Assembly (NCBI GenBank): GCA_965203485.1
Contig: OZ241892.1
Location: 2,464,001 to 2,528,000 of the forward strand
DNA length: 64,000 bases
Reading direction: 5' to 3'
Origin: Longimicrobiales bacterium
GTDB lineage: Bacteria > Gemmatimonadota > Gemmatimonadetes > Longimicrobiales > Gaopeijiaceae
Numbering within the stretch: position 1 is the stretch's first letter; each line of letters opens with the position of its first letter. The position numbers and the translations under genes were made by a program. Shown here piece after piece: positions 1 to 64,000 of this stretch. The notes under the pieces were generated by a model that made no database searches, was not told where the DNA came from, and saw only the letters and a program-made list of their open reading frames with translations.

Positions 1-5
1 ATTCC

Positions 6-1643
6 ATGACGCGGCCCCCGCGGGCCGGAGCACGCCCACGCGCGACCCTCCTGTCCAAGTTGCCGGACGGCCCAGCCTTCTGGACGCTGGTCCTTGCGCT
101 GGGCGTCGCGGCCACGCAACTCGGGAGCTTCGGCGAGGAGACGTTGCACTCGGACGAACACTGCTTCCTCCTCATGGCCGCGCACGTGCTGGACGGAAAT
201 CTTCCGGGCGACGGACTCTTCGACATCAAGCCGCCGCTGTTTTTCTACATGTTGGCCGGAGCATTCGCAGTCTTCGGCGAGACGCTGGGCGTGGCGCGGC
301 TGTTCGGGGACGTGACGACTCTGGCGCTCTGCTTGGTCACGTTCGCGGTTGCCCGCCGGTGGACGGGACCAGGCCCCGCCGGGCTGGGCGCGCTGCTGGT
401 CGTCGCCGCGACGGCGGGCTACACGGGTCAAGCGACCCTGACGGACGCGCCGGCGATGGCTCTGCTCATGGCCAGCATGGGGCTCCTGTTGGCGCGACGG
501 GGCGGCGCATGGACCGCGGCGCCCGCGGGCTTCCTGGCCTCGGCCGCCGCGCTGACGCGTCTCAATCTGGCGATTCCCGTCGCGGCGATGGCGGCGTGGC
601 TCGCGTTTCGAGCGCTGCGCAGGCCTGGTCCTGCGAAGTGGGCCTCGCTCGTCGCCTTTGCCGTTGCCGGACTGGCGCTGCCCGCCACCTTCCTGTTCCT
701 GTATTGGCGCGCGGACGCCCTTGCGGTTGCGCGACTGACGCTGATCGACGTGCCGCTGTCCTACGGCGGCCAAACGAGCGTGGGCGAGACCCTCGCGGGC
801 CAAGCGGCGGCGCTGTGGACCATTGCCCGCGGCAGGCCCGTTGCCGCCGTCGCTTTTGCCGGCGCCGCCGTCGCCGGCGCCGCCGCGGCGTTGCGAACGC
901 GCTCCACCCGGACGCGCGACGCCACTGCCGCGGCCGACGATGGCGGCGCTCCTGGGACAGCCGGCACCCGCCGGGTGGACGACGAATTCCTGCTGGCGGC
1001 CGTGCTGGCCGGCGCCGGAGTTGCCGTTGCGACGGCCGGCGTCGCGAGCACGCTCTACGCCTTCATGTGGATTCCCGTCGTTGCCGTCTACGCCGCCCGC
1101 GGCATCGGCTGGGGAGCCGCGCAGGCAAGGCGCCTGCCCAGGCCTTGGCCCGAGCGCGCCCGCGGGGCCGCCGCGGCCGCCGCGGCCGCCGCGACATCGG
1201 GTCTCTTGGCGTCGGCGCTGCACGACCGGGCAACGCGGCCGCCCCCGGTCCAGCCGTTGCGCCGCGCCGCCGAGGCCGTCGCGGCCGACCGCGTTCCGTC
1301 CGACCGCGTCTGGGCAGTCGACAGCCCCATCGTTTCGTGGTACCTGGACACCGAGTCCGTGGTGCCGCTCTCCTTCCCCCAGAACTTGGGCAAGCCAGCC
1401 GTCATGCGGCCGCTGACGGAATCGGGATACCTCGGTCCGCGTCCGCTGGAGGACGCCATGGCGGCGCAGCCGGCCTATCTGGTCGTCCGGTCCGACCATG
1501 GCGCGCCCTTCCGGCCGCCCGGCTTCATCGAGAGGCACGGCGCCCGGCAGGCCGAGCTCCTCGCCCGTTGGGTGCGCGACAACTACTCGCTCTTCCACGA
1601 CGCCGGAGGGGTCGCCGTGTACAAGGCGAACGCGCGCCCGTGA
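6..1643 (+). CDS. ArnT/PMT-like (GT-C fold) membrane glycosyltransferase
   Basis: Multi-TM protein with N-terminal luminal 'DE' motif (HSDEHCF) and 'DIKPPL', typical of GT39/GT83-like proteins. Confidence 0.7.
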   Translation: MTRPPRAGARPRATLLSKLPDGPAFWTLVLALGVAATQLGSFGEETLHSDEHCFLLMAAHVLDGNLPGDGLFDIKPPLFFYMLAGAFAVFGETLGVARLFGDVTTLALCLVTFAVARRWTGPGPAGLGALLVVAATAGYTGQATLTDAPAMALLMASMGLLLARRGGAWTAAPAGFLASAAALTRLNLAIPVAAMAAWLAFRALRRPGPAKWASLVAFAVAGLALPATFLFLYWRADALAVARLTLIDVPLSYGGQTSVGETLAGQAAALWTIARGRPVAAVAFAGAAVAGAAAALRTRSTRTRDATAAADDGGAPGTAGTRRVDDEFLLAAVLAGAGVAVATAGVASTLYAFMWIPVVAVYAARGIGWGAAQARRLPRPWPERARGAAAAAAAAATSGLLASALHDRATRPPPVQPLRRAAEAVAADRVPSDRVWAVDSPIVSWYLDTESVVPLSFPQNLGKPAVMRPLTESGYLGPRPLEDAMAAQPAYLVVRSDHGAPFRPPGFIERHGARQAELLARWVRDNYSLFHDAGGVAVYKANARP

Positions 1644-1671
1644 AGACGCGTGCCAAGGCGCGCGGCCGCTC

Positions 1672-4600
1672 GTGCCGATAGCGTCGCCCCGCCCCGCCGG
1701 CGCGTGGCGGAACGACTGGTCCCGGGCGCCCGTCGAGCCGCTCGGCGACTTCACGCCCGCGGCGCCCGTGAGCGTCGTCGTGCCCTACTACCAGACGCAT
1801 GCCGAGACGCTGCCCAAGACGCTGGCCGCCCTGGAGGGCCAGTCCTATCCGCGCAACCTCTTCGAGGTCGTGATCGTCGACGACGGCTCCGAACCCCCAT
1901 TGAATCGCCCGCGCAACGCCCCCTTCAAGGTCAGGGTCGTGCACCAGGAGCGGCGCGGTTTCGGGCTGGCCAGAGCCCGCAACAACGGCGCGCGCGCGGC
2001 CGCGCACGACATCCTCCTCTTTCTGGACAGCGACGTCCTCGCCGGCCCGGCTTGGATCGCCGCCCACGCCCGATGGCACCACGCGGTCGCCGACGCGCTG
2101 ACCGTCGGGCTCACCTCCTACGTCGCGACCAGCGACATCTGCGCCGAGACCGTTCGCCGAGCGGCCGGGGGGCTGGCCGGGCTCCTGGCCGGGCGGCCGA
2201 CCGACCCGCCGCGCGCCGAAGGGCTGCTCCGGCGCACCAACGACCTGAGAACCAAGGACGACGCCGTCTTCATGGCGATGGCCGGCAACAACTTCGGCAT
2301 CCGCAAGGAGTTCTACGCCGAGATCGGCGGCAGCGACGAGTCGTTCGCTCGCTGGGGATACGAAGACACCGAACTGGCGCACCGGGCCTACGTGCGCGGC
2401 GGGATGATCGCCCCCGCCCACGACGCCGTCGGGTGGCATCAGGGACGCTGGGAGAAGCACCGCAACCGCACGGGAAACCGCATCCAGCACGAGAAGGCGT
2501 CGCATCTGATCGCCCACCGGCTGTTTCGCCGGCGCCGTCCGGGCCGGGTGTTCGCGGTACCCGAGTTCGCGGTGACGCTCGACGCCGGCGATCTCGAGGC
2601 CGAGCGGGTGGCCGACGGCGTGGCGCTGCTCCTGGCCGACCGCGTGCACGACCTCGTAGTGAGAATCGTCGTGCGGGACGCAGACGGCGACGAGCGGACC
2701 GCGAGGCTGCGCGAGGCGTTCGGCGCGGACCCGCGAGTCCGCATCTCGGAGAGCGGAAACGCGATGGACGACTTCCCGGCTTCGCCGTTCCATGTTCTTC
2801 TGCCGTCTCGCGCGTCGTTCTCGCGTCACGTGGTGCACCGCTTGCGGGCTCGGCTCCGCAACGCGGCCGTGGCCCGCGTTCAACTGGCCGACGGCGACAG
2901 GGTGGAGATCGCCCGCGCCTGGGCTCTCCACCGCGCCCGGCGAGCGGGAGGGCGGCCCGAGGACTTCGGCGACCTGCGGATGCTGTCGTCTCGCACACTG
3001 CGGACGAGCGCGGGGCGACGATCCCTGGCCGCCGGGGCGCGGCCTTGGCGCGAGCCCCATCCGAAGCGCCGCCGCTTGGCCGATTCCTTGCGCTTGGTGG
3101 AGAGCCCCGCCGATGCCTGGACTTGGCTGAAGTGGGTCGGCTACCGATGCTCGCAGGAGGCGCGCCGACGAGGAGACGGGCTCTGGCGAAAGACGGTCCA
3201 AGCCGCGGAATCGTCCAAAGGGGGACCGGTCCCTGCGGTCGCCGCAGTCTTGTGGCGAACGGCCAACCGCAGGCGCCTCGTTCCCTGGCACGCGAGGCAC
3301 GCGACTCGCGCCGCGGTGGCCCGCACCGCTGGAGCCTGGAGCACGCTGGCAGGCGCCTTCCGCGCGCCGGCGTCCCCCGGCGCCGCCATGACCGGCGAGA
3401 CCAGCGAACCAGTCCCGAGCAAGACGGACGGCTCTCGGACCGGCCGCGCGCCCCACCGCATGGAACGCTCGCCCCCGAACGCGGCCCCGGAGACGGCTCG
3501 GTCCCGCGAGCGTCCCCGAACCGGCATGGACCGGCGGCCCGCGCCCCCGAACGCGGCGCCCGGCGCGGTCCCACCGTTCGACGCCCGCGTGTGGAACCCC
3601 GTCCGCTGGCGCCGGACCGTCGGCGGCCGCGTGGGCGCTCTGGGACCGCTCCAGCGCCTGCCGCCTGGCGTCTACGCCGATTCCGCGGTCCGGCCCAACG
3701 ACGTCTTCGCCCTGCGACGGCTGCACCACGTAAAGGACGTGGCCGCGTTCCACACGAGCGCGGAGGCCCGCGCGGCCACCTTGGCTCGCGTCGCCGGCAC
3801 CGGCGCACTGGTTCACTTGGCGGACGAATGTCCCGACCTCGGCCGTCTCCTGGGCGAGGAACTCCACAGTCTCATGATGGAGGACCCTGCCGGTCTCGAT
3901 GCGGCCGGTCGCGAAGCGCTTAGCGTCCGCTTGCGCCGCTTGGCGCTCCGCGACCACTCGACGGCCGGGCGGGCAGCTCCGCGCCTTCGACGGGCTCCGG
4001 GAGCCGGCCCGCGCCCGGACACACGCGGCGAGCCGCCGGTCGCGGCGGGGCCTCAGTCCCTCGGTCCCTCCGCCTCTTCCCGCAAGCACGACGAGTTGCC
4101 GGTCGTGTCGGTGCTGCTGGCTACCCGCCGCCCGGAGCTTCTGCCGCGTGCGCTCGAGGCCGTGGCCCGGCAGACCTACCCCCGCCTTGAACTCGTCCTT
4201 GCGCTGCACGGCGACGGCTTCGGCAGGTCCGGCCCGGCTGCCGACCTCCCCTGCCCCGGCAAGACGTTGCGTTTCCCCTCGCACGAGACCCTTGGCACGG
4301 TGCTGGGCAAGGCCGCGGCGGCCTCGCGCGGCCATCTGCTCGCCAAGATGGACGACGACGACGCGTACGACGACGACCACGTCTGGGACTTGGTTCTGGC
4401 CCGCGCGTATTCGGGAGCGCAACTGGTCAGCAAGGGACTGGAATTCGTATATTTGGCCGCGGCGAACACGACGGTCCACCTGCACGCGGGGCGTGGCGAG
4501 GACTATCGTACGATGACGTTCACCGGAGGCACGATGTTGATTTCGCGCCGAGACCTCGCTCGCGCCGGCGGATGGCCGCGCTCGCGCCGGGGCGTGGACA

Positions 4601-4824
4601 AGGAGCTGGTCGAACGCGTCTTGCGGGCGCGCGGATGCGTCTACCGGACCCATGGATTCGGGTACTTGATGATCCGGCGGCCGGCCGGCCACACCTGGGT
4701 GCAGACGGACGACTACTTCCTGGACAAGGCCGAGACCGCGGCGCCGGGATGGAATCCGGCGCTGGCCGGCCTGCCCTCCGTCCAGCGTCCCCCGGTCCTC
4801 GGCGCGCCGGGACGGACTTCATGA
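1672..4824 (+). CDS. Large glycosyltransferase with two GT2 domains
   Basis: N-terminal VSVVVPYY...FEVVIVDDGS...LFLDSD plus GGSDESFARWGYEDTE; C-terminal VSVLLATRRP...AKMDDDD. Start uncertain (GTG 1672 chosen within ORF 1498..4824). Confidence 0.8.
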   Translation: MPIASPRPAGAWRNDWSRAPVEPLGDFTPAAPVSVVVPYYQTHAETLPKTLAALEGQSYPRNLFEVVIVDDGSEPPLNRPRNAPFKVRVVHQERRGFGLARARNNGARAAAHDILLFLDSDVLAGPAWIAAHARWHHAVADALTVGLTSYVATSDICAETVRRAAGGLAGLLAGRPTDPPRAEGLLRRTNDLRTKDDAVFMAMAGNNFGIRKEFYAEIGGSDESFARWGYEDTELAHRAYVRGGMIAPAHDAVGWHQGRWEKHRNRTGNRIQHEKASHLIAHRLFRRRRPGRVFAVPEFAVTLDAGDLEAERVADGVALLLADRVHDLVVRIVVRDADGDERTARLREAFGADPRVRISESGNAMDDFPASPFHVLLPSRASFSRHVVHRLRARLRNAAVARVQLADGDRVEIARAWALHRARRAGGRPEDFGDLRMLSSRTLRTSAGRRSLAAGARPWREPHPKRRRLADSLRLVESPADAWTWLKWVGYRCSQEARRRGDGLWRKTVQAAESSKGGPVPAVAAVLWRTANRRRLVPWHARHATRAAVARTAGAWSTLAGAFRAPASPGAAMTGETSEPVPSKTDGSRTGRAPHRMERSPPNAAPETARSRERPRTGMDRRPAPPNAAPGAVPPFDARVWNPVRWRRTVGGRVGALGPLQRLPPGVYADSAVRPNDVFALRRLHHVKDVAAFHTSAEARAATLARVAGTGALVHLADECPDLGRLLGEELHSLMMEDPAGLDAAGREALSVRLRRLALRDHSTAGRAAPRLRRAPGAGPRPDTRGEPPVAAGPQSLGPSASSRKHDELPVVSVLLATRRPELLPRALEAVARQTYPRLELVLALHGDGFGRSGPAADLPCPGKTLRFPSHETLGTVLGKAAAASRGHLLAKMDDDDAYDDDHVWDLVLARAYSGAQLVSKGLEFVYLAAANTTVHLHAGRGEDYRTMTFTGGTMLISRRDLARAGGWPRSRRGVDKELVERVLRARGCVYRTHGFGYLMIRRPAGHTWVQTDDYFLDKAETAAPGWNPALAGLPSVQRPPVLGAPGRTS

Positions 4825-5726
4825 TCCCGCCGCGCACGAGGGCCCGTCCCCACGGCGATCCGGCGCGTCCATCGCGCAGAGCGCGCCGCGCCGGGCGGCT
4901 CGCGTCGCTCGCCCGGCGCCCAAGCGTGGTCGGAGACCTCGCCACCAAACTGATTCGCGGACGAGTCGGCGATGCGCTGCGGATCGCCCGCACCGCCTCG
5001 GGCGAACCGGACCTGGGGGCCGAGAAGATCGTGTCGCACAAGTTCCGGTGCCTGTGGCTGTGCAATCCGAAAGTGGCGTCGCGGAGCATCGCTGGAGCGT
5101 TGCTGGAAGCGGATCCGGGCGCCGAAGTGGTTTCCGGCTTGAGCGCCCCGGAGCTGCTGGCCGCGCGCCCGGAATTGAACGAGTACTTCAGCTTTGCGTT
5201 CGTGCGTCGCCCCGTTGGCCGGGCGCTGTCGCTTCATGCGGAACTCCGCTTCGGCGAACAGCGCAACCGGGGCCGCCAGCGGCGCGCGAAGAAGGAAAAG
5301 CGCGAGTGGTTCTTCGCCCGCTACCCCGGGTTGGAAGACGCCTGCACGTTCGACCGGTTTTGCCGTTGGCTGAGCACCCCTTACGGCTCCGACGACTTCG
5401 CGGACCGCCATTTCCTGTCGCAACACGTGCAGATCCGCTTGAGCGACGGACGCTTGCCTCGCTTCGTGGGCCGGCTCGAGAACATCGACGCCGACTGGAA
5501 GACCCTTGCGGCGAGGCTGGGGATGCCCGCGCGACCCCTTGCGATGCTGAACACGATGTCCGGGTGGAACCCCGATCCAGCGGTCGCACGCCATGTCCGC
5601 CGAGTCGTGGAACGGCAAGTCGCTCCGTTTGCCCGCACGCTGTTGCGCGCTCGCTACGCGGAAGACTACCGAGTCGCGGACGCAACGCCCCGCGAAGCAG
5701 GCCCGGAACGGACCGATGCGGCATGA
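4821..5726 (+). CDS. Sulfotransferase family 2 protein
   Basis: NPKVASRSI (PAPS 5'-PSB), FAFVRRP..RALS, DRHFLSQ, FVGRLENI; ATGA overlap with upstream stop. Confidence 0.8.
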   Translation: MIPPRTRARPHGDPARPSRRARRAGRLASLARRPSVVGDLATKLIRGRVGDALRIARTASGEPDLGAEKIVSHKFRCLWLCNPKVASRSIAGALLEADPGAEVVSGLSAPELLAARPELNEYFSFAFVRRPVGRALSLHAELRFGEQRNRGRQRRAKKEKREWFFARYPGLEDACTFDRFCRWLSTPYGSDDFADRHFLSQHVQIRLSDGRLPRFVGRLENIDADWKTLAARLGMPARPLAMLNTMSGWNPDPAVARHVRRVVERQVAPFARTLLRARYAEDYRVADATPREAGPERTDAA

Positions 5727-6355
5727 TGACCCGCCCCCCTCCGGTTCCACGGGGCGCGGGCGCGATGACTACCGGCGACGGCGCAGCCGCGTTGCGTTGG
5801 TTGCGCGTGCTTGGCGCCATCCTGGACCAAGCCACGTGCTTGCGCAATCGCCGTCCAGCGCCCCTGGAGACCGGTCTGGACGCCCTCTTGCTGCTGTGGT
5901 CCGAGCTGGCGTCGCACGGCGGTTCCATCTACTGGATCGGCAACGGCGGCACCGCCGCGTTGGTTTCGCACATGTCCCAAGATGTTCTAAACCAGTGCGG
6001 AATCAGATCCATGACCTTGAACGATCCCTCTCTCATTACCTGCATGGCGAACGACTTCGGCTATGAGAACGTCTTCAGGCGTCCGCTCGAAGTCATGGCG
6101 ACAAAGGGCGACTTGCTCATTGCCGTTTCCAGCTCCGGGGAATCCGAGAACATCGTTTCGGCTGCCAAGGCGGCGCTCGACGCAGGCCTGCGATTGGTCA
6201 CTTTGTCGGCGTTCTCGTCCGAGAACCGGTTGCGCGCGTTGTCGGCGGAGTTGTCCTTCCATGTGCCCGTCAACACCTGCTCGCACGCGGAACTCGCCCA
6301 CGAAGCGCTGCTTCACGCCGTGGTAGACACTTTCAAGCTCCGGCGGACTTGCTAG
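5723..6355 (+). CDS. gmhA: SIS-domain phosphoheptose isomerase (GmhA-like)
   Basis: GNGGTAA..SH, ANDFGYENVF, SSSGESENI motifs; ATGA overlap with upstream gene. Confidence 0.75.
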   Translation: MMTRPPPVPRGAGAMTTGDGAAALRWLRVLGAILDQATCLRNRRPAPLETGLDALLLLWSELASHGGSIYWIGNGGTAALVSHMSQDVLNQCGIRSMTLNDPSLITCMANDFGYENVFRRPLEVMATKGDLLIAVSSSGESENIVSAAKAALDAGLRLVTLSAFSSENRLRALSAELSFHVPVNTCSHAELAHEALLHAVVDTFKLRRTC

Positions 6356-6402
6356 CTTGTAGACAGGCGGCCCGGCAGGCGGTGTCGGCGAGGGAGATTT
6401 AG

Positions 6403-7389
6403 TTGATCATCACTAGGACGCCGTACCGGATCACCTTCGCAGGCGGCGGAACGGATTATCCCGAATACTTTCGTGGCCGCGGGAGCATCGCGATCAACGC
6501 CGCCATCAACAAGCACTTGTATGTCCTCCTCACTGAGCGGCTGGACAGCCGCACGCGAATAGCCTACTTCCGCGGCGCGGAGCTCCTGCAGGACTTGAAC
6601 AAAATGCAGCACGAGATCGTTCGGGCCGTGTTGCAGAGATACGGGATAACGGGCGGCATCGAAATCGCCACGATAGGCGAGGTTCCGGCCGAAGCAGGGC
6701 TTGGCTCCAGCAGTGCCGTCACCGTCGGCTTGGTGCACGCCGTGCGCACGCACTTGGGCTTGGCGTGCAACCCGCAAGTCCTGGCCGAGGAGGCCATCGT
6801 CGTCGAGACGGAAATTCTCAAGCGTCCGACTGGATGGCAAGATCCCTGGGGCGTTTCATTTCCGGGCATCAAGGCTATTTCCTTCGGTCCGGAAGGCGAC
6901 ACGCGACTAGAGCCGCTTGCGTTGTCGCCGACTCAGCAATGCGAGCTGGAGCGGCATTCGCTGCTCGTGTTCACGCAACAGTTGCGGAGAGCCGAATCGA
7001 CGCTGGCGGAACAACGTGAGAATGCGGTGCACAACACCGCAGTTTTGGACGAGATTCGGCACCTAGCGACGAGAGTGCGGGCATGCCTCGACATGGATAT
7101 GATGGACTGCATCGATCTCCCGTCGCTCGCCGCCCTCTTGACCGAGCACTGGCAAGCCAAGAAGACGCTCGCATGCAACATCACCAGCTCGCGGATCAAC
7201 CGGTTCTACGAGACCGGGATGGACTCGGGGGCATGGGGCGGGAAGCTCCTCGGAGCGGGAAACGGAGGCTTCCTGTTCTTTTTGGCTCCCGAAGAGAAGC
7301 AGTCGGACATGGTGTCGCGCATGGGGTCGCCGATCACGATACGCCCGCAACTCGATCGCGAGGGTGCATGCGTGGTCTACGCGAACTAG
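6403..7389 (+). CDS. hddA: GHMP kinase, D-glycero-alpha-D-manno-heptose-7-phosphate kinase-like
   Basis: IITRTPYRITFAGGGTD, GLGSSS, GGKLLGAGNGGF motifs. Confidence 0.8.
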   Translation: MIITRTPYRITFAGGGTDYPEYFRGRGSIAINAAINKHLYVLLTERLDSRTRIAYFRGAELLQDLNKMQHEIVRAVLQRYGITGGIEIATIGEVPAEAGLGSSSAVTVGLVHAVRTHLGLACNPQVLAEEAIVVETEILKRPTGWQDPWGVSFPGIKAISFGPEGDTRLEPLALSPTQQCELERHSLLVFTQQLRRAESTLAEQRENAVHNTAVLDEIRHLATRVRACLDMDMMDCIDLPSLAALLTEHWQAKKTLACNITSSRINRFYETGMDSGAWGGKLLGAGNGGFLFFLAPEEKQSDMVSRMGSPITIRPQLDREGACVVYAN

Positions 7390-7502
7390 TCTCAATCTCC
7401 GGCGCGGCGTCGGCTCGACCGCCTCGCCGCCGTGTTCGCGATGCCGCCTGTACCGCCGACCGTCGGCGCGACGTCGTGCAACCAACCCCTCGTCGGCCGC
7501 TT

Positions 7503-9029
7503 TTGAACCGGGCATCGGCGTGGCTCCCGGCCGTGCTCGCCGCGACCTACGTGCTGGTGTGCTGGTCGGATCCGATCGGGCCTCACGTTTGGTCTCCCTT
7601 GGGCGAGCACATGCTCCATGGGGACAGCCCGTCGTACTTTCCCTCCTCCTCAGCGATCCGCTACCGCACGTTGGGATATCCGGCTTTCCTTCAAGCAGTT
7701 CTGATTGTCACCCAGACGCTGGAAGCCGTGCCCAGGATCCAAGTGCTCCTCCTAGCTGCTTCGGTCGTGTTCATGGGATGGGCGGTGGGCCGTGCCCTTG
7801 GGGGGCGCCCCGCGTGGACGGTGGCGCTGGTCGTCATCGTGCTTGGCCTGAGCACCGTACCCCGGTTCCATGCATACGTGCTCTCCGAAGGGCTGTTCGT
7901 GCCGTTGTCGTGCGTCGTGGCCGGACTCCTGGTCTTGTTCTTGGCCAAGCCGACGCCATGGTTGGCCACCGGCTTGGCGTCGGCCCTCGGCATTGCCGTC
8001 ACCGTACGGCCCTCGGGGCTGTTCTTTGCAGTGGCTGGGCCCTTCGTCCTCTGGCTGGTCTGGGATCGATGCAAGGGGACGAGATGGCGAATAACGGTGG
8101 CAGCGGCGCTGCCGATGATCGTCATCGTCGCCGCCGAGCAGGTCGGCCGAGGCTTCGTCGAGAACGCATCCCGAGGGACGCCGGCCGGAGCCATGCATAG
8201 GCGGATATTCAGCAAGGCGGTCATGATCAAGTCCGAGCCCGTGCTGCCCGGTCGCGTGCAACGAGACGCGCCATTGGCCGCGTTCGTCGCGGAGGCTCGC
8301 GCCAGCGCGGCTCCCCTGCGCGACCTCGTGCAGCGATCGCCGGACTGGCGCATTCGCGCCGTCCTCTTGCGCAACGCGGAGGCAGCGGGGGAATTCCCCA
8401 GATACTGGAGAGAGATCGGCTGGCGAGCTGCCGACTTGGGCGAGGTGCGCGGCAAGACCGGCGAAGCGCTGGTGGGCGAACTGGGCCGGACCATGTTGCT
8501 TTCAAGGCCGGATGAATGGGCGGCCAACGCCATCCTTCACTGGAGGGCGCTGTGGTTCTTGTACTCGATCAACGACGCCGGCCTGACCGCTCGCCATGCC
8601 TCGTTGGTGGAAGGGATGGAACACGATCCCGTATTTCAGGAAGCCGCCGTCGTCGCTCCGGTTGCCGTGCGGCCCGAAGCGCCATGGATTGTCTTCGGTG
8701 GTCGGCTGGGCGCCCTAGCATCCCTTCTCGCATCGGCAGCCGCAGTCGTGCTCTGCGTGGCGGAACGATTCCGGCTGGAACCGAGGCGCAGGGACGCCGG
8801 CTTGGCGGCCGCCGCCGCGACCAGCTTGATGGCGCACTGCTACATGTTCGGCATCGCGGTCGTGGCGCATGCTCATCTTCGCTACGCGGTCGCCATCTGG
8901 CCCTTGCAGGCAGTCTACTGCACGCTCGTGGCTCGATGGGCGGCCTGCCGGTGGACCGACCGCAGGCGGCGAACGGCCGCGAACGCTCCGCACCTGCCGA
9001 CCCCAGCTACAGCAATCAACGCGAGATAG
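7503..9029 (+). CDS. Multi-pass membrane protein, GT-C-like glycan modification/transfer enzyme
   Basis: GDSPSY..RTLGYP, LSEGLF, VRPSG and C-terminal RY motifs with many TM helices; start uncertain. Confidence 0.6.
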   Translation: MNRASAWLPAVLAATYVLVCWSDPIGPHVWSPLGEHMLHGDSPSYFPSSSAIRYRTLGYPAFLQAVLIVTQTLEAVPRIQVLLLAASVVFMGWAVGRALGGRPAWTVALVVIVLGLSTVPRFHAYVLSEGLFVPLSCVVAGLLVLFLAKPTPWLATGLASALGIAVTVRPSGLFFAVAGPFVLWLVWDRCKGTRWRITVAAALPMIVIVAAEQVGRGFVENASRGTPAGAMHRRIFSKAVMIKSEPVLPGRVQRDAPLAAFVAEARASAAPLRDLVQRSPDWRIRAVLLRNAEAAGEFPRYWREIGWRAADLGEVRGKTGEALVGELGRTMLLSRPDEWAANAILHWRALWFLYSINDAGLTARHASLVEGMEHDPVFQEAAVVAPVAVRPEAPWIVFGGRLGALASLLASAAAVVLCVAERFRLEPRRRDAGLAAAAATSLMAHCYMFGIAVVAHAHLRYAVAIWPLQAVYCTLVARWAACRWTDRRRRTAANAPHLPTPATAINAR

Positions 9030-9257
9030 GCGACGATGCCGCAGGCCACGCCGCGCCCGTCTCCCACCACGACCCCCGGCGGCCCGTTGACGACTTGACG
9101 GAACGCCGACGAGCGGCCCATCTTCCGTTCTTTCGGGTTCCGTGTTGCCCGCACCGGGAACGGTCCGCTCGCCGCCCTTTCCTGCGGCTCGGCTGGGCGG
9201 CCCCAGGCACGGCCGACCGTGCGAAACGCCGCCGCAGGAGGAGACGGGATCAATCAA

Positions 9258-9854
9258 ATGGGCCGTTGCCACATGCAACGCGTCGGGAAGCCCTTGCCGA
9301 TGCCAATGACGCAACTTCGCTCTCCCAGCGTCGCAAGGCTCGTCCTCGCCGTCGGGGTCTTGGCGCCTCTGGCCGTTGCGTGCGACTTGGCCGCGCCGTC
9401 GCCGCAAACGGCGGACGCGCCGGAGGCGTCGCAGGCGCCCGCGGCCGACAAGGCGACGGCCCTCGGCGCCCCTCGGGCTCCGAGCCGCTACCTCGACCTT
9501 GGGCCGATCGTCTACGTGGACGGCATCCGGGTGGACGAGGCAACGCTGGAGACGGCAACCTTGTTGCCGCACGTGAGGCCCGAGGACATCGTGCGCATCG
9601 AAGTCGCCAAGGGCGAGGCGGCGGAGGCCATCTGGGGAGAGGAGGCCGCAAGCGGCGTGATTCAGGTGTTTACGAAGGCGTTCCAGCCGAACGACGCGAC
9701 CGGAGCGGAGGCGCATGGAGTCGAGCCGAACGGGCAATCGAATTCCGCGCGGATCGAGGGAATGCGCATCCGCATCCGCGGGACGGGCGACCCGCCTTCG
9801 GAGAGGAGCGCCGCCGTCGAGAGGGTCCGGAACGACGCCGCGCCCAAGAAGTGA
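9258..9854 (+). CDS. Lipoprotein with TonB-dependent receptor plug-like domain
   Basis: LAVAC lipobox; PIVYVDGI...PEDIVRIEVAKGEAAEAIWGEEAASGVIQVFTK. Confidence 0.6.
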   Translation: MGRCHMQRVGKPLPMPMTQLRSPSVARLVLAVGVLAPLAVACDLAAPSPQTADAPEASQAPAADKATALGAPRAPSRYLDLGPIVYVDGIRVDEATLETATLLPHVRPEDIVRIEVAKGEAAEAIWGEEAASGVIQVFTKAFQPNDATGAEAHGVEPNGQSNSARIEGMRIRIRGTGDPPSERSAAVERVRNDAAPKK

Positions 9855-9977
9855 CTGCGGCGCCGAGACTGCGCCGCAGGCCGTCTTGGGCGACGGTTCG
9901 CCGCGAGACGGGCCGCCCTCCGGACGCGAGTGGAACGATCGCCCGCAAGTGTTCGCCCGGCCTGACGCCCTGACAGC

Positions 9978-11204
9978 TTGAAGGCGGGTCCGTCGGCCCG
10001 AGCCCGCGGCTTCGCGCGCGGCTGGTTCAGGGGGAAGCGCCTTCACGCCGAGTGGGGTCGCGAGACGGGCGGCCCCGGCCCGAGCCTAGCCGGTCTCCGC
10101 GACGGCGGAGGCCAAGCGTCCTGCTGGCCGCCGAGCGTTCTCGGCGTGCGTGCCGAGACCCGGACAGTGGGCCTCGGAGGCCGCAAGCCGGTTCGCGTCC
10201 GCTGGTATCTGCCGGCGGGGCTCGCCGACGCCGGCCCGGCCTGGCTGCTCCTTCACGGCGTGGCCGTGCAAGGCCCGGATCACCCTGGTCTAGTGCGGTT
10301 CGCCGCGGCCCTGGCGTCCGCCGGATCGGTCGTGGCCATCCCGGAGATCGCCGCCTGGAGCCGACTCGAACTTGATCCCGCGCCGGCGGACGCGGTCGTG
10401 GAGAGAACGCTCATGCACGTCTGCAACGCCCCTGAATCGTCGCCCGGAGGCGCCGTGCTCGCGGGCTTCTCGTTCGGCGCACCCCAAGTCGCGCGCCTCG
10501 CCGTGCACTTGGCTGGCACGGGACACGTGCGGGGCGTCGTCGGCTTCGGCGGCTACTGCAACCTTGCCGACGCCCTTCGCTTCGGCTTGGCGGGGACCTA
10601 CGAATGGAGGGGTCGCCGCCGGCGGGCGCGCCCGGACCCGTACGGAAGATGGGTCGTCGGAGCCAACTATCTCCATCGCACGCCCGGATTCGAGAGCGCC
10701 GGCGAGGTCTCGCGAGCGCTGCGCACGCTGGCCGCCGCGGCCGGGGCGTACGGCGTCCTCGCGTGGGAGCCCTACTACGACGGTCTGAAGAACGAGCTGG
10801 CCGGGGCGTTGCCGCGCGGGGACCGCAAGCTGTTCCGCCGCTTCGCCCCGGCCGCGGGCCACGAACCCGACCTCGGCTGGGCCGACGAGGTCGCGCCGCG
10901 CATCGCCCGGGCCGCGCGGGCCGTCCATCCCCTTCTCGTTCTGCCCGACGACCTTGCTGCCGCCCGCCTGCCCAGCGTCAGCCTCGTCCACGGCCGCGAC
11001 GACCCGCTAATCCCCTTTACCGAGAGCCTCGCGCTGAAGCGGCGCCTGCACCGACTAGGCGCCGTTCGCGTCGACACGACCGTCACGCGGCTGTTCGGTC
11101 ACGCCCGCGAGTCCGGCAACATCGCCGCCCAGCCGGTGGAGGCGCTTCGGTTCTTTCGGATGTTGCGCCGACTGATGCGGACGCCGTCGCGCCGCCAAGC
11201 CTGA
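9978..11204 (+). CDS. Alpha/beta hydrolase
   Basis: LLLHG, GFSFG nucleophile elbow, HGRDDPLIP, C-terminal FGH; start uncertain. Confidence 0.7.
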   Translation: MKAGPSARARGFARGWFRGKRLHAEWGRETGGPGPSLAGLRDGGGQASCWPPSVLGVRAETRTVGLGGRKPVRVRWYLPAGLADAGPAWLLLHGVAVQGPDHPGLVRFAAALASAGSVVAIPEIAAWSRLELDPAPADAVVERTLMHVCNAPESSPGGAVLAGFSFGAPQVARLAVHLAGTGHVRGVVGFGGYCNLADALRFGLAGTYEWRGRRRRARPDPYGRWVVGANYLHRTPGFESAGEVSRALRTLAAAAGAYGVLAWEPYYDGLKNELAGALPRGDRKLFRRFAPAAGHEPDLGWADEVAPRIARAARAVHPLLVLPDDLAAARLPSVSLVHGRDDPLIPFTESLALKRRLHRLGAVRVDTTVTRLFGHARESGNIAAQPVEALRFFRMLRRLMRTPSRRQA

Positions 11205-11265
11205 TCCGGCGGCGGCGACCGCCCCACCGGCGGAGAGCACGGCCCGTCCCGGCGAGCGTCGCGCC

Positions 11266-16658
<5,393 letters not shown>

Positions 16659-16827
16659 GGGCCGAAACCTACGAGCCCGAGCGGCCCCGGGCGAGGCGGA
16701 TCGCAGGAAGCGGCGGCTTGGCGGCCGCGACACCGGATGCGTCTGGCGGACGCCAGGATCGATCCTCAAATTCGACCGGCCGGAAGACACGCAAGGGGAG
16801 CGATCGCAGAGGAGACGGGACCGACTC

Positions 16828-18588
16828 ATGGGCAAGACCAAAGCAAGGATGGTGCGCGGACAAGGACCGCGGACGCCGACGAGACGGGGCGCCGCGGCCC
16901 GGAGTCGCGATCGAGGCGCGACGCGAGGGCGTCGGAGCGCCCAGGGGAAGCGGCGGGGAGAGGCGCCGAGGGCCGCGCTTCCAGAGGGTGCGTTCGCCCG
17001 TCGCGCCGGTCCGCTCGGCACTTTGCCGCATGGCGCGAAGGCGCGGGCCGCGTTGCTCGGGGGCGCGTTCGCCCTGTCCGCCGCGGCGCCCGGCGCCGCC
17101 CAGACGTTCCCCACGGACGATCCGGTGATCCGCGCCATCTGGGCGGAGGGCATGACCAGCCGCAGCCAGGCGGAGGCGCTGGCGCAGGCGCTCGTGGACT
17201 CCATCGGTCCCCGGCTCATGGGCTCGCCGGCGTTCGCGCGGTCGGGCGACTGGCTGGCCGCCAACTACGAGCGCTGGGGGATCGACGTGGAGCGGCAGGA
17301 CTACGGCGCCTGGACCGGGTGGGACCGCGGCGTCACGCACGTCGATCTTCTGGCGCCGCGCGTCCGCACGCTGGAGGGCATGATCCTGGCCTGGAGTCCG
17401 GGGACGGGCGGAATTCCCGTCGAAGGAGACGTCGTGGCGTTGCCCGGGCTCGGCGGTGCGGCCGGCCTCGACACTTGGCTCCCGTCGGTGGCTGGCAAGT
17501 TCGTGGCGGTGTCGTTCGCGGAGCCCACCTGCCGCGAGGACCAGTCGTGGCAGGACCACGCGACCGAGGAGACGTTCCGGCGCATGACGCGGGCACGCGA
17601 CTCGGCCCGCTCGGCGCACCAGAACGCCTACGCCCAGTTCGCGCGCAGCGGCGGCTTCGCCCGTCTGGAGGAGGCCGACGCGCTCGGCGTCCTGACGGGC
17701 CGGTGGTCGCAGGGCTGGGGAGTGGACAAGATCTTCTCGTCGCCGACCGAGCGCATCCCGTCGGTGCACCTCTCGTGCGAGGACTACTCGCTGGTGCACC
17801 GGCTGGCGTCGAACGGGCAGGGGCCGAGAATTCGCTTGGCGGCCGAGGCGGAATTCCTGGGCGACGTGCCCGCCTTCAACGTGGTGGCGCGCATTCCGGG
17901 GACGGAGCTGCCGGACGAGTACGTGCTGCTGAGCGCCCACCTGGACTCGTGGGACGGCGCGTCGGGCGCCACCGACAACGGCACCGGCACGATCATGATG
18001 CACGAAGCCATGCGCATTCTGAAGACGGCCTATCCCAACCCTCGCCGGACGATTCTGGCCGGACACTGGGGAGGAGAAGAGCAAGGGCTCATCGGCTCGA
18101 CGGCCTTCGCCGCCGACAATCCGGGCGTCGTGGACGGCCTTCAGGCCGCGTTCAACCAGGACAACGGCACGTGGCGGATCGACTACATCCGAATGCAGGG
18201 CTTCCTGGGCGCGGGCAAGCACTTCGCGCGCTGGTTCGAGCAGATGCCGCCGGAGATCACCGGTCACATCGAACTCGACGTGCCGGGCGTGCCGGAGCGC
18301 GGCGGGTCCGACCACATGTCGTTCGTCTGCAAGCCCGCGCCTGGATTCCGCCTGCAGTCGAACTACCCCGACTACCGCCAGTACACGTGGCACACCAACC
18401 GGGACACGTTCGACAAGATCGTCTTCGACGACCTGCGCAACAACGCGACGCTAGCCGCCATGCTCGCCTATGGCGCTTCCGAAGACCCCGAGCGCGTGCG
18501 GGTCGTGCCGCGCGTCCTGCCCGCCGACGAGCGGACCGGACGTCCGGGAGCGTGGCCGCAGTGCCGTCCACCCCGCAGGAGCCGGTAG
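16828..18588 (+). CDS. M28 family peptidase (carboxypeptidase Q-like)
   Basis: SAHLDSWD, GATDNGTG, GEEQGLIGS, GGSDH, WHTNRDT; start uncertain. Confidence 0.85.
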   Translation: MGKTKARMVRGQGPRTPTRRGAAARSRDRGATRGRRSAQGKRRGEAPRAALPEGAFARRAGPLGTLPHGAKARAALLGGAFALSAAAPGAAQTFPTDDPVIRAIWAEGMTSRSQAEALAQALVDSIGPRLMGSPAFARSGDWLAANYERWGIDVERQDYGAWTGWDRGVTHVDLLAPRVRTLEGMILAWSPGTGGIPVEGDVVALPGLGGAAGLDTWLPSVAGKFVAVSFAEPTCREDQSWQDHATEETFRRMTRARDSARSAHQNAYAQFARSGGFARLEEADALGVLTGRWSQGWGVDKIFSSPTERIPSVHLSCEDYSLVHRLASNGQGPRIRLAAEAEFLGDVPAFNVVARIPGTELPDEYVLLSAHLDSWDGASGATDNGTGTIMMHEAMRILKTAYPNPRRTILAGHWGGEEQGLIGSTAFAADNPGVVDGLQAAFNQDNGTWRIDYIRMQGFLGAGKHFARWFEQMPPEITGHIELDVPGVPERGGSDHMSFVCKPAPGFRLQSNYPDYRQYTWHTNRDTFDKIVFDDLRNNATLAAMLAYGASEDPERVRVVPRVLPADERTGRPGAWPQCRPPRRSR

Positions 18589-18724
18589 CGGCCATGCCGC
18601 GCCGACGAGAAGCGCGGCGCAGCAACCAGCGTGGCGGCCGCCGCCGCCGAGAGCGCGAAGCTGGAGCCTGGAGCGGAACGATCGCGCGGTCGTGGCGACG
18701 AGCGGCGCCGACGGCCGCGCGCCC

Positions 18725-19249
18725 CTACGGAAGCCCTTGCGTCCGCAACGTCAAGCTTCCCGCCCCGTCCAGGGTCAGCAGGGCGACGTCGCCCACGGCG
18801 AGGTCGATCTCGCCGTCCCATGCGTAGCGCGCGACGACGCCGTCGCCGGGCTCCGCGTCCGCCGCCAGCACGGCCTCGAAGCGCACCGAAAGGGCCATGC
18901 GCCCCGGCTTGGCGGGCAAGTCGCGGAACACGTAGACGGGGCGGTCGCTCCGCACGCCCTTCGGAAACACGGTGTCGCGGACGACGGGGCGGCCGTCGAC
19001 AGCCACGTCCAACGCGAAGGGCGCCAGGGTTCGCGTGCATTCTTGTGGATTCCGCATGTGAACGGGCAGGGCCGCCAGCTCTTCGTCGGTGCGAGTCCGG
19101 CATGCCTCGACGGGCACGCCCGCAATTCGCCACGATAGGCGAATCAGGGCGCCGCCGCCGCCAAAGTCGGTCGGCACGCGGGAAAGCCAAGCGACGCCGC
19201 CGGTCATCGCAATGGCCAGAAGGGCGGCCGCGGCCCGGCGAACGATCAA
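18725..19249 (-). CDS. Membrane-anchored hypothetical protein coupled to the cytochrome b fusion
   Basis: TTGA overlap with upstream stop; N-terminal hydrophobic helix; two Cys (EAC...QEC). Confidence 0.6.
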   Translation of the reverse strand: MIVRRAAAALLAIAMTGGVAWLSRVPTDFGGGGALIRLSWRIAGVPVEACRTRTDEELAALPVHMRNPQECTRTLAPFALDVAVDGRPVVRDTVFPKGVRSDRPVYVFRDLPAKPGRMALSVRFEAVLAADAEPGDGVVARYAWDGEIDLAVGDVALLTLDGAGSLTLRTQGLP

Positions 19250-20889
19250 GGCGAAGTCTCCTGCGTCTCGCATTCCGCGCCCACGGCGAAGTCCCGTTCC
19301 GCGAGCGCCGCCTCCAGCGCCGACATCTGGGCCCGAAACCGCTCCACCTCGTCCCGCAGCACGCCGGCTTCGCCCGCGCCGGCGTAGACCACGTCGATCC
19401 GCCTGCGGTCCACGCGGTCCTGCAACTCGGCTTCGCGCCCATTGTGGATGCGCTCGTTGAACCACTTGACGCCCTCGCGGCTTCGGCAGTCCCTCGGAGG
19501 GCAGGCCGCCACGACTACGCCTCCAACGCCTGCCCGAACCAAGTACTCGATCACGGACGTGTGGAGGTTCCCCACGCACCCGACCGGAAAGACCTTCGCG
19601 AAGCCCGCCGGCCGGCGCTCCGGCGGTCCCTTCCCGCGGGCGGACGCCGCGCCGCCGATGCGGCCGGCCGCTCCGTGCATGCATCCCACCATCACCACGT
19701 CGCCCGGGCCGGGCCGCGCTTCGGCCAGGAACTCCTGCACTCGGCCCAGCTGGTCGCGCCCCGTGCGACCCGGCGGTCCCACGCCCATGGGCGCGCACGA
19801 TCCGGCGCAGACGCCGCAGCTCACGCACTTGGCCGGATCGACCCAGCCGACCAGGCCGTCCCGCCCGTCGTCCCGCTCGACCATGGCGACGGCCTCGTAG
19901 GGACAGTCCTGGAAGCACTGCTCGCAACCCGTGCAGTAGCGCGGGTTCACCCACGACGGGGGCGGCGCCTTCTCCGCGCGCGGCTTGGTCAACACCGGAA
20001 CCAGAAGAGCCGCGGCGACCATTGAACCGCCCGCGACCCAGATCCAGCCGGCCGCCGCCGCTCGGGCCGCGGGCAACCAGAAGCCGTAGACCCAGTCCAC
20101 CGGCGCCGCTGGGGGGAGCTTCAGCAGGTCGGCTTCGGGACCCAGCGGGGGCGGCCACGCCACGGCCGTCATCGCAAGGAGGCCGACCGTGCCCCACAAC
20201 AGCGGTTTGGGCGGAAGCAGCTGCGCCCGGGCCAGCCGCGACACGTGCACCCAGAGAAAGAGGGCGATCCCCACGGGCAGGGCGATATGGGCGAACAGGT
20301 TCATGAAGAAGAAGGCGTTCGGCACGGGAGCTTCGCCCGTGAACGCGCGGCCCAGCGGTTCGGAGAAGACGGGCAGCGCGTCCAGGAGACGGGCTCCTTC
20401 AACCGCGAGGACTTGGCCGTGAACGTCCCAAGCCATGACGTATCCGGTCCATCCGCACACGAAGAGAATGCCGAGGAGCATGCCCCCCGAGACCCAGGCC
20501 AGCGCCCGCGGGCCCCACGTGCGGCGCTGAACCAGCATCCGAAGGCCGTGGAGGACCGCCGCCAGGACCGCCAAGGCCGACGCGTAGCGGTGCAATCCGC
20601 GAATCCAGCGCCCGCCCCACCACTGGGAGTCGATGGCCGCCACCGACTCGTAGGGCGCGCCGACCCGGTAGAAGAGGAGGAGGTACACGCCCGTCGCTAG
20701 GAGGACGACGAAGCAGGCCACCACCAGCGCGCCGGAGTGGTAGAGCGGGTTGAAGCGCCACGTGTAGAGCGCGTTGAACGCCGCGTCGAGGCGGGACAGC
20801 GCTCGAACGCCCAAATTCCCTGCCGCCTGCAGACTCCCCGCGGGCCGCCTGCCGAGGCGCCCGCCTTGCGTCCCTTCGCGGTTGGTCAT
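19246..20889 (-). CDS. Cytochrome b(N) - 2x[4Fe-4S] ferredoxin - MvhD/FlpD-like fusion
   Basis: IRGLHRY..LHGLR, WTGYVMAWD (cyt b6-like); CTGCEQCFQDCP and CVSCGVCAGSC; MVGC, GCVG, ACPPRDCRSREG (MvhD-like). Confidence 0.85.
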   Translation of the reverse strand: MTNREGTQGGRLGRRPAGSLQAAGNLGVRALSRLDAAFNALYTWRFNPLYHSGALVVACFVVLLATGVYLLLFYRVGAPYESVAAIDSQWWGGRWIRGLHRYASALAVLAAVLHGLRMLVQRRTWGPRALAWVSGGMLLGILFVCGWTGYVMAWDVHGQVLAVEGARLLDALPVFSEPLGRAFTGEAPVPNAFFFMNLFAHIALPVGIALFLWVHVSRLARAQLLPPKPLLWGTVGLLAMTAVAWPPPLGPEADLLKLPPAAPVDWVYGFWLPAARAAAAGWIWVAGGSMVAAALLVPVLTKPRAEKAPPPSWVNPRYCTGCEQCFQDCPYEAVAMVERDDGRDGLVGWVDPAKCVSCGVCAGSCAPMGVGPPGRTGRDQLGRVQEFLAEARPGPGDVVMVGCMHGAAGRIGGAASARGKGPPERRPAGFAKVFPVGCVGNLHTSVIEYLVRAGVGGVVVAACPPRDCRSREGVKWFNERIHNGREAELQDRVDRRRIDVVYAGAGEAGVLRDEVERFRAQMSALEAALAERDFAVGAECETQETSP

Positions 20890-20903
20890 ATTATCATGAT
20901 AAT
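20890..20903. promoter_or_regulatory. Perfect 14-bp AT-rich palindrome, candidate Rrf2 operator
   Basis: ATTATCATGATAAT in the 38-bp gap between divergent starts. Confidence 0.6.
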
Positions 20904-20927
20904 CAGACGAAAATCGATGGCAACCCC

Positions 20928-21368
20928 ATGATCCTCTCGCAGACCGCAGTGTACGCCCTTCGAGCGATGCTTCACTTGGCCGAGCGCCCGAACGACCACC
21001 CGGTGCGCGTGGACGACATCGCGTCCGCGCTGGACGTTCCGCGCAACTACCTGTCCAAGATCCTTCACGTCCTGGCCCGGCGCGGCCTGCTCCGGTCCGC
21101 AAGGGGGCCCGGCGGCGGATTCAGCCTGGCCCGTTCGCCCGGCCGCACGACGCTGCTGGAAGTGGCCGGCCACTTCGACGACATGAACCGCGAGCGTTGC
21201 CTGCTGGGCCGCCCCGAGTGCAAGGACGACGACCCGTGCCCGGCGCACGGGCAATGGAAGGACGTCGCCGCCGCTCTGCATGCGTTCTTCCGCAAGACGA
21301 CCATCGCCGATCTAGCCCGCCGCGGGACGCCGACTCGCCCGCGCCACCAACCGGAGGCCGACTCGTGA
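20928..21368 (+). CDS. Rrf2 family transcriptional regulator with Fe-S Cys ligands
   Basis: YALRAM, YLSKILHVL, SARGPGGGF, C-x6-C-x5-C-P-A-H. Confidence 0.9.
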   Translation: MILSQTAVYALRAMLHLAERPNDHPVRVDDIASALDVPRNYLSKILHVLARRGLLRSARGPGGGFSLARSPGRTTLLEVAGHFDDMNRERCLLGRPECKDDDPCPAHGQWKDVAAALHAFFRKTTIADLARRGTPTRPRHQPEADS

Positions 21369-21544
21369 CCGACCAAGACCGCACCGCCCCAAGGGCGCCG
21401 GACCCCGCCGACGTTCCGTTCTTCCAGCGACTGTACGACCGGCCCTTTCTGCTGCTGGCGCTGGGCTTGGCCGTCATGCTGGTCCTGTTCACCGCTTGGG
21501 GGCTGTGGGAGGTGCTGACGCTCCCCCAGGCCACCTTGCCGTAA
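21365..21544 (+). CDS. Small single-TM subunit of the heme-copper enzyme operon
   Basis: GTGA overlap with rrf2; QRLYDRPFLLLALGLAVMLVLFTAWGLWE. Confidence 0.65.
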   Translation: MTDQDRTAPRAPDPADVPFFQRLYDRPFLLLALGLAVMLVLFTAWGLWEVLTLPQATLP

Positions 21545-21559
21545 CGAGAAGGACGCAGA

Positions 21560-22186
21560 ATGTACCAAACAGGCATCACTCCCCCGCAAGGCGTCTGGTG
21601 GAAGCCGGCGCACAAGTCCGAGAAGGCATGGGCCACCGTGGCCTTCGTGTGGTGCATGGTGCTCTTCGCCATGATGCCGGTCTGGCACCTTCGCGGAGGA
21701 CAGAATCCATCGGGAATTCGAGCCAAGGTGGAACCGGCCGCCTTCCAAACCAGGGTCCAGGAGTTCATCCGCGACTATCAGGTAGGCACCGACAGAGGCT
21801 TTCCGGTCGTGGCGCCGCCGCCGGGAAGCGACGTGTACATGATTGGCCAGATGTGGTCGTGGCTACCGGTGGTGCAGCTCGAGAAGGACGCCGAATACAC
21901 GTTGCACCTGTCGTCGCTGGACGTGAACCACGGCTTCAACCTGTATCCGTTCAACGTCAACTTCCAGGTGGTTCCGGGATACGACTACGGCCTTCGCATC
22001 GTGCCGACCGAAGCCGGCGAATACGGCGTCGTATGCAACGAATTCTGCGGAGTCGGCCATCACTTGATGGTGGGCAAGGTGATCGTCACGGACCCGGAGA
22101 GCGACGGCGACGCGGGCAGGCCCGGCGACGGAGGGACGAACGGGGCGTCCCAGTCGGCCGCCGAGGGGGAGGCGGGCGCGCGATGA
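21560..22186 (+). CDS. Heme-copper oxidoreductase subunit II (CuA)
   Basis: DVNHGF and CNEFCGVGHHLM CuA motif; one TM helix (B-family-like). Confidence 0.9.
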   Translation: MYQTGITPPQGVWWKPAHKSEKAWATVAFVWCMVLFAMMPVWHLRGGQNPSGIRAKVEPAAFQTRVQEFIRDYQVGTDRGFPVVAPPPGSDVYMIGQMWSWLPVVQLEKDAEYTLHLSSLDVNHGFNLYPFNVNFQVVPGYDYGLRIVPTEAGEYGVVCNEFCGVGHHLMVGKVIVTDPESDGDAGRPGDGGTNGASQSAAEGEAGAR

Positions 22187-23904
22187 GCAATCCGTTCCGC
22201 AAGTGCCCGACCACCGGGCTCCGCGTGCACAAGGACGCCGACGCCCTGATCAAGGCCAACGCAGTGGCCGCTACGGTCGCGTTGCTGATCGGCGGCGTCA
22301 CGGCGGTGCTGGTGCTGCTGACGCGGTGGCAGGCCGTTCATCTGCTGAGCGACGTGTGGTTCTACCGCATCCTCACCGTCCACGGGATGAACATGCTGAT
22401 CTTCTTCATCCTGTTCTTCGAGATGGCGGTCCTGTACTTCGCGTCGGCAACGCTGCTCAACTCCCGCGTGGCCGCCCCGAAGACCGGGTGGACCGCGTTC
22501 GCTCTGATGCTGGCGGGCGCCGCAATGGTGGAGTGGGCCATGTTCACGGGCAGGGCCGACGTCTTGTTCACTTCCTACGTGCCGTTGAAGGCGCACTGGA
22601 GCTTCTACCTGGGCGTCATCCTCTTCGCCGTGGGCGCGATCCTCGTGACGGCGATCTTCTTCGCGACGCTCGTGGTCGCCAAGCGGGAGAAGACGTATTC
22701 GGGGTCCGTGCCCCTGGTGACCTTCGGCGCCATGACCGCGGCGATCATCGCGGCCATCACGCTCCTCCACGGCGCGGCGATCTACATTCCCACCTTTCTC
22801 TGGTCCTTGGGCCTCATGGAGGTGGACCCGCAGGTGTACCGGCTGGTCTGGTGGGGGCTGGGCCACTCCTCGCAGCAGATCAACGTCGCCGCGATGGTGG
22901 CGATCTGGTACTTGCTGGGCGGACTTACCGTCGGCGCCGTGGTCGTGAACGAGAAGATCAGCCGCACCGCGTTCGTCTTGTACATCCTGTTCATTTCCAT
23001 GGCGTCGGCGCACCACCTGCTGGTGGATCCAGGATTCGGTCCGTCGTGGAAGATCGTGAACACGTCATACTTCATGTACATGGCTGTGCTGGCGTCCATG
23101 CTCCACGGCTTCACCGTGCCCGCCGGCATCGAGCTTGGAATGCGGCTCCGGGGCTTCACGCAAGGGGTGTTCGGCTGGCTTCGGCGCGCGCCCTGGCACG
23201 ACCCGGGCTTCTCGGCGCTGTGCCTTTCCGTGGTCGTGTTCGGATTCGTGGGCGGGATAACCGGCGTGACCTTCGGCACCGAGCAGATCAACATCATCGC
23301 GCACAACACCCTGCGAATCCCCGGCCACTTTCACGCTACCGTCGTCAGCGGCACCGCGATGGCCTTCATGGGCGTCACCTACTACGTGATTCCGCTGATC
23401 TTCCGAAAGAGGATCGCCTTCTACCGCCTAGCAAAGTGGCAACCATGGGTGTTCAGCGCCGGCATGCTCGTGTTCTCGATGGCGATGACCTTTGCCGGCA
23501 CCTTCGGAGTCCCGCGCAGACATTGGGACGTGACCTTCTCGGGGGCGCCCTTCGGCGTGGAATACTCCGCCGCCGTGGACTTGCTGTTCGCGGTCATGGC
23601 GGCCGGGGGCTTGGTCGCGGCGGTGGGCGGCGCCATGTACATCGTGGTGACCGTTTCGTCGGTCTTCTTCGGCAAGCCGCTGGGCGACGAAACGACTCGA
23701 TCGGCTCTTGCGGGCGCCGTGCCGCCGGGCCTCTACACGCGACCCTTCACGGAACTCCCCGCCGTGCAGAGCAAGCTCGAGGAACACGGCAAGCTGGGGA
23801 TGATGCCCGGCACAATGATCCTCGTCGGCGTGTTCATGCTCGCCTTCGTCGTCTACTACTTCGCCAACTGGAAGCTCCTCTCGGCGATGTGGCTGATCGG
23901 GTGA
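22183..23904 (+). CDS. Heme-copper superfamily subunit I, eNOR-type nitric oxide reductase candidate
   Basis: HGMNM, GHSSQQIN (no cross-link Tyr), SAHHLL, PGHFHATV; ATGA overlap with subunit II. Confidence 0.8.
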   Translation: MSNPFRKCPTTGLRVHKDADALIKANAVAATVALLIGGVTAVLVLLTRWQAVHLLSDVWFYRILTVHGMNMLIFFILFFEMAVLYFASATLLNSRVAAPKTGWTAFALMLAGAAMVEWAMFTGRADVLFTSYVPLKAHWSFYLGVILFAVGAILVTAIFFATLVVAKREKTYSGSVPLVTFGAMTAAIIAAITLLHGAAIYIPTFLWSLGLMEVDPQVYRLVWWGLGHSSQQINVAAMVAIWYLLGGLTVGAVVVNEKISRTAFVLYILFISMASAHHLLVDPGFGPSWKIVNTSYFMYMAVLASMLHGFTVPAGIELGMRLRGFTQGVFGWLRRAPWHDPGFSALCLSVVVFGFVGGITGVTFGTEQINIIAHNTLRIPGHFHATVVSGTAMAFMGVTYYVIPLIFRKRIAFYRLAKWQPWVFSAGMLVFSMAMTFAGTFGVPRRHWDVTFSGAPFGVEYSAAVDLLFAVMAAGGLVAAVGGAMYIVVTVSSVFFGKPLGDETTRSALAGAVPPGLYTRPFTELPAVQSKLEEHGKLGMMPGTMILVGVFMLAFVVYYFANWKLLSAMWLIG

Positions 23905-23920
23905 CCGCGGGACGGCGCCG

Positions 23921-24841
23921 ATGATCCTCCGCCCCCAGGACAAATGGCCCGCCGGGGCCGTCGCGTTCGTCCTGGCCGTGTCCGCCGCGTGGTGGGGATT
24001 CGCGTTGTTCGCGGTCCCCGGCGCGCCCGAGTGGCTGGACCGCGCCCGCGCCGTCTGCTTCAACATCACCGAGAGCGGACTGCCGGACGCGAAGGGCTGG
24101 CTGCTGCTGGTCGGCCAGCCGCCCGCAATGCTGCTGGCGCTGTACACGGGATGGAGCGGCGAAGTGCGCGACACCTGCCGCCACTTCGCCCGCTCGCCCG
24201 CCGGACGGCGTCTGATGGCGGGCGCGGGCGTGACGGTCGCGGCCTTCCTGGCCGTTGCCGCCGCGCGAGTGGCCAGCCTTCGCCTCCCGCCGCCCGCGCT
24301 GGCGGCGGGGCTCGCCGCAAGCGCCGACGAACCCCTGCCCGACACCTACCCGCGCCTCGACCGCCCGTGGCCGCGGACGGACGGCTTGGTGGACCAGCGC
24401 GGCGCCTCCTTCACGCTGGAGAGCCTCGGAGGGCGGCGGGCCTTCGTCACCTTCGCGTTCGGCCACTGCGCGACGATCTGCCCCGTGGTCGTGCGCAACT
24501 CGCTGGAGGCGCGGCGATCCGCCCGGGCCCGGCAAGCGGCCGGCGCCTCCATGGCGGTCGTGGTATTCACGCTGGACCCCTGGCGCGACACGCCCAGCCG
24601 GTTGCCGGCCCTCGCGGAGCGCTACGGACTGGACCCCGCACGCGACTTCCTCGTCGGAGGCGCCCCCGAAGCCGTGACGGCCGTCTTGGACGCCTTCGGC
24701 ATGGCCCACCAGCGCGACGCTCGCACTGGCGACGTCGCGCATCCGCCGCTGGTCTACCTAGTGGAGGACGACGGAACGTTGGCGTACGCGTCCTCCGGCA
24801 CGACGGCCCATCTCGTGCAGCTGTCGGCGAGGTTGCGGTAG
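23921..24841 (+). CDS. SCO family copper chaperone with extra N-terminal membrane domain
   Basis: CATICP, FTLDPWRDTP, VAHPP. Confidence 0.85.
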   Translation: MILRPQDKWPAGAVAFVLAVSAAWWGFALFAVPGAPEWLDRARAVCFNITESGLPDAKGWLLLVGQPPAMLLALYTGWSGEVRDTCRHFARSPAGRRLMAGAGVTVAAFLAVAAARVASLRLPPPALAAGLAASADEPLPDTYPRLDRPWPRTDGLVDQRGASFTLESLGGRRAFVTFAFGHCATICPVVVRNSLEARRSARARQAAGASMAVVVFTLDPWRDTPSRLPALAERYGLDPARDFLVGGAPEAVTAVLDAFGMAHQRDARTGDVAHPPLVYLVEDDGTLAYASSGTTAHLVQLSARLR

Positions 24842-24844
24842 GCC

Positions 24845-25255
24845 CTACTCTCCGCCTGCTTCTTCCCTCCGCGACGCCATCAATCCGTCCAGAGAGTACT
24901 TCCCGGCGCCGCTGGCCGAGAAGAACAGCCAAACGAAGCAGTAGAACGCGGCGAGCTCGCCCCGGTTCACGACGGGCCAGAACCCGTTCGGCGCGTGGAC
25001 CATGAAGTAGGCCACGGCCATCTGGCCGGACAGGAGGAAGGCCACTGGCCGCGCAAACAGCCCCAGCATCATGAGCAGGCCGCCGACAAGTTCCAGGATG
25101 CCGGCGGCGCCCTGAAGGCTGAGGAAGGCATCCACCTGATCTCGGCCCAGCACGCCGAAGACCTTCTGAAGGCCGTGCTGCATGAACAGGAAGCCCGCGA
25201 CCACGCGGAGGGCGCTGAGGGCGATCCCGTAGAATCCGCCGCGGTTGGTGTGCAT
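24845..25255 (-). CDS. DoxX family membrane protein
   Basis: LRVVAGFLFMQHGLQK, ELVGG, SGQMAVAYFMVH, GAGKYSLD. Confidence 0.9.
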   Translation of the reverse strand: MHTNRGGFYGIALSALRVVAGFLFMQHGLQKVFGVLGRDQVDAFLSLQGAAGILELVGGLLMMLGLFARPVAFLLSGQMAVAYFMVHAPNGFWPVVNRGELAAFYCFVWLFFSASGAGKYSLDGLMASRREEAGGE

Positions 25256-25392
25256 CTTGGCGCTCTCTCCGGCGATTGGGGGCTGTCGGCCGGCGCACCT
25301 CCGCGCCAGCTCGCACGACGCAAACGTGTAGGATAGGGCGCCGCGCGGGCGCCCGCCAGCGCGAGGCCCCTTGCGCGGACGCTCGCCCTCCT

Positions 25393-27597
25393 TCAGAACG
25401 CCTTCAGGTACGTCAGCTTGACCACGCCGGTGCGCCAGCGCCAGCGGTCGCGGGGCAGGTCGTCTTCGGGGAAGCGCGGGTCCAGCGCCTCGCCGGTCAA
25501 GTATCCGGTGTCGAGCACCACGAACAAGTCGCTGCCCGGAGTGTGTATCCAGTCGATGCGGACGTTGGCGCGGATCAGGTTCGACACGTCGTCCCACTGG
25601 ACCAAGGCGTTGGCGAAGAGGGAGCGGTTGACCGCGCCCAGGACGGTCATGCTGAAAAGGCGCGTCGCGAAGTCGCCGTCCGCGACGGGCAGGCTGACGT
25701 CGTTCCACGTGTAGTCGCCGCCGAGCGTCAGGTGCGGGCCGGTCTTCCACTGGCCGCCCACCGCGATGCCGGTGCGCGTGCCGCTCCAGAACCCGCCGGA
25801 CGAGAGCGCGCCGCGGGCCGACAGGCGGCGGCTGTCGTTCGTGCGGAAGCGGAAGTCGAAGGTCGTGAAGGCGTAGTCGCCGGCGGCGAGTTCGCGGCCC
25901 TGGATGCGGGCGGAGGTCCGCAGGGCTTCGGTGCGGCGGCGCAGGTTGACCATCGCCCAGTCGCCGGTCTGGAACGTCAGCATGCTGTGGGAGAGGATGC
26001 TGGCGCTCTGCTTTTCGCCGTCCAGGCCCTGGATGTACTGGCCGTTGACGGCCGCCACGAGCTGGCGGGCCCAACGGCTTCCCTCGAAGCGCGGAAAGGC
26101 GGCGGCCGCGGCCGTGTAGCGCCGCATGTCGCGGCGGCGCACGAACCCCAGCGCGGGGTCGAACTCCCGGGGCACCTGGGTGAAGCTCGCGCCTCCCGAC
26201 AGGACGCTGTTGCCGAGGTCCACTTCCAACGACCCCGCGGCGGCCGATGGAGCCGCGTTCCGGAACGAGCGCGCGGCCCAACCGACCACGGAGCTCGAGC
26301 CCCCGAAGCGCAATTGCGCGTCGAAGCCGGCTACCCGGTTGGTCAGGCCGTCGGCGTCGAGCGACGTGAAGATGCCCCCGACGGTCGCGCGGGGGAACGG
26401 ATCGGCCCGCAACCGGAGAACCGAGTTGACTCCGCCCGGCCTCGCGCGTCCCTCCGCGTCCCCCGCGTCCTCGGTGAGAAGGCTGAGGGCTCCGACGGAC
26501 ACCGGACCCGCTTGGCCCGTGAGCCGCGCGCCTCCGGCGATGGGGTTGGCGATGCCCACGCGGCGGCTGAAGAAGACCTCCGTCTCCCGCGAGTCGCCGA
26601 AGTCGAAGAGGCCCGCGCGCTCGAGGAAGAACTCGCGCTTCTCCGGGAAGAAGAGATCGAAGCGCGTGAGATTGATCTGAACGTTGTCCGCTTCCACCTG
26701 GGCGAAGTCGGGGTTCACCGTGGCGTCCAGAGTGAGGTTGGACGTGATAGAGTACTTGAAGTCCAGGCCGACCTCGTTCAGCGTCCGCGTGACGCCTTCG
26801 CCGCCGCCCGCGCCGCCTTCGGCCGTGCGTCCGGCGATCGCGAACGGCTTGGCCTCCATGTAGCGCCCGCGCCGCAGGTCCTCGAGACCGGCCAGCGTAG
26901 CGTACTGCGACACCTGGGTGAGGCCCGAGCGGAACTCCTGGCTCACATGGGGCCAGTAGACGAACTCGTTCTTCCGCCTGATCGTGCGCTCCACGAGGAT
27001 GCCCATCGTCGGCGCCCGTTCGTCGGAGAACCGAATGGTCGTGAAGGGAATCGCCGCCTCGACGATCCAGCCGGTCGCGGTGACGCGGGCCTCGCTCTCG
27101 TACACGCCTTCCCAGTTCCAGTCGGCCAAGGTCATCGACTCGTCGGTGATGAGCGCGTCGCCCTGGGTGCCGAAAGGGTTGATCTCGAAGATGTAGGCAT
27201 TGCGCCGGTCGTGGTACGTGTCGAGGCCGATGCGGATGTTGTCGTCCTGGTCGATGCGGCCCTCGCGGTGGAGGATGCTGCGACGGACGGCGCCCGGGTC
27301 CGAATCGTGCAGCACGAGCGCGAAGTAGAGGTTGCGCTCGTCGAAGGCCACGCGAAGCTCGGTCCGCTCCGAGGCGGCGGCGCCGTCCACGGGGGCGCGC
27401 TGGCGGAAGTCGGTGACGGGAACCGCCGCTTGCCAGAAGGGCTCGTCGAGGACGGCGTCGATCGCCGGGGGCTCGCCGGCGCGAACGGCCCGCACGATCG
27501 CCTCCGGGCCCGGCGGGGGAGGCGCGGCCTGGGCGGACCGATCCTGCGTCTCGGCGCTCGCGGCGCCCAAGGCTACCGGCCAGGCGCCGATCAGCAT
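25393..27597 (-). CDS. CBM9-like/DUF5916 outer-membrane protein
   Basis: LDATVNPDFAQVEAD, FFPEKREFFLE, FFSRRVG, C-terminal KLTYLKAF; start uncertain. Confidence 0.8.
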   Translation of the reverse strand: MLIGAWPVALGAASAETQDRSAQAAPPPPGPEAIVRAVRAGEPPAIDAVLDEPFWQAAVPVTDFRQRAPVDGAAASERTELRVAFDERNLYFALVLHDSDPGAVRRSILHREGRIDQDDNIRIGLDTYHDRRNAYIFEINPFGTQGDALITDESMTLADWNWEGVYESEARVTATGWIVEAAIPFTTIRFSDERAPTMGILVERTIRRKNEFVYWPHVSQEFRSGLTQVSQYATLAGLEDLRRGRYMEAKPFAIAGRTAEGGAGGGEGVTRTLNEVGLDFKYSITSNLTLDATVNPDFAQVEADNVQINLTRFDLFFPEKREFFLERAGLFDFGDSRETEVFFSRRVGIANPIAGGARLTGQAGPVSVGALSLLTEDAGDAEGRARPGGVNSVLRLRADPFPRATVGGIFTSLDADGLTNRVAGFDAQLRFGGSSSVVGWAARSFRNAAPSAAAGSLEVDLGNSVLSGGASFTQVPREFDPALGFVRRRDMRRYTAAAAAFPRFEGSRWARQLVAAVNGQYIQGLDGEKQSASILSHSMLTFQTGDWAMVNLRRRTEALRTSARIQGRELAAGDYAFTTFDFRFRTNDSRRLSARGALSSGGFWSGTRTGIAVGGQWKTGPHLTLGGDYTWNDVSLPVADGDFATRLFSMTVLGAVNRSLFANALVQWDDVSNLIRANVRIDWIHTPGSDLFVVLDTGYLTGEALDPRFPEDDLPRDRWRWRTGVVKLTYLKAF

Positions 27598-27902
27598 CGC
27601 GGCGAGGAGCGCCGGGGGACGCGTTCGCGAGAACGCCGGGCCGTCGGCCGTCCGTCGTCGCGACGGCGCCCGGCCGACAAGGCGCCGCAGGACCGAAGCG
27701 GCCGAGACGTCGCCCCCGGCCCGCACCGCGTGAACACGAATCGCGCATCCACGACGGCGTCGGCCAGGGAACGCCGCGCCGCCGTCGCCGCCTCCGGCCG
27801 ACCCCGAAAGAACGCGCGCGGCCCGCCCGGAACGGCGACGGCCATGAGCGGGCCCACGCACCGCCGCCTCCGGCCGGCCTCGCGAGTCGCGAATCGGCGT
27901 CC

Positions 27903-28742
27903 CTAAGCGGCGCAAGCCGGCTTGACGGCCTGGATCACTCCCCCGTGAACGGACTCGGCGAAGGCGCGCGCCTCGGCCGCGCGGACGGGATCGTCCTTCA
28001 CGACCGCCTGGACCTGGGGGTCGGAGAAGATGTGCTCCGACGGGTACGGACTGCCCTTCTCTACGGAGATCTCGGCGAAGCCGACCGCCTCCAAGTCGCG
28101 TTCGTACTCGGACAAGGGGACCGGAAGGCACCCCACCATCGCGTCCTTCGCGGAGGCGACGAACTCGGGCGCCCCACGGTCCGACACCAAATCGGAGATC
28201 ATCAGCCTGCCGCCCGGCTTGAGCACGCGCAGCGCCTCGGCCAGCGCCCTCGGCCGGTCGGCGGACAGGTTCAGCACGCAGTTCGAGATGACGGCGTCAG
28301 CCACGCCGTCGGCCAGCGGCAACGCCTCGATTTCTCCCAGCCGAAACTCCACGTTCTCGGCCCCGGCCTTGGCCGCGTTGGATCGCGCTCGCTCGACCAT
28401 CTCGGGCGTCATGTCCACGCCCACGACGCGGCCCTCCGGGCCCACGTTCCGTCCCGCCAGAAAGCAGTCGAAGCCGCCCCCGGACCCCAGGTCCACTACC
28501 GTCTCCCCAGGCGAAAGCGACGCCAGCGCGACAGGGTTGCCGCATCCCAACCCCAGGTTGGCGCCCTCGGGCGCCGCCGCCAACTCGCTCTCGTCGTACC
28601 CCACGGCCAAGCCGATCTCCGACGCCGACCCGCCGGCGCAACCGCAACCGCTCTCCGGTCCGCAACATCCGTCGCTCTCCGTCGCGCTGCGCGCGTACCG
28701 CTCCCGCACGGCCCGGCGCACTTCGTTCGCGGCAATCCCCAT
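27903..28742 (-). CDS. arsM: Arsenite methyltransferase
   Basis: N-terminal CC, LGLGCGNP, DLGSGGGFDCF, ISNCVLNL, VGC. Confidence 0.85.
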   Translation of the reverse strand: MGIAANEVRRAVRERYARSATESDGCCGPESGCGCAGGSASEIGLAVGYDESELAAAPEGANLGLGCGNPVALASLSPGETVVDLGSGGGFDCFLAGRNVGPEGRVVGVDMTPEMVERARSNAAKAGAENVEFRLGEIEALPLADGVADAVISNCVLNLSADRPRALAEALRVLKPGGRLMISDLVSDRGAPEFVASAKDAMVGCLPVPLSEYERDLEAVGFAEISVEKGSPYPSEHIFSDPQVQAVVKDDPVRAAEARAFAESVHGGVIQAVKPACAA

Positions 28743-28980
28743 GTCGTCCTCTCCTCTTCCCGTGTCCAGCCCGGCGAACCGGCGGCCCGGCCCTATTGCC
28801 GGCTCGCCGCCCAGCGGCATTGCCCGGCACGTCGCGTCGCCAACCGGTGGCGGGGCAGGTCTCAGCCGGCGCCCGGGGCCGCGACACGCCGCGCGGCCGC
28901 CACCTTGATGACGCTAGGTTGGACGATAACGTTTCGGCTCGGCCGAACCAACCGATCATGAATGAAGACGGAGAAGCCGC

Positions 28981-30162
28981 ATGGACTGGGGGGACTGGAA
29001 GGAATACATCGACCGGATCGGGTCGCGCCTCGAACGGGAGCGCGAGGACCTCCGGCAACGGGCGCGCCAAGCTGGCGACGAGCTCGACAAGATGGAGGAG
29101 AGGTGGAAGACGTTCGTGTCGCGCGTCTCGGAAATCGAGTTCTCCGAAGTGACCGACGACGTGCGAGCGACGGCGGAAAACTTGGCCGCGGAGCTGCGCG
29201 AGGGATACTCGCGGTTGCGCGACACGATCGGCGAAGCCGGCAAGGCCGGGGCACCGGACCCCGACGGCGGAGGGGGCGCACCGCGCGAGGCCGAACCAGC
29301 GTCGAGGCCGCCGACCGCCGCCGGGCCGGACGAGGGGGACGGGCGGACGGACGCGCCCGATGCCGCCTACACGATGGGCTACGGCGAGGAGTTTCGCCGC
29401 GTGCTGGAGCGTCGCAGCGCCGAGACGCACGCCGCCGACTTGCTGCCGCTGCTCCGCAAGGGCATGCGCGTCCTGGACTTCGGGTGCGGCACCGGGTCGA
29501 TCTCGGTGGGGCTCGCGAAGGCGGTCGAGCCGGGAGAGCTGCACGGAATCGACATGGAAGAGTCGCAGATCGAGATCGCCCAAGCGGCGGCGAAGGCGGG
29601 CGGGCACGACAACGCCGCGTTCCAGGCCGGCGACGCCGCCCAGCTGCCGTTCGAGGACGAAAGGTTCGACGTGGCCCACTGCAACGCGGTGCTGATGCAC
29701 GTCCCCGGCACGCAGGCGGTTCTGGCGGAAGTCATGCGGGTGCTCCGCCCCGGCGGGATCCTGTCGGTGCGCGAACTCAACACGCCCTCGTCGTTCATCG
29801 AGCCCGGATTCGGCGAACTCGAATCCGCTTGGGACACATTCGCGGGGCTTCTGGCGGCCAACGGCGGGCATCCGCGGATGGGGCGCGAAATCGCCGGGAC
29901 GCTCCGGGCGGCCGGATGGTCCGACGTGCGGGCGAACGGGTCGTTCGAGCTGTTCCGTTCGGCCGACGACCGCGTGTTCTTCCATCGCTTCGTGAGCGAG
30001 TGGTTCTTCGCGGAGGACACGGTGAAGGCCGCAACCCAGCACGGCTTGGCGTCGGCCGAGCGCCTGGACGCTTGGCGGAATGCGCTGGACCGGTGGAGAG
30101 ACCACCCGGGAGCGCTCGCGGGCTTCGCATGGGGAGGGGCGACCGCGAAGAAGCCCGGCTGA
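28981..30162 (+). CDS. Class I SAM methyltransferase with extra N-terminal helical domain
   Basis: VLDFGCGTG, GIDME, VLRPGG; ~85-aa charged helical N-terminus plus Pro/Gly linker. Confidence 0.8.
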   Translation: MDWGDWKEYIDRIGSRLEREREDLRQRARQAGDELDKMEERWKTFVSRVSEIEFSEVTDDVRATAENLAAELREGYSRLRDTIGEAGKAGAPDPDGGGGAPREAEPASRPPTAAGPDEGDGRTDAPDAAYTMGYGEEFRRVLERRSAETHAADLLPLLRKGMRVLDFGCGTGSISVGLAKAVEPGELHGIDMEESQIEIAQAAAKAGGHDNAAFQAGDAAQLPFEDERFDVAHCNAVLMHVPGTQAVLAEVMRVLRPGGILSVRELNTPSSFIEPGFGELESAWDTFAGLLAANGGHPRMGREIAGTLRAAGWSDVRANGSFELFRSADDRVFFHRFVSEWFFAEDTVKAATQHGLASAERLDAWRNALDRWRDHPGALAGFAWGGATAKKPG

Positions 30163-30269
30163 CCGGAGACGCCGTCACTCGCCGCAAGCCGGCCGGTTCT
30201 GCTCCAGCCATTCGAGCAACGCCTCGGCGGCCCACCGGTGGCCGCGGGGGGGGGCTCCAGTGGCCGTCG

Positions 30270-30343
30270 TGGGGTTGCCCCGGTATGGTGGACACGTTCA
30301 ATCTTTCGGGATGAGGGGAGTCCACGATGCCGGGGCAACTCCA
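30270..30343. mobile_element. 74-bp IS3-family-like miniature element (terminal inverted repeats only)
   Basis: TG...CA ends; left TGGGGTTGCCCCGGTATGGTGGACAC vs reverse complement of right end TGGAGTTGCCCCGGCATCGTGGACTC (22/26 identical). Confidence 0.6.
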
Positions 30344-30435
30344 GTTAAGTTAAGGAGATGATCTTCGCGGCATGGGCATCCGACGGCTGGCCGACGTGAA
30401 GCCGCTGGTCACGTTCCATCGAACACCGCCCATGC

Positions 30436-30939
30436 ATGGAAAGCCAAAGCGTGAAAACCCAATGCCCCTGGCCCTCAGGCTTCCGGCACGGGCGCGTCAT
30501 CCTCTGTGCAATTGCGGCGTGCCTGCTCCGACGCGAGCCCGTTGCGGGCCAGACCGGTGAAGCTGTGCCACGAGATTCCCTTCTCGTTGACTTGCAGAAG
30601 TCGGCGTCAGCCGCAATCGAGGTATTGGACTGGATCGCCGAGTATCCGGCCTGCGCTTCAGCGGCGCGCAACTACGTGGCCAAGCCGACCGAGTTGACGT
30701 CCCATCGGGCGGTGCTGGACGCGCTGAACAACCCCGTTGACGCATTGGAGCTTCGCGAAGGAGTTGTTGACGTGTTGGCGTTCTTGGAAGCGGCACCGTC
30801 ACTGGACATAACGGCATTGCGCAAAATGGTGCAGACAATGGAAGCACACTTTCTGCCCATTAGCCCGGGGCTGATGCGGCCCGGGCTAATGGCATACCTG
30901 CCTTGGGCACAGTTGTGGAAGGCGGCTATCCCCGCGTAA
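30436..30939 (+). CDS. Hypothetical protein (lower-GC patch)
   Basis: 167-aa ORF with protein-like composition; no recognisable motif. Confidence 0.35.
   Translation: MESQSVKTQCPWPSGFRHGRVILCAIAACLLRREPVAGQTGEAVPRDSLLVDLQKSASAAIEVLDWIAEYPACASAARNYVAKPTELTSHRAVLDALNNPVDALELREGVVDVLAFLEAAPSLDITALRKMVQTMEAHFLPISPGLMRPGLMAYLPWAQLWKAAIPA
30857..30892. terminator. Perfect 13-bp stem hairpin near convergent gene ends
   Basis: CCATTAGCCCGGG-N10-CCCGGGCTAATGG; no clear U tract. Confidence 0.4.
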
Positions 30940-31249
30940 GGTAGAGGGCATACAGGGCACTCGCTATCGCCCCCCAGGCCACCAATAGCTTGTACGGGAA
31001 GATCCACCGCGTCAACGGGTGGTTCTCCTTGTCGGCGCGTTGCTTGTAGGCTCTACGCAATATGAAGCGCGAGCATATGAGCAACCCGACGGCCGCGAGG
31101 CTTTGAACATCATCTTGCGTACGTCCGTAGATCAGTGCGAGAATGCCGTAGGTCGCTGCCCAAGGGAATCGATTGGAGCAAGCCCGCAACTTCGCGGAGA
31201 CACCGTTCGTGGGTCTCTCCCTCGGTCTGGCAACCGTCGTGGTCGTCAC
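30926..31249 (-). CDS. Small 3-TM hypothetical membrane protein
   Basis: GAGGAG immediately upstream of GTG; hydrophobic segments. Confidence 0.45.
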   Translation of the reverse strand: MTTTTVARPRERPTNGVSAKLRACSNRFPWAATYGILALIYGRTQDDVQSLAAVGLLICSRFILRRAYKQRADKENHPLTRWIFPYKLLVAWGAIASALYALYLTRG

Positions 31250-31311
31250 ATTCTCCTCGCGATCTCCCGGAGCACCCCGGGACGCTACCGCCACAGCGAC
31301 GGATTCTGGTT

Positions 31312-31392
31312 TCAGTCCTCCCTCAGAAACCGCCGGTACACCGCTACTGCGAACACGATGCACATGACCGATACCACCAGTCCGGGGAACAT
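31312..31392 (-). CDS. 26-aa single-TM micropeptide (MFPGLVVSVMCIVFAVAVYRRFLRED)
   Basis: GGAGGG 7 nt upstream of ATG; hydrophobic helix followed by basic residues. Confidence 0.35.
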   Translation of the reverse strand: MFPGLVVSVMCIVFAVAVYRRFLRED

Positions 31393-31408
31393 CAGCCTAC
31401 CCTCCGAA

Positions 31409-31732
31409 TCACCGTACCGCATCCCACGGCCCGGGCAACGGGACCGGCGGACAGACGGAGGAGAAGCTGGGGGTTGAGTTAGGTAGTCGGGTCGGCAGGG
31501 GTGCGATGGCAATCGCGAGCCCGGAAGCAACCAAGCTCCAAGTCGGCGACGGGGCAAGAGTAGACGCATCCACCGACGGGATGTGCCACTCTGCTGCGGA
31601 AGTCGCTTCAGCCGGGTGGGCCGCGATCGCCACGGCTACTAGCGAAGCAAGGAGAACTGGGGGGAGGGGGGGCGAACTGCGTTCATCGGAACTCTCAGCG
31701 TCGAGGTGGTGTATCGTGAGCTTGCGTCGCAT
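31409..31732 (-). CDS. Hypothetical protein, possibly secreted
   Basis: AGAGG upstream of ATG; hydrophobic stretch ending AHPAEA. Confidence 0.35.
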   Translation of the reverse strand: MRRKLTIHHLDAESSDERSSPPLPPVLLASLVAVAIAAHPAEATSAAEWHIPSVDASTLAPSPTWSLVASGLAIAIAPLPTRLPNSTPSFSSVCPPVPLPGPWDAVR

Positions 31733-31879
31733 GCGGAGCCTCTATCCGGTGCGGGGGCACCCTCTCGGACCCCCTCCTCTCGTCCGCAAGCCCTCCGGCT
31801 CCCGTGAGTCCGTAGCGTAACCATAGGAAAACCGACACGCAATGGGAAGCGGCCGGGCGTCGCCCGGCGGGGGCCAGCC

Positions 31880-32205
31880 TAGCCGCTTGCCGTCGTCTCG
31901 GGCGCGAAGCGCGTCCAGGCGACACCCGGCCCAGGAGGCGAACGTGCCCCCGATCACGCGCGACCGCGCTTCGGCCGCCAGGCGGATCAGGACGCGGAGG
32001 CTGTGAATCGAGAGCAGGCGATGGCCGAAGCGCTCGCTCGCCACGGGCAGGTGGCGCAGGGAGGCGCGGTCGTAGCGGCGGCAGGCGTGGCAGTCGCAGT
32101 CCGGATCGACGGGTCGGCGGTCCAGGCGGAAGCGCGCGCCCTCAGGTTGATCTGGCCGTCCGAGAAGGTCCACGCCGTGCCGTGGCGGGCGTTGCGCGTG
32201 GGCGA
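31880..32205 (-). pseudogene. tgt: 3' fragment of queuine tRNA-ribosyltransferase
   Basis: PTRNARHG...INL /frameshift/ GARFRLDRRPVDPDCDCHAC..YDRASLRHL..SIHSL; 5' part absent; lower boundary approximate. Confidence 0.8.
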
Positions 32206-32261
32206 AAGACCCGCGAAGAAAGAATTGGGGGGGCAGTTCCGTGCGGGCCGGCTGCTCTAGC

Positions 32262-33494
32262 TCAGCCGGTCTCTGGCCAGGGACGGCTGAGCGCACCCTT
32301 GACGCGTTGCAGCAGGACGAATCCCACGACAAGCAAGGCCGCCACCACCAAGAAGCCCGGGCGCTGGTTGCCCTCGGCCATGAGCACGGCCAGTCCGAAG
32401 AGGAACGGTCCGATCACCGACGACGACTTGCCGCAAAGGGCGTAGAAGCCGAACATCTCGCCTTCCTTGCCCCGCGGAATCAACGCGGCCATGGCGGCGC
32501 GGCTCGCCGACTGCACGGAACCGAGCCCGAGGCCCGCCACGACGGCCAGCACGTAGAAGGCCGTTTGGCCCTCGATGAAGTATGCCGCGACGACGGCGAC
32601 GATCCACAAAGGCAAGACGGCGTTCAACACCTTCTTGGGCCCGGCCCGGTCCGTCGGCTTGGCGAGCGCCAACGCGCCGACCAAGGCCGAGAACTGAAGG
32701 ACCAGGAAGAGCACGATCGTCGCTTCGGTGGTGAAGCCGAAGGTGGCCGTGGCCACGATGGCCGCCATCGCGATGATCGTGTTGACGCCGTCGATGTAGA
32801 AGAAGTACGCGAAGAAGAAGTTGCGAAGGTCCTTGAGCCTCCAGACCTCGGCGACGATGCGGGCAAAGTTGGTAACGCCCCACGCGGCCGCCTTGGCGAC
32901 GCCCACCTCCCCGGGGCGGTCGGCGGGCAGCCAGCGAAACGACGGAATCGAGTTGAGCAGGAAGAATCCTGCGACCGAGAGCCACACGGCCCACATCAAG
33001 TCCCTCTGGACCAGCTGCACCGCGATGAGCAACCCCAGCGCCGAACCCAGGTAGCCGACGCCGAAGCCGAGTCCGGAAACCCACCCGCGCTTGTCGGGCG
33101 GCGCAATCTCGGGCAGGTAGGCGTTGTAGAAGACCAGGGCGCTCTCGAACCCGACGTTCGCGACGACGAACAGCAGAAAGCCGCGAAGAGCCATGCCCGC
33201 GTCCAGCGTGACCATTCCCACCACGCCCGCCAAGCAAATCCCGACGTAGATCATGAAGAAGCGCTTTCGCGCTCCGGCGCGGTCGGCGATCCCCCCTAGG
33301 AGCGGCGACGTGAACGCCACGATCAGCGCCGAAAGCGACACGGCCCTGCCCCACCACCAGTCGCCTTCGCCCGCCACGCCGGCCACCACGTGCTCGCGGT
33401 AGAAGATCGGGAAGACGGTGGCCACCATGACCGCCGGAAAGATCGAGTTGGCGAAGTCGAAGAGCGCCCAGGACCAGACGGTCCGCTGGTTCAT
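32262..33494 (-). CDS. MFS transporter (UMF1/Atg22-like)
   Basis: WALFDFANS, FYNAYLP, GFGVGYLG, FGFYALCGK. Confidence 0.9.
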   Translation of the reverse strand: MNQRTVWSWALFDFANSIFPAVMVATVFPIFYREHVVAGVAGEGDWWWGRAVSLSALIVAFTSPLLGGIADRAGARKRFFMIYVGICLAGVVGMVTLDAGMALRGFLLFVVANVGFESALVFYNAYLPEIAPPDKRGWVSGLGFGVGYLGSALGLLIAVQLVQRDLMWAVWLSVAGFFLLNSIPSFRWLPADRPGEVGVAKAAAWGVTNFARIVAEVWRLKDLRNFFFAYFFYIDGVNTIIAMAAIVATATFGFTTEATIVLFLVLQFSALVGALALAKPTDRAGPKKVLNAVLPLWIVAVVAAYFIEGQTAFYVLAVVAGLGLGSVQSASRAAMAALIPRGKEGEMFGFYALCGKSSSVIGPFLFGLAVLMAEGNQRPGFLVVAALLVVGFVLLQRVKGALSRPWPETG

Positions 33495-33562
33495 CGGCGT
33501 CGGCGTGGGCGGGTCCGGGGACAAGTCGGCGCTCCGGCGGGGGGCTCGGTGGAAGGCGGGAA

Positions 33563-33740
33563 AGCGGGCTCCGGCCTGCAAGCTACGGCGCCCGCAGGAG
33601 CGATGCCGGGTCTCGGGCGCAAACGGTGGACGCGACACCAGCGGGCTCCGGCCCGCAAAGCTACGGCGTTCGCGCGGGAGATGCCGGGTCTCCGGACGCA
33701 ATGTGGGGCGCGACATGAGCGGCTCCGGCCCGCACGCTGG
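33563..33740. repeat. ~77-bp tandem repeat, about 2.3 degenerate copies
   Basis: GGCTCCGGCC(T/C)GCA..AGCTACGGCG...GATGCCGGGTCTC at 33565, 33642 and partial at 33720. Confidence 0.75.
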
Positions 33741-33837
33741 AGCGCCGGGGCGCGTGAAGCGCTGTCGCGCGGAGGCGCCGCCGACCGTGGGCGGCCCGCT
33801 CGAAGCGGCCGGGCGGCGGCGATCCGTCGGCCGGCGA

Positions 33838-34140
33838 TCAGGCCCAGTCGTCCTTTTCCCTCGGCAGGGCCTTGTTGTCGCGAGCGTCCCTTGCGCCCAG
33901 CGCCGTGCCGGCCCCGACCGCCACGCCCAGGAACACCGCCGAACCTGCGCCGACCAGCGGCAGGACCGCCACGACGGGCGCCACCGCCGCCGCCGTGGCC
34001 ACGCCCGCCAAGACCCCCAAGCGGCCGGGCCGCTTCACGAACTTGGTGAAGCGAAGGCGCCTGCGCACGAAGTCCTTCGACTTGACGTGCCCGAACAAGC
34101 CGGCAATGGCGACCAGTCCCGCCCCGATCAGTTCCGTCAT
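33838..34140 (-). CDS. Small membrane hypothetical protein
   Basis: GGAG RBS upstream; FVRRRLRF followed by hydrophobic hairpin. Confidence 0.65.
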   Translation of the reverse strand: MTELIGAGLVAIAGLFGHVKSKDFVRRRLRFTKFVKRPGRLGVLAGVATAAAVAPVVAVLPLVGAGSAVFLGVAVGAGTALGARDARDNKALPREKDDWA

Positions 34141-34251
34141 GATTGCGTCTCCTGTCGTTTGTCGGCTCGCGCGCGGGCGCGCGGCGCGTCCTCAAAGCTA
34201 CGGCGCCGGAAGCCGGCCGGTTTCCCTTCGGCCCCGAAGCGCCCGTGCCGC

Positions 34252-34764
34252 TCAGCTGGGCCGTCCCATCTCCATCCAGGCGCGCGTCACCAGCGTCGAC
34301 ACGTCCTGAAGCGCGAAGAGCGACGCCGAGTCCAGCTTGCGGCTGATGTCGGGACCGACGAGACGGCGCAGGAACCGCAACGGCTCGTCGAAGTCCGCGT
34401 CGAACAGCGCGTGCGGACCGCGGTTCAGGTTCTCCAGGATGCGCAGCGCCAGATAGGTGTCGTCCAGGAGGCCCGCCATGCCCTGGGTCATCTCGGGGAT
34501 GAGATCGGCGGGGTCCACGAAATAGCGGGCGGCCTGCTCCAACAGCGGCATCACGACCACCTTCAAGTGGCGCTCCTCCGCCGCCTGGGCCGCCCGGGCC
34601 AGCAGCACGGGCACCGTCTCGACGACTTCAATCGCCACGGACATCGCCTCGTCCACCTGCTCGTCGGTGGCCTTCGGCGCCATCTCGCGCACGAACGCCT
34701 CCAGTTGCCCGCTGTCGCGAGCCTTGGCGCTCTCTATCACCGCGCGCACGTCGTCCAGGTTCAC
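34252..34764 (-). CDS. DUF1232/YkvA-like protein
   Basis: YFVDPADLIPE..GMAGLLDD; GTGA overlap with upstream gene. Confidence 0.7.
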   Translation of the reverse strand: MNLDDVRAVIESAKARDSGQLEAFVREMAPKATDEQVDEAMSVAIEVVETVPVLLARAAQAAEERHLKVVVMPLLEQAARYFVDPADLIPEMTQGMAGLLDDTYLALRILENLNRGPHALFDADFDEPLRFLRRLVGPDISRKLDSASLFALQDVSTLVTRAWMEMGRPS

Positions 34765-36800
34765 CGGGCGCGTCCCGCCGTCTCCGCTCGGTTGCCCCGC
34801 CGTCCTCCGCCCGCGCGCAGGTACGCCACGACCCCGCCGCCGGTTCCTCCGGCGATCAAGTCCATGCGGCCGTCCCCGTCGATGTCCCCGAAGGCGGGAG
34901 CCGCGAAGCCGGCGACCGACGGTCCGAGCAGTCCGGCCTCGACAAACACCGGTTCCGGGCGCGAACCGTCGTTCAGGTAGACGTGCAATCCGCCCGCTTC
35001 CGCGCCGACAACCAAGTCCGCGTCGCCGTCCATGTCCACGTCGACGACGGCGGGCACGCTTCGCCGGCCGGGATCGATTTCCTGGAACTCGTCCGACACC
35101 AGCTGGAACGCTGGCCCGGCCGGGCCGCCGTCGTTGCGGTAGAAGTTGAGCGCGCCCGACGACTCGCCGACGAAGAGGTCCAGGTCGCCGTCGCCGTCCA
35201 CGTCGGCCAGCGCGGGCGTGGCGTTGCGCCCCCGGGTGAGGGTGACGATCGCCGAGTCGACGAGGGTGAGCGCGGGCATCGGCGTCCCGGTCCCGCGGCC
35301 GTCGTTGCGGTAGAAGGCGATGCGGTCGCGCCAGGAGCCCAGGAGCATGTCGAGGTCGCCGTCGCCGTCCAGGTCGCCGAACGAAGGGGCGTAGTGGTAG
35401 CCGGCGGGCAGTCCGGGGACGGCGCCGCGGGCGGCGAACGCCGGAGACGCGGGGCCGCCGGTGTTCTCGAAGAGGAAGAGGCGGCCGCTGCTGGCGTCGC
35501 CGGGCTCGATCTTGTTGGACAGGAGCAGGTCGAGGTCGCCGTCGCCGTCCAAGTCGGAGAGCGCGGGGTACGACTCGCTGCCGACGTCGAGCGTGCGGAT
35601 CAGCCGGGAGGTGGCGTGGTCGAAGCCGTCGCGGCGCTGCGTGAACAGGTGGAGGTTCTCGACCGTGGTGTTGTTCGGGTTGAAGGCGCCGCCCAGCACG
35701 CCCATGACCAAGTCCAGGTCGCCGTCCTGGTCGATGTCGCCCAGCGCGGGGGCGTTGTAGCCCGACGTGCTGACGGGATCGCCGGGCGGGAACGGGCGCG
35801 GCGCGCCGCGAAGCGACGGATGGGCGCAGGTGCCCGTGTTCTCGATGAAGAGAAGCCCTGCCTCGAAGAAGTCGCCCCAGTACAGGTCGGGATCGCCGTC
35901 GCCGTCCACGTCGCCCAGCGCCATCGTGTTGGCCCCGTGCCTGCTGCCGCCCTGGAGCGCCGCGACGATCTCGATGTCCTCGAAGGCGTCGGTTGCGTGC
36001 TCGAAGCGCGGAGCCCCCTGCCGGGGCGTGGTCCCGGCGGCCTCGTAGCGCGTGATGGTTCCCGTCAGGCGTCCGATGAGCAAGTCGACGCGGTCGTCGC
36101 AGTCGATGTCGGCGGCGTTGGGGATGTTCTGGCGGTCGGAGAAGATGGGCTCGCCGTCCACGTCGCGGAGCGTGTCGGCCGCGAGCACGAACGCCGAAGC
36201 CAGGGGGCCGCCGTCGTTGCGGTAGTAGCGGATGTAGCTGAAGGGAGATTCGGCCAGAAGGTCCAAGTCCCCGTCCAGGTCCAAGTCGGCGAGCCGAAAC
36301 CACTCGCCCACGGGGAGTTCGCCCAGCCAGTCGGTGACCCAGCGGTAGCGGGCTCCGCCGTCGGCGCCCGTGTTCTCGAAGTACATGACCCGGTTGGACG
36401 CCTCCTGGATGAAGAGGTCGGCGTCGCCGTCAGCGTCGGCGTCGGCCAGTTGCGGGCGCGGCACGTTGAAGCCGCCCAGGAATGGATGGTCCAGCGGGAC
36501 GCCGGCTTCGTCGACCACGGACACCTCGTAGGCGACGCGCCGCCATCCCGACTCGGCCGGCGAGGGGCCGGGGGCGGGCGACGAAGGGCCGCAACCGGAA
36601 CAGAGGACGACGGCCGCGGGCGCCAAGGATCCCGGCCGCAATCCGGGACGAAGGGGCCGTGGCCCGTTCGCCGCCGCAAGCGTCGCGGGCCGGGTGGACC
36701 TCGTTCGCCGGCTGCGCCGAAAGAGCCGCGCCCGAATCGTCGCCGCGACGGCGCCTGGCCGGCGCCGCGGCCGCGGGCGGGCGGGGGCCGTGGCCCGCAC
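34761..36800 (-). CDS. FG-GAP/VCBS repeat (Ca-binding beta-propeller) protein
   Basis: About ten DxDGDGDLDL...(F/Y)xNxG repeats; start uncertain. Confidence 0.85.
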   Translation of the reverse strand: MRATAPARPRPRRRPGAVAATIRARLFRRSRRTRSTRPATLAAANGPRPLRPGLRPGSLAPAAVVLCSGCGPSSPAPGPSPAESGWRRVAYEVSVVDEAGVPLDHPFLGGFNVPRPQLADADADGDADLFIQEASNRVMYFENTGADGGARYRWVTDWLGELPVGEWFRLADLDLDGDLDLLAESPFSYIRYYRNDGGPLASAFVLAADTLRDVDGEPIFSDRQNIPNAADIDCDDRVDLLIGRLTGTITRYEAAGTTPRQGAPRFEHATDAFEDIEIVAALQGGSRHGANTMALGDVDGDGDPDLYWGDFFEAGLLFIENTGTCAHPSLRGAPRPFPPGDPVSTSGYNAPALGDIDQDGDLDLVMGVLGGAFNPNNTTVENLHLFTQRRDGFDHATSRLIRTLDVGSESYPALSDLDGDGDLDLLLSNKIEPGDASSGRLFLFENTGGPASPAFAARGAVPGLPAGYHYAPSFGDLDGDGDLDMLLGSWRDRIAFYRNDGRGTGTPMPALTLVDSAIVTLTRGRNATPALADVDGDGDLDLFVGESSGALNFYRNDGGPAGPAFQLVSDEFQEIDPGRRSVPAVVDVDMDGDADLVVGAEAGGLHVYLNDGSRPEPVFVEAGLLGPSVAGFAAPAFGDIDGDGRMDLIAGGTGGGVVAYLRAGGGRRGNRAETAGRAR

Positions 36801-36804
36801 GAGA

Positions 36805-37959
36805 TCAGCGAGCCGGGCCGATGGAGATGCCCGCGGGATAGGCCCCTACTTCGATCGTCTGCACGACCTCCAGCGTGTTGGTGTCGATCTTGACCAGGGT
36901 GCCCACGTCGGAGTTGCGGACGACGGGGCGGCGCGGAACGTAGGCGCCCTTCAAGTTCCGGTTGGACACGAAGAGGTAGCGGCCGTCGGCCGTGACCGCG
37001 CTGCCGTGCGGCTCGACGATTCCCGGCGCGGCGATGCTGCCCTCGACCGTCCAGGTGTCCGCATCCACGACGACCACCGCGTCGTCGTCCTTCGCGCCGA
37101 AGTAGACGCGCGATCCGTCGGGCGAGAAGACCGGGTGCCACGGCTGCGTTCCCACGTCCAGCTCGTGGAGCAAGCGCGCGTTCTCGGCGTCGAACACGAG
37201 CAGCTTGCCGGTGAGCTGGGCGGTGGCCACGAGGCGGCTGCCGTCCGGCGACAGCGCGAACTGCACGAACGTGTGGGCGGGCCCCTCGACGTCGACCAGC
37301 TCCAGCTCGCCCGACCGGGCTTCCACGACCGCCATCCGGTTCTCGACGAGCGAAGCGGCGAAGATTCGGCCGCGGCCGCCGTCCACCACCAGCGCGTGGG
37401 GCCGCGGGAAGAACACGTCGATCTCCTCGATGCTCATCCGGCGCCGGTCGACGGCCCCGATCCGCTGCGGCGGACTGACCGCCATCATGGACCGGCCCAC
37501 GTAGAGCAAGTCGGACGCCGGATCGACGGCCAGCAACCCTGGCGTTTCGAAGGGCACGCGGCCGGCCGGCTCGTTGTCCGACGTGAAGCGCAGGACGTGC
37601 CCGCCTCCGATCAGCGACACGTACCAATGGCTGCCGTCGGGCTCCACCGCCGTGTGGTGCGGCCGCGAATTGGCGTCGAACCCCAGATCGGCCAATTCCA
37701 CCGTCTGCAGGACGGCGCCCGACTCCACGTCCACGACCGAGACGCTCGCGCCCGCCTGGTTCGCCACGTAGACGCGCTCGGCCGCCCCTTGCTGCACCGC
37801 CATGGCCTCGCCCGGCCAGCCCGCCGCGACGCCGAACGCCGCAAGCAACCCCGCGACCGACCGCGACGCGCCACCGGCCGCCCTGGCCGCCCGTCCCGGC
37901 TGCCGCCGGCCGCCGCCGCGACGCCGGAGTCGGATCGACTTCCCCGCCCGTCCCGTCAT
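36805..37959 (-). CDS. YncE/YVTN beta-propeller protein
   Basis: VYVANQ, SPDGSR repeats, VGAYPAGI; His-rich blade loops (PHH, PHA, PWH, PHG). Confidence 0.8.
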   Translation of the reverse strand: MTGRAGKSIRLRRRGGGRRQPGRAARAAGGASRSVAGLLAAFGVAAGWPGEAMAVQQGAAERVYVANQAGASVSVVDVESGAVLQTVELADLGFDANSRPHHTAVEPDGSHWYVSLIGGGHVLRFTSDNEPAGRVPFETPGLLAVDPASDLLYVGRSMMAVSPPQRIGAVDRRRMSIEEIDVFFPRPHALVVDGGRGRIFAASLVENRMAVVEARSGELELVDVEGPAHTFVQFALSPDGSRLVATAQLTGKLLVFDAENARLLHELDVGTQPWHPVFSPDGSRVYFGAKDDDAVVVVDADTWTVEGSIAAPGIVEPHGSAVTADGRYLFVSNRNLKGAYVPRRPVVRNSDVGTLVKIDTNTLEVVQTIEVGAYPAGISIGPAR

Positions 37960-39770
37960 TTCGCCTTGCCCAGGTCTTCGGCCAGAGCCTGGCGGGCTTG
38001 GCCCACCAGATGCGCCACCTTGTTCGCCTGCCGCTGCAGCTCGGAGAGCACGAAGGGCATGCGTTCCGGATCGGATTCCTCCATGGCGGGCACCTCCAAG
38101 GCGCTGGCAAGCTTCGGCAACGGCCGCAACGGCAACGCCGGATCGTGCTCGAACCGGTCGCCCAAGGAGTAGTTCAGGGGCACGAGCGCGCGGCCCAGCC
38201 GCAACAGCGCCGCATTGATGCGAGCCGGATCGCCAGCGCCCTTCCTGATCCGCTGGTACAGCGCGTCGATCCGCTGGACGATCGCGTTGAACTCCATCCG
38301 CAACGGCTTGAGGTTGAGCCGCTTGCCCAAGGCCGCCTCGTACTCTGCGAGCGCCTCGTCCAGCTCCTTTGCGGTCTCGCGAAAGTCCAGCGGCAAGACC
38401 TCGTCGGTGAGGAAGCGCCCGATCGCATGGGAGTACACCTTGAGGTCGCGCACCAAGTTGTCGCGGTCGGCTACGTTGATGCGGTCCTTTTCGGTGTGCC
38501 ATGCGATGTTGCCGCCGCATCCGCCCACCGGGTAGAAGCCCAGCCGGGCCCGCTCGTCCGCCGGAATGTTCGAGAGCAGCATGAAGAACGACGACAGCCC
38601 CAGCTGGTTGAACGAGTAGTCGCCCGCCCGGGACGGCCTTCGGCGGACCGGGTTCTTCTTCGTGACGGCCTTGATCGCGCTCTTGCAGACGGCGCCCGTT
38701 TCCGCCATCCACGCCACTTCGTCGTACTCGGTCGCCCGCCAGCAACCCGGCGAATCCACGTTGACGGTCGCCACGCAGTAGCGCGACAGGTCGATCGCGA
38801 AGCGGTCCGCGAACCACGCCGATCCGCCGTAGCGGCCCGTCGAATGGCCGGGCCACCAGGCCACCTTGAGCGAGCGGCGGAGAAGCGCCCTGTTCTCGTG
38901 GAACACCCGCGCCAGCTCCAGCAGCGTCGCGTCGCCCACGGCGTTGTCGCCGATGCCCACGTCCCACGAGTCGTAGTGGCCGTGCGCGAGGACGTATTCC
39001 TCCTCCTGTCCGTGGACGTGCGCGACCGGAAGAAGGCACGGATACCAGGCCTCGTCGAGCCTCGCGTGCACGGTCACGCTCTCAAGGCCGTCGCCCAAGG
39101 CCGCGAGAAGAGCGTCGCCGTCGGGACGGTTGATCGCCGCGATCGCCGTCTTCGGCAGGTCCGCGCGCTGGGAGTCCCCGGGCGTGCCCCAAACGGTCGT
39201 GCAGGCGCCCCAGTGGACCCGGCTGCCGGGATTGACGTACACCTGGGCGAGCGCTCCCGCCTGTTCGAGCCGAGCGACCGACGACGACGACGGAAAGCCC
39301 TCCACCACCGCGATCTTGCCGACCAAGTCGGGGAGCTGCTCGGGGCCCTCCTCGTCGACGGGGCCGGCTGCTCCCTCGGCGGCGGCGGCCGGCACGTGGA
39401 CCGCGGGCGCCGACACGCCCTCCTGGGGCGTGGATCGCGAAAACGAGGGCGGCTTGGCCTCGAAGCGGAGATCGCCCGCCTCCACGGCGCCCTCGCGCGG
39501 AATCGACAGATAGAGTTCCGGCTCGTGGACCTCGTGCGGGATGCCCAGCGTCTCCAGGCGCGAGGCGATGAAGCGCGCCGCCGTCCGCTCGTCGAGGGAG
39601 CCCGATTCGCGGACGAGGATCGAGAAGCGCTCGATCAGGCTCCAGCCGAGATCGAAGGACGCCGCGGCCTCGAACGCCTCGATGGGGCTCTGTTCTTCCG
39701 CTCCCGTCTTCTCGGCTTCGGCCTTGGCCTTGGCTTTGGCCCTTGGCGCGACGGCGTTGGCCTTAGCCAC
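37956..39770 (-). CDS. M28 family peptidase
   Basis: HGHYDSW, GDNAVG, WPGHSTGRYGGS, WHTEKD. Confidence 0.8.
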   Translation of the reverse strand: MAKANAVAPRAKAKAKAEAEKTGAEEQSPIEAFEAAASFDLGWSLIERFSILVRESGSLDERTAARFIASRLETLGIPHEVHEPELYLSIPREGAVEAGDLRFEAKPPSFSRSTPQEGVSAPAVHVPAAAAEGAAGPVDEEGPEQLPDLVGKIAVVEGFPSSSSVARLEQAGALAQVYVNPGSRVHWGACTTVWGTPGDSQRADLPKTAIAAINRPDGDALLAALGDGLESVTVHARLDEAWYPCLLPVAHVHGQEEEYVLAHGHYDSWDVGIGDNAVGDATLLELARVFHENRALLRRSLKVAWWPGHSTGRYGGSAWFADRFAIDLSRYCVATVNVDSPGCWRATEYDEVAWMAETGAVCKSAIKAVTKKNPVRRRPSRAGDYSFNQLGLSSFFMLLSNIPADERARLGFYPVGGCGGNIAWHTEKDRINVADRDNLVRDLKVYSHAIGRFLTDEVLPLDFRETAKELDEALAEYEAALGKRLNLKPLRMEFNAIVQRIDALYQRIRKGAGDPARINAALLRLGRALVPLNYSLGDRFEHDPALPLRPLPKLASALEVPAMEESDPERMPFVLSELQRQANKVAHLVGQARQALAEDLGKAK

Positions 39771-39893
39771 GGGTTGCCGGCCTCGAACGCGGCGCCCGCG
39801 TCGTCCGTCTTGCCGCCGTCAGCGTCCTTCCACCCTGCCGCCGGGCGCGACGGCGGACCTCGCGGCCCAACTCCCTTGTCCGCCCTCGGGGCG

Positions 39894-40496
39894 TCATGGT
39901 CTCCCGCCCAGTTCCGAAATGTGGTACTGGACGACCTTCCAGGCGCCGTCCGCGCGCACGCGCGTGTCGGAGTAGCGCCACGTGCCGCCGATTGCGCCGG
40001 CCCCGCCGGGCAGGTTGATCGCCCCCTCGAGGTAGGCGACCGTCACGGCGGCCCCATCGTGAACGCGCACGTCCACGTCGCGGATGGAAACATCCGCCGT
40101 CAGGCCCGCTTCGAACGCCATGCGCAGGGCCGCTGCGTCGAAGCCGCGGGCCAGCGGCGCACCGTCCAAGAAGAATCCACGGACGTCCGCGTGGTACTGA
40201 GCCGCGAAGGCGTCGAAGTCCCCCGCCGACCAAGCCGCGACGGTGGCTTCAAGGGCCGCGCGCACTTCGGCTTCGGCGTCCTGCGCGCCCAGTGCGCCAG
40301 CGGACGGCGCGGACGGAACGTTGGGCGGCGTCCACTCCGGCGCGGGCGCATCGAACGGCGGTCCATCGCCTCGGACGCGATCTTCGTCGGCGGCGCTCGC
40401 CCAGGTCGCGGCCAAGCCGACCGCCGGAAGCGTCATCGTCAGGATCGCCCCGACGGTTCGCCTGCGGACTCGAAGTCCTGCTCCAGAACCAACCAC
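39894..40496 (-). CDS. Secreted NTF2-like/DUF4440 protein
   Basis: AGGAGAGGG RBS; AWSAGDFDAF...WKVVQYHIS. Confidence 0.7.
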   Translation of the reverse strand: MVGSGAGLRVRRRTVGAILTMTLPAVGLAATWASAADEDRVRGDGPPFDAPAPEWTPPNVPSAPSAGALGAQDAEAEVRAALEATVAAWSAGDFDAFAAQYHADVRGFFLDGAPLARGFDAAALRMAFEAGLTADVSIRDVDVRVHDGAAVTVAYLEGAINLPGGAGAIGGTWRYSDTRVRADGAWKVVQYHISELGGRP

Positions 40497-40759
40497 GTTC
40501 CCTCTCCTTTTTCGCGTCTGTGTCGTGTCGCGGCTCCGTCGGCGCCCCCGGGTGCGAGGGGCGCTGCAGGCTCTGGAGCGTCGCTCCGGCCGTCGCAGTT
40601 CCATAAGATAAGCTTGCGGTGCAACTGCGACCGTTCGCCTGCGGGCCACGCGGCCAACCCAGCGGCCCGCGACCGTTCCGGCCGACGGGGAGCGATCGTC
40701 CGGCAATCGCTGCGGGACAACGCTCCGAGCCGCGCCGCGACGGCCCCTTGCTCCGCCGG

Positions 40760-43000
40760 ATGCCGGAGAACCGCTTGGCCCAGACTCGTCCCGACTCGCC
40801 GCGCGCCGCCCCGGGTCGCCGGAGCGCGCCACCCCGAGGCGGGCTACGGCCGAGCCATTGGACGCCGGCCGCGGCTTCCATGGTTGTCGCCGTGGCGCTG
40901 GTAGGCGGGGTTGCGTTCCTGGTCGACTTGGCCCCGCGCGTGGAGGCCGACTTCTTCTTTGCGCCGGACGATCCGCAACTTCGCGCCTCGCGGGCGCTGG
41001 CCGAGCGGTATCCGGCGGGTGAAACGCTGATCGTCCGAGCCGAGGCGCCCGACATCGACGCGCCCGGATACGTGGCGCGCGTGGAAGCGCTTGGAGTTGC
41101 GCTGGATTCGCTGCCCGGGGTCGAGAGCGTGTTCTCGGTCGCCAGCGAGAACCGGTCGAGTCCCCTTTGGGGCCGGATCCTGACGCCGCCCGGCGGCCGC
41201 GCGACCAACGTCGTGGCACAACTCGGGCAACACGACGCGGAAGCGTTGGCGGACCGGGTCCGGACCGTGCTCGACGCGCATCGGGGGGCGGACTTCGCGC
41301 TGGCCGCTTCCGGCGTGCCCTTGATCGTGCAGCTGATCCGCCAGGGCTTGGCGCGCGACCTTGCCGTGTTCAGCACGGTCGCCTTCCTGGCGTTCGGGCT
41401 CGTCGCCGGGCTGGTCTACCGAGACCCGCGGGTCGTCGCCGGCACGCTCCTCGCCTGCGTCTCGGCCAGCGCGGCCACGCTGTTGGCAACGGCGGCGGCC
41501 GGCATCGGCGTCGGGCTGCTGACGGCCAACGTCGCCACCATCGTGTTCGTGCTGACCTTGTCGCACACGGTCTTCTTGGCGGCGAACTGGACCGAGGCGC
41601 CGCAACGAGGCGGCGCCCGCCGAAGTCGCGCGGCCGCCGCCGTCGCGCGCACTGCCGCTCCGTCGGCTTGGTGCATGGTCACGACGGCGCTCGGGTTCTC
41701 CAGCTTGCTGCTCGCTCCGGCGCGCCCGCTTCGCGAACTCGGCGCGGCGGGCGCCATCGGGACCGCCATGGCGTTCGCCTGCGCATTCACGATTCTGCCG
41801 GCGTGGCTGGCGGGCGCGCGTGTCCGCTCCTCGGCCGCCGGTCGGCAACTTGCGGCCGCCCGCCTGCCTGCATTCGGCGCGCGCGGACTGGTCCTGCTCG
41901 CGCTCGTGGTCGGCGGAGCGGGCGCGGGCGTTCTTCGTCTGAACACCGATCCCCCCCTGCTCAGCTACTTCGATCCTTCGGGGCCGATACGCCCCGGCCT
42001 GGAGGCGATCGACCGCGAGGGCGGCAGCAGTCCGTTGCTCTTCGCCGTCGGCGGCGCGGACGGCGAGCGCCTGGACAACATGTCCGCCTACGCGCGGCTG
42101 TGGGAGCTGCAGGATTCCCTCGAGGCCGACCCTGCCACCGGCATCGTGCTGTCTCCGGCGCCGTTGCTGGCCCATGCGCGCGAGCTGCCGCTGGCCCGCT
42201 TCCTTCCCGTGTCGCTCTTGCTCGGAATGCTGGAACGCCCCGAGACGGGCGACATCGCCCGCGGCTACTTCCGCGAGGACCGCCGCGAAGTCCTCTACTC
42301 GGTCCGCATGGTCGAGGCGGACAGGACCGAGAACCGCGACACGACGATCGCCCGGCTCGCGGCCCACGCCAACGCCGCCGGCCTCCGGGTCAACGCGACC
42401 GCGGGTCTCTTCGAACTGCAGCGCCACCTTGGCGAACTGATCGCCACGAGCCTCAAGACGGGCATCGGCGGTCTGCTGGGGCTGTTTCTTTTCGTCGGGC
42501 TGGGCGTCGCCCGGAGCGTTCGTGGAGCCGCCGCGATGCTCGTCTGTCTCCTAGCCATCCCGGCCATGGTGCTCGGCGTCTTCGGCCACCTGGGCGTGGC
42601 CGTGGACATCGTCGCGTCCCCCGCCGCGAACGTCGCGCTCGCCATGGGCGTGGACTCGATGATCCACGTCGCGATGCGGGCGCGCCGTGCCCACCCAACT
42701 CCGCCGTCGGCCTCCCGGCGCATCCGTTCGCAACGAGACGGCGGCGTAGACCACGACCGCCCCCGCACCGAAGGCGCGCACGCTTGGACCGACGCCGCCT
42801 CCGCTCTAGCCAAGCCAGTCGCCGCCGCCTGCGCCATCGTCTGCGTCGGCTTCGGCATCTTCGTCCTCTCGGACTTCCCGCCCACCCGCCGCTTCGGGCT
42901 GGCGGTCGTGCTCGGCACGGCGACCGCGTGCTTCGTTGCGCTGTTCGCGTTGCCAACCCTCGTGGAACGCCGCAACGGCCCCGGCCGCGCACGCGGTTAA
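40760..43000 (+). CDS. MMPL/RND family transporter
   Basis: Two TM bundles with periplasmic loops; TTALGFSSL, GVDSMIH, FPPTRRFG; start uncertain. Confidence 0.8.
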   Translation: MPENRLAQTRPDSPRAAPGRRSAPPRGGLRPSHWTPAAASMVVAVALVGGVAFLVDLAPRVEADFFFAPDDPQLRASRALAERYPAGETLIVRAEAPDIDAPGYVARVEALGVALDSLPGVESVFSVASENRSSPLWGRILTPPGGRATNVVAQLGQHDAEALADRVRTVLDAHRGADFALAASGVPLIVQLIRQGLARDLAVFSTVAFLAFGLVAGLVYRDPRVVAGTLLACVSASAATLLATAAAGIGVGLLTANVATIVFVLTLSHTVFLAANWTEAPQRGGARRSRAAAAVARTAAPSAWCMVTTALGFSSLLLAPARPLRELGAAGAIGTAMAFACAFTILPAWLAGARVRSSAAGRQLAAARLPAFGARGLVLLALVVGGAGAGVLRLNTDPPLLSYFDPSGPIRPGLEAIDREGGSSPLLFAVGGADGERLDNMSAYARLWELQDSLEADPATGIVLSPAPLLAHARELPLARFLPVSLLLGMLERPETGDIARGYFREDRREVLYSVRMVEADRTENRDTTIARLAAHANAAGLRVNATAGLFELQRHLGELIATSLKTGIGGLLGLFLFVGLGVARSVRGAAAMLVCLLAIPAMVLGVFGHLGVAVDIVASPAANVALAMGVDSMIHVAMRARRAHPTPPSASRRIRSQRDGGVDHDRPRTEGAHAWTDAASALAKPVAAACAIVCVGFGIFVLSDFPPTRRFGLAVVLGTATACFVALFALPTLVERRNGPGRARG

Positions 43001-43151
43001 GGACAGGGCTCGGCCCGATGCGGACCGTCGGCGCCGCGACTATGCGCGGTTCCGCTCCGTCTTGTCGTCGAGCGACTTTGGGGACCGGATCCCGGTGCCG
43101 CCCAGCGACGGAACGGACGGACACGCCAGCCAGCGCCTTGGCCGACGCCGG

Positions 43152-43883
43152 CTAGAGCTTCAAGATGTTGTCCTCGCGCCGGTAGTTCTCGACCCCTTTG
43201 CCCATCCAACGCGAGGAGAGGACGATCATGCAGGCCGCGAACAGGATGCCGAGCGCCAGGCAGACGGCGATCCCCAGCGGGGACGCAACCCAAGCGGCGA
43301 TCGCCGCGATCCGTTCCGCGTCGAAGTAGGGCGCGAGGGCAGGTCCGACGATCCGGTCGCCGACGAAGGCCACGACGAAGGACGCGACGAAGAACAACGC
43401 AATGAGTTTTTCTGCGCGAAACCGCAGACACGTCGCCGAGGCCAGCGACGCCAACACCCAGCTGACGCCGCACAAGGCTGTCAAGGCGACGGCGAAGCCC
43501 CCGGCGCCCCACCACTCGAGAGAGGCGAACGGCGCCCACAGGTAGGGGGCGGTCACCAGAACGGCGAACACCGCCAGCGCCGCCAGCGCCGCCACCCGCG
43601 ACGCGCCGTGGACGTCGGCGGTCACGGGCAGGGACTTGAGAAACTCGAGATCGCCCGAGTAGCGGTCCTTCAGGGCGTTCGAGTATCCGAAAGCAGCCGG
43701 TCCCACGAGCGCCGCCGCGATCGCGGCGGCCGACGACGACACGTCCTCCATTATCGCGGTGAGCGCCAGCGGCATCACGATGCCCATGAGGGCGATGCCC
43801 GTGAACGATCTCGCGTGGCGCCGAAGCTCCATCGCTACGAGCCGCCGCAACGCGAGTCTACTGTTCCGCTTGCAGTATCTCAT
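43152..43883 (-). CDS. ABC-2 type exporter permease
   Basis: About six TM helices; FLKSLPVT motif; directly downstream of the ABC ATPase; start uncertain. Confidence 0.7.
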   Translation of the reverse strand: MRYCKRNSRLALRRLVAMELRRHARSFTGIALMGIVMPLALTAIMEDVSSSAAAIAAALVGPAAFGYSNALKDRYSGDLEFLKSLPVTADVHGASRVAALAALAVFAVLVTAPYLWAPFASLEWWGAGGFAVALTALCGVSWVLASLASATCLRFRAEKLIALFFVASFVVAFVGDRIVGPALAPYFDAERIAAIAAWVASPLGIAVCLALGILFAACMIVLSSRWMGKGVENYRREDNILKL

Positions 43884-44574
43884 ACAGAAGAGCATGGAGG
43901 GGTTGGGACGGATCCCGGCTTCTGATCTCGCTCACGGTGCGGTCCGCGACCAAGCGTCCGTTCTTGAGGAACAGCACGCGGTCGGCGATCCGCTCCACGT
44001 CTTCGAGAAGGTGGCTGGAAAACAGCACGAGGCGGTCCCCGCCGGCCGGCGCGCATTCGTCGACGACCTTGAGGAGCTCCCCGCGCATGAGCGGGTCGAT
44101 CGCGGACGTCGGTTCGTCCAGGAGTAGCAGCTTGGGACGGTGCGCCTCGGCCGCCACAAGCGAAAGCTTCACCTTCATGCCCTTGGAGAGCGTGCCCACC
44201 TTGACCCGGGGCGGCACCGCGAGTCGGTCGAGCAGCTCGAACGCGTGCTGTTCGTCCCACGTCGGGAAGAAGTCGGCTAGGAAGCGCAGATGGCCGGCCA
44301 CCGTCATCCATTCGAGCGCCAAGAGGCTCTCCGGCAGGAAGCCGACCGACGCGCGCACACCCGGCATCAACTCGCGGACATCCCGGCCGTCAATGTCGAT
44401 TCGGCCGTCGTAGTGGGACATCTGGCCGGCGACGGCTTTCAAGGTCGTGCTCTTTCCGGCGCCGTTCGCGCCCACGACCGCGATCCGCTCCCCGGCCGAG
44501 AACGCGACGTCCAGGGGGCCGAGCGTGAAGGCGGGATAGCGAACTCCGAATCGCTTGAGCGCTACCGACGGCAT
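43858..44574 (-). CDS. ABC transporter ATP-binding protein
   Basis: GANGAGKST, LSKGM, LLLDEPT, SSHLL. Confidence 0.92.
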   Translation of the reverse strand: MPSVALKRFGVRYPAFTLGPLDVAFSAGERIAVVGANGAGKSTTLKAVAGQMSHYDGRIDIDGRDVRELMPGVRASVGFLPESLLALEWMTVAGHLRFLADFFPTWDEQHAFELLDRLAVPPRVKVGTLSKGMKVKLSLVAAEAHRPKLLLLDEPTSAIDPLMRGELLKVVDECAPAGGDRLVLFSSHLLEDVERIADRVLFLKNGRLVADRTVSEIRSRDPSQPLHALLYEILQAEQ

Positions 44575-44587
44575 CCGGTTCTCCGGG

Positions 44588-45256
44588 CTAGTTCACCAAG
44601 CTCGCGCGCGCGACCGCGGCCGCCACGACCGCCGCCCACAGTCCCACGGCCAGCGAAGCCGAGCGGCGCAACGACATGGAGAATACCTCCCGCAACGCCA
44701 ACGAAAGGAACACCACCCACGCCAAGTGGGCAAGCGACACGCTCTGGGCGGCCGCCGCCAACAAGGGACGGTCCGGCGAGACCAGGGCAGCCAACCCAAT
44801 CGGACCCGCGAGCGTCTCGCGGCCCCCGAGCGCCACCGTCAAGTGCACGTAGAGCCCCGCGAACACGCCGCGCAACGCCATGAGCGCCTCGCCATAGAGG
44901 AAGACCGACAGCAATGGCCGCAGCCGCGCGCCGGAACTCAGGAAAGCCAATGCCGCCCATGCGAACGCGGCCAGCAAGCCCGCCTTGACCAGCGTCGTCA
45001 CCGGAGCCAGCGCGATCAAGATCCAGAACATCGTCTCCGCCGTGACCGCATCCGCAGCCTCGCCCGAAGCGCCGCCGAAGAAGACCGGCCGCAACGACAG
45101 CAGGGCGCCCACCGACACGACGAAGGCCGCCAACAGCGGCGGCAGCACCGGCTCTCTGCGGCGGATGTCCCGCAAGCTCGGCACCATCAGGCCGAAGAAC
45201 GTCTTCACGCGCGATTCCGGCGCGGACGGCTCGCCGGACACCAAGACGGCGATCAT
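44588..45256 (-). CDS. Yip1-like multi-pass membrane protein
   Basis: About five TM helices with a Yip1-like layout; ATGA overlap with thioredoxin stop. Confidence 0.6.
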   Translation of the reverse strand: MIAVLVSGEPSAPESRVKTFFGLMVPSLRDIRRREPVLPPLLAAFVVSVGALLSLRPVFFGGASGEAADAVTAETMFWILIALAPVTTLVKAGLLAAFAWAALAFLSSGARLRPLLSVFLYGEALMALRGVFAGLYVHLTVALGGRETLAGPIGLAALVSPDRPLLAAAAQSVSLAHLAWVVFLSLALREVFSMSLRRSASLAVGLWAAVVAAAVARASLVN

Positions 45257-45786
45257 CGCGGCATCCCCACAGCGTCCATGGCCTGCGCGAGTTGCCTCCG
45301 CGTCGACCGTCCAACGCGCACGATCCGGACCGTGTCCGTCCGGTCGGTCCAGTACGTGACCGGCACGTAGCGCACGGCCAGCGCGCGCGCAATGCTGCTG
45401 TCGGCGTCCGCGATCGCGCGGTTGCGCATGGCCGGCGGTATCCACGACATGTCTCCCCGAGCGTCCGGGGCCGCGATCACCCACACGTTGGCCCGGACGC
45501 CGTCTTCGATCATGGCTTCCCAGCGTGCTAGTTGCTCCTTGCAATACGGGCAGGTCGGCGTCGCATACATCAACGCGGACGGCCCCTCGAGGCTGGACTC
45601 CGACCGCCAGTCGTCGCCGCTGCTCGTTCGGCCCGCCAACGCCGGCAACGGCCATGGCGGCTCCGGCCCCGAAGACCGCTGCCCGCCGTCGACCAGCTTG
45701 AACGGCGCGACCACGCACACGGCCACGCCCAGACCAACTGCAAGTGCAATCAACTTCCTCGTTCTTGCCCCGTCCTTGTTCTTCAT
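45253..45786 (-). CDS. Membrane-anchored thioredoxin-like (TlpA/Bdb-type) oxidoreductase
   Basis: N-terminal TM anchor, CPYC, YVPVTY cis-Pro loop; GGAG RBS. Confidence 0.8.
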   Translation of the reverse strand: MKNKDGARTRKLIALAVGLGVAVCVVAPFKLVDGGQRSSGPEPPWPLPALAGRTSSGDDWRSESSLEGPSALMYATPTCPYCKEQLARWEAMIEDGVRANVWVIAAPDARGDMSWIPPAMRNRAIADADSSIARALAVRYVPVTYWTDRTDTVRIVRVGRSTRRQLAQAMDAVGMPR

Positions 45787-45808
45787 GCCGCTTCGTCTCC
45801 GCAGATGT

Positions 45809-45843
45809 GGCTCGGGACGCACCACCGGCGTGCCTCCCGAGCC
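45809..45843. terminator. Stem-loop between peptide genes and processing/export genes
   Basis: GGCTCGGGA-C-GCAC-N7-GTGC-C-TCCCGAGCC. Confidence 0.5.
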
Positions 45844-45886
45844 GGGTTCACCTCAGCTTTCCATGAGGGCGCCGTGTTGCCCCTTA

Positions 45887-46123
45887 CTACTTGCTAAGGT
45901 CGCACCTCGCGCATCGCGCGGGGAAGATCAGGCGATAGAACCAGGAGGAGCGACAGGCCGAACAGAAGAGAAGGTCTTCCTCGACCGGCCTGCAGACGAC
46001 CCAGTCGTCTTCGTCTATTTCCTGGGACTGCAACGGTGCGGGCGGGAGGCCCGTAGCGGCAGAGCCGGCCACGGCCGCGGCGAGAACGAAATGCGAGAAC
46101 TTCCATGCTTGCTTGGCTTTCAT
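45887..46123 (-). CDS. 78-aa secreted Cys-rich peptide (C, CxxC, CxxC)
   Basis: GGAG RBS; signal-like N-terminus; acidic segment, then CSAC and CARC. Confidence 0.65.
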   Translation of the reverse strand: MKAKQAWKFSHFVLAAAVAGSAATGLPPAPLQSQEIDEDDWVVCRPVEEDLLFCSACRSSWFYRLIFPARCARCDLSK

Positions 46124-46181
46124 GATGTTTCTCCGATGTGGATGTGGATTCCTTGTTTTTCGGTTGATTCCTTGCGGCGAT

Positions 46182-46328
46182 CTAGAAGAACGCCGCCTTG
46201 CACGTTCCCACGCACGCCGGGACAATGACTCCGGCCGGCGATATCAACAGCATAGCCAGACCGAGCACGCTGCTGCCGCCCAGGGCGAGGATGGCTGCCG
46301 CGCAGCCTATGCATGCGACTTTGACCAC
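46182..46328 (-). CDS. 48-aa hydrophobic CxxC...CVxxC peptide (P3; absent from ORF track)
   Basis: AAGGAG 6 nt upstream of GTG; MVKVACIGCAAAILALGGSSVLGLAMLLISPAGVIVPACVGTCKAAFF. Confidence 0.75.
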   Translation of the reverse strand: MVKVACIGCAAAILALGGSSVLGLAMLLISPAGVIVPACVGTCKAAFF

Positions 46329-46380
46329 TGCGAACTCCTTTCTCGTCTTGCACGAGGTTGATGTCTTCGATTGGCATCAG

Positions 46381-46539
46381 TCAGAAGAGACTGGCGCATG
46401 TGGCTACGCAAGCCAGGACCGCGAGGGTCGAGCCCGGAGTCGCGGCGGCCGCGAGCCATGCAGCCGGGCCGGCGGCCGCAAGCCCGATTCCGGCGGCCAC
46501 GCATCCTCCGCACCCCAACACCGCCAGCATCGTCTTCAT
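46381..46539 (-). CDS. 52-aa hydrophobic CxxC...CVxxC peptide (P2)
   Basis: ATGA overlap with P1 stop; MKTMLAVLGCGGCVAAGIGLAAAGPAAWLAAAATPGSTLAVLACVATCASLF. Confidence 0.75.
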   Translation of the reverse strand: MKTMLAVLGCGGCVAAGIGLAAAGPAAWLAAAATPGSTLAVLACVATCASLF

Positions 46540-46847
46540 CGGATTGCCCCCACAGCTGCCGCGCATGCGGCCACGCACGTCAGTGCGGTCGCAACCGCAT
46601 GTTTCGGGTTGCGGAGAAACCATCCCCAAACGGGCACGCCGATCATGCTGAGCACGGTCATCCCGGCCCCGACGGCAACGCACGTCAGGCATCCTTGCGT
46701 GGCTCCGAAGCCGCCGCCGCCGTCCTGTGCGCCGACCCCGGGCGGGGCGGTCGGCAACGCCGACGCGGACGCCGGCGCCGCGCCGAACGCGCTTGCGGTT
46801 GCCGTCGCCAGCAGGACGGCAAGCGCGGCGATGCGATGCTTACTCAT
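46536..46847 (-). CDS. 103-aa precursor: signal peptide + pro-region + CxxC...CVxxC core (P1)
   Basis: AAGGAGGT RBS; Sec-type signal; core CLTC...CVAAC. Confidence 0.8.
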   Translation of the reverse strand: MSKHRIAALAVLLATATASAFGAAPASASALPTAPPGVGAQDGGGGFGATQGCLTCVAVGAGMTVLSMIGVPVWGWFLRNPKHAVATALTCVAACAAAVGAIR

Positions 46848-47691
46848 GTGCTACCTCCTTGTGGAGTGAATGAAAGTCCCCCGCGGCGAAGCGCCGCAGG
46901 AGCGGGGTCCGGCAACGTCCGGCAAGGAGGGTTCCTCGCCGGGCCAGCCCGCGTTGGACATGTCTGTTCGCGTGGAAAAGGCCAAGCCGCCGCGCCCGCC
47001 CCAAGCGCTTCGGCGCCGGACCGCTCGCCGCGCGCCAAGAGGCGACCCCGAGCGCAACCAGCCCCGCGAGCGCCAGAAGGGCGAAGGCGCGGCGGGGACG
47101 GCGGCGGTTGGGGGAGCTGCGCAGGAGCATGGGGCCAGGGGTCGGGGCGGTCGGCTGCAAGTCGTGGAGCAGACGCTAGTCAAACGCCTGGGACGCCTAC
47201 ATAGCTGGATGGGTCCGCTCTCGCAGCGTCCGCGGAGCCGCCGAATCGAGCGAAACGACAAGTCCAGCAAGGCTGTTCGGGCGATGCTCCCACTGGCGGC
47301 GCTCGCGCAGCTTGGCGCCCGCGACGAGGAAGATCTTGCGCAACGCGGTTGCGAACGGCCGATCAGCCGCGGGGCCGCCGCGATGCCGGCGGCGGGATTG
47401 ACCGAGCCCGAACCGGACGCGGACACGGAGCCGCGCTAGGCGTCTCTGCAAACGCGGTGGGCCTGATGCGAATTGATCGGGCCCGAACCGGACGCCGGGG
47501 CCGGGAGGCCGCCCGGACGAACCCGGACGCGTGGCGGCGCGACGGAAAGCCCGCACGGCCGGGAACCGAAGCGCATGCCGCTGCGACGGCGCGCGCACAA
47601 ACCGAAGCCGGAGGCTAGGCGCCAACAAGCGACTGCGCCAGCCTCGGCAGACCTGGAACGCGCGGTCAGGTCGCGAAGCCGCCCGCTTCCG

Positions 47692-48312
47692 CTACATGCC
47701 CTTCAGCGCGTCCAGGATGTCTTGGTTGGAAGGCCGGACGCGGTAGTCGGTCTCCACGAACTTCCACCTCACCACGCCGTCCCGGTCGAGGACGAACGTG
47801 GCCGGATGGGGAACGGGACGCCGCGGGGGGGAGTCCGCGTTGAAGAGTCCGTAGCGGTCGATGACGCGGTGGTCCGGGTCCGACAGCATCACGAAGTCGG
47901 GCCGGGCGCCACCGTCGGCCACGATCCGGTCGATCATCATCTGCTGCCTCTCCCGGTCGTCGACGGAAACCGTCACGATCGCCGTCCCTTCGCGGAGGTC
48001 CGGCGGCAGGAGGTCTCTCAGCTCGCCGAGCTGACGGGCGCAGTGCGGTCACCAGTGTCCGCGGTAGAAGACGAGGACGACGTTCTTCTCGCCCCTGAAG
48101 CCCGCCAGCGCCACCGGCGGCCCCTCGAAGGACTCCAGGACGAAGAGAGGCGCCTCGTCGCCGACCGAGACGCGCCCGAGGTCGGAGCCCGGCAAGTCGT
48201 TCCCGTCGGCCGGACCGAGGACCGGCTGTTGAGCCATGAGGCGCGAGGAGGGGGCAGTCGCGGCAACCGCGAGGGCCGCGGCCGTCGCGAGGGCCGGTGC
48301 GGTACGGATCAT
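47692..48312 (-). CDS. Selenocysteine-containing AhpC/TSA peroxiredoxin-like protein (UxxC)
   Basis: FYRGHW-TGA-PHCARQL reads in frame into ...PHPATFVLDRDGVVRW; SECIS-like hairpin follows. Confidence 0.85.
48018..48034 (-). promoter_or_regulatory. Candidate bacterial SECIS element
   Basis: UCAGCUC-GGC-GAGCUGA hairpin starting 14 nt after the in-frame UGA (48049-48051). Confidence 0.7.
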
Positions 48313-48595
48313 GAATGAAGTCTGTCTGCTAGCGGGGTCGAGCTGATGAAAGGTTCGGCAACTCCGTGGCCATGCGACGGCGACGTTGCGCCTCCGCGAG
48401 TTGGCCGGGACCGCCGACGAAGTTGCACGCTTCAAAGATGGCGAGCCGCTCGGGCGGCCACAACCCGTCGCGCGCGGCGCCCGCGGCCGCCCTTGCCGTC
48501 CGGCCTGCGCGCGGCCAAGCTCCAAGCAGCGCCCGCGCGGTCGCTCTTCGCCGGCTCCGCGCCGCGTCCCCCGTCCTGCCGCCGCTCGCCTTCTC

Positions 48596-49741
48596 GTGCC
48601 CCTTCCCGAATCCATCTCCGGCGCGTCCGACGACGGCGTCTACTACCTGCACGGGGCAGACGAGTTCCGCAAGGACCAAGCGGCGAGGCGCCTCGTGGAG
48701 CGGTTCGCCGACGCGGGCACGCGCGACTTCAACCTGGACCGGCTGGACGGCGCCCGGACGACGGTCGAGCAGCTCGCGACGGTCGCGGCCACGCCGCCGA
48801 TGATGGCCGAGCGGCGGGTGGTGCACCTCGTCTCGGCGGAAGCGCTCGCGGGCAGCGCAAAGGCGCGCGCCGTTCTCCTGGACTTGGCCAAGAGTCCGCC
48901 CCCGGGGCTCGTCCTGATCGTGCAGGCGACGGTTCCGGGGCGCTCGACGGCCAAGTTCTACAAGGAGTTGGCGCGGCTCGCGACGACCGCCGAGTTCAAG
49001 GCGATACCGGAGAACGAAGCCCCGGCGTGGCTGGTCACGTGGGCGGCCGAGGAGCTCGAAGCAGTCGTCGAACTCGATGCCGCGAGGGCGCTGGCGGCGG
49101 CGCTGGGATCGAACCTGGGCATGCTGTCGAACGAGGTGCGAAAGCTGGCGGGGATGGTTGCCGACGGCGCGCCGGTGGATCTCGAAGCCGTCCGCGCGGG
49201 AGGATTCGAGATCGCCCGGCAGGATCGCTGGGCTTGGTTCGACGCGGTCGGGCGCCGCCGAATCGCCGAGGCGCTGAAGGGGCTTCCGGTCCTCGTGCGG
49301 CAGGGCGAAGCTCCGATCGCCCTCGTGAGCGGCCTGGCCGCGCATCTCCTGCGCATCGGAGTGGCGGCGGAAGGCGGCGCGAGCGCGTTGAAGGCCGCGT
49401 TGCCGCCGCACCAGAAGTTCCTGGCGAAGCGCTTGGCAAGCCAAGCGCGGCAGTGGAACCGCGCCGACTTGGCGGCCGCGGTCAGGAGGCTGCGACGGCT
49501 CGACCGCCTGCTCAAGGCGAGTTCCCTGCCCGGCGACGGGCTCTTGGAAGAGTGGCTCCACGGGGTGGCGGCCCGCGATGCGCCTGCCCGAGCCGGGCGG
49601 CGCCGGAAAGACCGGATGGCGCAGACGAGCGGCAGGCCGTCGGCGCGACGGAGGACGACCGCGGCCGCGCCGGGCGCCGACGACCGGGAGGAGTCGACGA
49701 CGGGGCGGACGAACTCCCGGCGCCGGGCAACGCGAACGTGA
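48596..49741 (+). CDS. holA: DNA polymerase III delta subunit
   Basis: [41 protein letters not shown]. Confidence 0.85.
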
Positions 49742-52059
49742 GATCGGACCAAGCCGGCCCGGGCGAGAGGACGGGCGCCGTCCAGGCCGCGGGCGCCGAA
49801 GTCGCATTGCGGATTTCGGGGATGCACTGCGCCAGCTGCGTGTCCTCCGTGGAGCGCGCTCTGGAGGGAGTGGCCGGGGTGGTCCGGGCGGAAGTCAACC
49901 TCGTGCAGGAGACTGCGAGAGTCCGGATCGCGAGCGCCGCGGAGGGCGTCGCGGCCGCCGGCGAGGCGATGGAAAGGGCGGTCGCGGCGGCGGGATACGA
50001 AGCCGCGGCGCTCGTCGGCGCGCAGGCGGAAGACGAGGCCGCGCGGGCTCGCGACGCCGGCCGCGACGAGGAGGTTCGCGCGCTGCTGCGGCGGTTCAGG
50101 GTCGCCGCGTTGTTCGGCCTGCCCGTGTTCGTCCTCGGCCACTGGGACATGATCCCGTGGCTGACGCCGATGAGCGAAGCGGCGCGGACCGGGGCGTGGC
50201 GCGCGTCCGCGCTGCTCACGGCGCCCGTTCTGCTGTACGCGGGTCGCGGCTTCTTCGCGGGCGCGTGGTCCGCCGGGCGGCGCGGGCGGTTCACGATGGA
50301 TTCGCTGGTGGCGCTGGGAACGGGGGCCGCTTGGCTTCAGTCGATGACGGTGGTCCTCGCGCCCGGCCTGCTGCCCGGCCAGCTGGGCAGGCCCTTCTTC
50401 GAGGCGGTTGCCGCCGTCGTCGCGCTCGTGCTCCTCGGACAGGCGCTGGAGGCCCGCGCCAAGGGACGCACCGCGCGCGCGTTGCGGGAGCTCTTCGCGC
50501 TGGCGCCCGACACGGCCGAGCGCCTTCGCGACGACCGAGACCAAGCGGAGACGCAGACCGTTCCCTTGGCCGAAGTGCGTCCCGGCGATCTCCTGCTGGT
50601 GCGCCCCGGCGGGCGCGTGCCGCTGGACGGCGTCGTCCGGTCGGGCGCAAGCGAAGTGGACGAGTCCATGCTCACCGGCGAGAGCTTGCCCGTCGCGAAG
50701 GCGGCGGGCGACGCGGTGACCGGCGGCTCGGTCAACGGCGCCGGCGCCCTGGTCGTGGAGGTCGTCCGCGTGGGAGAAGACACCGTTCTGGCTCGCATCG
50801 TGGACATGGTGAGGCGAGCCCAAGCCGCGAAGCCGCCGGTCCAGCGAACGGTGGACGCCGTGGCCGGCTGGTTCGTGCCGTCGGTCGTGGTGGTCGCGGC
50901 CGCCACGTTCGCGGCGTGGGCCGCGTGGGGACCCGAGCCGCGCCTGAACTTCGCCGTGGCGACCGCCGTGTCCGTCCTGGTCGTCGCTTGCCCGTGCGCG
51001 ATGGGACTCGCCACGCCCCTCTCGGTCATGATCGCGATCGGCCAAGCGGCCCGGCGCGGCGTATTGATCCGCGACGGCGGCGCACTGCAGCGGGCCCGGC
51101 GCGTGGACACGGTCCTCCTGGACAAGACCGGCACCGTCACCGAAGGCCGCCCCGCCGTGGCGAGCGCGCACCCGGGCCCGGCCCTCTCGGAGGCCGAAAT
51201 GCTCGCATGGGCGGCCAGCGCCGAGGCCGCGTCCGAGCACCCCGTCGCCCACGCGATCGTTCGGTACGCCGCCGAGCTGGGGACGCCGCTCCGTCCCGCC
51301 GAGCGCTTCGCCGCCCACCCCGGCCTTGGGGCTTCGGCGATCGTCGAGGGGAAACGCGTCCTGGTGGGGTCGGCCGCGTTTCTGGAAGGCGCGGGCGTGA
51401 AGTTGGAGGCGGCGGCGGCCACGCTGGCCGGTTTGGCGGAAGCGGGGCTGACGGCGGTGCTCGCGGCCGTGAACGGGAACCTGGTGGGCGTGCTCGGAGT
51501 GGAGGACCGCGTCCGGCCCGAAGCCGCGGCCGCCGTTCGGCGCCTCCAAGACCGCGGCATCGAGGTGCGGATGGCGACCGGCGACGAAGAGGGCCCGGCC
51601 CTGCGCGCGGCCCGGAGGGTTGGGATCGAGCGGGTGACGGCGAGGGCCTCCCCTGCGGAGAAGGCGGATCTCGTGGCCGGTTTGCGCGAGCGCGGGCGCG
51701 TCGTGGCGATGATCGGCGACGGCATCAACGACGGGCCGGCGCTCGCCCGGGCCGACGTGGGCATCGCCATGGGCGGCGGGACCGACGTGGCGCGCGAAGC
51801 GGGCGACGTCGTGCTGCTGGGCAACTCGCTGCGGGGAGCCGCGACGCTGCTGGGCCTGTCGCGCGCGGCAACGCGGAACATCGCGCAGAACTTGGTGGGA
51901 GCCTTCGCCTACAACGTCGTGGCGATTCCGGTGGCCGCCGGTCTGCTCTACCCGTGGACGGGCCTTCTGTTGTCGCCCGCCATCGCGGGCGCGGCCATGG
52001 CGCTCAGCTCGGTGACCGTCGTCGCCAACGCCAACCGCCTACGCCGCTGGCGGGGCTAG
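49738..52059 (+). CDS. copA: Cu(I)-translocating P1B-type ATPase
   Basis: GMHCASC HMA domain, TGES, CPC, DKTGT, SEHP, GDGIND, YN and MALSS. Confidence 0.9.
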
Positions 52060-52094
52060 GAGCGGCGCCGGACGGCCGCCGACGCCCGCGCGGA

Positions 52095-52736
52095 TCAGCC
52101 GCCCGGCAGGTACTCGGCCGGTATCTCGTCGCCCGATCCCTCCTCGCCCTGCCAGAAGATCGTCACGATCCACCAACGCGATCCGTCATGGAACGCCTGG
52201 ATCGAATTGATGCCGCGGTCAAACGGCTCCTCGCCGGGCGACCAGCGCGACTCGTAGGTCGAGAACAAGTGCGCCACGGCCCCGTAGCGCTCGGTCACCC
52301 GGTTGACCTCCGTCTCGAAGAAGCCTCGTTCCTCCAAGAACGGCCCGGCGCCGGCCACGTAGTCGTCGGGCGTCATGACGTTCGTTCCGCCCTCGCCCTG
52401 CGGACCGCGCCCGGTCGGAATCAACCGGGCGCCGTCTCTGAAGAGGGACCGGAAACGGTCCCAGTCGCGAGGTTCCCCGGCCGGTCCGGAGATCACGTCG
52501 TACAGCGCCGCAACGACGGCGTTGAGCGACTCGACGTCTTCCGGCGCGGCGCGGGGGGCGTTCTGGGCGGACACGCGGTCCGGCGCCGCCAAGCCGACGG
52601 CCAGCGCCAGGAGCACGAGCGGCGCGCGAAGGCGGGGAGGGGACGGAAGCACCGGCGCCGACGCTGCGTGGACCCGGGCGCCCGCGCCGGCTGCGCCGCG
52701 AGTTTCGCGAGGGAATGGAAGCAACGGCAGGGACAC
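52095..52736 (-). CDS. Secreted NTF2-like hypothetical protein
   Basis: AGGAG RBS; LYDVISGPAG..RDWDRFRSLF, RGINSIQ, RWWIVTIFW. Confidence 0.75.
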   Translation of the reverse strand: MSLPLLPFPRETRGAAGAGARVHAASAPVLPSPPRLRAPLVLLALAVGLAAPDRVSAQNAPRAAPEDVESLNAVVAALYDVISGPAGEPRDWDRFRSLFRDGARLIPTGRGPQGEGGTNVMTPDDYVAGAGPFLEERGFFETEVNRVTERYGAVAHLFSTYESRWSPGEEPFDRGINSIQAFHDGSRWWIVTIFWQGEEGSGDEIPAEYLPGG

Positions 52737-52939
52737 GGTGTGGACTCCTATCGCATCTGCGGGTGGAAGCCGCCCGCGCGGCGGCCGTTGCCGACAAGAG
52801 CCGACGGGGCCGCACCAGGCGCGAGCGGCGAGCGAAGGGGCGAGCGCGAAAGGCGCGCCCACGCCCAGGCGAGGCGTAATCTGCGTCGGCGGCCCGGCGC
52901 TCGTCCAGCCTCTCCAGCCTCCGGCGACGACCCGCGCCG

Positions 52940-52959
52940 CCCCCCCCCCCCCCCCCCCC
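52940..52959. repeat. C20 homopolymer tract
   Basis: 20 consecutive C between the divergent hypothetical gene and mutS. Confidence 0.9.
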
Positions 52960-52960
52960 A

Positions 52961-52990
52961 TTGGACGTACCGGCGCCGCGGCCGTATTCT
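52961..52990 (+). promoter_or_regulatory. Putative sigma70 promoter of mutS
   Basis: TTGGAC-N18-TATTCT, 50 nt upstream of the mutS ATG. Confidence 0.5.
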
Positions 52991-53040
52991 ACGGCTGGAA
53001 CGGATGGACAAGATCGACCCGAGCACGACGGCATCTTGCC

Positions 53041-55647
53041 ATGCCACGCGCCGCTACCCTCAACGACACGCCGCTGATGCGGCAATGGCGCGAAGTCAAG
53101 GCGCGCCACAGAGATGCGCTGGTCCTTTTCCGGGTGGGCGACTTCTACGAGCTCTTCTTCGGAGACGCGGAGGAAGGGGCCAAGCTGCTGGGGCTGACCC
53201 TCACCTCGCGCAACAACGGCGGCGCGGGGCGCGTTCCCCTCGCCGGCGTGCCGGCAAAGGCGCTCGACGAGTACTTGGCGCGGCTCGTGCGCCTGGGCAA
53301 GCGCGTGGCCGTCTGCGAGCAGATGGAGGACCCGGCTCAGGCGAGGGGCTTGGTGAGGCGCGAAGTCGTGGAGACCGTCACGCCGGGCACCGTCGTGTCG
53401 GGCGCGCTCCTCGACGCGAAGCGCAACAACTTCGTGGTCGCGCTGGCGCCCGGCCGCGGCGCCGCCGGAATCGCCGCGCTCGACGTCTCGACGGGCGAGA
53501 TGGAGCTGCTGGAGGTGGCCGAAGGCGATCTCGTCGGCGAACTCGACCGCATCGAGCCCAAGGAGCTGCTGCTCCCGGAGTCGGCGGACCAGCTCCTTGC
53601 CGAGGAAGACTGCGCGGGCGCCGTGCTCACGGTGCGGCCGGACTGGGCGTTCGACTCGGAGACGGCCCGCGACGAGCTGGTCCGCCGCTACGGCGTGCAG
53701 TCGCTGGACGGCTTCGGCTTCCAAGCCGGCGACGAAGCGCTGGTTCGGGCCGCCGGCGCGCTGGTCGCCTACGTCGAAGAGGTCCGCCCCGGCTCGGCCA
53801 AGCACTTGCAGGCGCCGAGGATCCAGCGCTCCGGCACCGTGATGACCCTGGACTCCATGACCCGCCGCAACCTGGAACTCGTGGAGCCGCTGCGCCCCTA
53901 CGACGGCGACGAGTGCCTGCTCTCGGTGGTCGACGCCACGGTCACTCCCATGGGCGGACGCCTGCTTCGGGCCTGGCTGCTTCGGCCGCTGCTCGATCCG
54001 GACAAGATACGGAGGCGTCATGCGGCGGTCGCCGAACTCCACGAGTCCACCGAGGCCCGCGAGGGGCTGCGTTCCTGCCTCTCCGGCATCCGCGACCTGG
54101 ACCGGCTCTGCGCCAGGCTCGATTCGGCGCGGGCGGCGCCCAGGGAAGTTCTCGGCCTGGGCCAGTCGCTGCGCCGCCTTCCCGGCCTGCTCGAAGCAGG
54201 CGGCCGACTGGAGAGCCCCGCGGTGGCCCAGCTCGTCGATGCCTTGGACCCGTTGGAGGACTTGGCCGCGCTGGTCGAGCAAGCCATCTCCGAGGACGCC
54301 CCTGCCGCGCTGACCGACGGCGGCGTGATCCGCCGGGGATTCGACGACGATCTGGACGCGCTCCGGGCCGCCTGCGACGGCGCGCGCGACTTCCTCGCCA
54401 CCCTGCAGACGCAGGAGCGCGAGAGAACCGGCATCGCGTCGCTCAAGATCGGCTACAACAAGGTGTTCGGCTACTTCCTCGAAGTCACCAAGCCGAACCT
54501 GGGCCGCGTACCCGACCGCTATGCGCGCAGGCAGACGCTCACCAACGCCGAACGCTTCGTCACGCCCGAACTCAAGGAGTGGGAAGAGAAGGTCTTCGGA
54601 GCGCAGGAAGACATCGCCCGCATCGAAAAGGCCCTTTTCACGCGCGTGCGCGAGCAACTGTCGGCGGCGGTGTCGCGCATCCGCGCCACGAGCCGGGCGG
54701 TGGCCGCGCTCGACGTGCTGGCGGCCCTCGCCGACGTGGCCCGGCGCCGCTCCTACGTGCGGCCGGAGATCACCACGGACTTCGAGCTGGACGTGGAGGC
54801 GGGGCGCCATCCGGTCGTCGAGACGATGGTTCGCGAGAACTTCGTCCCCAACGACATTCGGTTGGACGAGACGGCCCGGATCGCAGTGCTGACGGGGCCC
54901 AACATGGCGGGCAAGAGCACCGTGCTTCGCCAAGTCGGTCTGATCCAAGTGATGGCGCAGACCGGTTCGTTCGTGCCCGCCGGCCGCGCGCGGCTCGGCC
55001 TGTGCGACCGCGTGTTCACGCGCGTCGGCGCGTCCGACAACCTCGTCAGGGGCCAGTCCACGTTCATGGTCGAGATGAACGAGACGGCGGCCATCGTGCA
55101 CGGCGCCACGGCCCGCAGCTTGGTGCTGCTCGACGAGATCGGCCGCGGGACGTCCACCTACGACGGCGTTTCCATCGCTTGGGCGGTGACCGAGCACCTT
55201 CACGACCACGTGCGGGCCAAGGGGATATTCGCCACGCACTACCACGAACTCACGCAGCTGGCCGACCTGCTTCCCGCCGTGAAGAACTTGAACGTGGCCG
55301 TGCGCGAGTCGGGCGACCGAATCCTCTTCCTGCGCCGCCTGGAACCGGGCGGCGCGGACCGCTCGTACGGCATCCAGGTGGCCCGCTTGGCCGGATTTCC
55401 GGCGCAGCTCATCGAACGCGCGAGGGACCTGCTGGCCGAGCTGGAGGGTGCGCGGACGGGAGCGGGCGAAGGACTGGGCCGGGGATCGGGGGCGCCGGAG
55501 TCGCGGGCCGGCCGGGATCAGCTTTCGCTGTTCGTCAGCGAGCATCCCGCGCTGGCCAAGCTGCGCGCGCTGAACCCGGACGAGACGACCCCGCTGGCCG
55601 CGCTGGAACTGCTCCACGCCCTGCGCCGCGAAGTGGTCGGGGGCTGA
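53041..55647 (+). CDS. mutS: DNA mismatch repair protein MutS
   Basis: TPLMRQW, GDFYELF, TGPNMAGKST, STFMVEM, DEIGRGTS, ATHYHEL, SYGIQVA. Confidence 0.97.
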   Translation: MPRAATLNDTPLMRQWREVKARHRDALVLFRVGDFYELFFGDAEEGAKLLGLTLTSRNNGGAGRVPLAGVPAKALDEYLARLVRLGKRVAVCEQMEDPAQARGLVRREVVETVTPGTVVSGALLDAKRNNFVVALAPGRGAAGIAALDVSTGEMELLEVAEGDLVGELDRIEPKELLLPESADQLLAEEDCAGAVLTVRPDWAFDSETARDELVRRYGVQSLDGFGFQAGDEALVRAAGALVAYVEEVRPGSAKHLQAPRIQRSGTVMTLDSMTRRNLELVEPLRPYDGDECLLSVVDATVTPMGGRLLRAWLLRPLLDPDKIRRRHAAVAELHESTEAREGLRSCLSGIRDLDRLCARLDSARAAPREVLGLGQSLRRLPGLLEAGGRLESPAVAQLVDALDPLEDLAALVEQAISEDAPAALTDGGVIRRGFDDDLDALRAACDGARDFLATLQTQERERTGIASLKIGYNKVFGYFLEVTKPNLGRVPDRYARRQTLTNAERFVTPELKEWEEKVFGAQEDIARIEKALFTRVREQLSAAVSRIRATSRAVAALDVLAALADVARRRSYVRPEITTDFELDVEAGRHPVVETMVRENFVPNDIRLDETARIAVLTGPNMAGKSTVLRQVGLIQVMAQTGSFVPAGRARLGLCDRVFTRVGASDNLVRGQSTFMVEMNETAAIVHGATARSLVLLDEIGRGTSTYDGVSIAWAVTEHLHDHVRAKGIFATHYHELTQLADLLPAVKNLNVAVRESGDRILFLRRLEPGGADRSYGIQVARLAGFPAQLIERARDLLAELEGARTGAGEGLGRGSGAPESRAGRDQLSLFVSEHPALAKLRALNPDETTPLAALELLHALRREVVGG

Positions 55648-55687
55648 GCGCGGGACCGGGGCCGGGAGCCGGACTTATGATTCAGGG

Positions 55688-56146
55688 ATGAGCGGACTCG
55701 CGGGTGGACTGGGCGGCAGGCTGGCGGCGGCTTGGCTGGCGGCCGGCGGGACCTCCGTTCTGGCGGGTTGCGCGAGCGAGAAGATCGACCCGCCTGTGCC
55801 CCTGGACGCGGAGAGTTCGGTCGAGCATCCCAGCGAACTCGCCGCCGCGGGCGTCGGCGGGACCACTCGGTTGCGGCTCCTGATCGACGAGGCAGGGTCC
55901 GTCGACAGCGTCGAAGTAGCCGAGAGCAGCGGTCATCCGGGCCTCGACTCGGCGGCCGTGGACGGCGCCCGGCGCATGGAGTTCGAGCCCGCGTCGAGAG
56001 CCGGCGAGCCGGTGCGCGCCTGGGTGGACGCGCCCGTGCGCTTCCGGCCCGGCGGAGCCAGCGTCGATCCTGCCGGTTCCGCCGATTCCGCCGGGCCGCC
56101 CCGGGATTCCGCCGCCGGTCCGCCGGTCCGCGAGAGCAGCCGGTGA
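55688..56146 (+). CDS. TonB C-terminal domain protein
   Basis: GSVDSVEVAESSGHPGLDSAA..FEPA..PVRF; LAGC lipobox. Confidence 0.75.
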   Translation: MSGLAGGLGGRLAAAWLAAGGTSVLAGCASEKIDPPVPLDAESSVEHPSELAAAGVGGTTRLRLLIDEAGSVDSVEVAESSGHPGLDSAAVDGARRMEFEPASRAGEPVRAWVDAPVRFRPGGASVDPAGSADSAGPPRDSAAGPPVRESSR

Positions 56147-57555
56147 GCGCACCGGACGGGAGGACCCGCGAACCCCGTCATCGCCGACCCTACGGCAACG
56201 TGCTGGAGATGGTGGGCTGGACGCCGCTCGTCCGCCTCCGCCGCGTCGCCCAGGACGTTCGCGCGCCCGTGTACGGCAAGGCCGAGTTCATGAACCCGGG
56301 AGGCTCGGTGAAGGACCGCATCGGCGCGGCGATGATCGAGGCCGCCGAAGAGGCCGGCCTGCTTCGCCCCGGAGGGGTCATCGTCGAAGCCACCTCCGGC
56401 AACACCGGCATGGCGCTGGCGATGGCCGCGTCGATCAAGGGCTACAAGTGCGTCTTCACGCTGCCCGACAAGATGAGCATCGAGAAGGTCAAGCTGCTTC
56501 GCGCCTTCGGGGCCGAGGTCGTCGTCACCCCGACCGCCGTCCCCCCCGATCACCCCGATCACTACGCGAACCGCGCCAAGACCATCGCCGAGGCCACGCC
56601 CAACGCGTTCCTCGCCGACCAGTTCTACAACCTCACCAACCCCGAGGCCCACTACCGCACGACCGGACCGGAGGTATGGGAGCAGACCGGCGGCGCCGTC
56701 ACCCACTTCTTCGCGGGCGCAGGAACCGGCGGCACCATTTCGGGCGTCGGCAAGTACCTCAAGGAGCAGAACCCGGCGGTGCGCGTGACGGGCGTCGATC
56801 CCGCGGGTTCGGTCATATCCGGCTTCCACGCCACCGGCGAGGTCGGGCCGTCGGAGCCGTACAAGGTCGAAGGTCTGGGCAACGACAAGATTCCCGGCGC
56901 GCTCGACCTGCGCTACGTGGACGACTACGTGACGGTGGGCGACGGCGCGGCCTTCCGCATGGCGCGCCTGCTCGCCACCGAGGAAGGGCTGTTCGTGGGC
57001 GGGTCGAGCGGCCTGATCGTGCACGCGGCCCTGGAGGCGGCCCGCCGGATCGACGACCCGGACGCCTGCGTGGTGGCCGTGCTGTGCGACTGGGGCGAGC
57101 GCTACCTCACCAAGCAGTTCGACGACGAGTGGATGCGCAACAACGGCTTTCTGGAGCCGGGCCGCTCCACAGTGGCGGACATGCTCGCGTCCAAGCTGGA
57201 GCGCTTGCCGGGACTGGTCTCCACGCCCCCGTCCGCGTCCGTGCGCGCGGCCGTGTCCACCATGTCGGGCCACAACGTGTCGCAGCTTCCCGTCGTGTTG
57301 GGCGACAACTGCGTGGGCAGCGTGAGCGAGAGCAGCCTGATGATGCACGTGCTGGATGACCAGTCCGTGCTGGACCAGTCCCTCGAGTCCGTCATGGCCG
57401 AGCCTTATCCGGTGCTGGACGAGGCCGTCGATTCGCGCGAGGCGAAGCGGCTGTTGACGGGCGGTGCGCACGCGGTGCTGGTCCGGTCGAACGGCAAGCT
57501 GGACGGCATCCTGACCCGCTACGACCTGGTGCGGCTGTTGGCGGCGGTGCCTTGA
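56143..57555 (+). CDS. Cystathionine beta-synthase / cysteine synthase with CBS domains
   Basis: NPGGSVKDR, ATSGNTG, GTGGTISG, C-terminal CBS pair. Confidence 0.9.
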   Translation: MSAPDGRTREPRHRRPYGNVLEMVGWTPLVRLRRVAQDVRAPVYGKAEFMNPGGSVKDRIGAAMIEAAEEAGLLRPGGVIVEATSGNTGMALAMAASIKGYKCVFTLPDKMSIEKVKLLRAFGAEVVVTPTAVPPDHPDHYANRAKTIAEATPNAFLADQFYNLTNPEAHYRTTGPEVWEQTGGAVTHFFAGAGTGGTISGVGKYLKEQNPAVRVTGVDPAGSVISGFHATGEVGPSEPYKVEGLGNDKIPGALDLRYVDDYVTVGDGAAFRMARLLATEEGLFVGGSSGLIVHAALEAARRIDDPDACVVAVLCDWGERYLTKQFDDEWMRNNGFLEPGRSTVADMLASKLERLPGLVSTPPSASVRAAVSTMSGHNVSQLPVVLGDNCVGSVSESSLMMHVLDDQSVLDQSLESVMAEPYPVLDEAVDSREAKRLLTGGAHAVLVRSNGKLDGILTRYDLVRLLAAVP

Positions 57556-57646
57556 ACGGCGAGCGGAGAGGTCTGCGCCGGGAACCGCAACGGGAACGCG
57601 GCGCCGGCGCTCGCCGTGCCTTGAACGGCGGCGGGAGGGACCGGCG

Positions 57647-58651
57647 TTGCGAATCGCAGTATTGATGGGCGGCGCGTCCGAGGAGCGCGGCGTGTCGCTG
57701 GCGAGCGGTTGCCAAGTGGCCGCGGCGTTGCGAGAGGCCGGCCACGACGTCTCGTGCGTGGATCCTGTGGCGGGCGTCGTGTCCAAGGAGGACGAGGTCC
57801 GCATCCTGGAAGCGGGGATTTCGGACCCCGACGCCTCCCCAGGGACCTGGGCGCCGGGCGCCGTCGCGGCAGGCTTGCGCGCGGCGAACGGCGTGCTGCG
57901 GGACGCCGACGTGGCCTTTCTCGCGCTTCACGGCGGGGCGGGCGAGGACGGCACCGTGCAGGCGGTGCTGCAGGCGTCCGGGATTCCCTACGCCGGCAGC
58001 GGCCCGGCGGCGTGCGCGCTCGCCATGGACAAGGACCTGTCGAAGCGGTTGCTTCGGGACGCGGGCGTCGCGACCCCGGACTGGATGGTGGGCGCGGGGT
58101 TGGGCGAGGAGGCGGCGCGGAGGCTGGGCCTGCCGCTGGTGGTCAAGCCGGTGGCGGGGGGCTCTTCGGTCCGCTTGGCGGTGGTCTCGTCCGTCGGCGA
58201 GGCGGAGGCGGCCGCCGAGCGGGCGGCGGGGCCGAACGGCGAGGCGATGTACGAGAGCCACGTGAAGGGCCGCGAGTTCACGGTGGGCATCCTGGAGGAG
58301 GCGGCGCTGCCCGTCGTCGAGATCGAGCCTGCGCGCGACTTCTTCGACTTTCGATGCAAGTACGAGCCGGGCATGGCCGTCGAGACGGCTCCCGCGCGCA
58401 TCTCCCGGGAGCTGACGGCCCGGCTTCAGTCGGTCGCGTTGCGCGTGCACCGGGCGCTGCGGCTCCGGCATTTCTCGCGAGTCGACTTCCTAGTCGACGC
58501 AACCGGGCGACCCTGGTGCCTGGAGGCCAACGCCCTGCCCGGGCTCACCGGCAACAGCCTCCTGCCCAAGGCCGCGCGAGCCGCGGGGATTGATTTTCCG
58601 GCCCTGTGCGACAGAATATCCAGGGCGGGAATGCACGCCGGCCTCCGATAG
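57647..58651 (+). CDS. ddl: D-alanine--D-alanine ligase
   Basis: GGASEERGVSLASG, LHGGAGEDG, MDKDLSK, EANALPG. Confidence 0.93.
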   Translation: MRIAVLMGGASEERGVSLASGCQVAAALREAGHDVSCVDPVAGVVSKEDEVRILEAGISDPDASPGTWAPGAVAAGLRAANGVLRDADVAFLALHGGAGEDGTVQAVLQASGIPYAGSGPAACALAMDKDLSKRLLRDAGVATPDWMVGAGLGEEAARRLGLPLVVKPVAGGSSVRLAVVSSVGEAEAAAERAAGPNGEAMYESHVKGREFTVGILEEAALPVVEIEPARDFFDFRCKYEPGMAVETAPARISRELTARLQSVALRVHRALRLRHFSRVDFLVDATGRPWCLEANALPGLTGNSLLPKAARAAGIDFPALCDRISRAGMHAGLR

Positions 58652-58678
58652 CGACAGTTCCAAAGGGGAAACCGCTCC

Positions 58679-59851
58679 ATGCGATACACCAGCGGCCCGT
58701 CGTTCGGCGCAGCGACCGGCGGCCTTCGAGCGACGCCGTGGGTCAAGCGCCTGCTCATGGCCAACGCCGCCGTCTTCCTCGTCACTGCCGTGGCCGGAAT
58801 CGAGCGGATGGCCGATCTCTTCGCGTTCTCGCCCAGCCGCCTCCTGGAGCGTCCCTGGGGGATGCTCACCTACATGTTCGTGCACGCAGGCCTTTGGCAC
58901 TTGCTCATGAACATGCTGGTGATCTTCTTCTTCGGCCCGCCCCTGGAGCGCCGCTGGGGCTCGGACTTCTTCGTCAAGTTCTACTTGGTATGCGGCCTGG
59001 GCGGCGTGGCCATGAGCTTCATCTTCGCCGATGCATCGATCGTGGGCGCGTCCGCCGCCTGCTACGGCATCATGCTGGCCTTCGCGATGACTTGGCCCGA
59101 CGCTCCCATTCACGTCTGGGGCGTAGTGCCCGTGCGAGCCAAGTGGGTCGTCGGCTTCCTAGCGGCGCTGACCCTCGCGAGCGCCCTCGGGCCTGGCCGC
59201 GACGGAATCGCGCATCTGGCCCACTTGGGGGGCGTCGTCACCGGCTTCCTGCTCGTCAAGAGCGGCTGGGCGCCGGTGCGTTGGGCAGACGTGGGCGGCG
59301 ATCGCTCGGGTAGAACGTCGCACGCGCGCGGCAGGAGTTCCGGAACGAGCGGGAACGACGCACCGGGTTGGCGCGGACGCCCGCCGCCCCAGGGCCGCTT
59401 CCGCTTCGGCTCCGACCAGGGGGACGACGATTCCGGCCTGCGCGCCCGCTACGACGCTTTCACGTTGCGGGTCGCATCCTGGATGGCGCGGATGAGGTCC
59501 GGGGAGCGGGCCGCGACCGAGCGGCCCCCGAAGACCGGCCGTCCGGGCGGGCGCGCTGGAGCCGCAACGAGGCCAAGCGAGCCGCGGCGCGGACAAGCCC
59601 GCCAAGGCCCCAATCGCGGCCAAGTCCGCAACAACCGAACGATACGCGTTCATTCGCGCCGACCGCAGACGCGCGCGATTCCAATGCCCCCCGTTCGCAA
59701 TACGCGCCGCCTGACGGCTGCCGAGGAGCGGGCCGAGCTGGATGCTCTGGACGCCGTGCTCGACAAGATCTCAGCGAGCGGCATGGGTTCCCTCACCGAA
59801 TCGGAGAGGGCGTTGCTGGATCGGGTTTCGCGCCGAGAGAAGACGAATTGA
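58679..59851 (+). CDS. Rhomboid intramembrane serine protease with DUF6576-like tail
   Basis: HLLMNM, GASAA, AHLAHLGG; tail LDAVLDKISASGMGSLTESE. Confidence 0.9.
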   Translation: MRYTSGPSFGAATGGLRATPWVKRLLMANAAVFLVTAVAGIERMADLFAFSPSRLLERPWGMLTYMFVHAGLWHLLMNMLVIFFFGPPLERRWGSDFFVKFYLVCGLGGVAMSFIFADASIVGASAACYGIMLAFAMTWPDAPIHVWGVVPVRAKWVVGFLAALTLASALGPGRDGIAHLAHLGGVVTGFLLVKSGWAPVRWADVGGDRSGRTSHARGRSSGTSGNDAPGWRGRPPPQGRFRFGSDQGDDDSGLRARYDAFTLRVASWMARMRSGERAATERPPKTGRPGGRAGAATRPSEPRRGQARQGPNRGQVRNNRTIRVHSRRPQTRAIPMPPVRNTRRLTAAEERAELDALDAVLDKISASGMGSLTESERALLDRVSRREKTN

Positions 59852-60564
59852 ATCCAGGCCACGCCTCGACGGCAGGCTGGCCGCCCCGCGCATACGTGCG
59901 CCGTATCTGTGGCCGGCTCGCGCTCCAGCTTCCTTTCTTGTTCCCTTTGATTCGCTACGAGAGTTTTCTTAAGAAGAATTGGTCGGCGGGAATGCGAGAT
60001 CTGAGAGAGCTGGCCGATCGAACAGCATCGGTTCCCGGCGTGATCATCGAATGCGGATCGGCTCATTGCGGGTCCGCGATCTACCTGGCGAAGCACCTGA
60101 AGAAGCGAGGCCGCGCTCGTCAACTGTTCGCCTTGGACAGCTATGCCGGCTTTCGGAGGGACGAGCTGGCCCGCGAACGGGCCAACGGAGGTGGGAACAT
60201 CCATGCCTCCGCCTTTGCGGACGCAAGCTTCGAGTATGTTGTCGCCAAACTGCGCAAGCTGAAATTGACGGACAGGATTCGTCCCGTCCAAGGCTTCTTC
60301 CAGGACACCTTGGCGCCGCTTGTCGCCGAGGCGGGACAGGTGGCAATGGCTTTCATAGACTGCAACCTGGAAGAGAGCACGGCATTCTGCGCGGAAACGG
60401 TGTGGAGCCGAATTCCGTCCGGCGGCATTGTCGTGTTCGACGACTACGCGGATCCCGCTTGGGCCGGCGTCGCTAGGGCCGTAGACGCTTTCTTCTTGGA
60501 GCATCAATACGAGATTGCGGATCATGGAATCATGCGGCGGATGTACTATGTCAAGAAACGCTGA
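59848..60564 (+). CDS. TylF/MycF/NovP-family O-methyltransferase, copy 1
   Basis: PGVIIECG, LDSYAGF, GFFQDTL, IDCNL, GGIVVFDDY. Confidence 0.8.
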   Translation: MNPGHASTAGWPPRAYVRRICGRLALQLPFLFPLIRYESFLKKNWSAGMRDLRELADRTASVPGVIIECGSAHCGSAIYLAKHLKKRGRARQLFALDSYAGFRRDELARERANGGGNIHASAFADASFEYVVAKLRKLKLTDRIRPVQGFFQDTLAPLVAEAGQVAMAFIDCNLEESTAFCAETVWSRIPSGGIVVFDDYADPAWAGVARAVDAFFLEHQYEIADHGIMRRMYYVKKR

Positions 60565-60681
60565 ACTAGGCGGGGACGCTCTGAACGGCGTGCTGGAACA
60601 AGATCTCTGCGTGCAACATGGGATCCTTCACCGATTCCAAGCACGCGTTGCCGGGCCACCTGTCGCGCCGGGAAAGACGGA

Positions 60682-61365
60682 TTGAGCGCGGCCGCGGCCC
60701 CCCTATCGAGAAAGCGCCGGTTGCTGTTGCGGTTTCCCTTCTTGTATTCTTTGCCATCGGTTCGCTACGAAAGCAACTTGAAGGGCGTCGGCTTGCGAGA
60801 CATGTATGAACTGGCCGATCGCGTGACCTCGCTTCCCGGTGTGATCATCGAATGCGGATCGGCTCGCTGCGGATCCGCGATCTACCTGGCGAAGCACCTG
60901 AAAAAGCGAGGCCGCGCTCGTCAACTGTTCGCCTTGGACAGCTACGCCGGCTTTCGGAGGGACGAGCTGGCCCGCGAACGGGCCAAGGGACTTGCGAGCG
61001 TCCCCGACTGCACGTTCACCAACACGAGCTTCGAGTATGTTGTCGCCAAACTGCGCAAGCTGAACTTGACGGACAGGATTCGTCCCGTCCAAGGCTTCTT
61101 CCAGGACACCTTGGCGCCGCTTGTCGCCGAGGTGGGACAGGTGGCAATGGCCTTCATAGACTGCGACCTGGAAGAGAGCATGAGATTCTGCGCGGAAACG
61201 GTGTGGAGCCGAATTCCGTCCGGCGGCATTGTCGCGTTCGACGACTACGCCGAGCCGACCTTTCCAGGAAGCAAGCTGGCCATAGACGCCTTTGTTGCCG
61301 AGCGCCAACGCGAAATCGCGGATCATGGGCTCATGACCCGATTGTACTATGTGGAGAAGCGCTGA
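60682..61365 (+). CDS. TylF/MycF/NovP-family O-methyltransferase, copy 2
   Basis: Same motifs with IDCDL; tandem paralog. Confidence 0.8.
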   Translation: MSAAAAPLSRKRRLLLRFPFLYSLPSVRYESNLKGVGLRDMYELADRVTSLPGVIIECGSARCGSAIYLAKHLKKRGRARQLFALDSYAGFRRDELARERAKGLASVPDCTFTNTSFEYVVAKLRKLNLTDRIRPVQGFFQDTLAPLVAEVGQVAMAFIDCDLEESMRFCAETVWSRIPSGGIVAFDDYAEPTFPGSKLAIDAFVAERQREIADHGLMTRLYYVEKR

Positions 61366-61390
61366 ACGGCGCGGGCACGCGCCGGCCTCG

Positions 61391-62437
61391 ATGGCGTTGC
61401 CGGGCCGCGTGGGGCGCCGTCCGCTCTTGTCGGCGCCGCTTGGACCCCGCCGCCTTGCCCTGGCAACGCCGTTCGTGTTGCTCGCCGCCGCATGCGATTC
61501 GCCCGGCAACGCCGATGCCCGCCCGCCATCGTCCGATCCTTTCGGAGGCGTCCCCGCCGACGGGCCTCCGCCCGAAGTCGGTCCTCCTCCGCCCGGCTAC
61601 GTCCCCACGGCCGCAGGAGCGCCGTCCACCGACATCTGGATTGGCCGCCTGGAGCGGCCCGAAGGCCGCCGCTCGATCGCCGGCCTCCGAAACCTCACCG
61701 ACCGCGACGGCTACGACAACCAGCCTGCCTTCGCCCCGGACGGCGCGTCCCTCTACTTTGCGCGCGCCGTCGACGCCACGCAGACCGACGTGTTCCGCCA
61801 CGTCTTCGCCACCTCGGCCACCGAGCGCGTGACCCGCACGGAAACGGCCAGCGAGTTCTCGCCGACCTTCATCCCCGGCCAAGACGCGTTTTCCGCCATC
61901 CGGGAGCTGAACGGCCGCCAACACCTGTGGCGCTACGGCCCGGACGGCCAAGACCTGGGCGCCGTCTTCGCGACCGTCGAGCCCGTCGGCTATCACGCCT
62001 GGGCCGACGCGCGCACCGCCGTCCTGTTCGTGCTGGGCGAGCCCGCGTCCCTTTGGACGGCCGACGCCCTCGCCGGCGAAGCTCGCGCCGTCGCCGATCG
62101 CCCCGGCCGATCGCTCCACCGCATCCCGGGCACGCAGTCCGTCTCGTTCGTGCACAAGCCCCAGGACGCCCCGTGGCGAATCGAGCGGCTCGATCCGGCG
62201 ACGGGCGCCACGGAGGCGATCGCCGAGACCCTGCCCGGCCGCGAGGACTACGCCTGGACCCCGGACGGGAGCATCCTCATGGCCGACGGCGCCGTGCTGC
62301 ACCAGTGGACCCGCGCAAACGGGTGGGCGCCCCTGGCCGACCTGGCGGGCGACGGAGGCGGAGACATCTCGCGCATCGCCGTCGCACCGGACGGAACCCG
62401 ACTGGCCCTGACAAGGGAGCGGGCCCCCTCGCCTTGA
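61391..62437 (+). CDS. TolB-like/PD40 beta-propeller lipoprotein
   Basis: LAAAC lipobox; GYDNQPAFAPDG, SEFSPT, VGYHAW, SRIAVAPDG. Confidence 0.8.
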   Translation: MALPGRVGRRPLLSAPLGPRRLALATPFVLLAAACDSPGNADARPPSSDPFGGVPADGPPPEVGPPPPGYVPTAAGAPSTDIWIGRLERPEGRRSIAGLRNLTDRDGYDNQPAFAPDGASLYFARAVDATQTDVFRHVFATSATERVTRTETASEFSPTFIPGQDAFSAIRELNGRQHLWRYGPDGQDLGAVFATVEPVGYHAWADARTAVLFVLGEPASLWTADALAGEARAVADRPGRSLHRIPGTQSVSFVHKPQDAPWRIERLDPATGATEAIAETLPGREDYAWTPDGSILMADGAVLHQWTRANGWAPLADLAGDGGGDISRIAVAPDGTRLALTRERAPSP

Positions 62438-62723
62438 CGGGCGTCCGGCTGAAGGCCGATCCGCACTTGGAGCCCGCCGCGCGGCTCGTCTACGGCGGCG
62501 ACGGGCGACGCCACCAGCGCAATGGCGTCGAGGTGGTGCCGTGAGACGCGGTTCAAGAAGTGGAGTGGGCGTAGCCGCAGGATGTCGACTGCGCCGCGAC
62601 GGTTCCCGTTTGGAGCGGAGGCGCACGCTTGGCCGAAATCGGGCTCGCGCCCGTGGAGGCCGACATCGACGCGGAATCGCTCGGAGTAACGGCGGCCTCG
62701 CGTCCGAGTCGGTAATTGTCGCT

Positions 62724-62748
62724 ATATTTGCATTTGGAATGCCAATAT
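62724..62748. promoter_or_regulatory. AT-rich imperfect palindrome upstream of the ATPase gene
   Basis: ATATTTGCATT-TGG-AATGCCAATAT (10/11 arm match). Confidence 0.45.
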
Positions 62749-62777
62749 GCACGCCCTCCTTCGCCTTCCGACTCGTC

Positions 62778-64000
62778 ATGGCCAAGTACATCCGCCGCGC
62801 CCTCGAACGGACGCTCGCCCAGGCCGCCTCGGAGTTTCCGGCAGTCGTCGTCACCGGACCGCGACAGTCGGGCAAGACTACGCTCCTCAGGCGATGGGCC
62901 GGAGGCGACTACGGGTACGTTTCGCTGGAGCTGCCCGACGTTCGCGCCGTCGCAACCGAAGACCCGCGAACGTTCCTGGCCCGGCATCTGCCGCCGGTGA
63001 TCTTCGACGAGGTCCAATGGGCGCCCGAACTCCTCTTCTACGTGAAGGAGCGGATTGACGAGCACCGGGACGAGCCGGGGCAGTTCCTGCTCACCGGCTC
63101 GCAAGACCTGCTTCTGACCGCGCAGGTCGCCGAGTCCTTGGCTGGACGCGCGGCCGTGCTTCGTCTGCTGCCCCTGTCAAGGCGGGAAGCCGAGCCGGGC
63201 CGACTGCATGCGCCCTTTCTCTGGGAGGCCGAAGAAGCCACGGGCCCAGGCGGTGCCGCGACGCCGACCGAGCTTTGGCGCGAGTTCCTCCGCGGCTGCT
63301 ACCCCGAACTCGCGGCCAACCCGAGGCGTGACGCTTCGCTGTGGCACTCGGGCTACGTCCAGACCTACTTGGAACGAGACGTCCGCAACCTTCGCCGAGT
63401 CGGAGACCTTTCCCAGTTCCAGAGCTTTCTCCGCGCTCTCGCCGCCCGAAGCGGACAGCTTCTGAACGCAAGCGACCTCGCCCGCGACCTGGGCGTCGCC
63501 ACGAACACCATACGCGCCTGGCTGTCCGTGCTCGAAGCGACTCACCAGATCGCGTTCGTGCGCCCCTACTTCGCCAACATCGGCAAGCGCCTAGTGAAGT
63601 CCCCCAAAGTCTACTTCACGGACACCGGCATCCTCTGTCACCTCACCGGCCTTCGCGATCCGGAGCACGCGGCGGCAGGCCCGATGGCCGGGGCGATCAT
63701 GGAGACCGCTGTGCTCGCGGAGATCCGCAAGACCCTCGCCAACCGCGGCGTCGACGCCCCCATCTACTTCTGGCGCACGGCGACGGGCGTCGAAGTGGAC
63801 TTCCTTGTCCAAGTCGCCGACCAGCTCGTCCCCGTGGAGGTGAAGAAGACGGCGACGCCCCGTCCAGCAATGGCCCGGCCCATACAAGCCATGCAGAAGG
63901 ATCTCGGAGACCGAGCCGGCCACGGCTACGTCGTGCACGCGGGCGCCGGCCGGACGCCGTTGGGCCAAGGGGTCACCGCCGCCGGATTCTCCGAGCTGTA
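62778..64000 (+). CDS. AAA_14 + DUF4143 ATP-binding protein (runs to window edge; not in ORF track)
   Basis: MAKYIRRALE..VVTGPRQSGKTT, IFDEVQ, LTGSQ, TYLERDVR, KSPKVYFTDTG, EVDF; last in-frame bases are TA, probably the stop. Confidence 0.9.
   Translation, partial: MAKYIRRALERTLAQAASEFPAVVVTGPRQSGKTTLLRRWAGGDYGYVSLELPDVRAVATEDPRTFLARHLPPVIFDEVQWAPELLFYVKERIDEHRDEPGQFLLTGSQDLLLTAQVAESLAGRAAVLRLLPLSRREAEPGRLHAPFLWEAEEATGPGGAATPTELWREFLRGCYPELAANPRRDASLWHSGYVQTYLERDVRNLRRVGDLSQFQSFLRALAARSGQLLNASDLARDLGVATNTIRAWLSVLEATHQIAFVRPYFANIGKRLVKSPKVYFTDTGILCHLTGLRDPEHAAAGPMAGAIMETAVLAEIRKTLANRGVDAPIYFWRTATGVEVDFLVQVADQLVPVEVKKTATPRPAMARPIQAMQKDLGDRAGHGYVVHAGAGRTPLGQGVTAAGFSEL

Follow-up and report, generated by a model that had tools for sequence, protein, structure and literature searches.

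Does the run of short cysteine-rich reading frames beside a thioredoxin, a Yip1-like protein and an ABC transporter in this 64,000-nucleotide stretch of DNA (the window) encode a peptide antibiotic, and if so, how would the peptides be matured and released? The initial annotation described the run as a multi-peptide, disulfide-stapled bacteriocin-like operon. All eight of its open reading frames were found where it had placed them. The features of the locus are as follows.

46840..47130, minus strand: relic of a C39 peptidase gene, with the N-terminal anchor and 3′ tail kept and the catalytic domain deleted
46878..46902, minus strand: GC-rich stem just 5′ of the P1 ribosome-binding site (z −1.85, weak)
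46536..46847, minus strand: P1, accessory peptide with a signal peptide, a Gly-rich linker and a CxxC-x34-CxxxC core
46381..46539, minus strand: P2, core peptide A, with spacer 30, no leader in this genome and an ATGA overlap with P1
46182..46328, minus strand: P3, core peptide B, with spacer 29, no leader in this genome and a GTG start following AAGGAG
45887..46123, minus strand: P4, secreted accessory peptide with five Cys, CxxC-x13-CxxC
45809..45843, minus strand: stem-loop with no U tail, between the peptide genes and the machinery genes
45253..45786, minus strand: membrane-anchored thioredoxin-fold protein with CPYC and a Val-Pro loop
44588..45256, minus strand: Yip1-like membrane protein (PF04893, E 8.8e-5, below cut-off)
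43858..44574, minus strand: ABC ATPase (PF00005, E 5.6e-25)
43152..43895, minus strand: ABC-2 type permease (PF13346, E 0.011)

Shine-Dalgarno-like words precede P1, P3, P4, the thioredoxin and the ABC ATPase, and ATGA overlaps join P1 to P2 and the thioredoxin to Yip1. The close linkage claimed for the genes was borne out in this respect, but the permease start at 43895 has no ribosome-binding site and is therefore uncertain (43895 or 43832). The identities assigned to the thioredoxin, Yip1 and permease drew Pfam matches, but only below the curated cut-offs (17.9 against 27, 22.9 against 28.6 and 15.7 against 25 bits, respectively). The hairpin at 45843-45809 was real (z −2.0). Within the genus, the one in which its conservation was seen, the stem recurs in four copies, and 3 of its 13 pairs show changes on both sides; it probably stabilises the peptide mRNA. 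A VKOR gene is present in this genome, and VKOR also adjoins one cassette.

P1, P2 and P3 share a CxxC...CxxxC layout, as had been noticed, with spacers of 34, 30 and 29 residues. The pattern occurred 34 times in the six frames of the 3.56 Mb genome, and a hydrophobic fraction above 0.55 was found in only three of these, namely P1-P3. The conserved unit, however, was not P1-P3 but the pair P2 and P3, members A and B of a paralogous pair (98.8%) with the layout CxxC-x30/x28-CxxxC; the B spacer is 28 in most relatives, against 29 in P3. Four cysteines were kept in 95 of 96 profile matches, a proportion partly built in by the search profile. The valine of the proposed ‘CVxxC’ did not extend across the family: 18 of 50 A members have it, and 3 of 36 B members. 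The proline kink was present in 33 of 36 B and 24 of 50 A members but missing from the rest. P1 and P4 are genus-level extras, both with signal peptides. P1, which has a net charge of +3 and contains Trp, has relatives in P0115 and P0117. P4, the fourth cysteine-rich peptide of the initial annotation, is a real reading frame of another family, with CxxC-x8-13-CxxC and one further Cys. Accessory peptides carry a candidate cut-site motif, V-V/I/M-G-G-Q.

Across the loci compared, the genes lie co-oriented: the C39 peptidase comes first, then A and B, any extra peptides, and the thioredoxin, Yip1, ABC ATPase and permease. The complete order was found in 30 of 33 loci; two loci lack the peptidase, and one is cut by the locus edge. 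A preceded B across the loci examined, with A broken in L065, and the thioredoxin CxxC was intact by script in 32 of 33 loci, the remaining one being seen separately. The cysteine pattern and its linkage to thioredoxin, Yip1 and ABC genes were thus conserved when tested in relatives, as the initial annotation had anticipated. The number of extra peptides varied from 0 to 3, and the flanks differed between loci. With the thioredoxin as query, a search blind to the cysteines, the A/B pair was present in 5 of the 10 regions located; all four strong thioredoxin matches carried it, and L016 and L018-L021 were weak matches without peptides.

All 11 true matches among named genomes belonged to Gemmatimonadota. 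A single weak match, without operon genes, was obtained from 1204 genomes of Planctomycetota, Pseudomonadota, Desulfobacterota and Bacillota (301 each, with phyla assigned by the titles of centre records). A metagenome scan with the thioredoxin gave five weak loci, with peptides in none, a plasmid search gave no match, and a word-based search with P2 as sole query gave zero matches. Ten of 21 DNA-pattern matches were dropped as chance occurrences, having neither a peptide frame nor a cassette. The peptide cassette is a real, unnamed gene unit of Gemmatimonadota bacteria.

No Pfam, NCBIfam or PDB family matched the peptides, in agreement with the earlier impression that they belong to no named family. 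No curated Pfam or NCBIfam peptide profile scored above cut-off, the halocin C8-like models that form part of NCBIfam included, and the PDB sequence search was empty. In the Gemmatimonadota literature searched, no such disulfide-bonded peptide family was named. The models of A and B are predicted three-helix hairpins, for which Foldseek found no match; the best results of a fold search (Z 4.9, rmsd 3.1, 42 aligned; Z 6.1, rmsd 2.2, 52 aligned) were generic helical hairpins, and ESM Atlas matches did not exceed 0.81. The predicted A+B complex scored 0.01 against a mark of 0.32, giving no answer either way. The cores are very hydrophobic (mean GRAVY 1.33-1.38), and most have no net positive charge (41 of 55 A cores, 33 of 40 B cores).

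Most relatives of P2 and P3 have leaders. Their precursors comprise a Sec-type signal, an acidic pro-region and the hydrophobic core, with a candidate V-x-G-x↓G/Q site. The leader is ~45-50 residues long. Of 81 peptides, 71 have the cut-site motif, compared with 55 of 599 background windows. A hydrophobicity rule marked the N-termini of 83 of 91 extended precursors as signal-like, signal peptides and topology being assigned by simple rules rather than a trained predictor. The usual cleavage site of C39 enzymes is GG or GA (PMC5557850, PMC10233263). Just 32 of 71 peptides have Gly or Ala before the cut and 21 have Arg or Gln, so the site counts as a candidate. The cassette C39 is a stand-alone protein of ~200-240 aa with a hydrophobic anchor. 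PF03412 was above cut-off in all three proteins tested (70.9-83.3 bits against 22), and of 31 examined, all have the catalytic Gln/Cys and 30 the His motif.

In this genome (G000), the peptidase gene directly upstream of P1 is internally deleted, a feature that the initial annotation missed. The relic is 44% identical to the intact gene of G002 over 45 codons (47139-47005), with 73% DNA identity at 46956-46830, and the PF03412 profile found no match in G000 or G001. An assembly error was rejected as the cause: contigs from three runs, two of which may be the source sample, match without differences, and G001 shares the loss. P2 and P3, of 52 and 48 residues, start with Met near the old cut site with their frames intact. 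In G002 the peptidase is intact and A is leaderless, and the B orthologue of P3 keeps its leader. Leaderless A occurs throughout the genus (3 of 3 genomes) and in another three database proteins, and leaderless B also in G001 and another three proteins, with the four Cys kept throughout. Leaderlessness here is a derived state. A tentative order of events within the genus is that A lost its leader first (G002), followed by loss of the B leader and the peptidase (G000, G001), with the thioredoxin-Yip1-ABC module retained.

The copy in this genome might alternatively be decaying, with P2 and P3 confined to the cytoplasm. Besides the loss of peptidase and leaders, the pN/pS values of P3 (0.91 between G000 and G001), P1 (0.71) and P4 (0.76), the degenerate P1 of G002 and the broken A of G129 would fit such decay. 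However, all eight frames are intact, P3 has its own ribosome-binding site, and leaderless A and B recur with their cysteines in the genus and beyond. Furthermore, pN/pS for P2 (0.37-0.49) is as low as for the thioredoxin (0.47-0.53), with ABC at 0.24-0.35, though all these comparisons rest on few codons between close kin. Decay is considered unlikely.

The reading that we favour, at slightly better than even chance, is that the cassette makes a membrane-active bacteriocin or microcin of the class II kind from two peptides, each stapled by two disulfides. Maturation would take place on the periplasmic side of the inner membrane, and Yip1 and the ABC transporter would provide extraction and self-protection. 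Precursors bearing signal, acidic pro-region and hydrophobic core would enter the Sec pathway. The membrane-anchored, periplasm-facing thioredoxin would close nested disulfides, C1-C4 and C2-C3, across the helical hairpin, a pairing suggested by the geometry of the modelled hairpin. Membrane-anchored C39 would then cleave after V-x-G-x, leaving a mature peptide of ~50 residues with Gly or Gln first. Yip1 and the ABC-2 pump would extract the peptides from the producer's inner membrane, providing both release and self-protection, and A and B, often accompanied by extra peptides, would jointly permeabilise the membranes of competitors, probably related diderms. P1 and P4 of this genome would still go via Sec; with the peptidase deleted and no leaders, P2 and P3 would have to reach the periplasmic face via ABC-Yip1 or by direct membrane insertion.

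The bacteriocin-like interpretation of the initial annotation is partly supported. The conserved cysteine pattern and gene linkage and the lack of a named family favour it, and the double-glycine-type leader and C39 peptidase strengthen it, but the cores are mostly neutral or acidic. The entire cassette was absent from the same site in three of five congeners checked, the pattern expected of a toxin-protection unit. No small classic or dedicated immunity frame was recognised in the cassette; Yip1-ABC may serve as immunity. Neither a membrane-fusion protein nor an outer-membrane channel was found among the operon genes or the 54 flanking ORFs scanned, a result that, for peptides leaving a diderm cell, counts against the reading.

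The acidic or neutral cores are unlike cationic Gram-positive bacteriocins, and the exported stand-alone C39 precedents, FapD and FilB, belong to surface-fibre systems; both observations count against a bacteriocin. A and B could instead be envelope or surface subunits, of a pilin-like fibre or hydrophobic coat, which are Sec-inserted, trimmed by C39 in the manner of FapD and extracted by the ABC pump. The strict A-before-B order and the neutral cores are consistent with this, as are the weaker NCBIfam matches of the cassette peptidase to FapD (E 1e-6) and the pilus protein FilB (E 2e-4); FapD is periplasmic and required for fibre secretion (PMC5557850). Yet the best matches of the peptidase were bacteriocin transporters (E 1e-13). 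The TrbC/VirB2 pilin model (PF04956) gave weak matches in 3 of 97 members (2 of 56 A, best E 0.016; 1 of 41 B, E 0.0033), but at E 0.1 it missed the peptide genes of the five carrier genomes searched. The cassette and its flanks contained no secretin, no barrel and no assembly ATPase, no T4SS genes occurred in the flanks scanned, and the variable number of extra peptides also argues against subunits. This explanation is considered improbable.

A shade less probable, the peptides might be non-lethal secreted amphiphiles, akin to phenol-soluble modulins acting on biofilm or host surfaces, or else signals or pheromones. The marked hydrophobicity of the cores would suit amphiphiles, and the best NCBIfam match of the ATPase was the modulin exporter PmtA, far below cut-off (126 bits against 350). 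However, no sensor kinase or regulator was conserved beside the cassette, and disulfide stapling and a gene pair would exceed the needs of a pheromone. That the four Cys bind Zn, Cu or Fe, with the thioredoxin keeping them reduced and the ABC pump moving the loaded peptide, is highly unlikely: CxxC plus CxxxC could form a four-thiol site, and 14 loci of two genera have a selenocysteine-type peroxiredoxin-like gene upstream, but that gene persists where the cassette is lost and is not adjacent in other families, no metal-binding family matched P1-P3, the zinc-ribbon matches of P4 were weak (E 0.026), and the leader and C39 enzyme point to peptide maturation.

Only a small number of disulfide-bonded peptide antibiotics have been described from Gram-negative bacteria. 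The cassette would need no exotic chemistry, and the leaderless peptides can be directly synthesised and tested. If functional, they would document leaderless bacteriocins arising from ancestors with leaders, and the Yip1-ABC module would be the true peptide translocator. The versions with and without leaders are a natural experiment on the role of Yip1 proteins in bacteriocin clusters and on the targets of exported stand-alone C39 peptidases. Possibly, though with less assurance than the bacteriocin reading itself, the cassette represents a phylum-specific antibacterial class with a maturation route of its own: Sec export, then double-glycine-type trimming by one periplasmic enzyme and disulfide stapling by another, both tethered to the membrane and neither coupled to the ABC pump.

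Among known systems, the glycocins (sublancin, with BdbA/B) combine a helix-loop-helix held by two nested disulfides with an oxidoreductase and C39 cleavage. The present peptides have a different Cys spacing, are paired and are far more hydrophobic, and no glycosyltransferase was found, either among the operon genes or, at E 1e-5, in the 54 flanking ORFs. The Fap amyloid system likewise has a stand-alone C39 peptidase that is exported and acts on substrates delivered by Sec (PMC5557850); here there is no FapF-like barrel and no amyloid repeats, and the substrates are predicted to be helical and Cys-stapled.

Another comparison is with Blp-like systems and class IIb bacteriocins, in which full killing requires both peptides and a dedicated immunity protein is present. 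Thermophilin 13 is described in PMC10059821 as a two-peptide poration complex (ThmA+ThmB) with an oxidoreductase and a C39 transporter, and the cassette likewise has two adjacent genes for different hydrophobic peptides, double-glycine-type C39 processing and a thiol-disulfide oxidoreductase. In contrast, its C39 is separate and membrane-anchored, the ABC ATPase having no C39 domain; the leaders include a Sec-type signal, where class IIb has a short double-glycine leader cut by a C39 domain fused to the exporter. The cassette peptides also carry four Cys apiece, come from a diderm and match no Pfam family. Class II microcins, as described in PMC10233263, are of 5-10 kDa, Gly-rich, hydrophobic, mostly neutral or anionic, and unmodified apart from disulfides. 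Those of class IIa (MccV type) resemble the cassette in their Gram-negative host and in their Gly-rich, hydrophobic, neutral or anionic peptides, with the disulfides and double-glycine cut that are predicted here. Their 15-18 residue GG/GA leader, peptidase-containing ABC transporter, membrane-fusion protein and TolC differ from the cassette, which has its longer leader, no such export genes and peptides of 4.6-4.8 kDa computed mass.

Yip1 proteins are reported from circular and leaderless bacteriocin clusters (PMC11580447, PMC8659200), and the Yip1 homologue YknW serves the YknWXYZ pump resisting SdpC (PMC4338810); the cassette similarly sets Yip1 and ABC genes beside hydrophobic helical peptides. 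Circular bacteriocins also appeared at ranks 9 and 12 by ESM features (0.77 and 0.76), which is a lead only. No SpoIIM/DUF95 gene was found among the operon genes; the only match in G000 lies ~205 kb away, and none was found in two of five carriers. Beyond the last Cys, the C-terminal tails range in length from 3 to 13 residues, which argues against N-to-C cyclisation. Circular bacteriocins have a saposin-like fold; the three-helix hairpin models of A and B gave generic matches (best Z 4.9 and 6.1). P2 and P3 are made without a leader, a trait that most relatives lack; leaderless bacteriocins share it and become active as soon as they are translated, unmodified. Unlike both groups, the cassette peptides keep four invariant Cys, which together with the thioredoxin suggests that oxidation would be needed before activity.

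Analysis of the minus strand confirmed eight co-oriented ORFs at the positions given by the initial annotation, linked by RBSs or ATGA overlaps as it had described. The cassette and its surroundings comprise:

40619-43000, plus strand: MMPL-family transporter that runs towards the cassette and is conserved within the genus
43152-46847, minus strand: the cassette, with thioredoxin, Yip1-like, ABC ATPase and ABC-2 permease genes downstream of four small peptide genes
46123-45887, minus strand: P4, Cys-bearing peptide
46328-46182, minus strand: P3, Cys-bearing peptide
46539-46381, minus strand: P2, Cys-bearing peptide
46847-46536, minus strand: P1, Cys-bearing peptide
48312-47692, minus strand: AhpC/TSA-family gene for a secreted protein; an in-frame TGA opens its CxxC-like motif (U-P-H-C)
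about 49700-52059, plus strand: ORF with CxxC, CPC and DKTGT motifs, by these motifs a probable copper-type P-type ATPase

A six-frame search of the whole genome gave 34 occurrences of the pattern CxxC-x20-45-CxxxC, and the three hydrophobic ones were P1-P3, arranged in tandem. No Pfam or NCBIfam family matched P1-P4 above cut-off. The cassette ATPase was matched unambiguously, while the thioredoxin, Yip1 and permease matched their respective models only below cut-off.

To find relatives in a manner blind to the peptides, the thioredoxin was used as a query over 61 related genomes, 11 of which matched. The proposed linkage of conserved Cys pattern and gene order was recovered in 5 of 10 fetched regions, including all four strong hits. 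A core profile built from 14 cores then found matches in 20 of 401 genomes within the phylum, spread over five families (11/24 in one genus), as well as in 97 representative proteins; 1204 genomes from four other phyla gave nothing credible. CxxC-x28-31-CxxxC was kept in 95 of 96 examined profile-matched proteins, a conservation partly built in by the profile. These proteins fell into two paralogous classes, A (spacer near 30) and B (near 28), encoded in the order A then B; P2 belongs to A and P3 to B. A search of 185,579 species genomes with a DNA pattern for B produced 21 hits. All 11 titled Gemmatimonadota had the cassette, and the other 10 had none. Two of the 11 were duplicates of loci already found in genomes of the window's own family, which puts the window in this phylum.

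Outside the window's genus, a stand-alone C39 peptidase lies upstream of the peptides. The order C39, thioredoxin, Yip1, ABC, permease was co-oriented in 30 of 33 distinct loci, the exceptions being two without C39 and one cut by the locus edge. In locus L065, A is truncated and lies ~2.9 kb from B (5862-2664), a broken cassette. Loci L071, L073 and L079 carry a third, shorter CxxC-CxxxC peptide upstream of C39. The peptidase has intact catalytic motifs, and its Arg-rich N-terminal start and hydrophobic anchor suggest, by the positive-inside rule, that it probably faces the periplasm.

By a simple rule, 83 of 91 precursors had a signal peptide, two had a possible lipobox and none of the 91 had a Tat motif. 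The signal peptide is followed by a mostly acidic pro-region and by G-x-G, usually six residues ahead of the first Cys. [VILA]-x-G-x-[GQ] preceded the core in 71/81 peptides, compared with 55/599 background windows, and the accessory peptides of one genus carry V-V/I/M-G-G-Q, a textbook double-glycine site. Together, these motifs suggest that cleavage likely occurs after V-x-G-x. The residue before the putative cut was Gly or Ala in only 32/71, however, so we count the site as inferred. Between B and the thioredoxin, six loci (L052, L061, L063, L066, L068 and L069) encode two or three additional peptides whose spacers are shorter; many of these peptides would begin with Gln after V-x-G-G, possibly as pyroglutamate. 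Extras in genera other than the window's have spacers near 17-22.

The window's genome departs from this layout. Upstream of P1 lies a peptidase relic that lacks the catalytic domain; its anchor and 3′ tail can be aligned with the gene that a congener, G002, has kept intact. Public contigs matched the stretch with the relic (zero differences), and PF03412 was absent from this genome and from congener G001, each single-contig and 95% complete. In both, A and B lack the leader (signal peptide plus pro-region) and start at Met; in G002, with its intact peptidase, A is leaderless and B is led. Across these three genomes, which are not independent, the B leader and C39 were lost or kept together in 3 of 3. 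Further leaderless A and B proteins occur in databases. Decay of this copy, a question separate from function, would be consistent with the relic and with mixed selection on P3 (pN/pS 0.33–0.91), but we consider it improbable; purifying selection on P2 is similar to that on the thioredoxin. P1 and P4 are signal-bearing extras with few relatives, all resembling forms of this genus. At 8362-7033 of the G002 locus (L013), P1 is degenerate and P4 duplicated, with a stem-loop after each copy.

In two genera the cassette lies after one and the same peroxiredoxin-like gene; its flanks in other families differ. It is an optional unit: in five complete congeners that lack the peptides a Yip1 query found no match either, and in three of the five the peroxiredoxin-like gene directly abuts the downstream neighbour. 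All 14 of 14 examined loci keep the in-frame TGA of the AhpC/TSA-family gene; as a tRNA-Sec is also present in the genome, this gene likely encodes a selenoprotein. In locus L073, a VKOR-thioredoxin fusion gene (5681-6985) lies immediately upstream of the cassette. Among 54 flanking ORFs, picked from 101 candidates by a codon-bias rule plus two window genes, there was no membrane-fusion protein, outer-membrane channel, glycosyltransferase or conserved regulator.

Mature cores would be ~50 residues long, with a mean GRAVY of 1.33–1.38 and a net charge at or below zero in 41/55 A and 33/40 B. With Met retained, the calculated monoisotopic mass of P2 is 4762.4 when reduced and 4758.4 with two disulfides, and that of P3 is 4576.5 and 4572.4, respectively. 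AlphaFold2 modelled three helices each for A and B (pLDDT 71.6 and 85.8), the first holding CxxC and the last CxxxC. Nested C1-C4/C2-C3 disulfides would follow by inference from the antiparallel hairpin.

We lean somewhat towards an antibacterial role for the peptides. Precursors would be exported by Sec, oxidised by the tethered thioredoxin (which VKOR may recycle) and trimmed by the tethered C39; Yip1-ABC would extract the peptides and protect the producer, and A and B together would damage competitors' membranes. Of this route, the gene anatomy alone is observed. Precedents support this role: clusters for circular and for leaderless bacteriocins contain Yip1 (PMC11580447, PMC8659200), YknW takes part in SdpC resistance (PMC4338810), thermophilin 13 forms pores from two peptides and has an oxidoreductase (PMC10059821), and microcins are hydrophobic and neutral or anionic (PMC10233263). 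Against it count the missing outer-membrane route and the atypical residue at the cut site. A third point against it is FapD: this enzyme sets the characterised precedent for C39 in the periplasm and serves a fibre (PMC5557850). A and B as a surface subunit seems unlikely, and peptides acting as a non-lethal amphiphile or signal quite unlikely. That they are metal ligands would surprise us.

No description of the family was found in the titles and abstract starts searched, most subscription journals lying outside that search, and no literature joining Gemmatimonadota, bacteriocin and C39 peptidase. Mentions in the available text of Gemmatimonadota genome papers are limited to lasso peptides, Nif11-type bacteriocins, microcin genes, ranthipeptides, proteusins, polyketides and unspecified 'RiPP-like' clusters, and their supplements could list cassette loci without describing them (PMC11316326, PMC11651109, PMC10469786). 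The peptide family is real and apparently undescribed, with an unusual predicted maturation route and a putative function. Tests for SpoIIM, which marks circular bacteriocins, and for a glycosyltransferase, which marks glycocins, were both negative for the cassette. It also lies outside the export definition of class IIb bacteriocins and class IIa microcins, but would be similar to them in its working.
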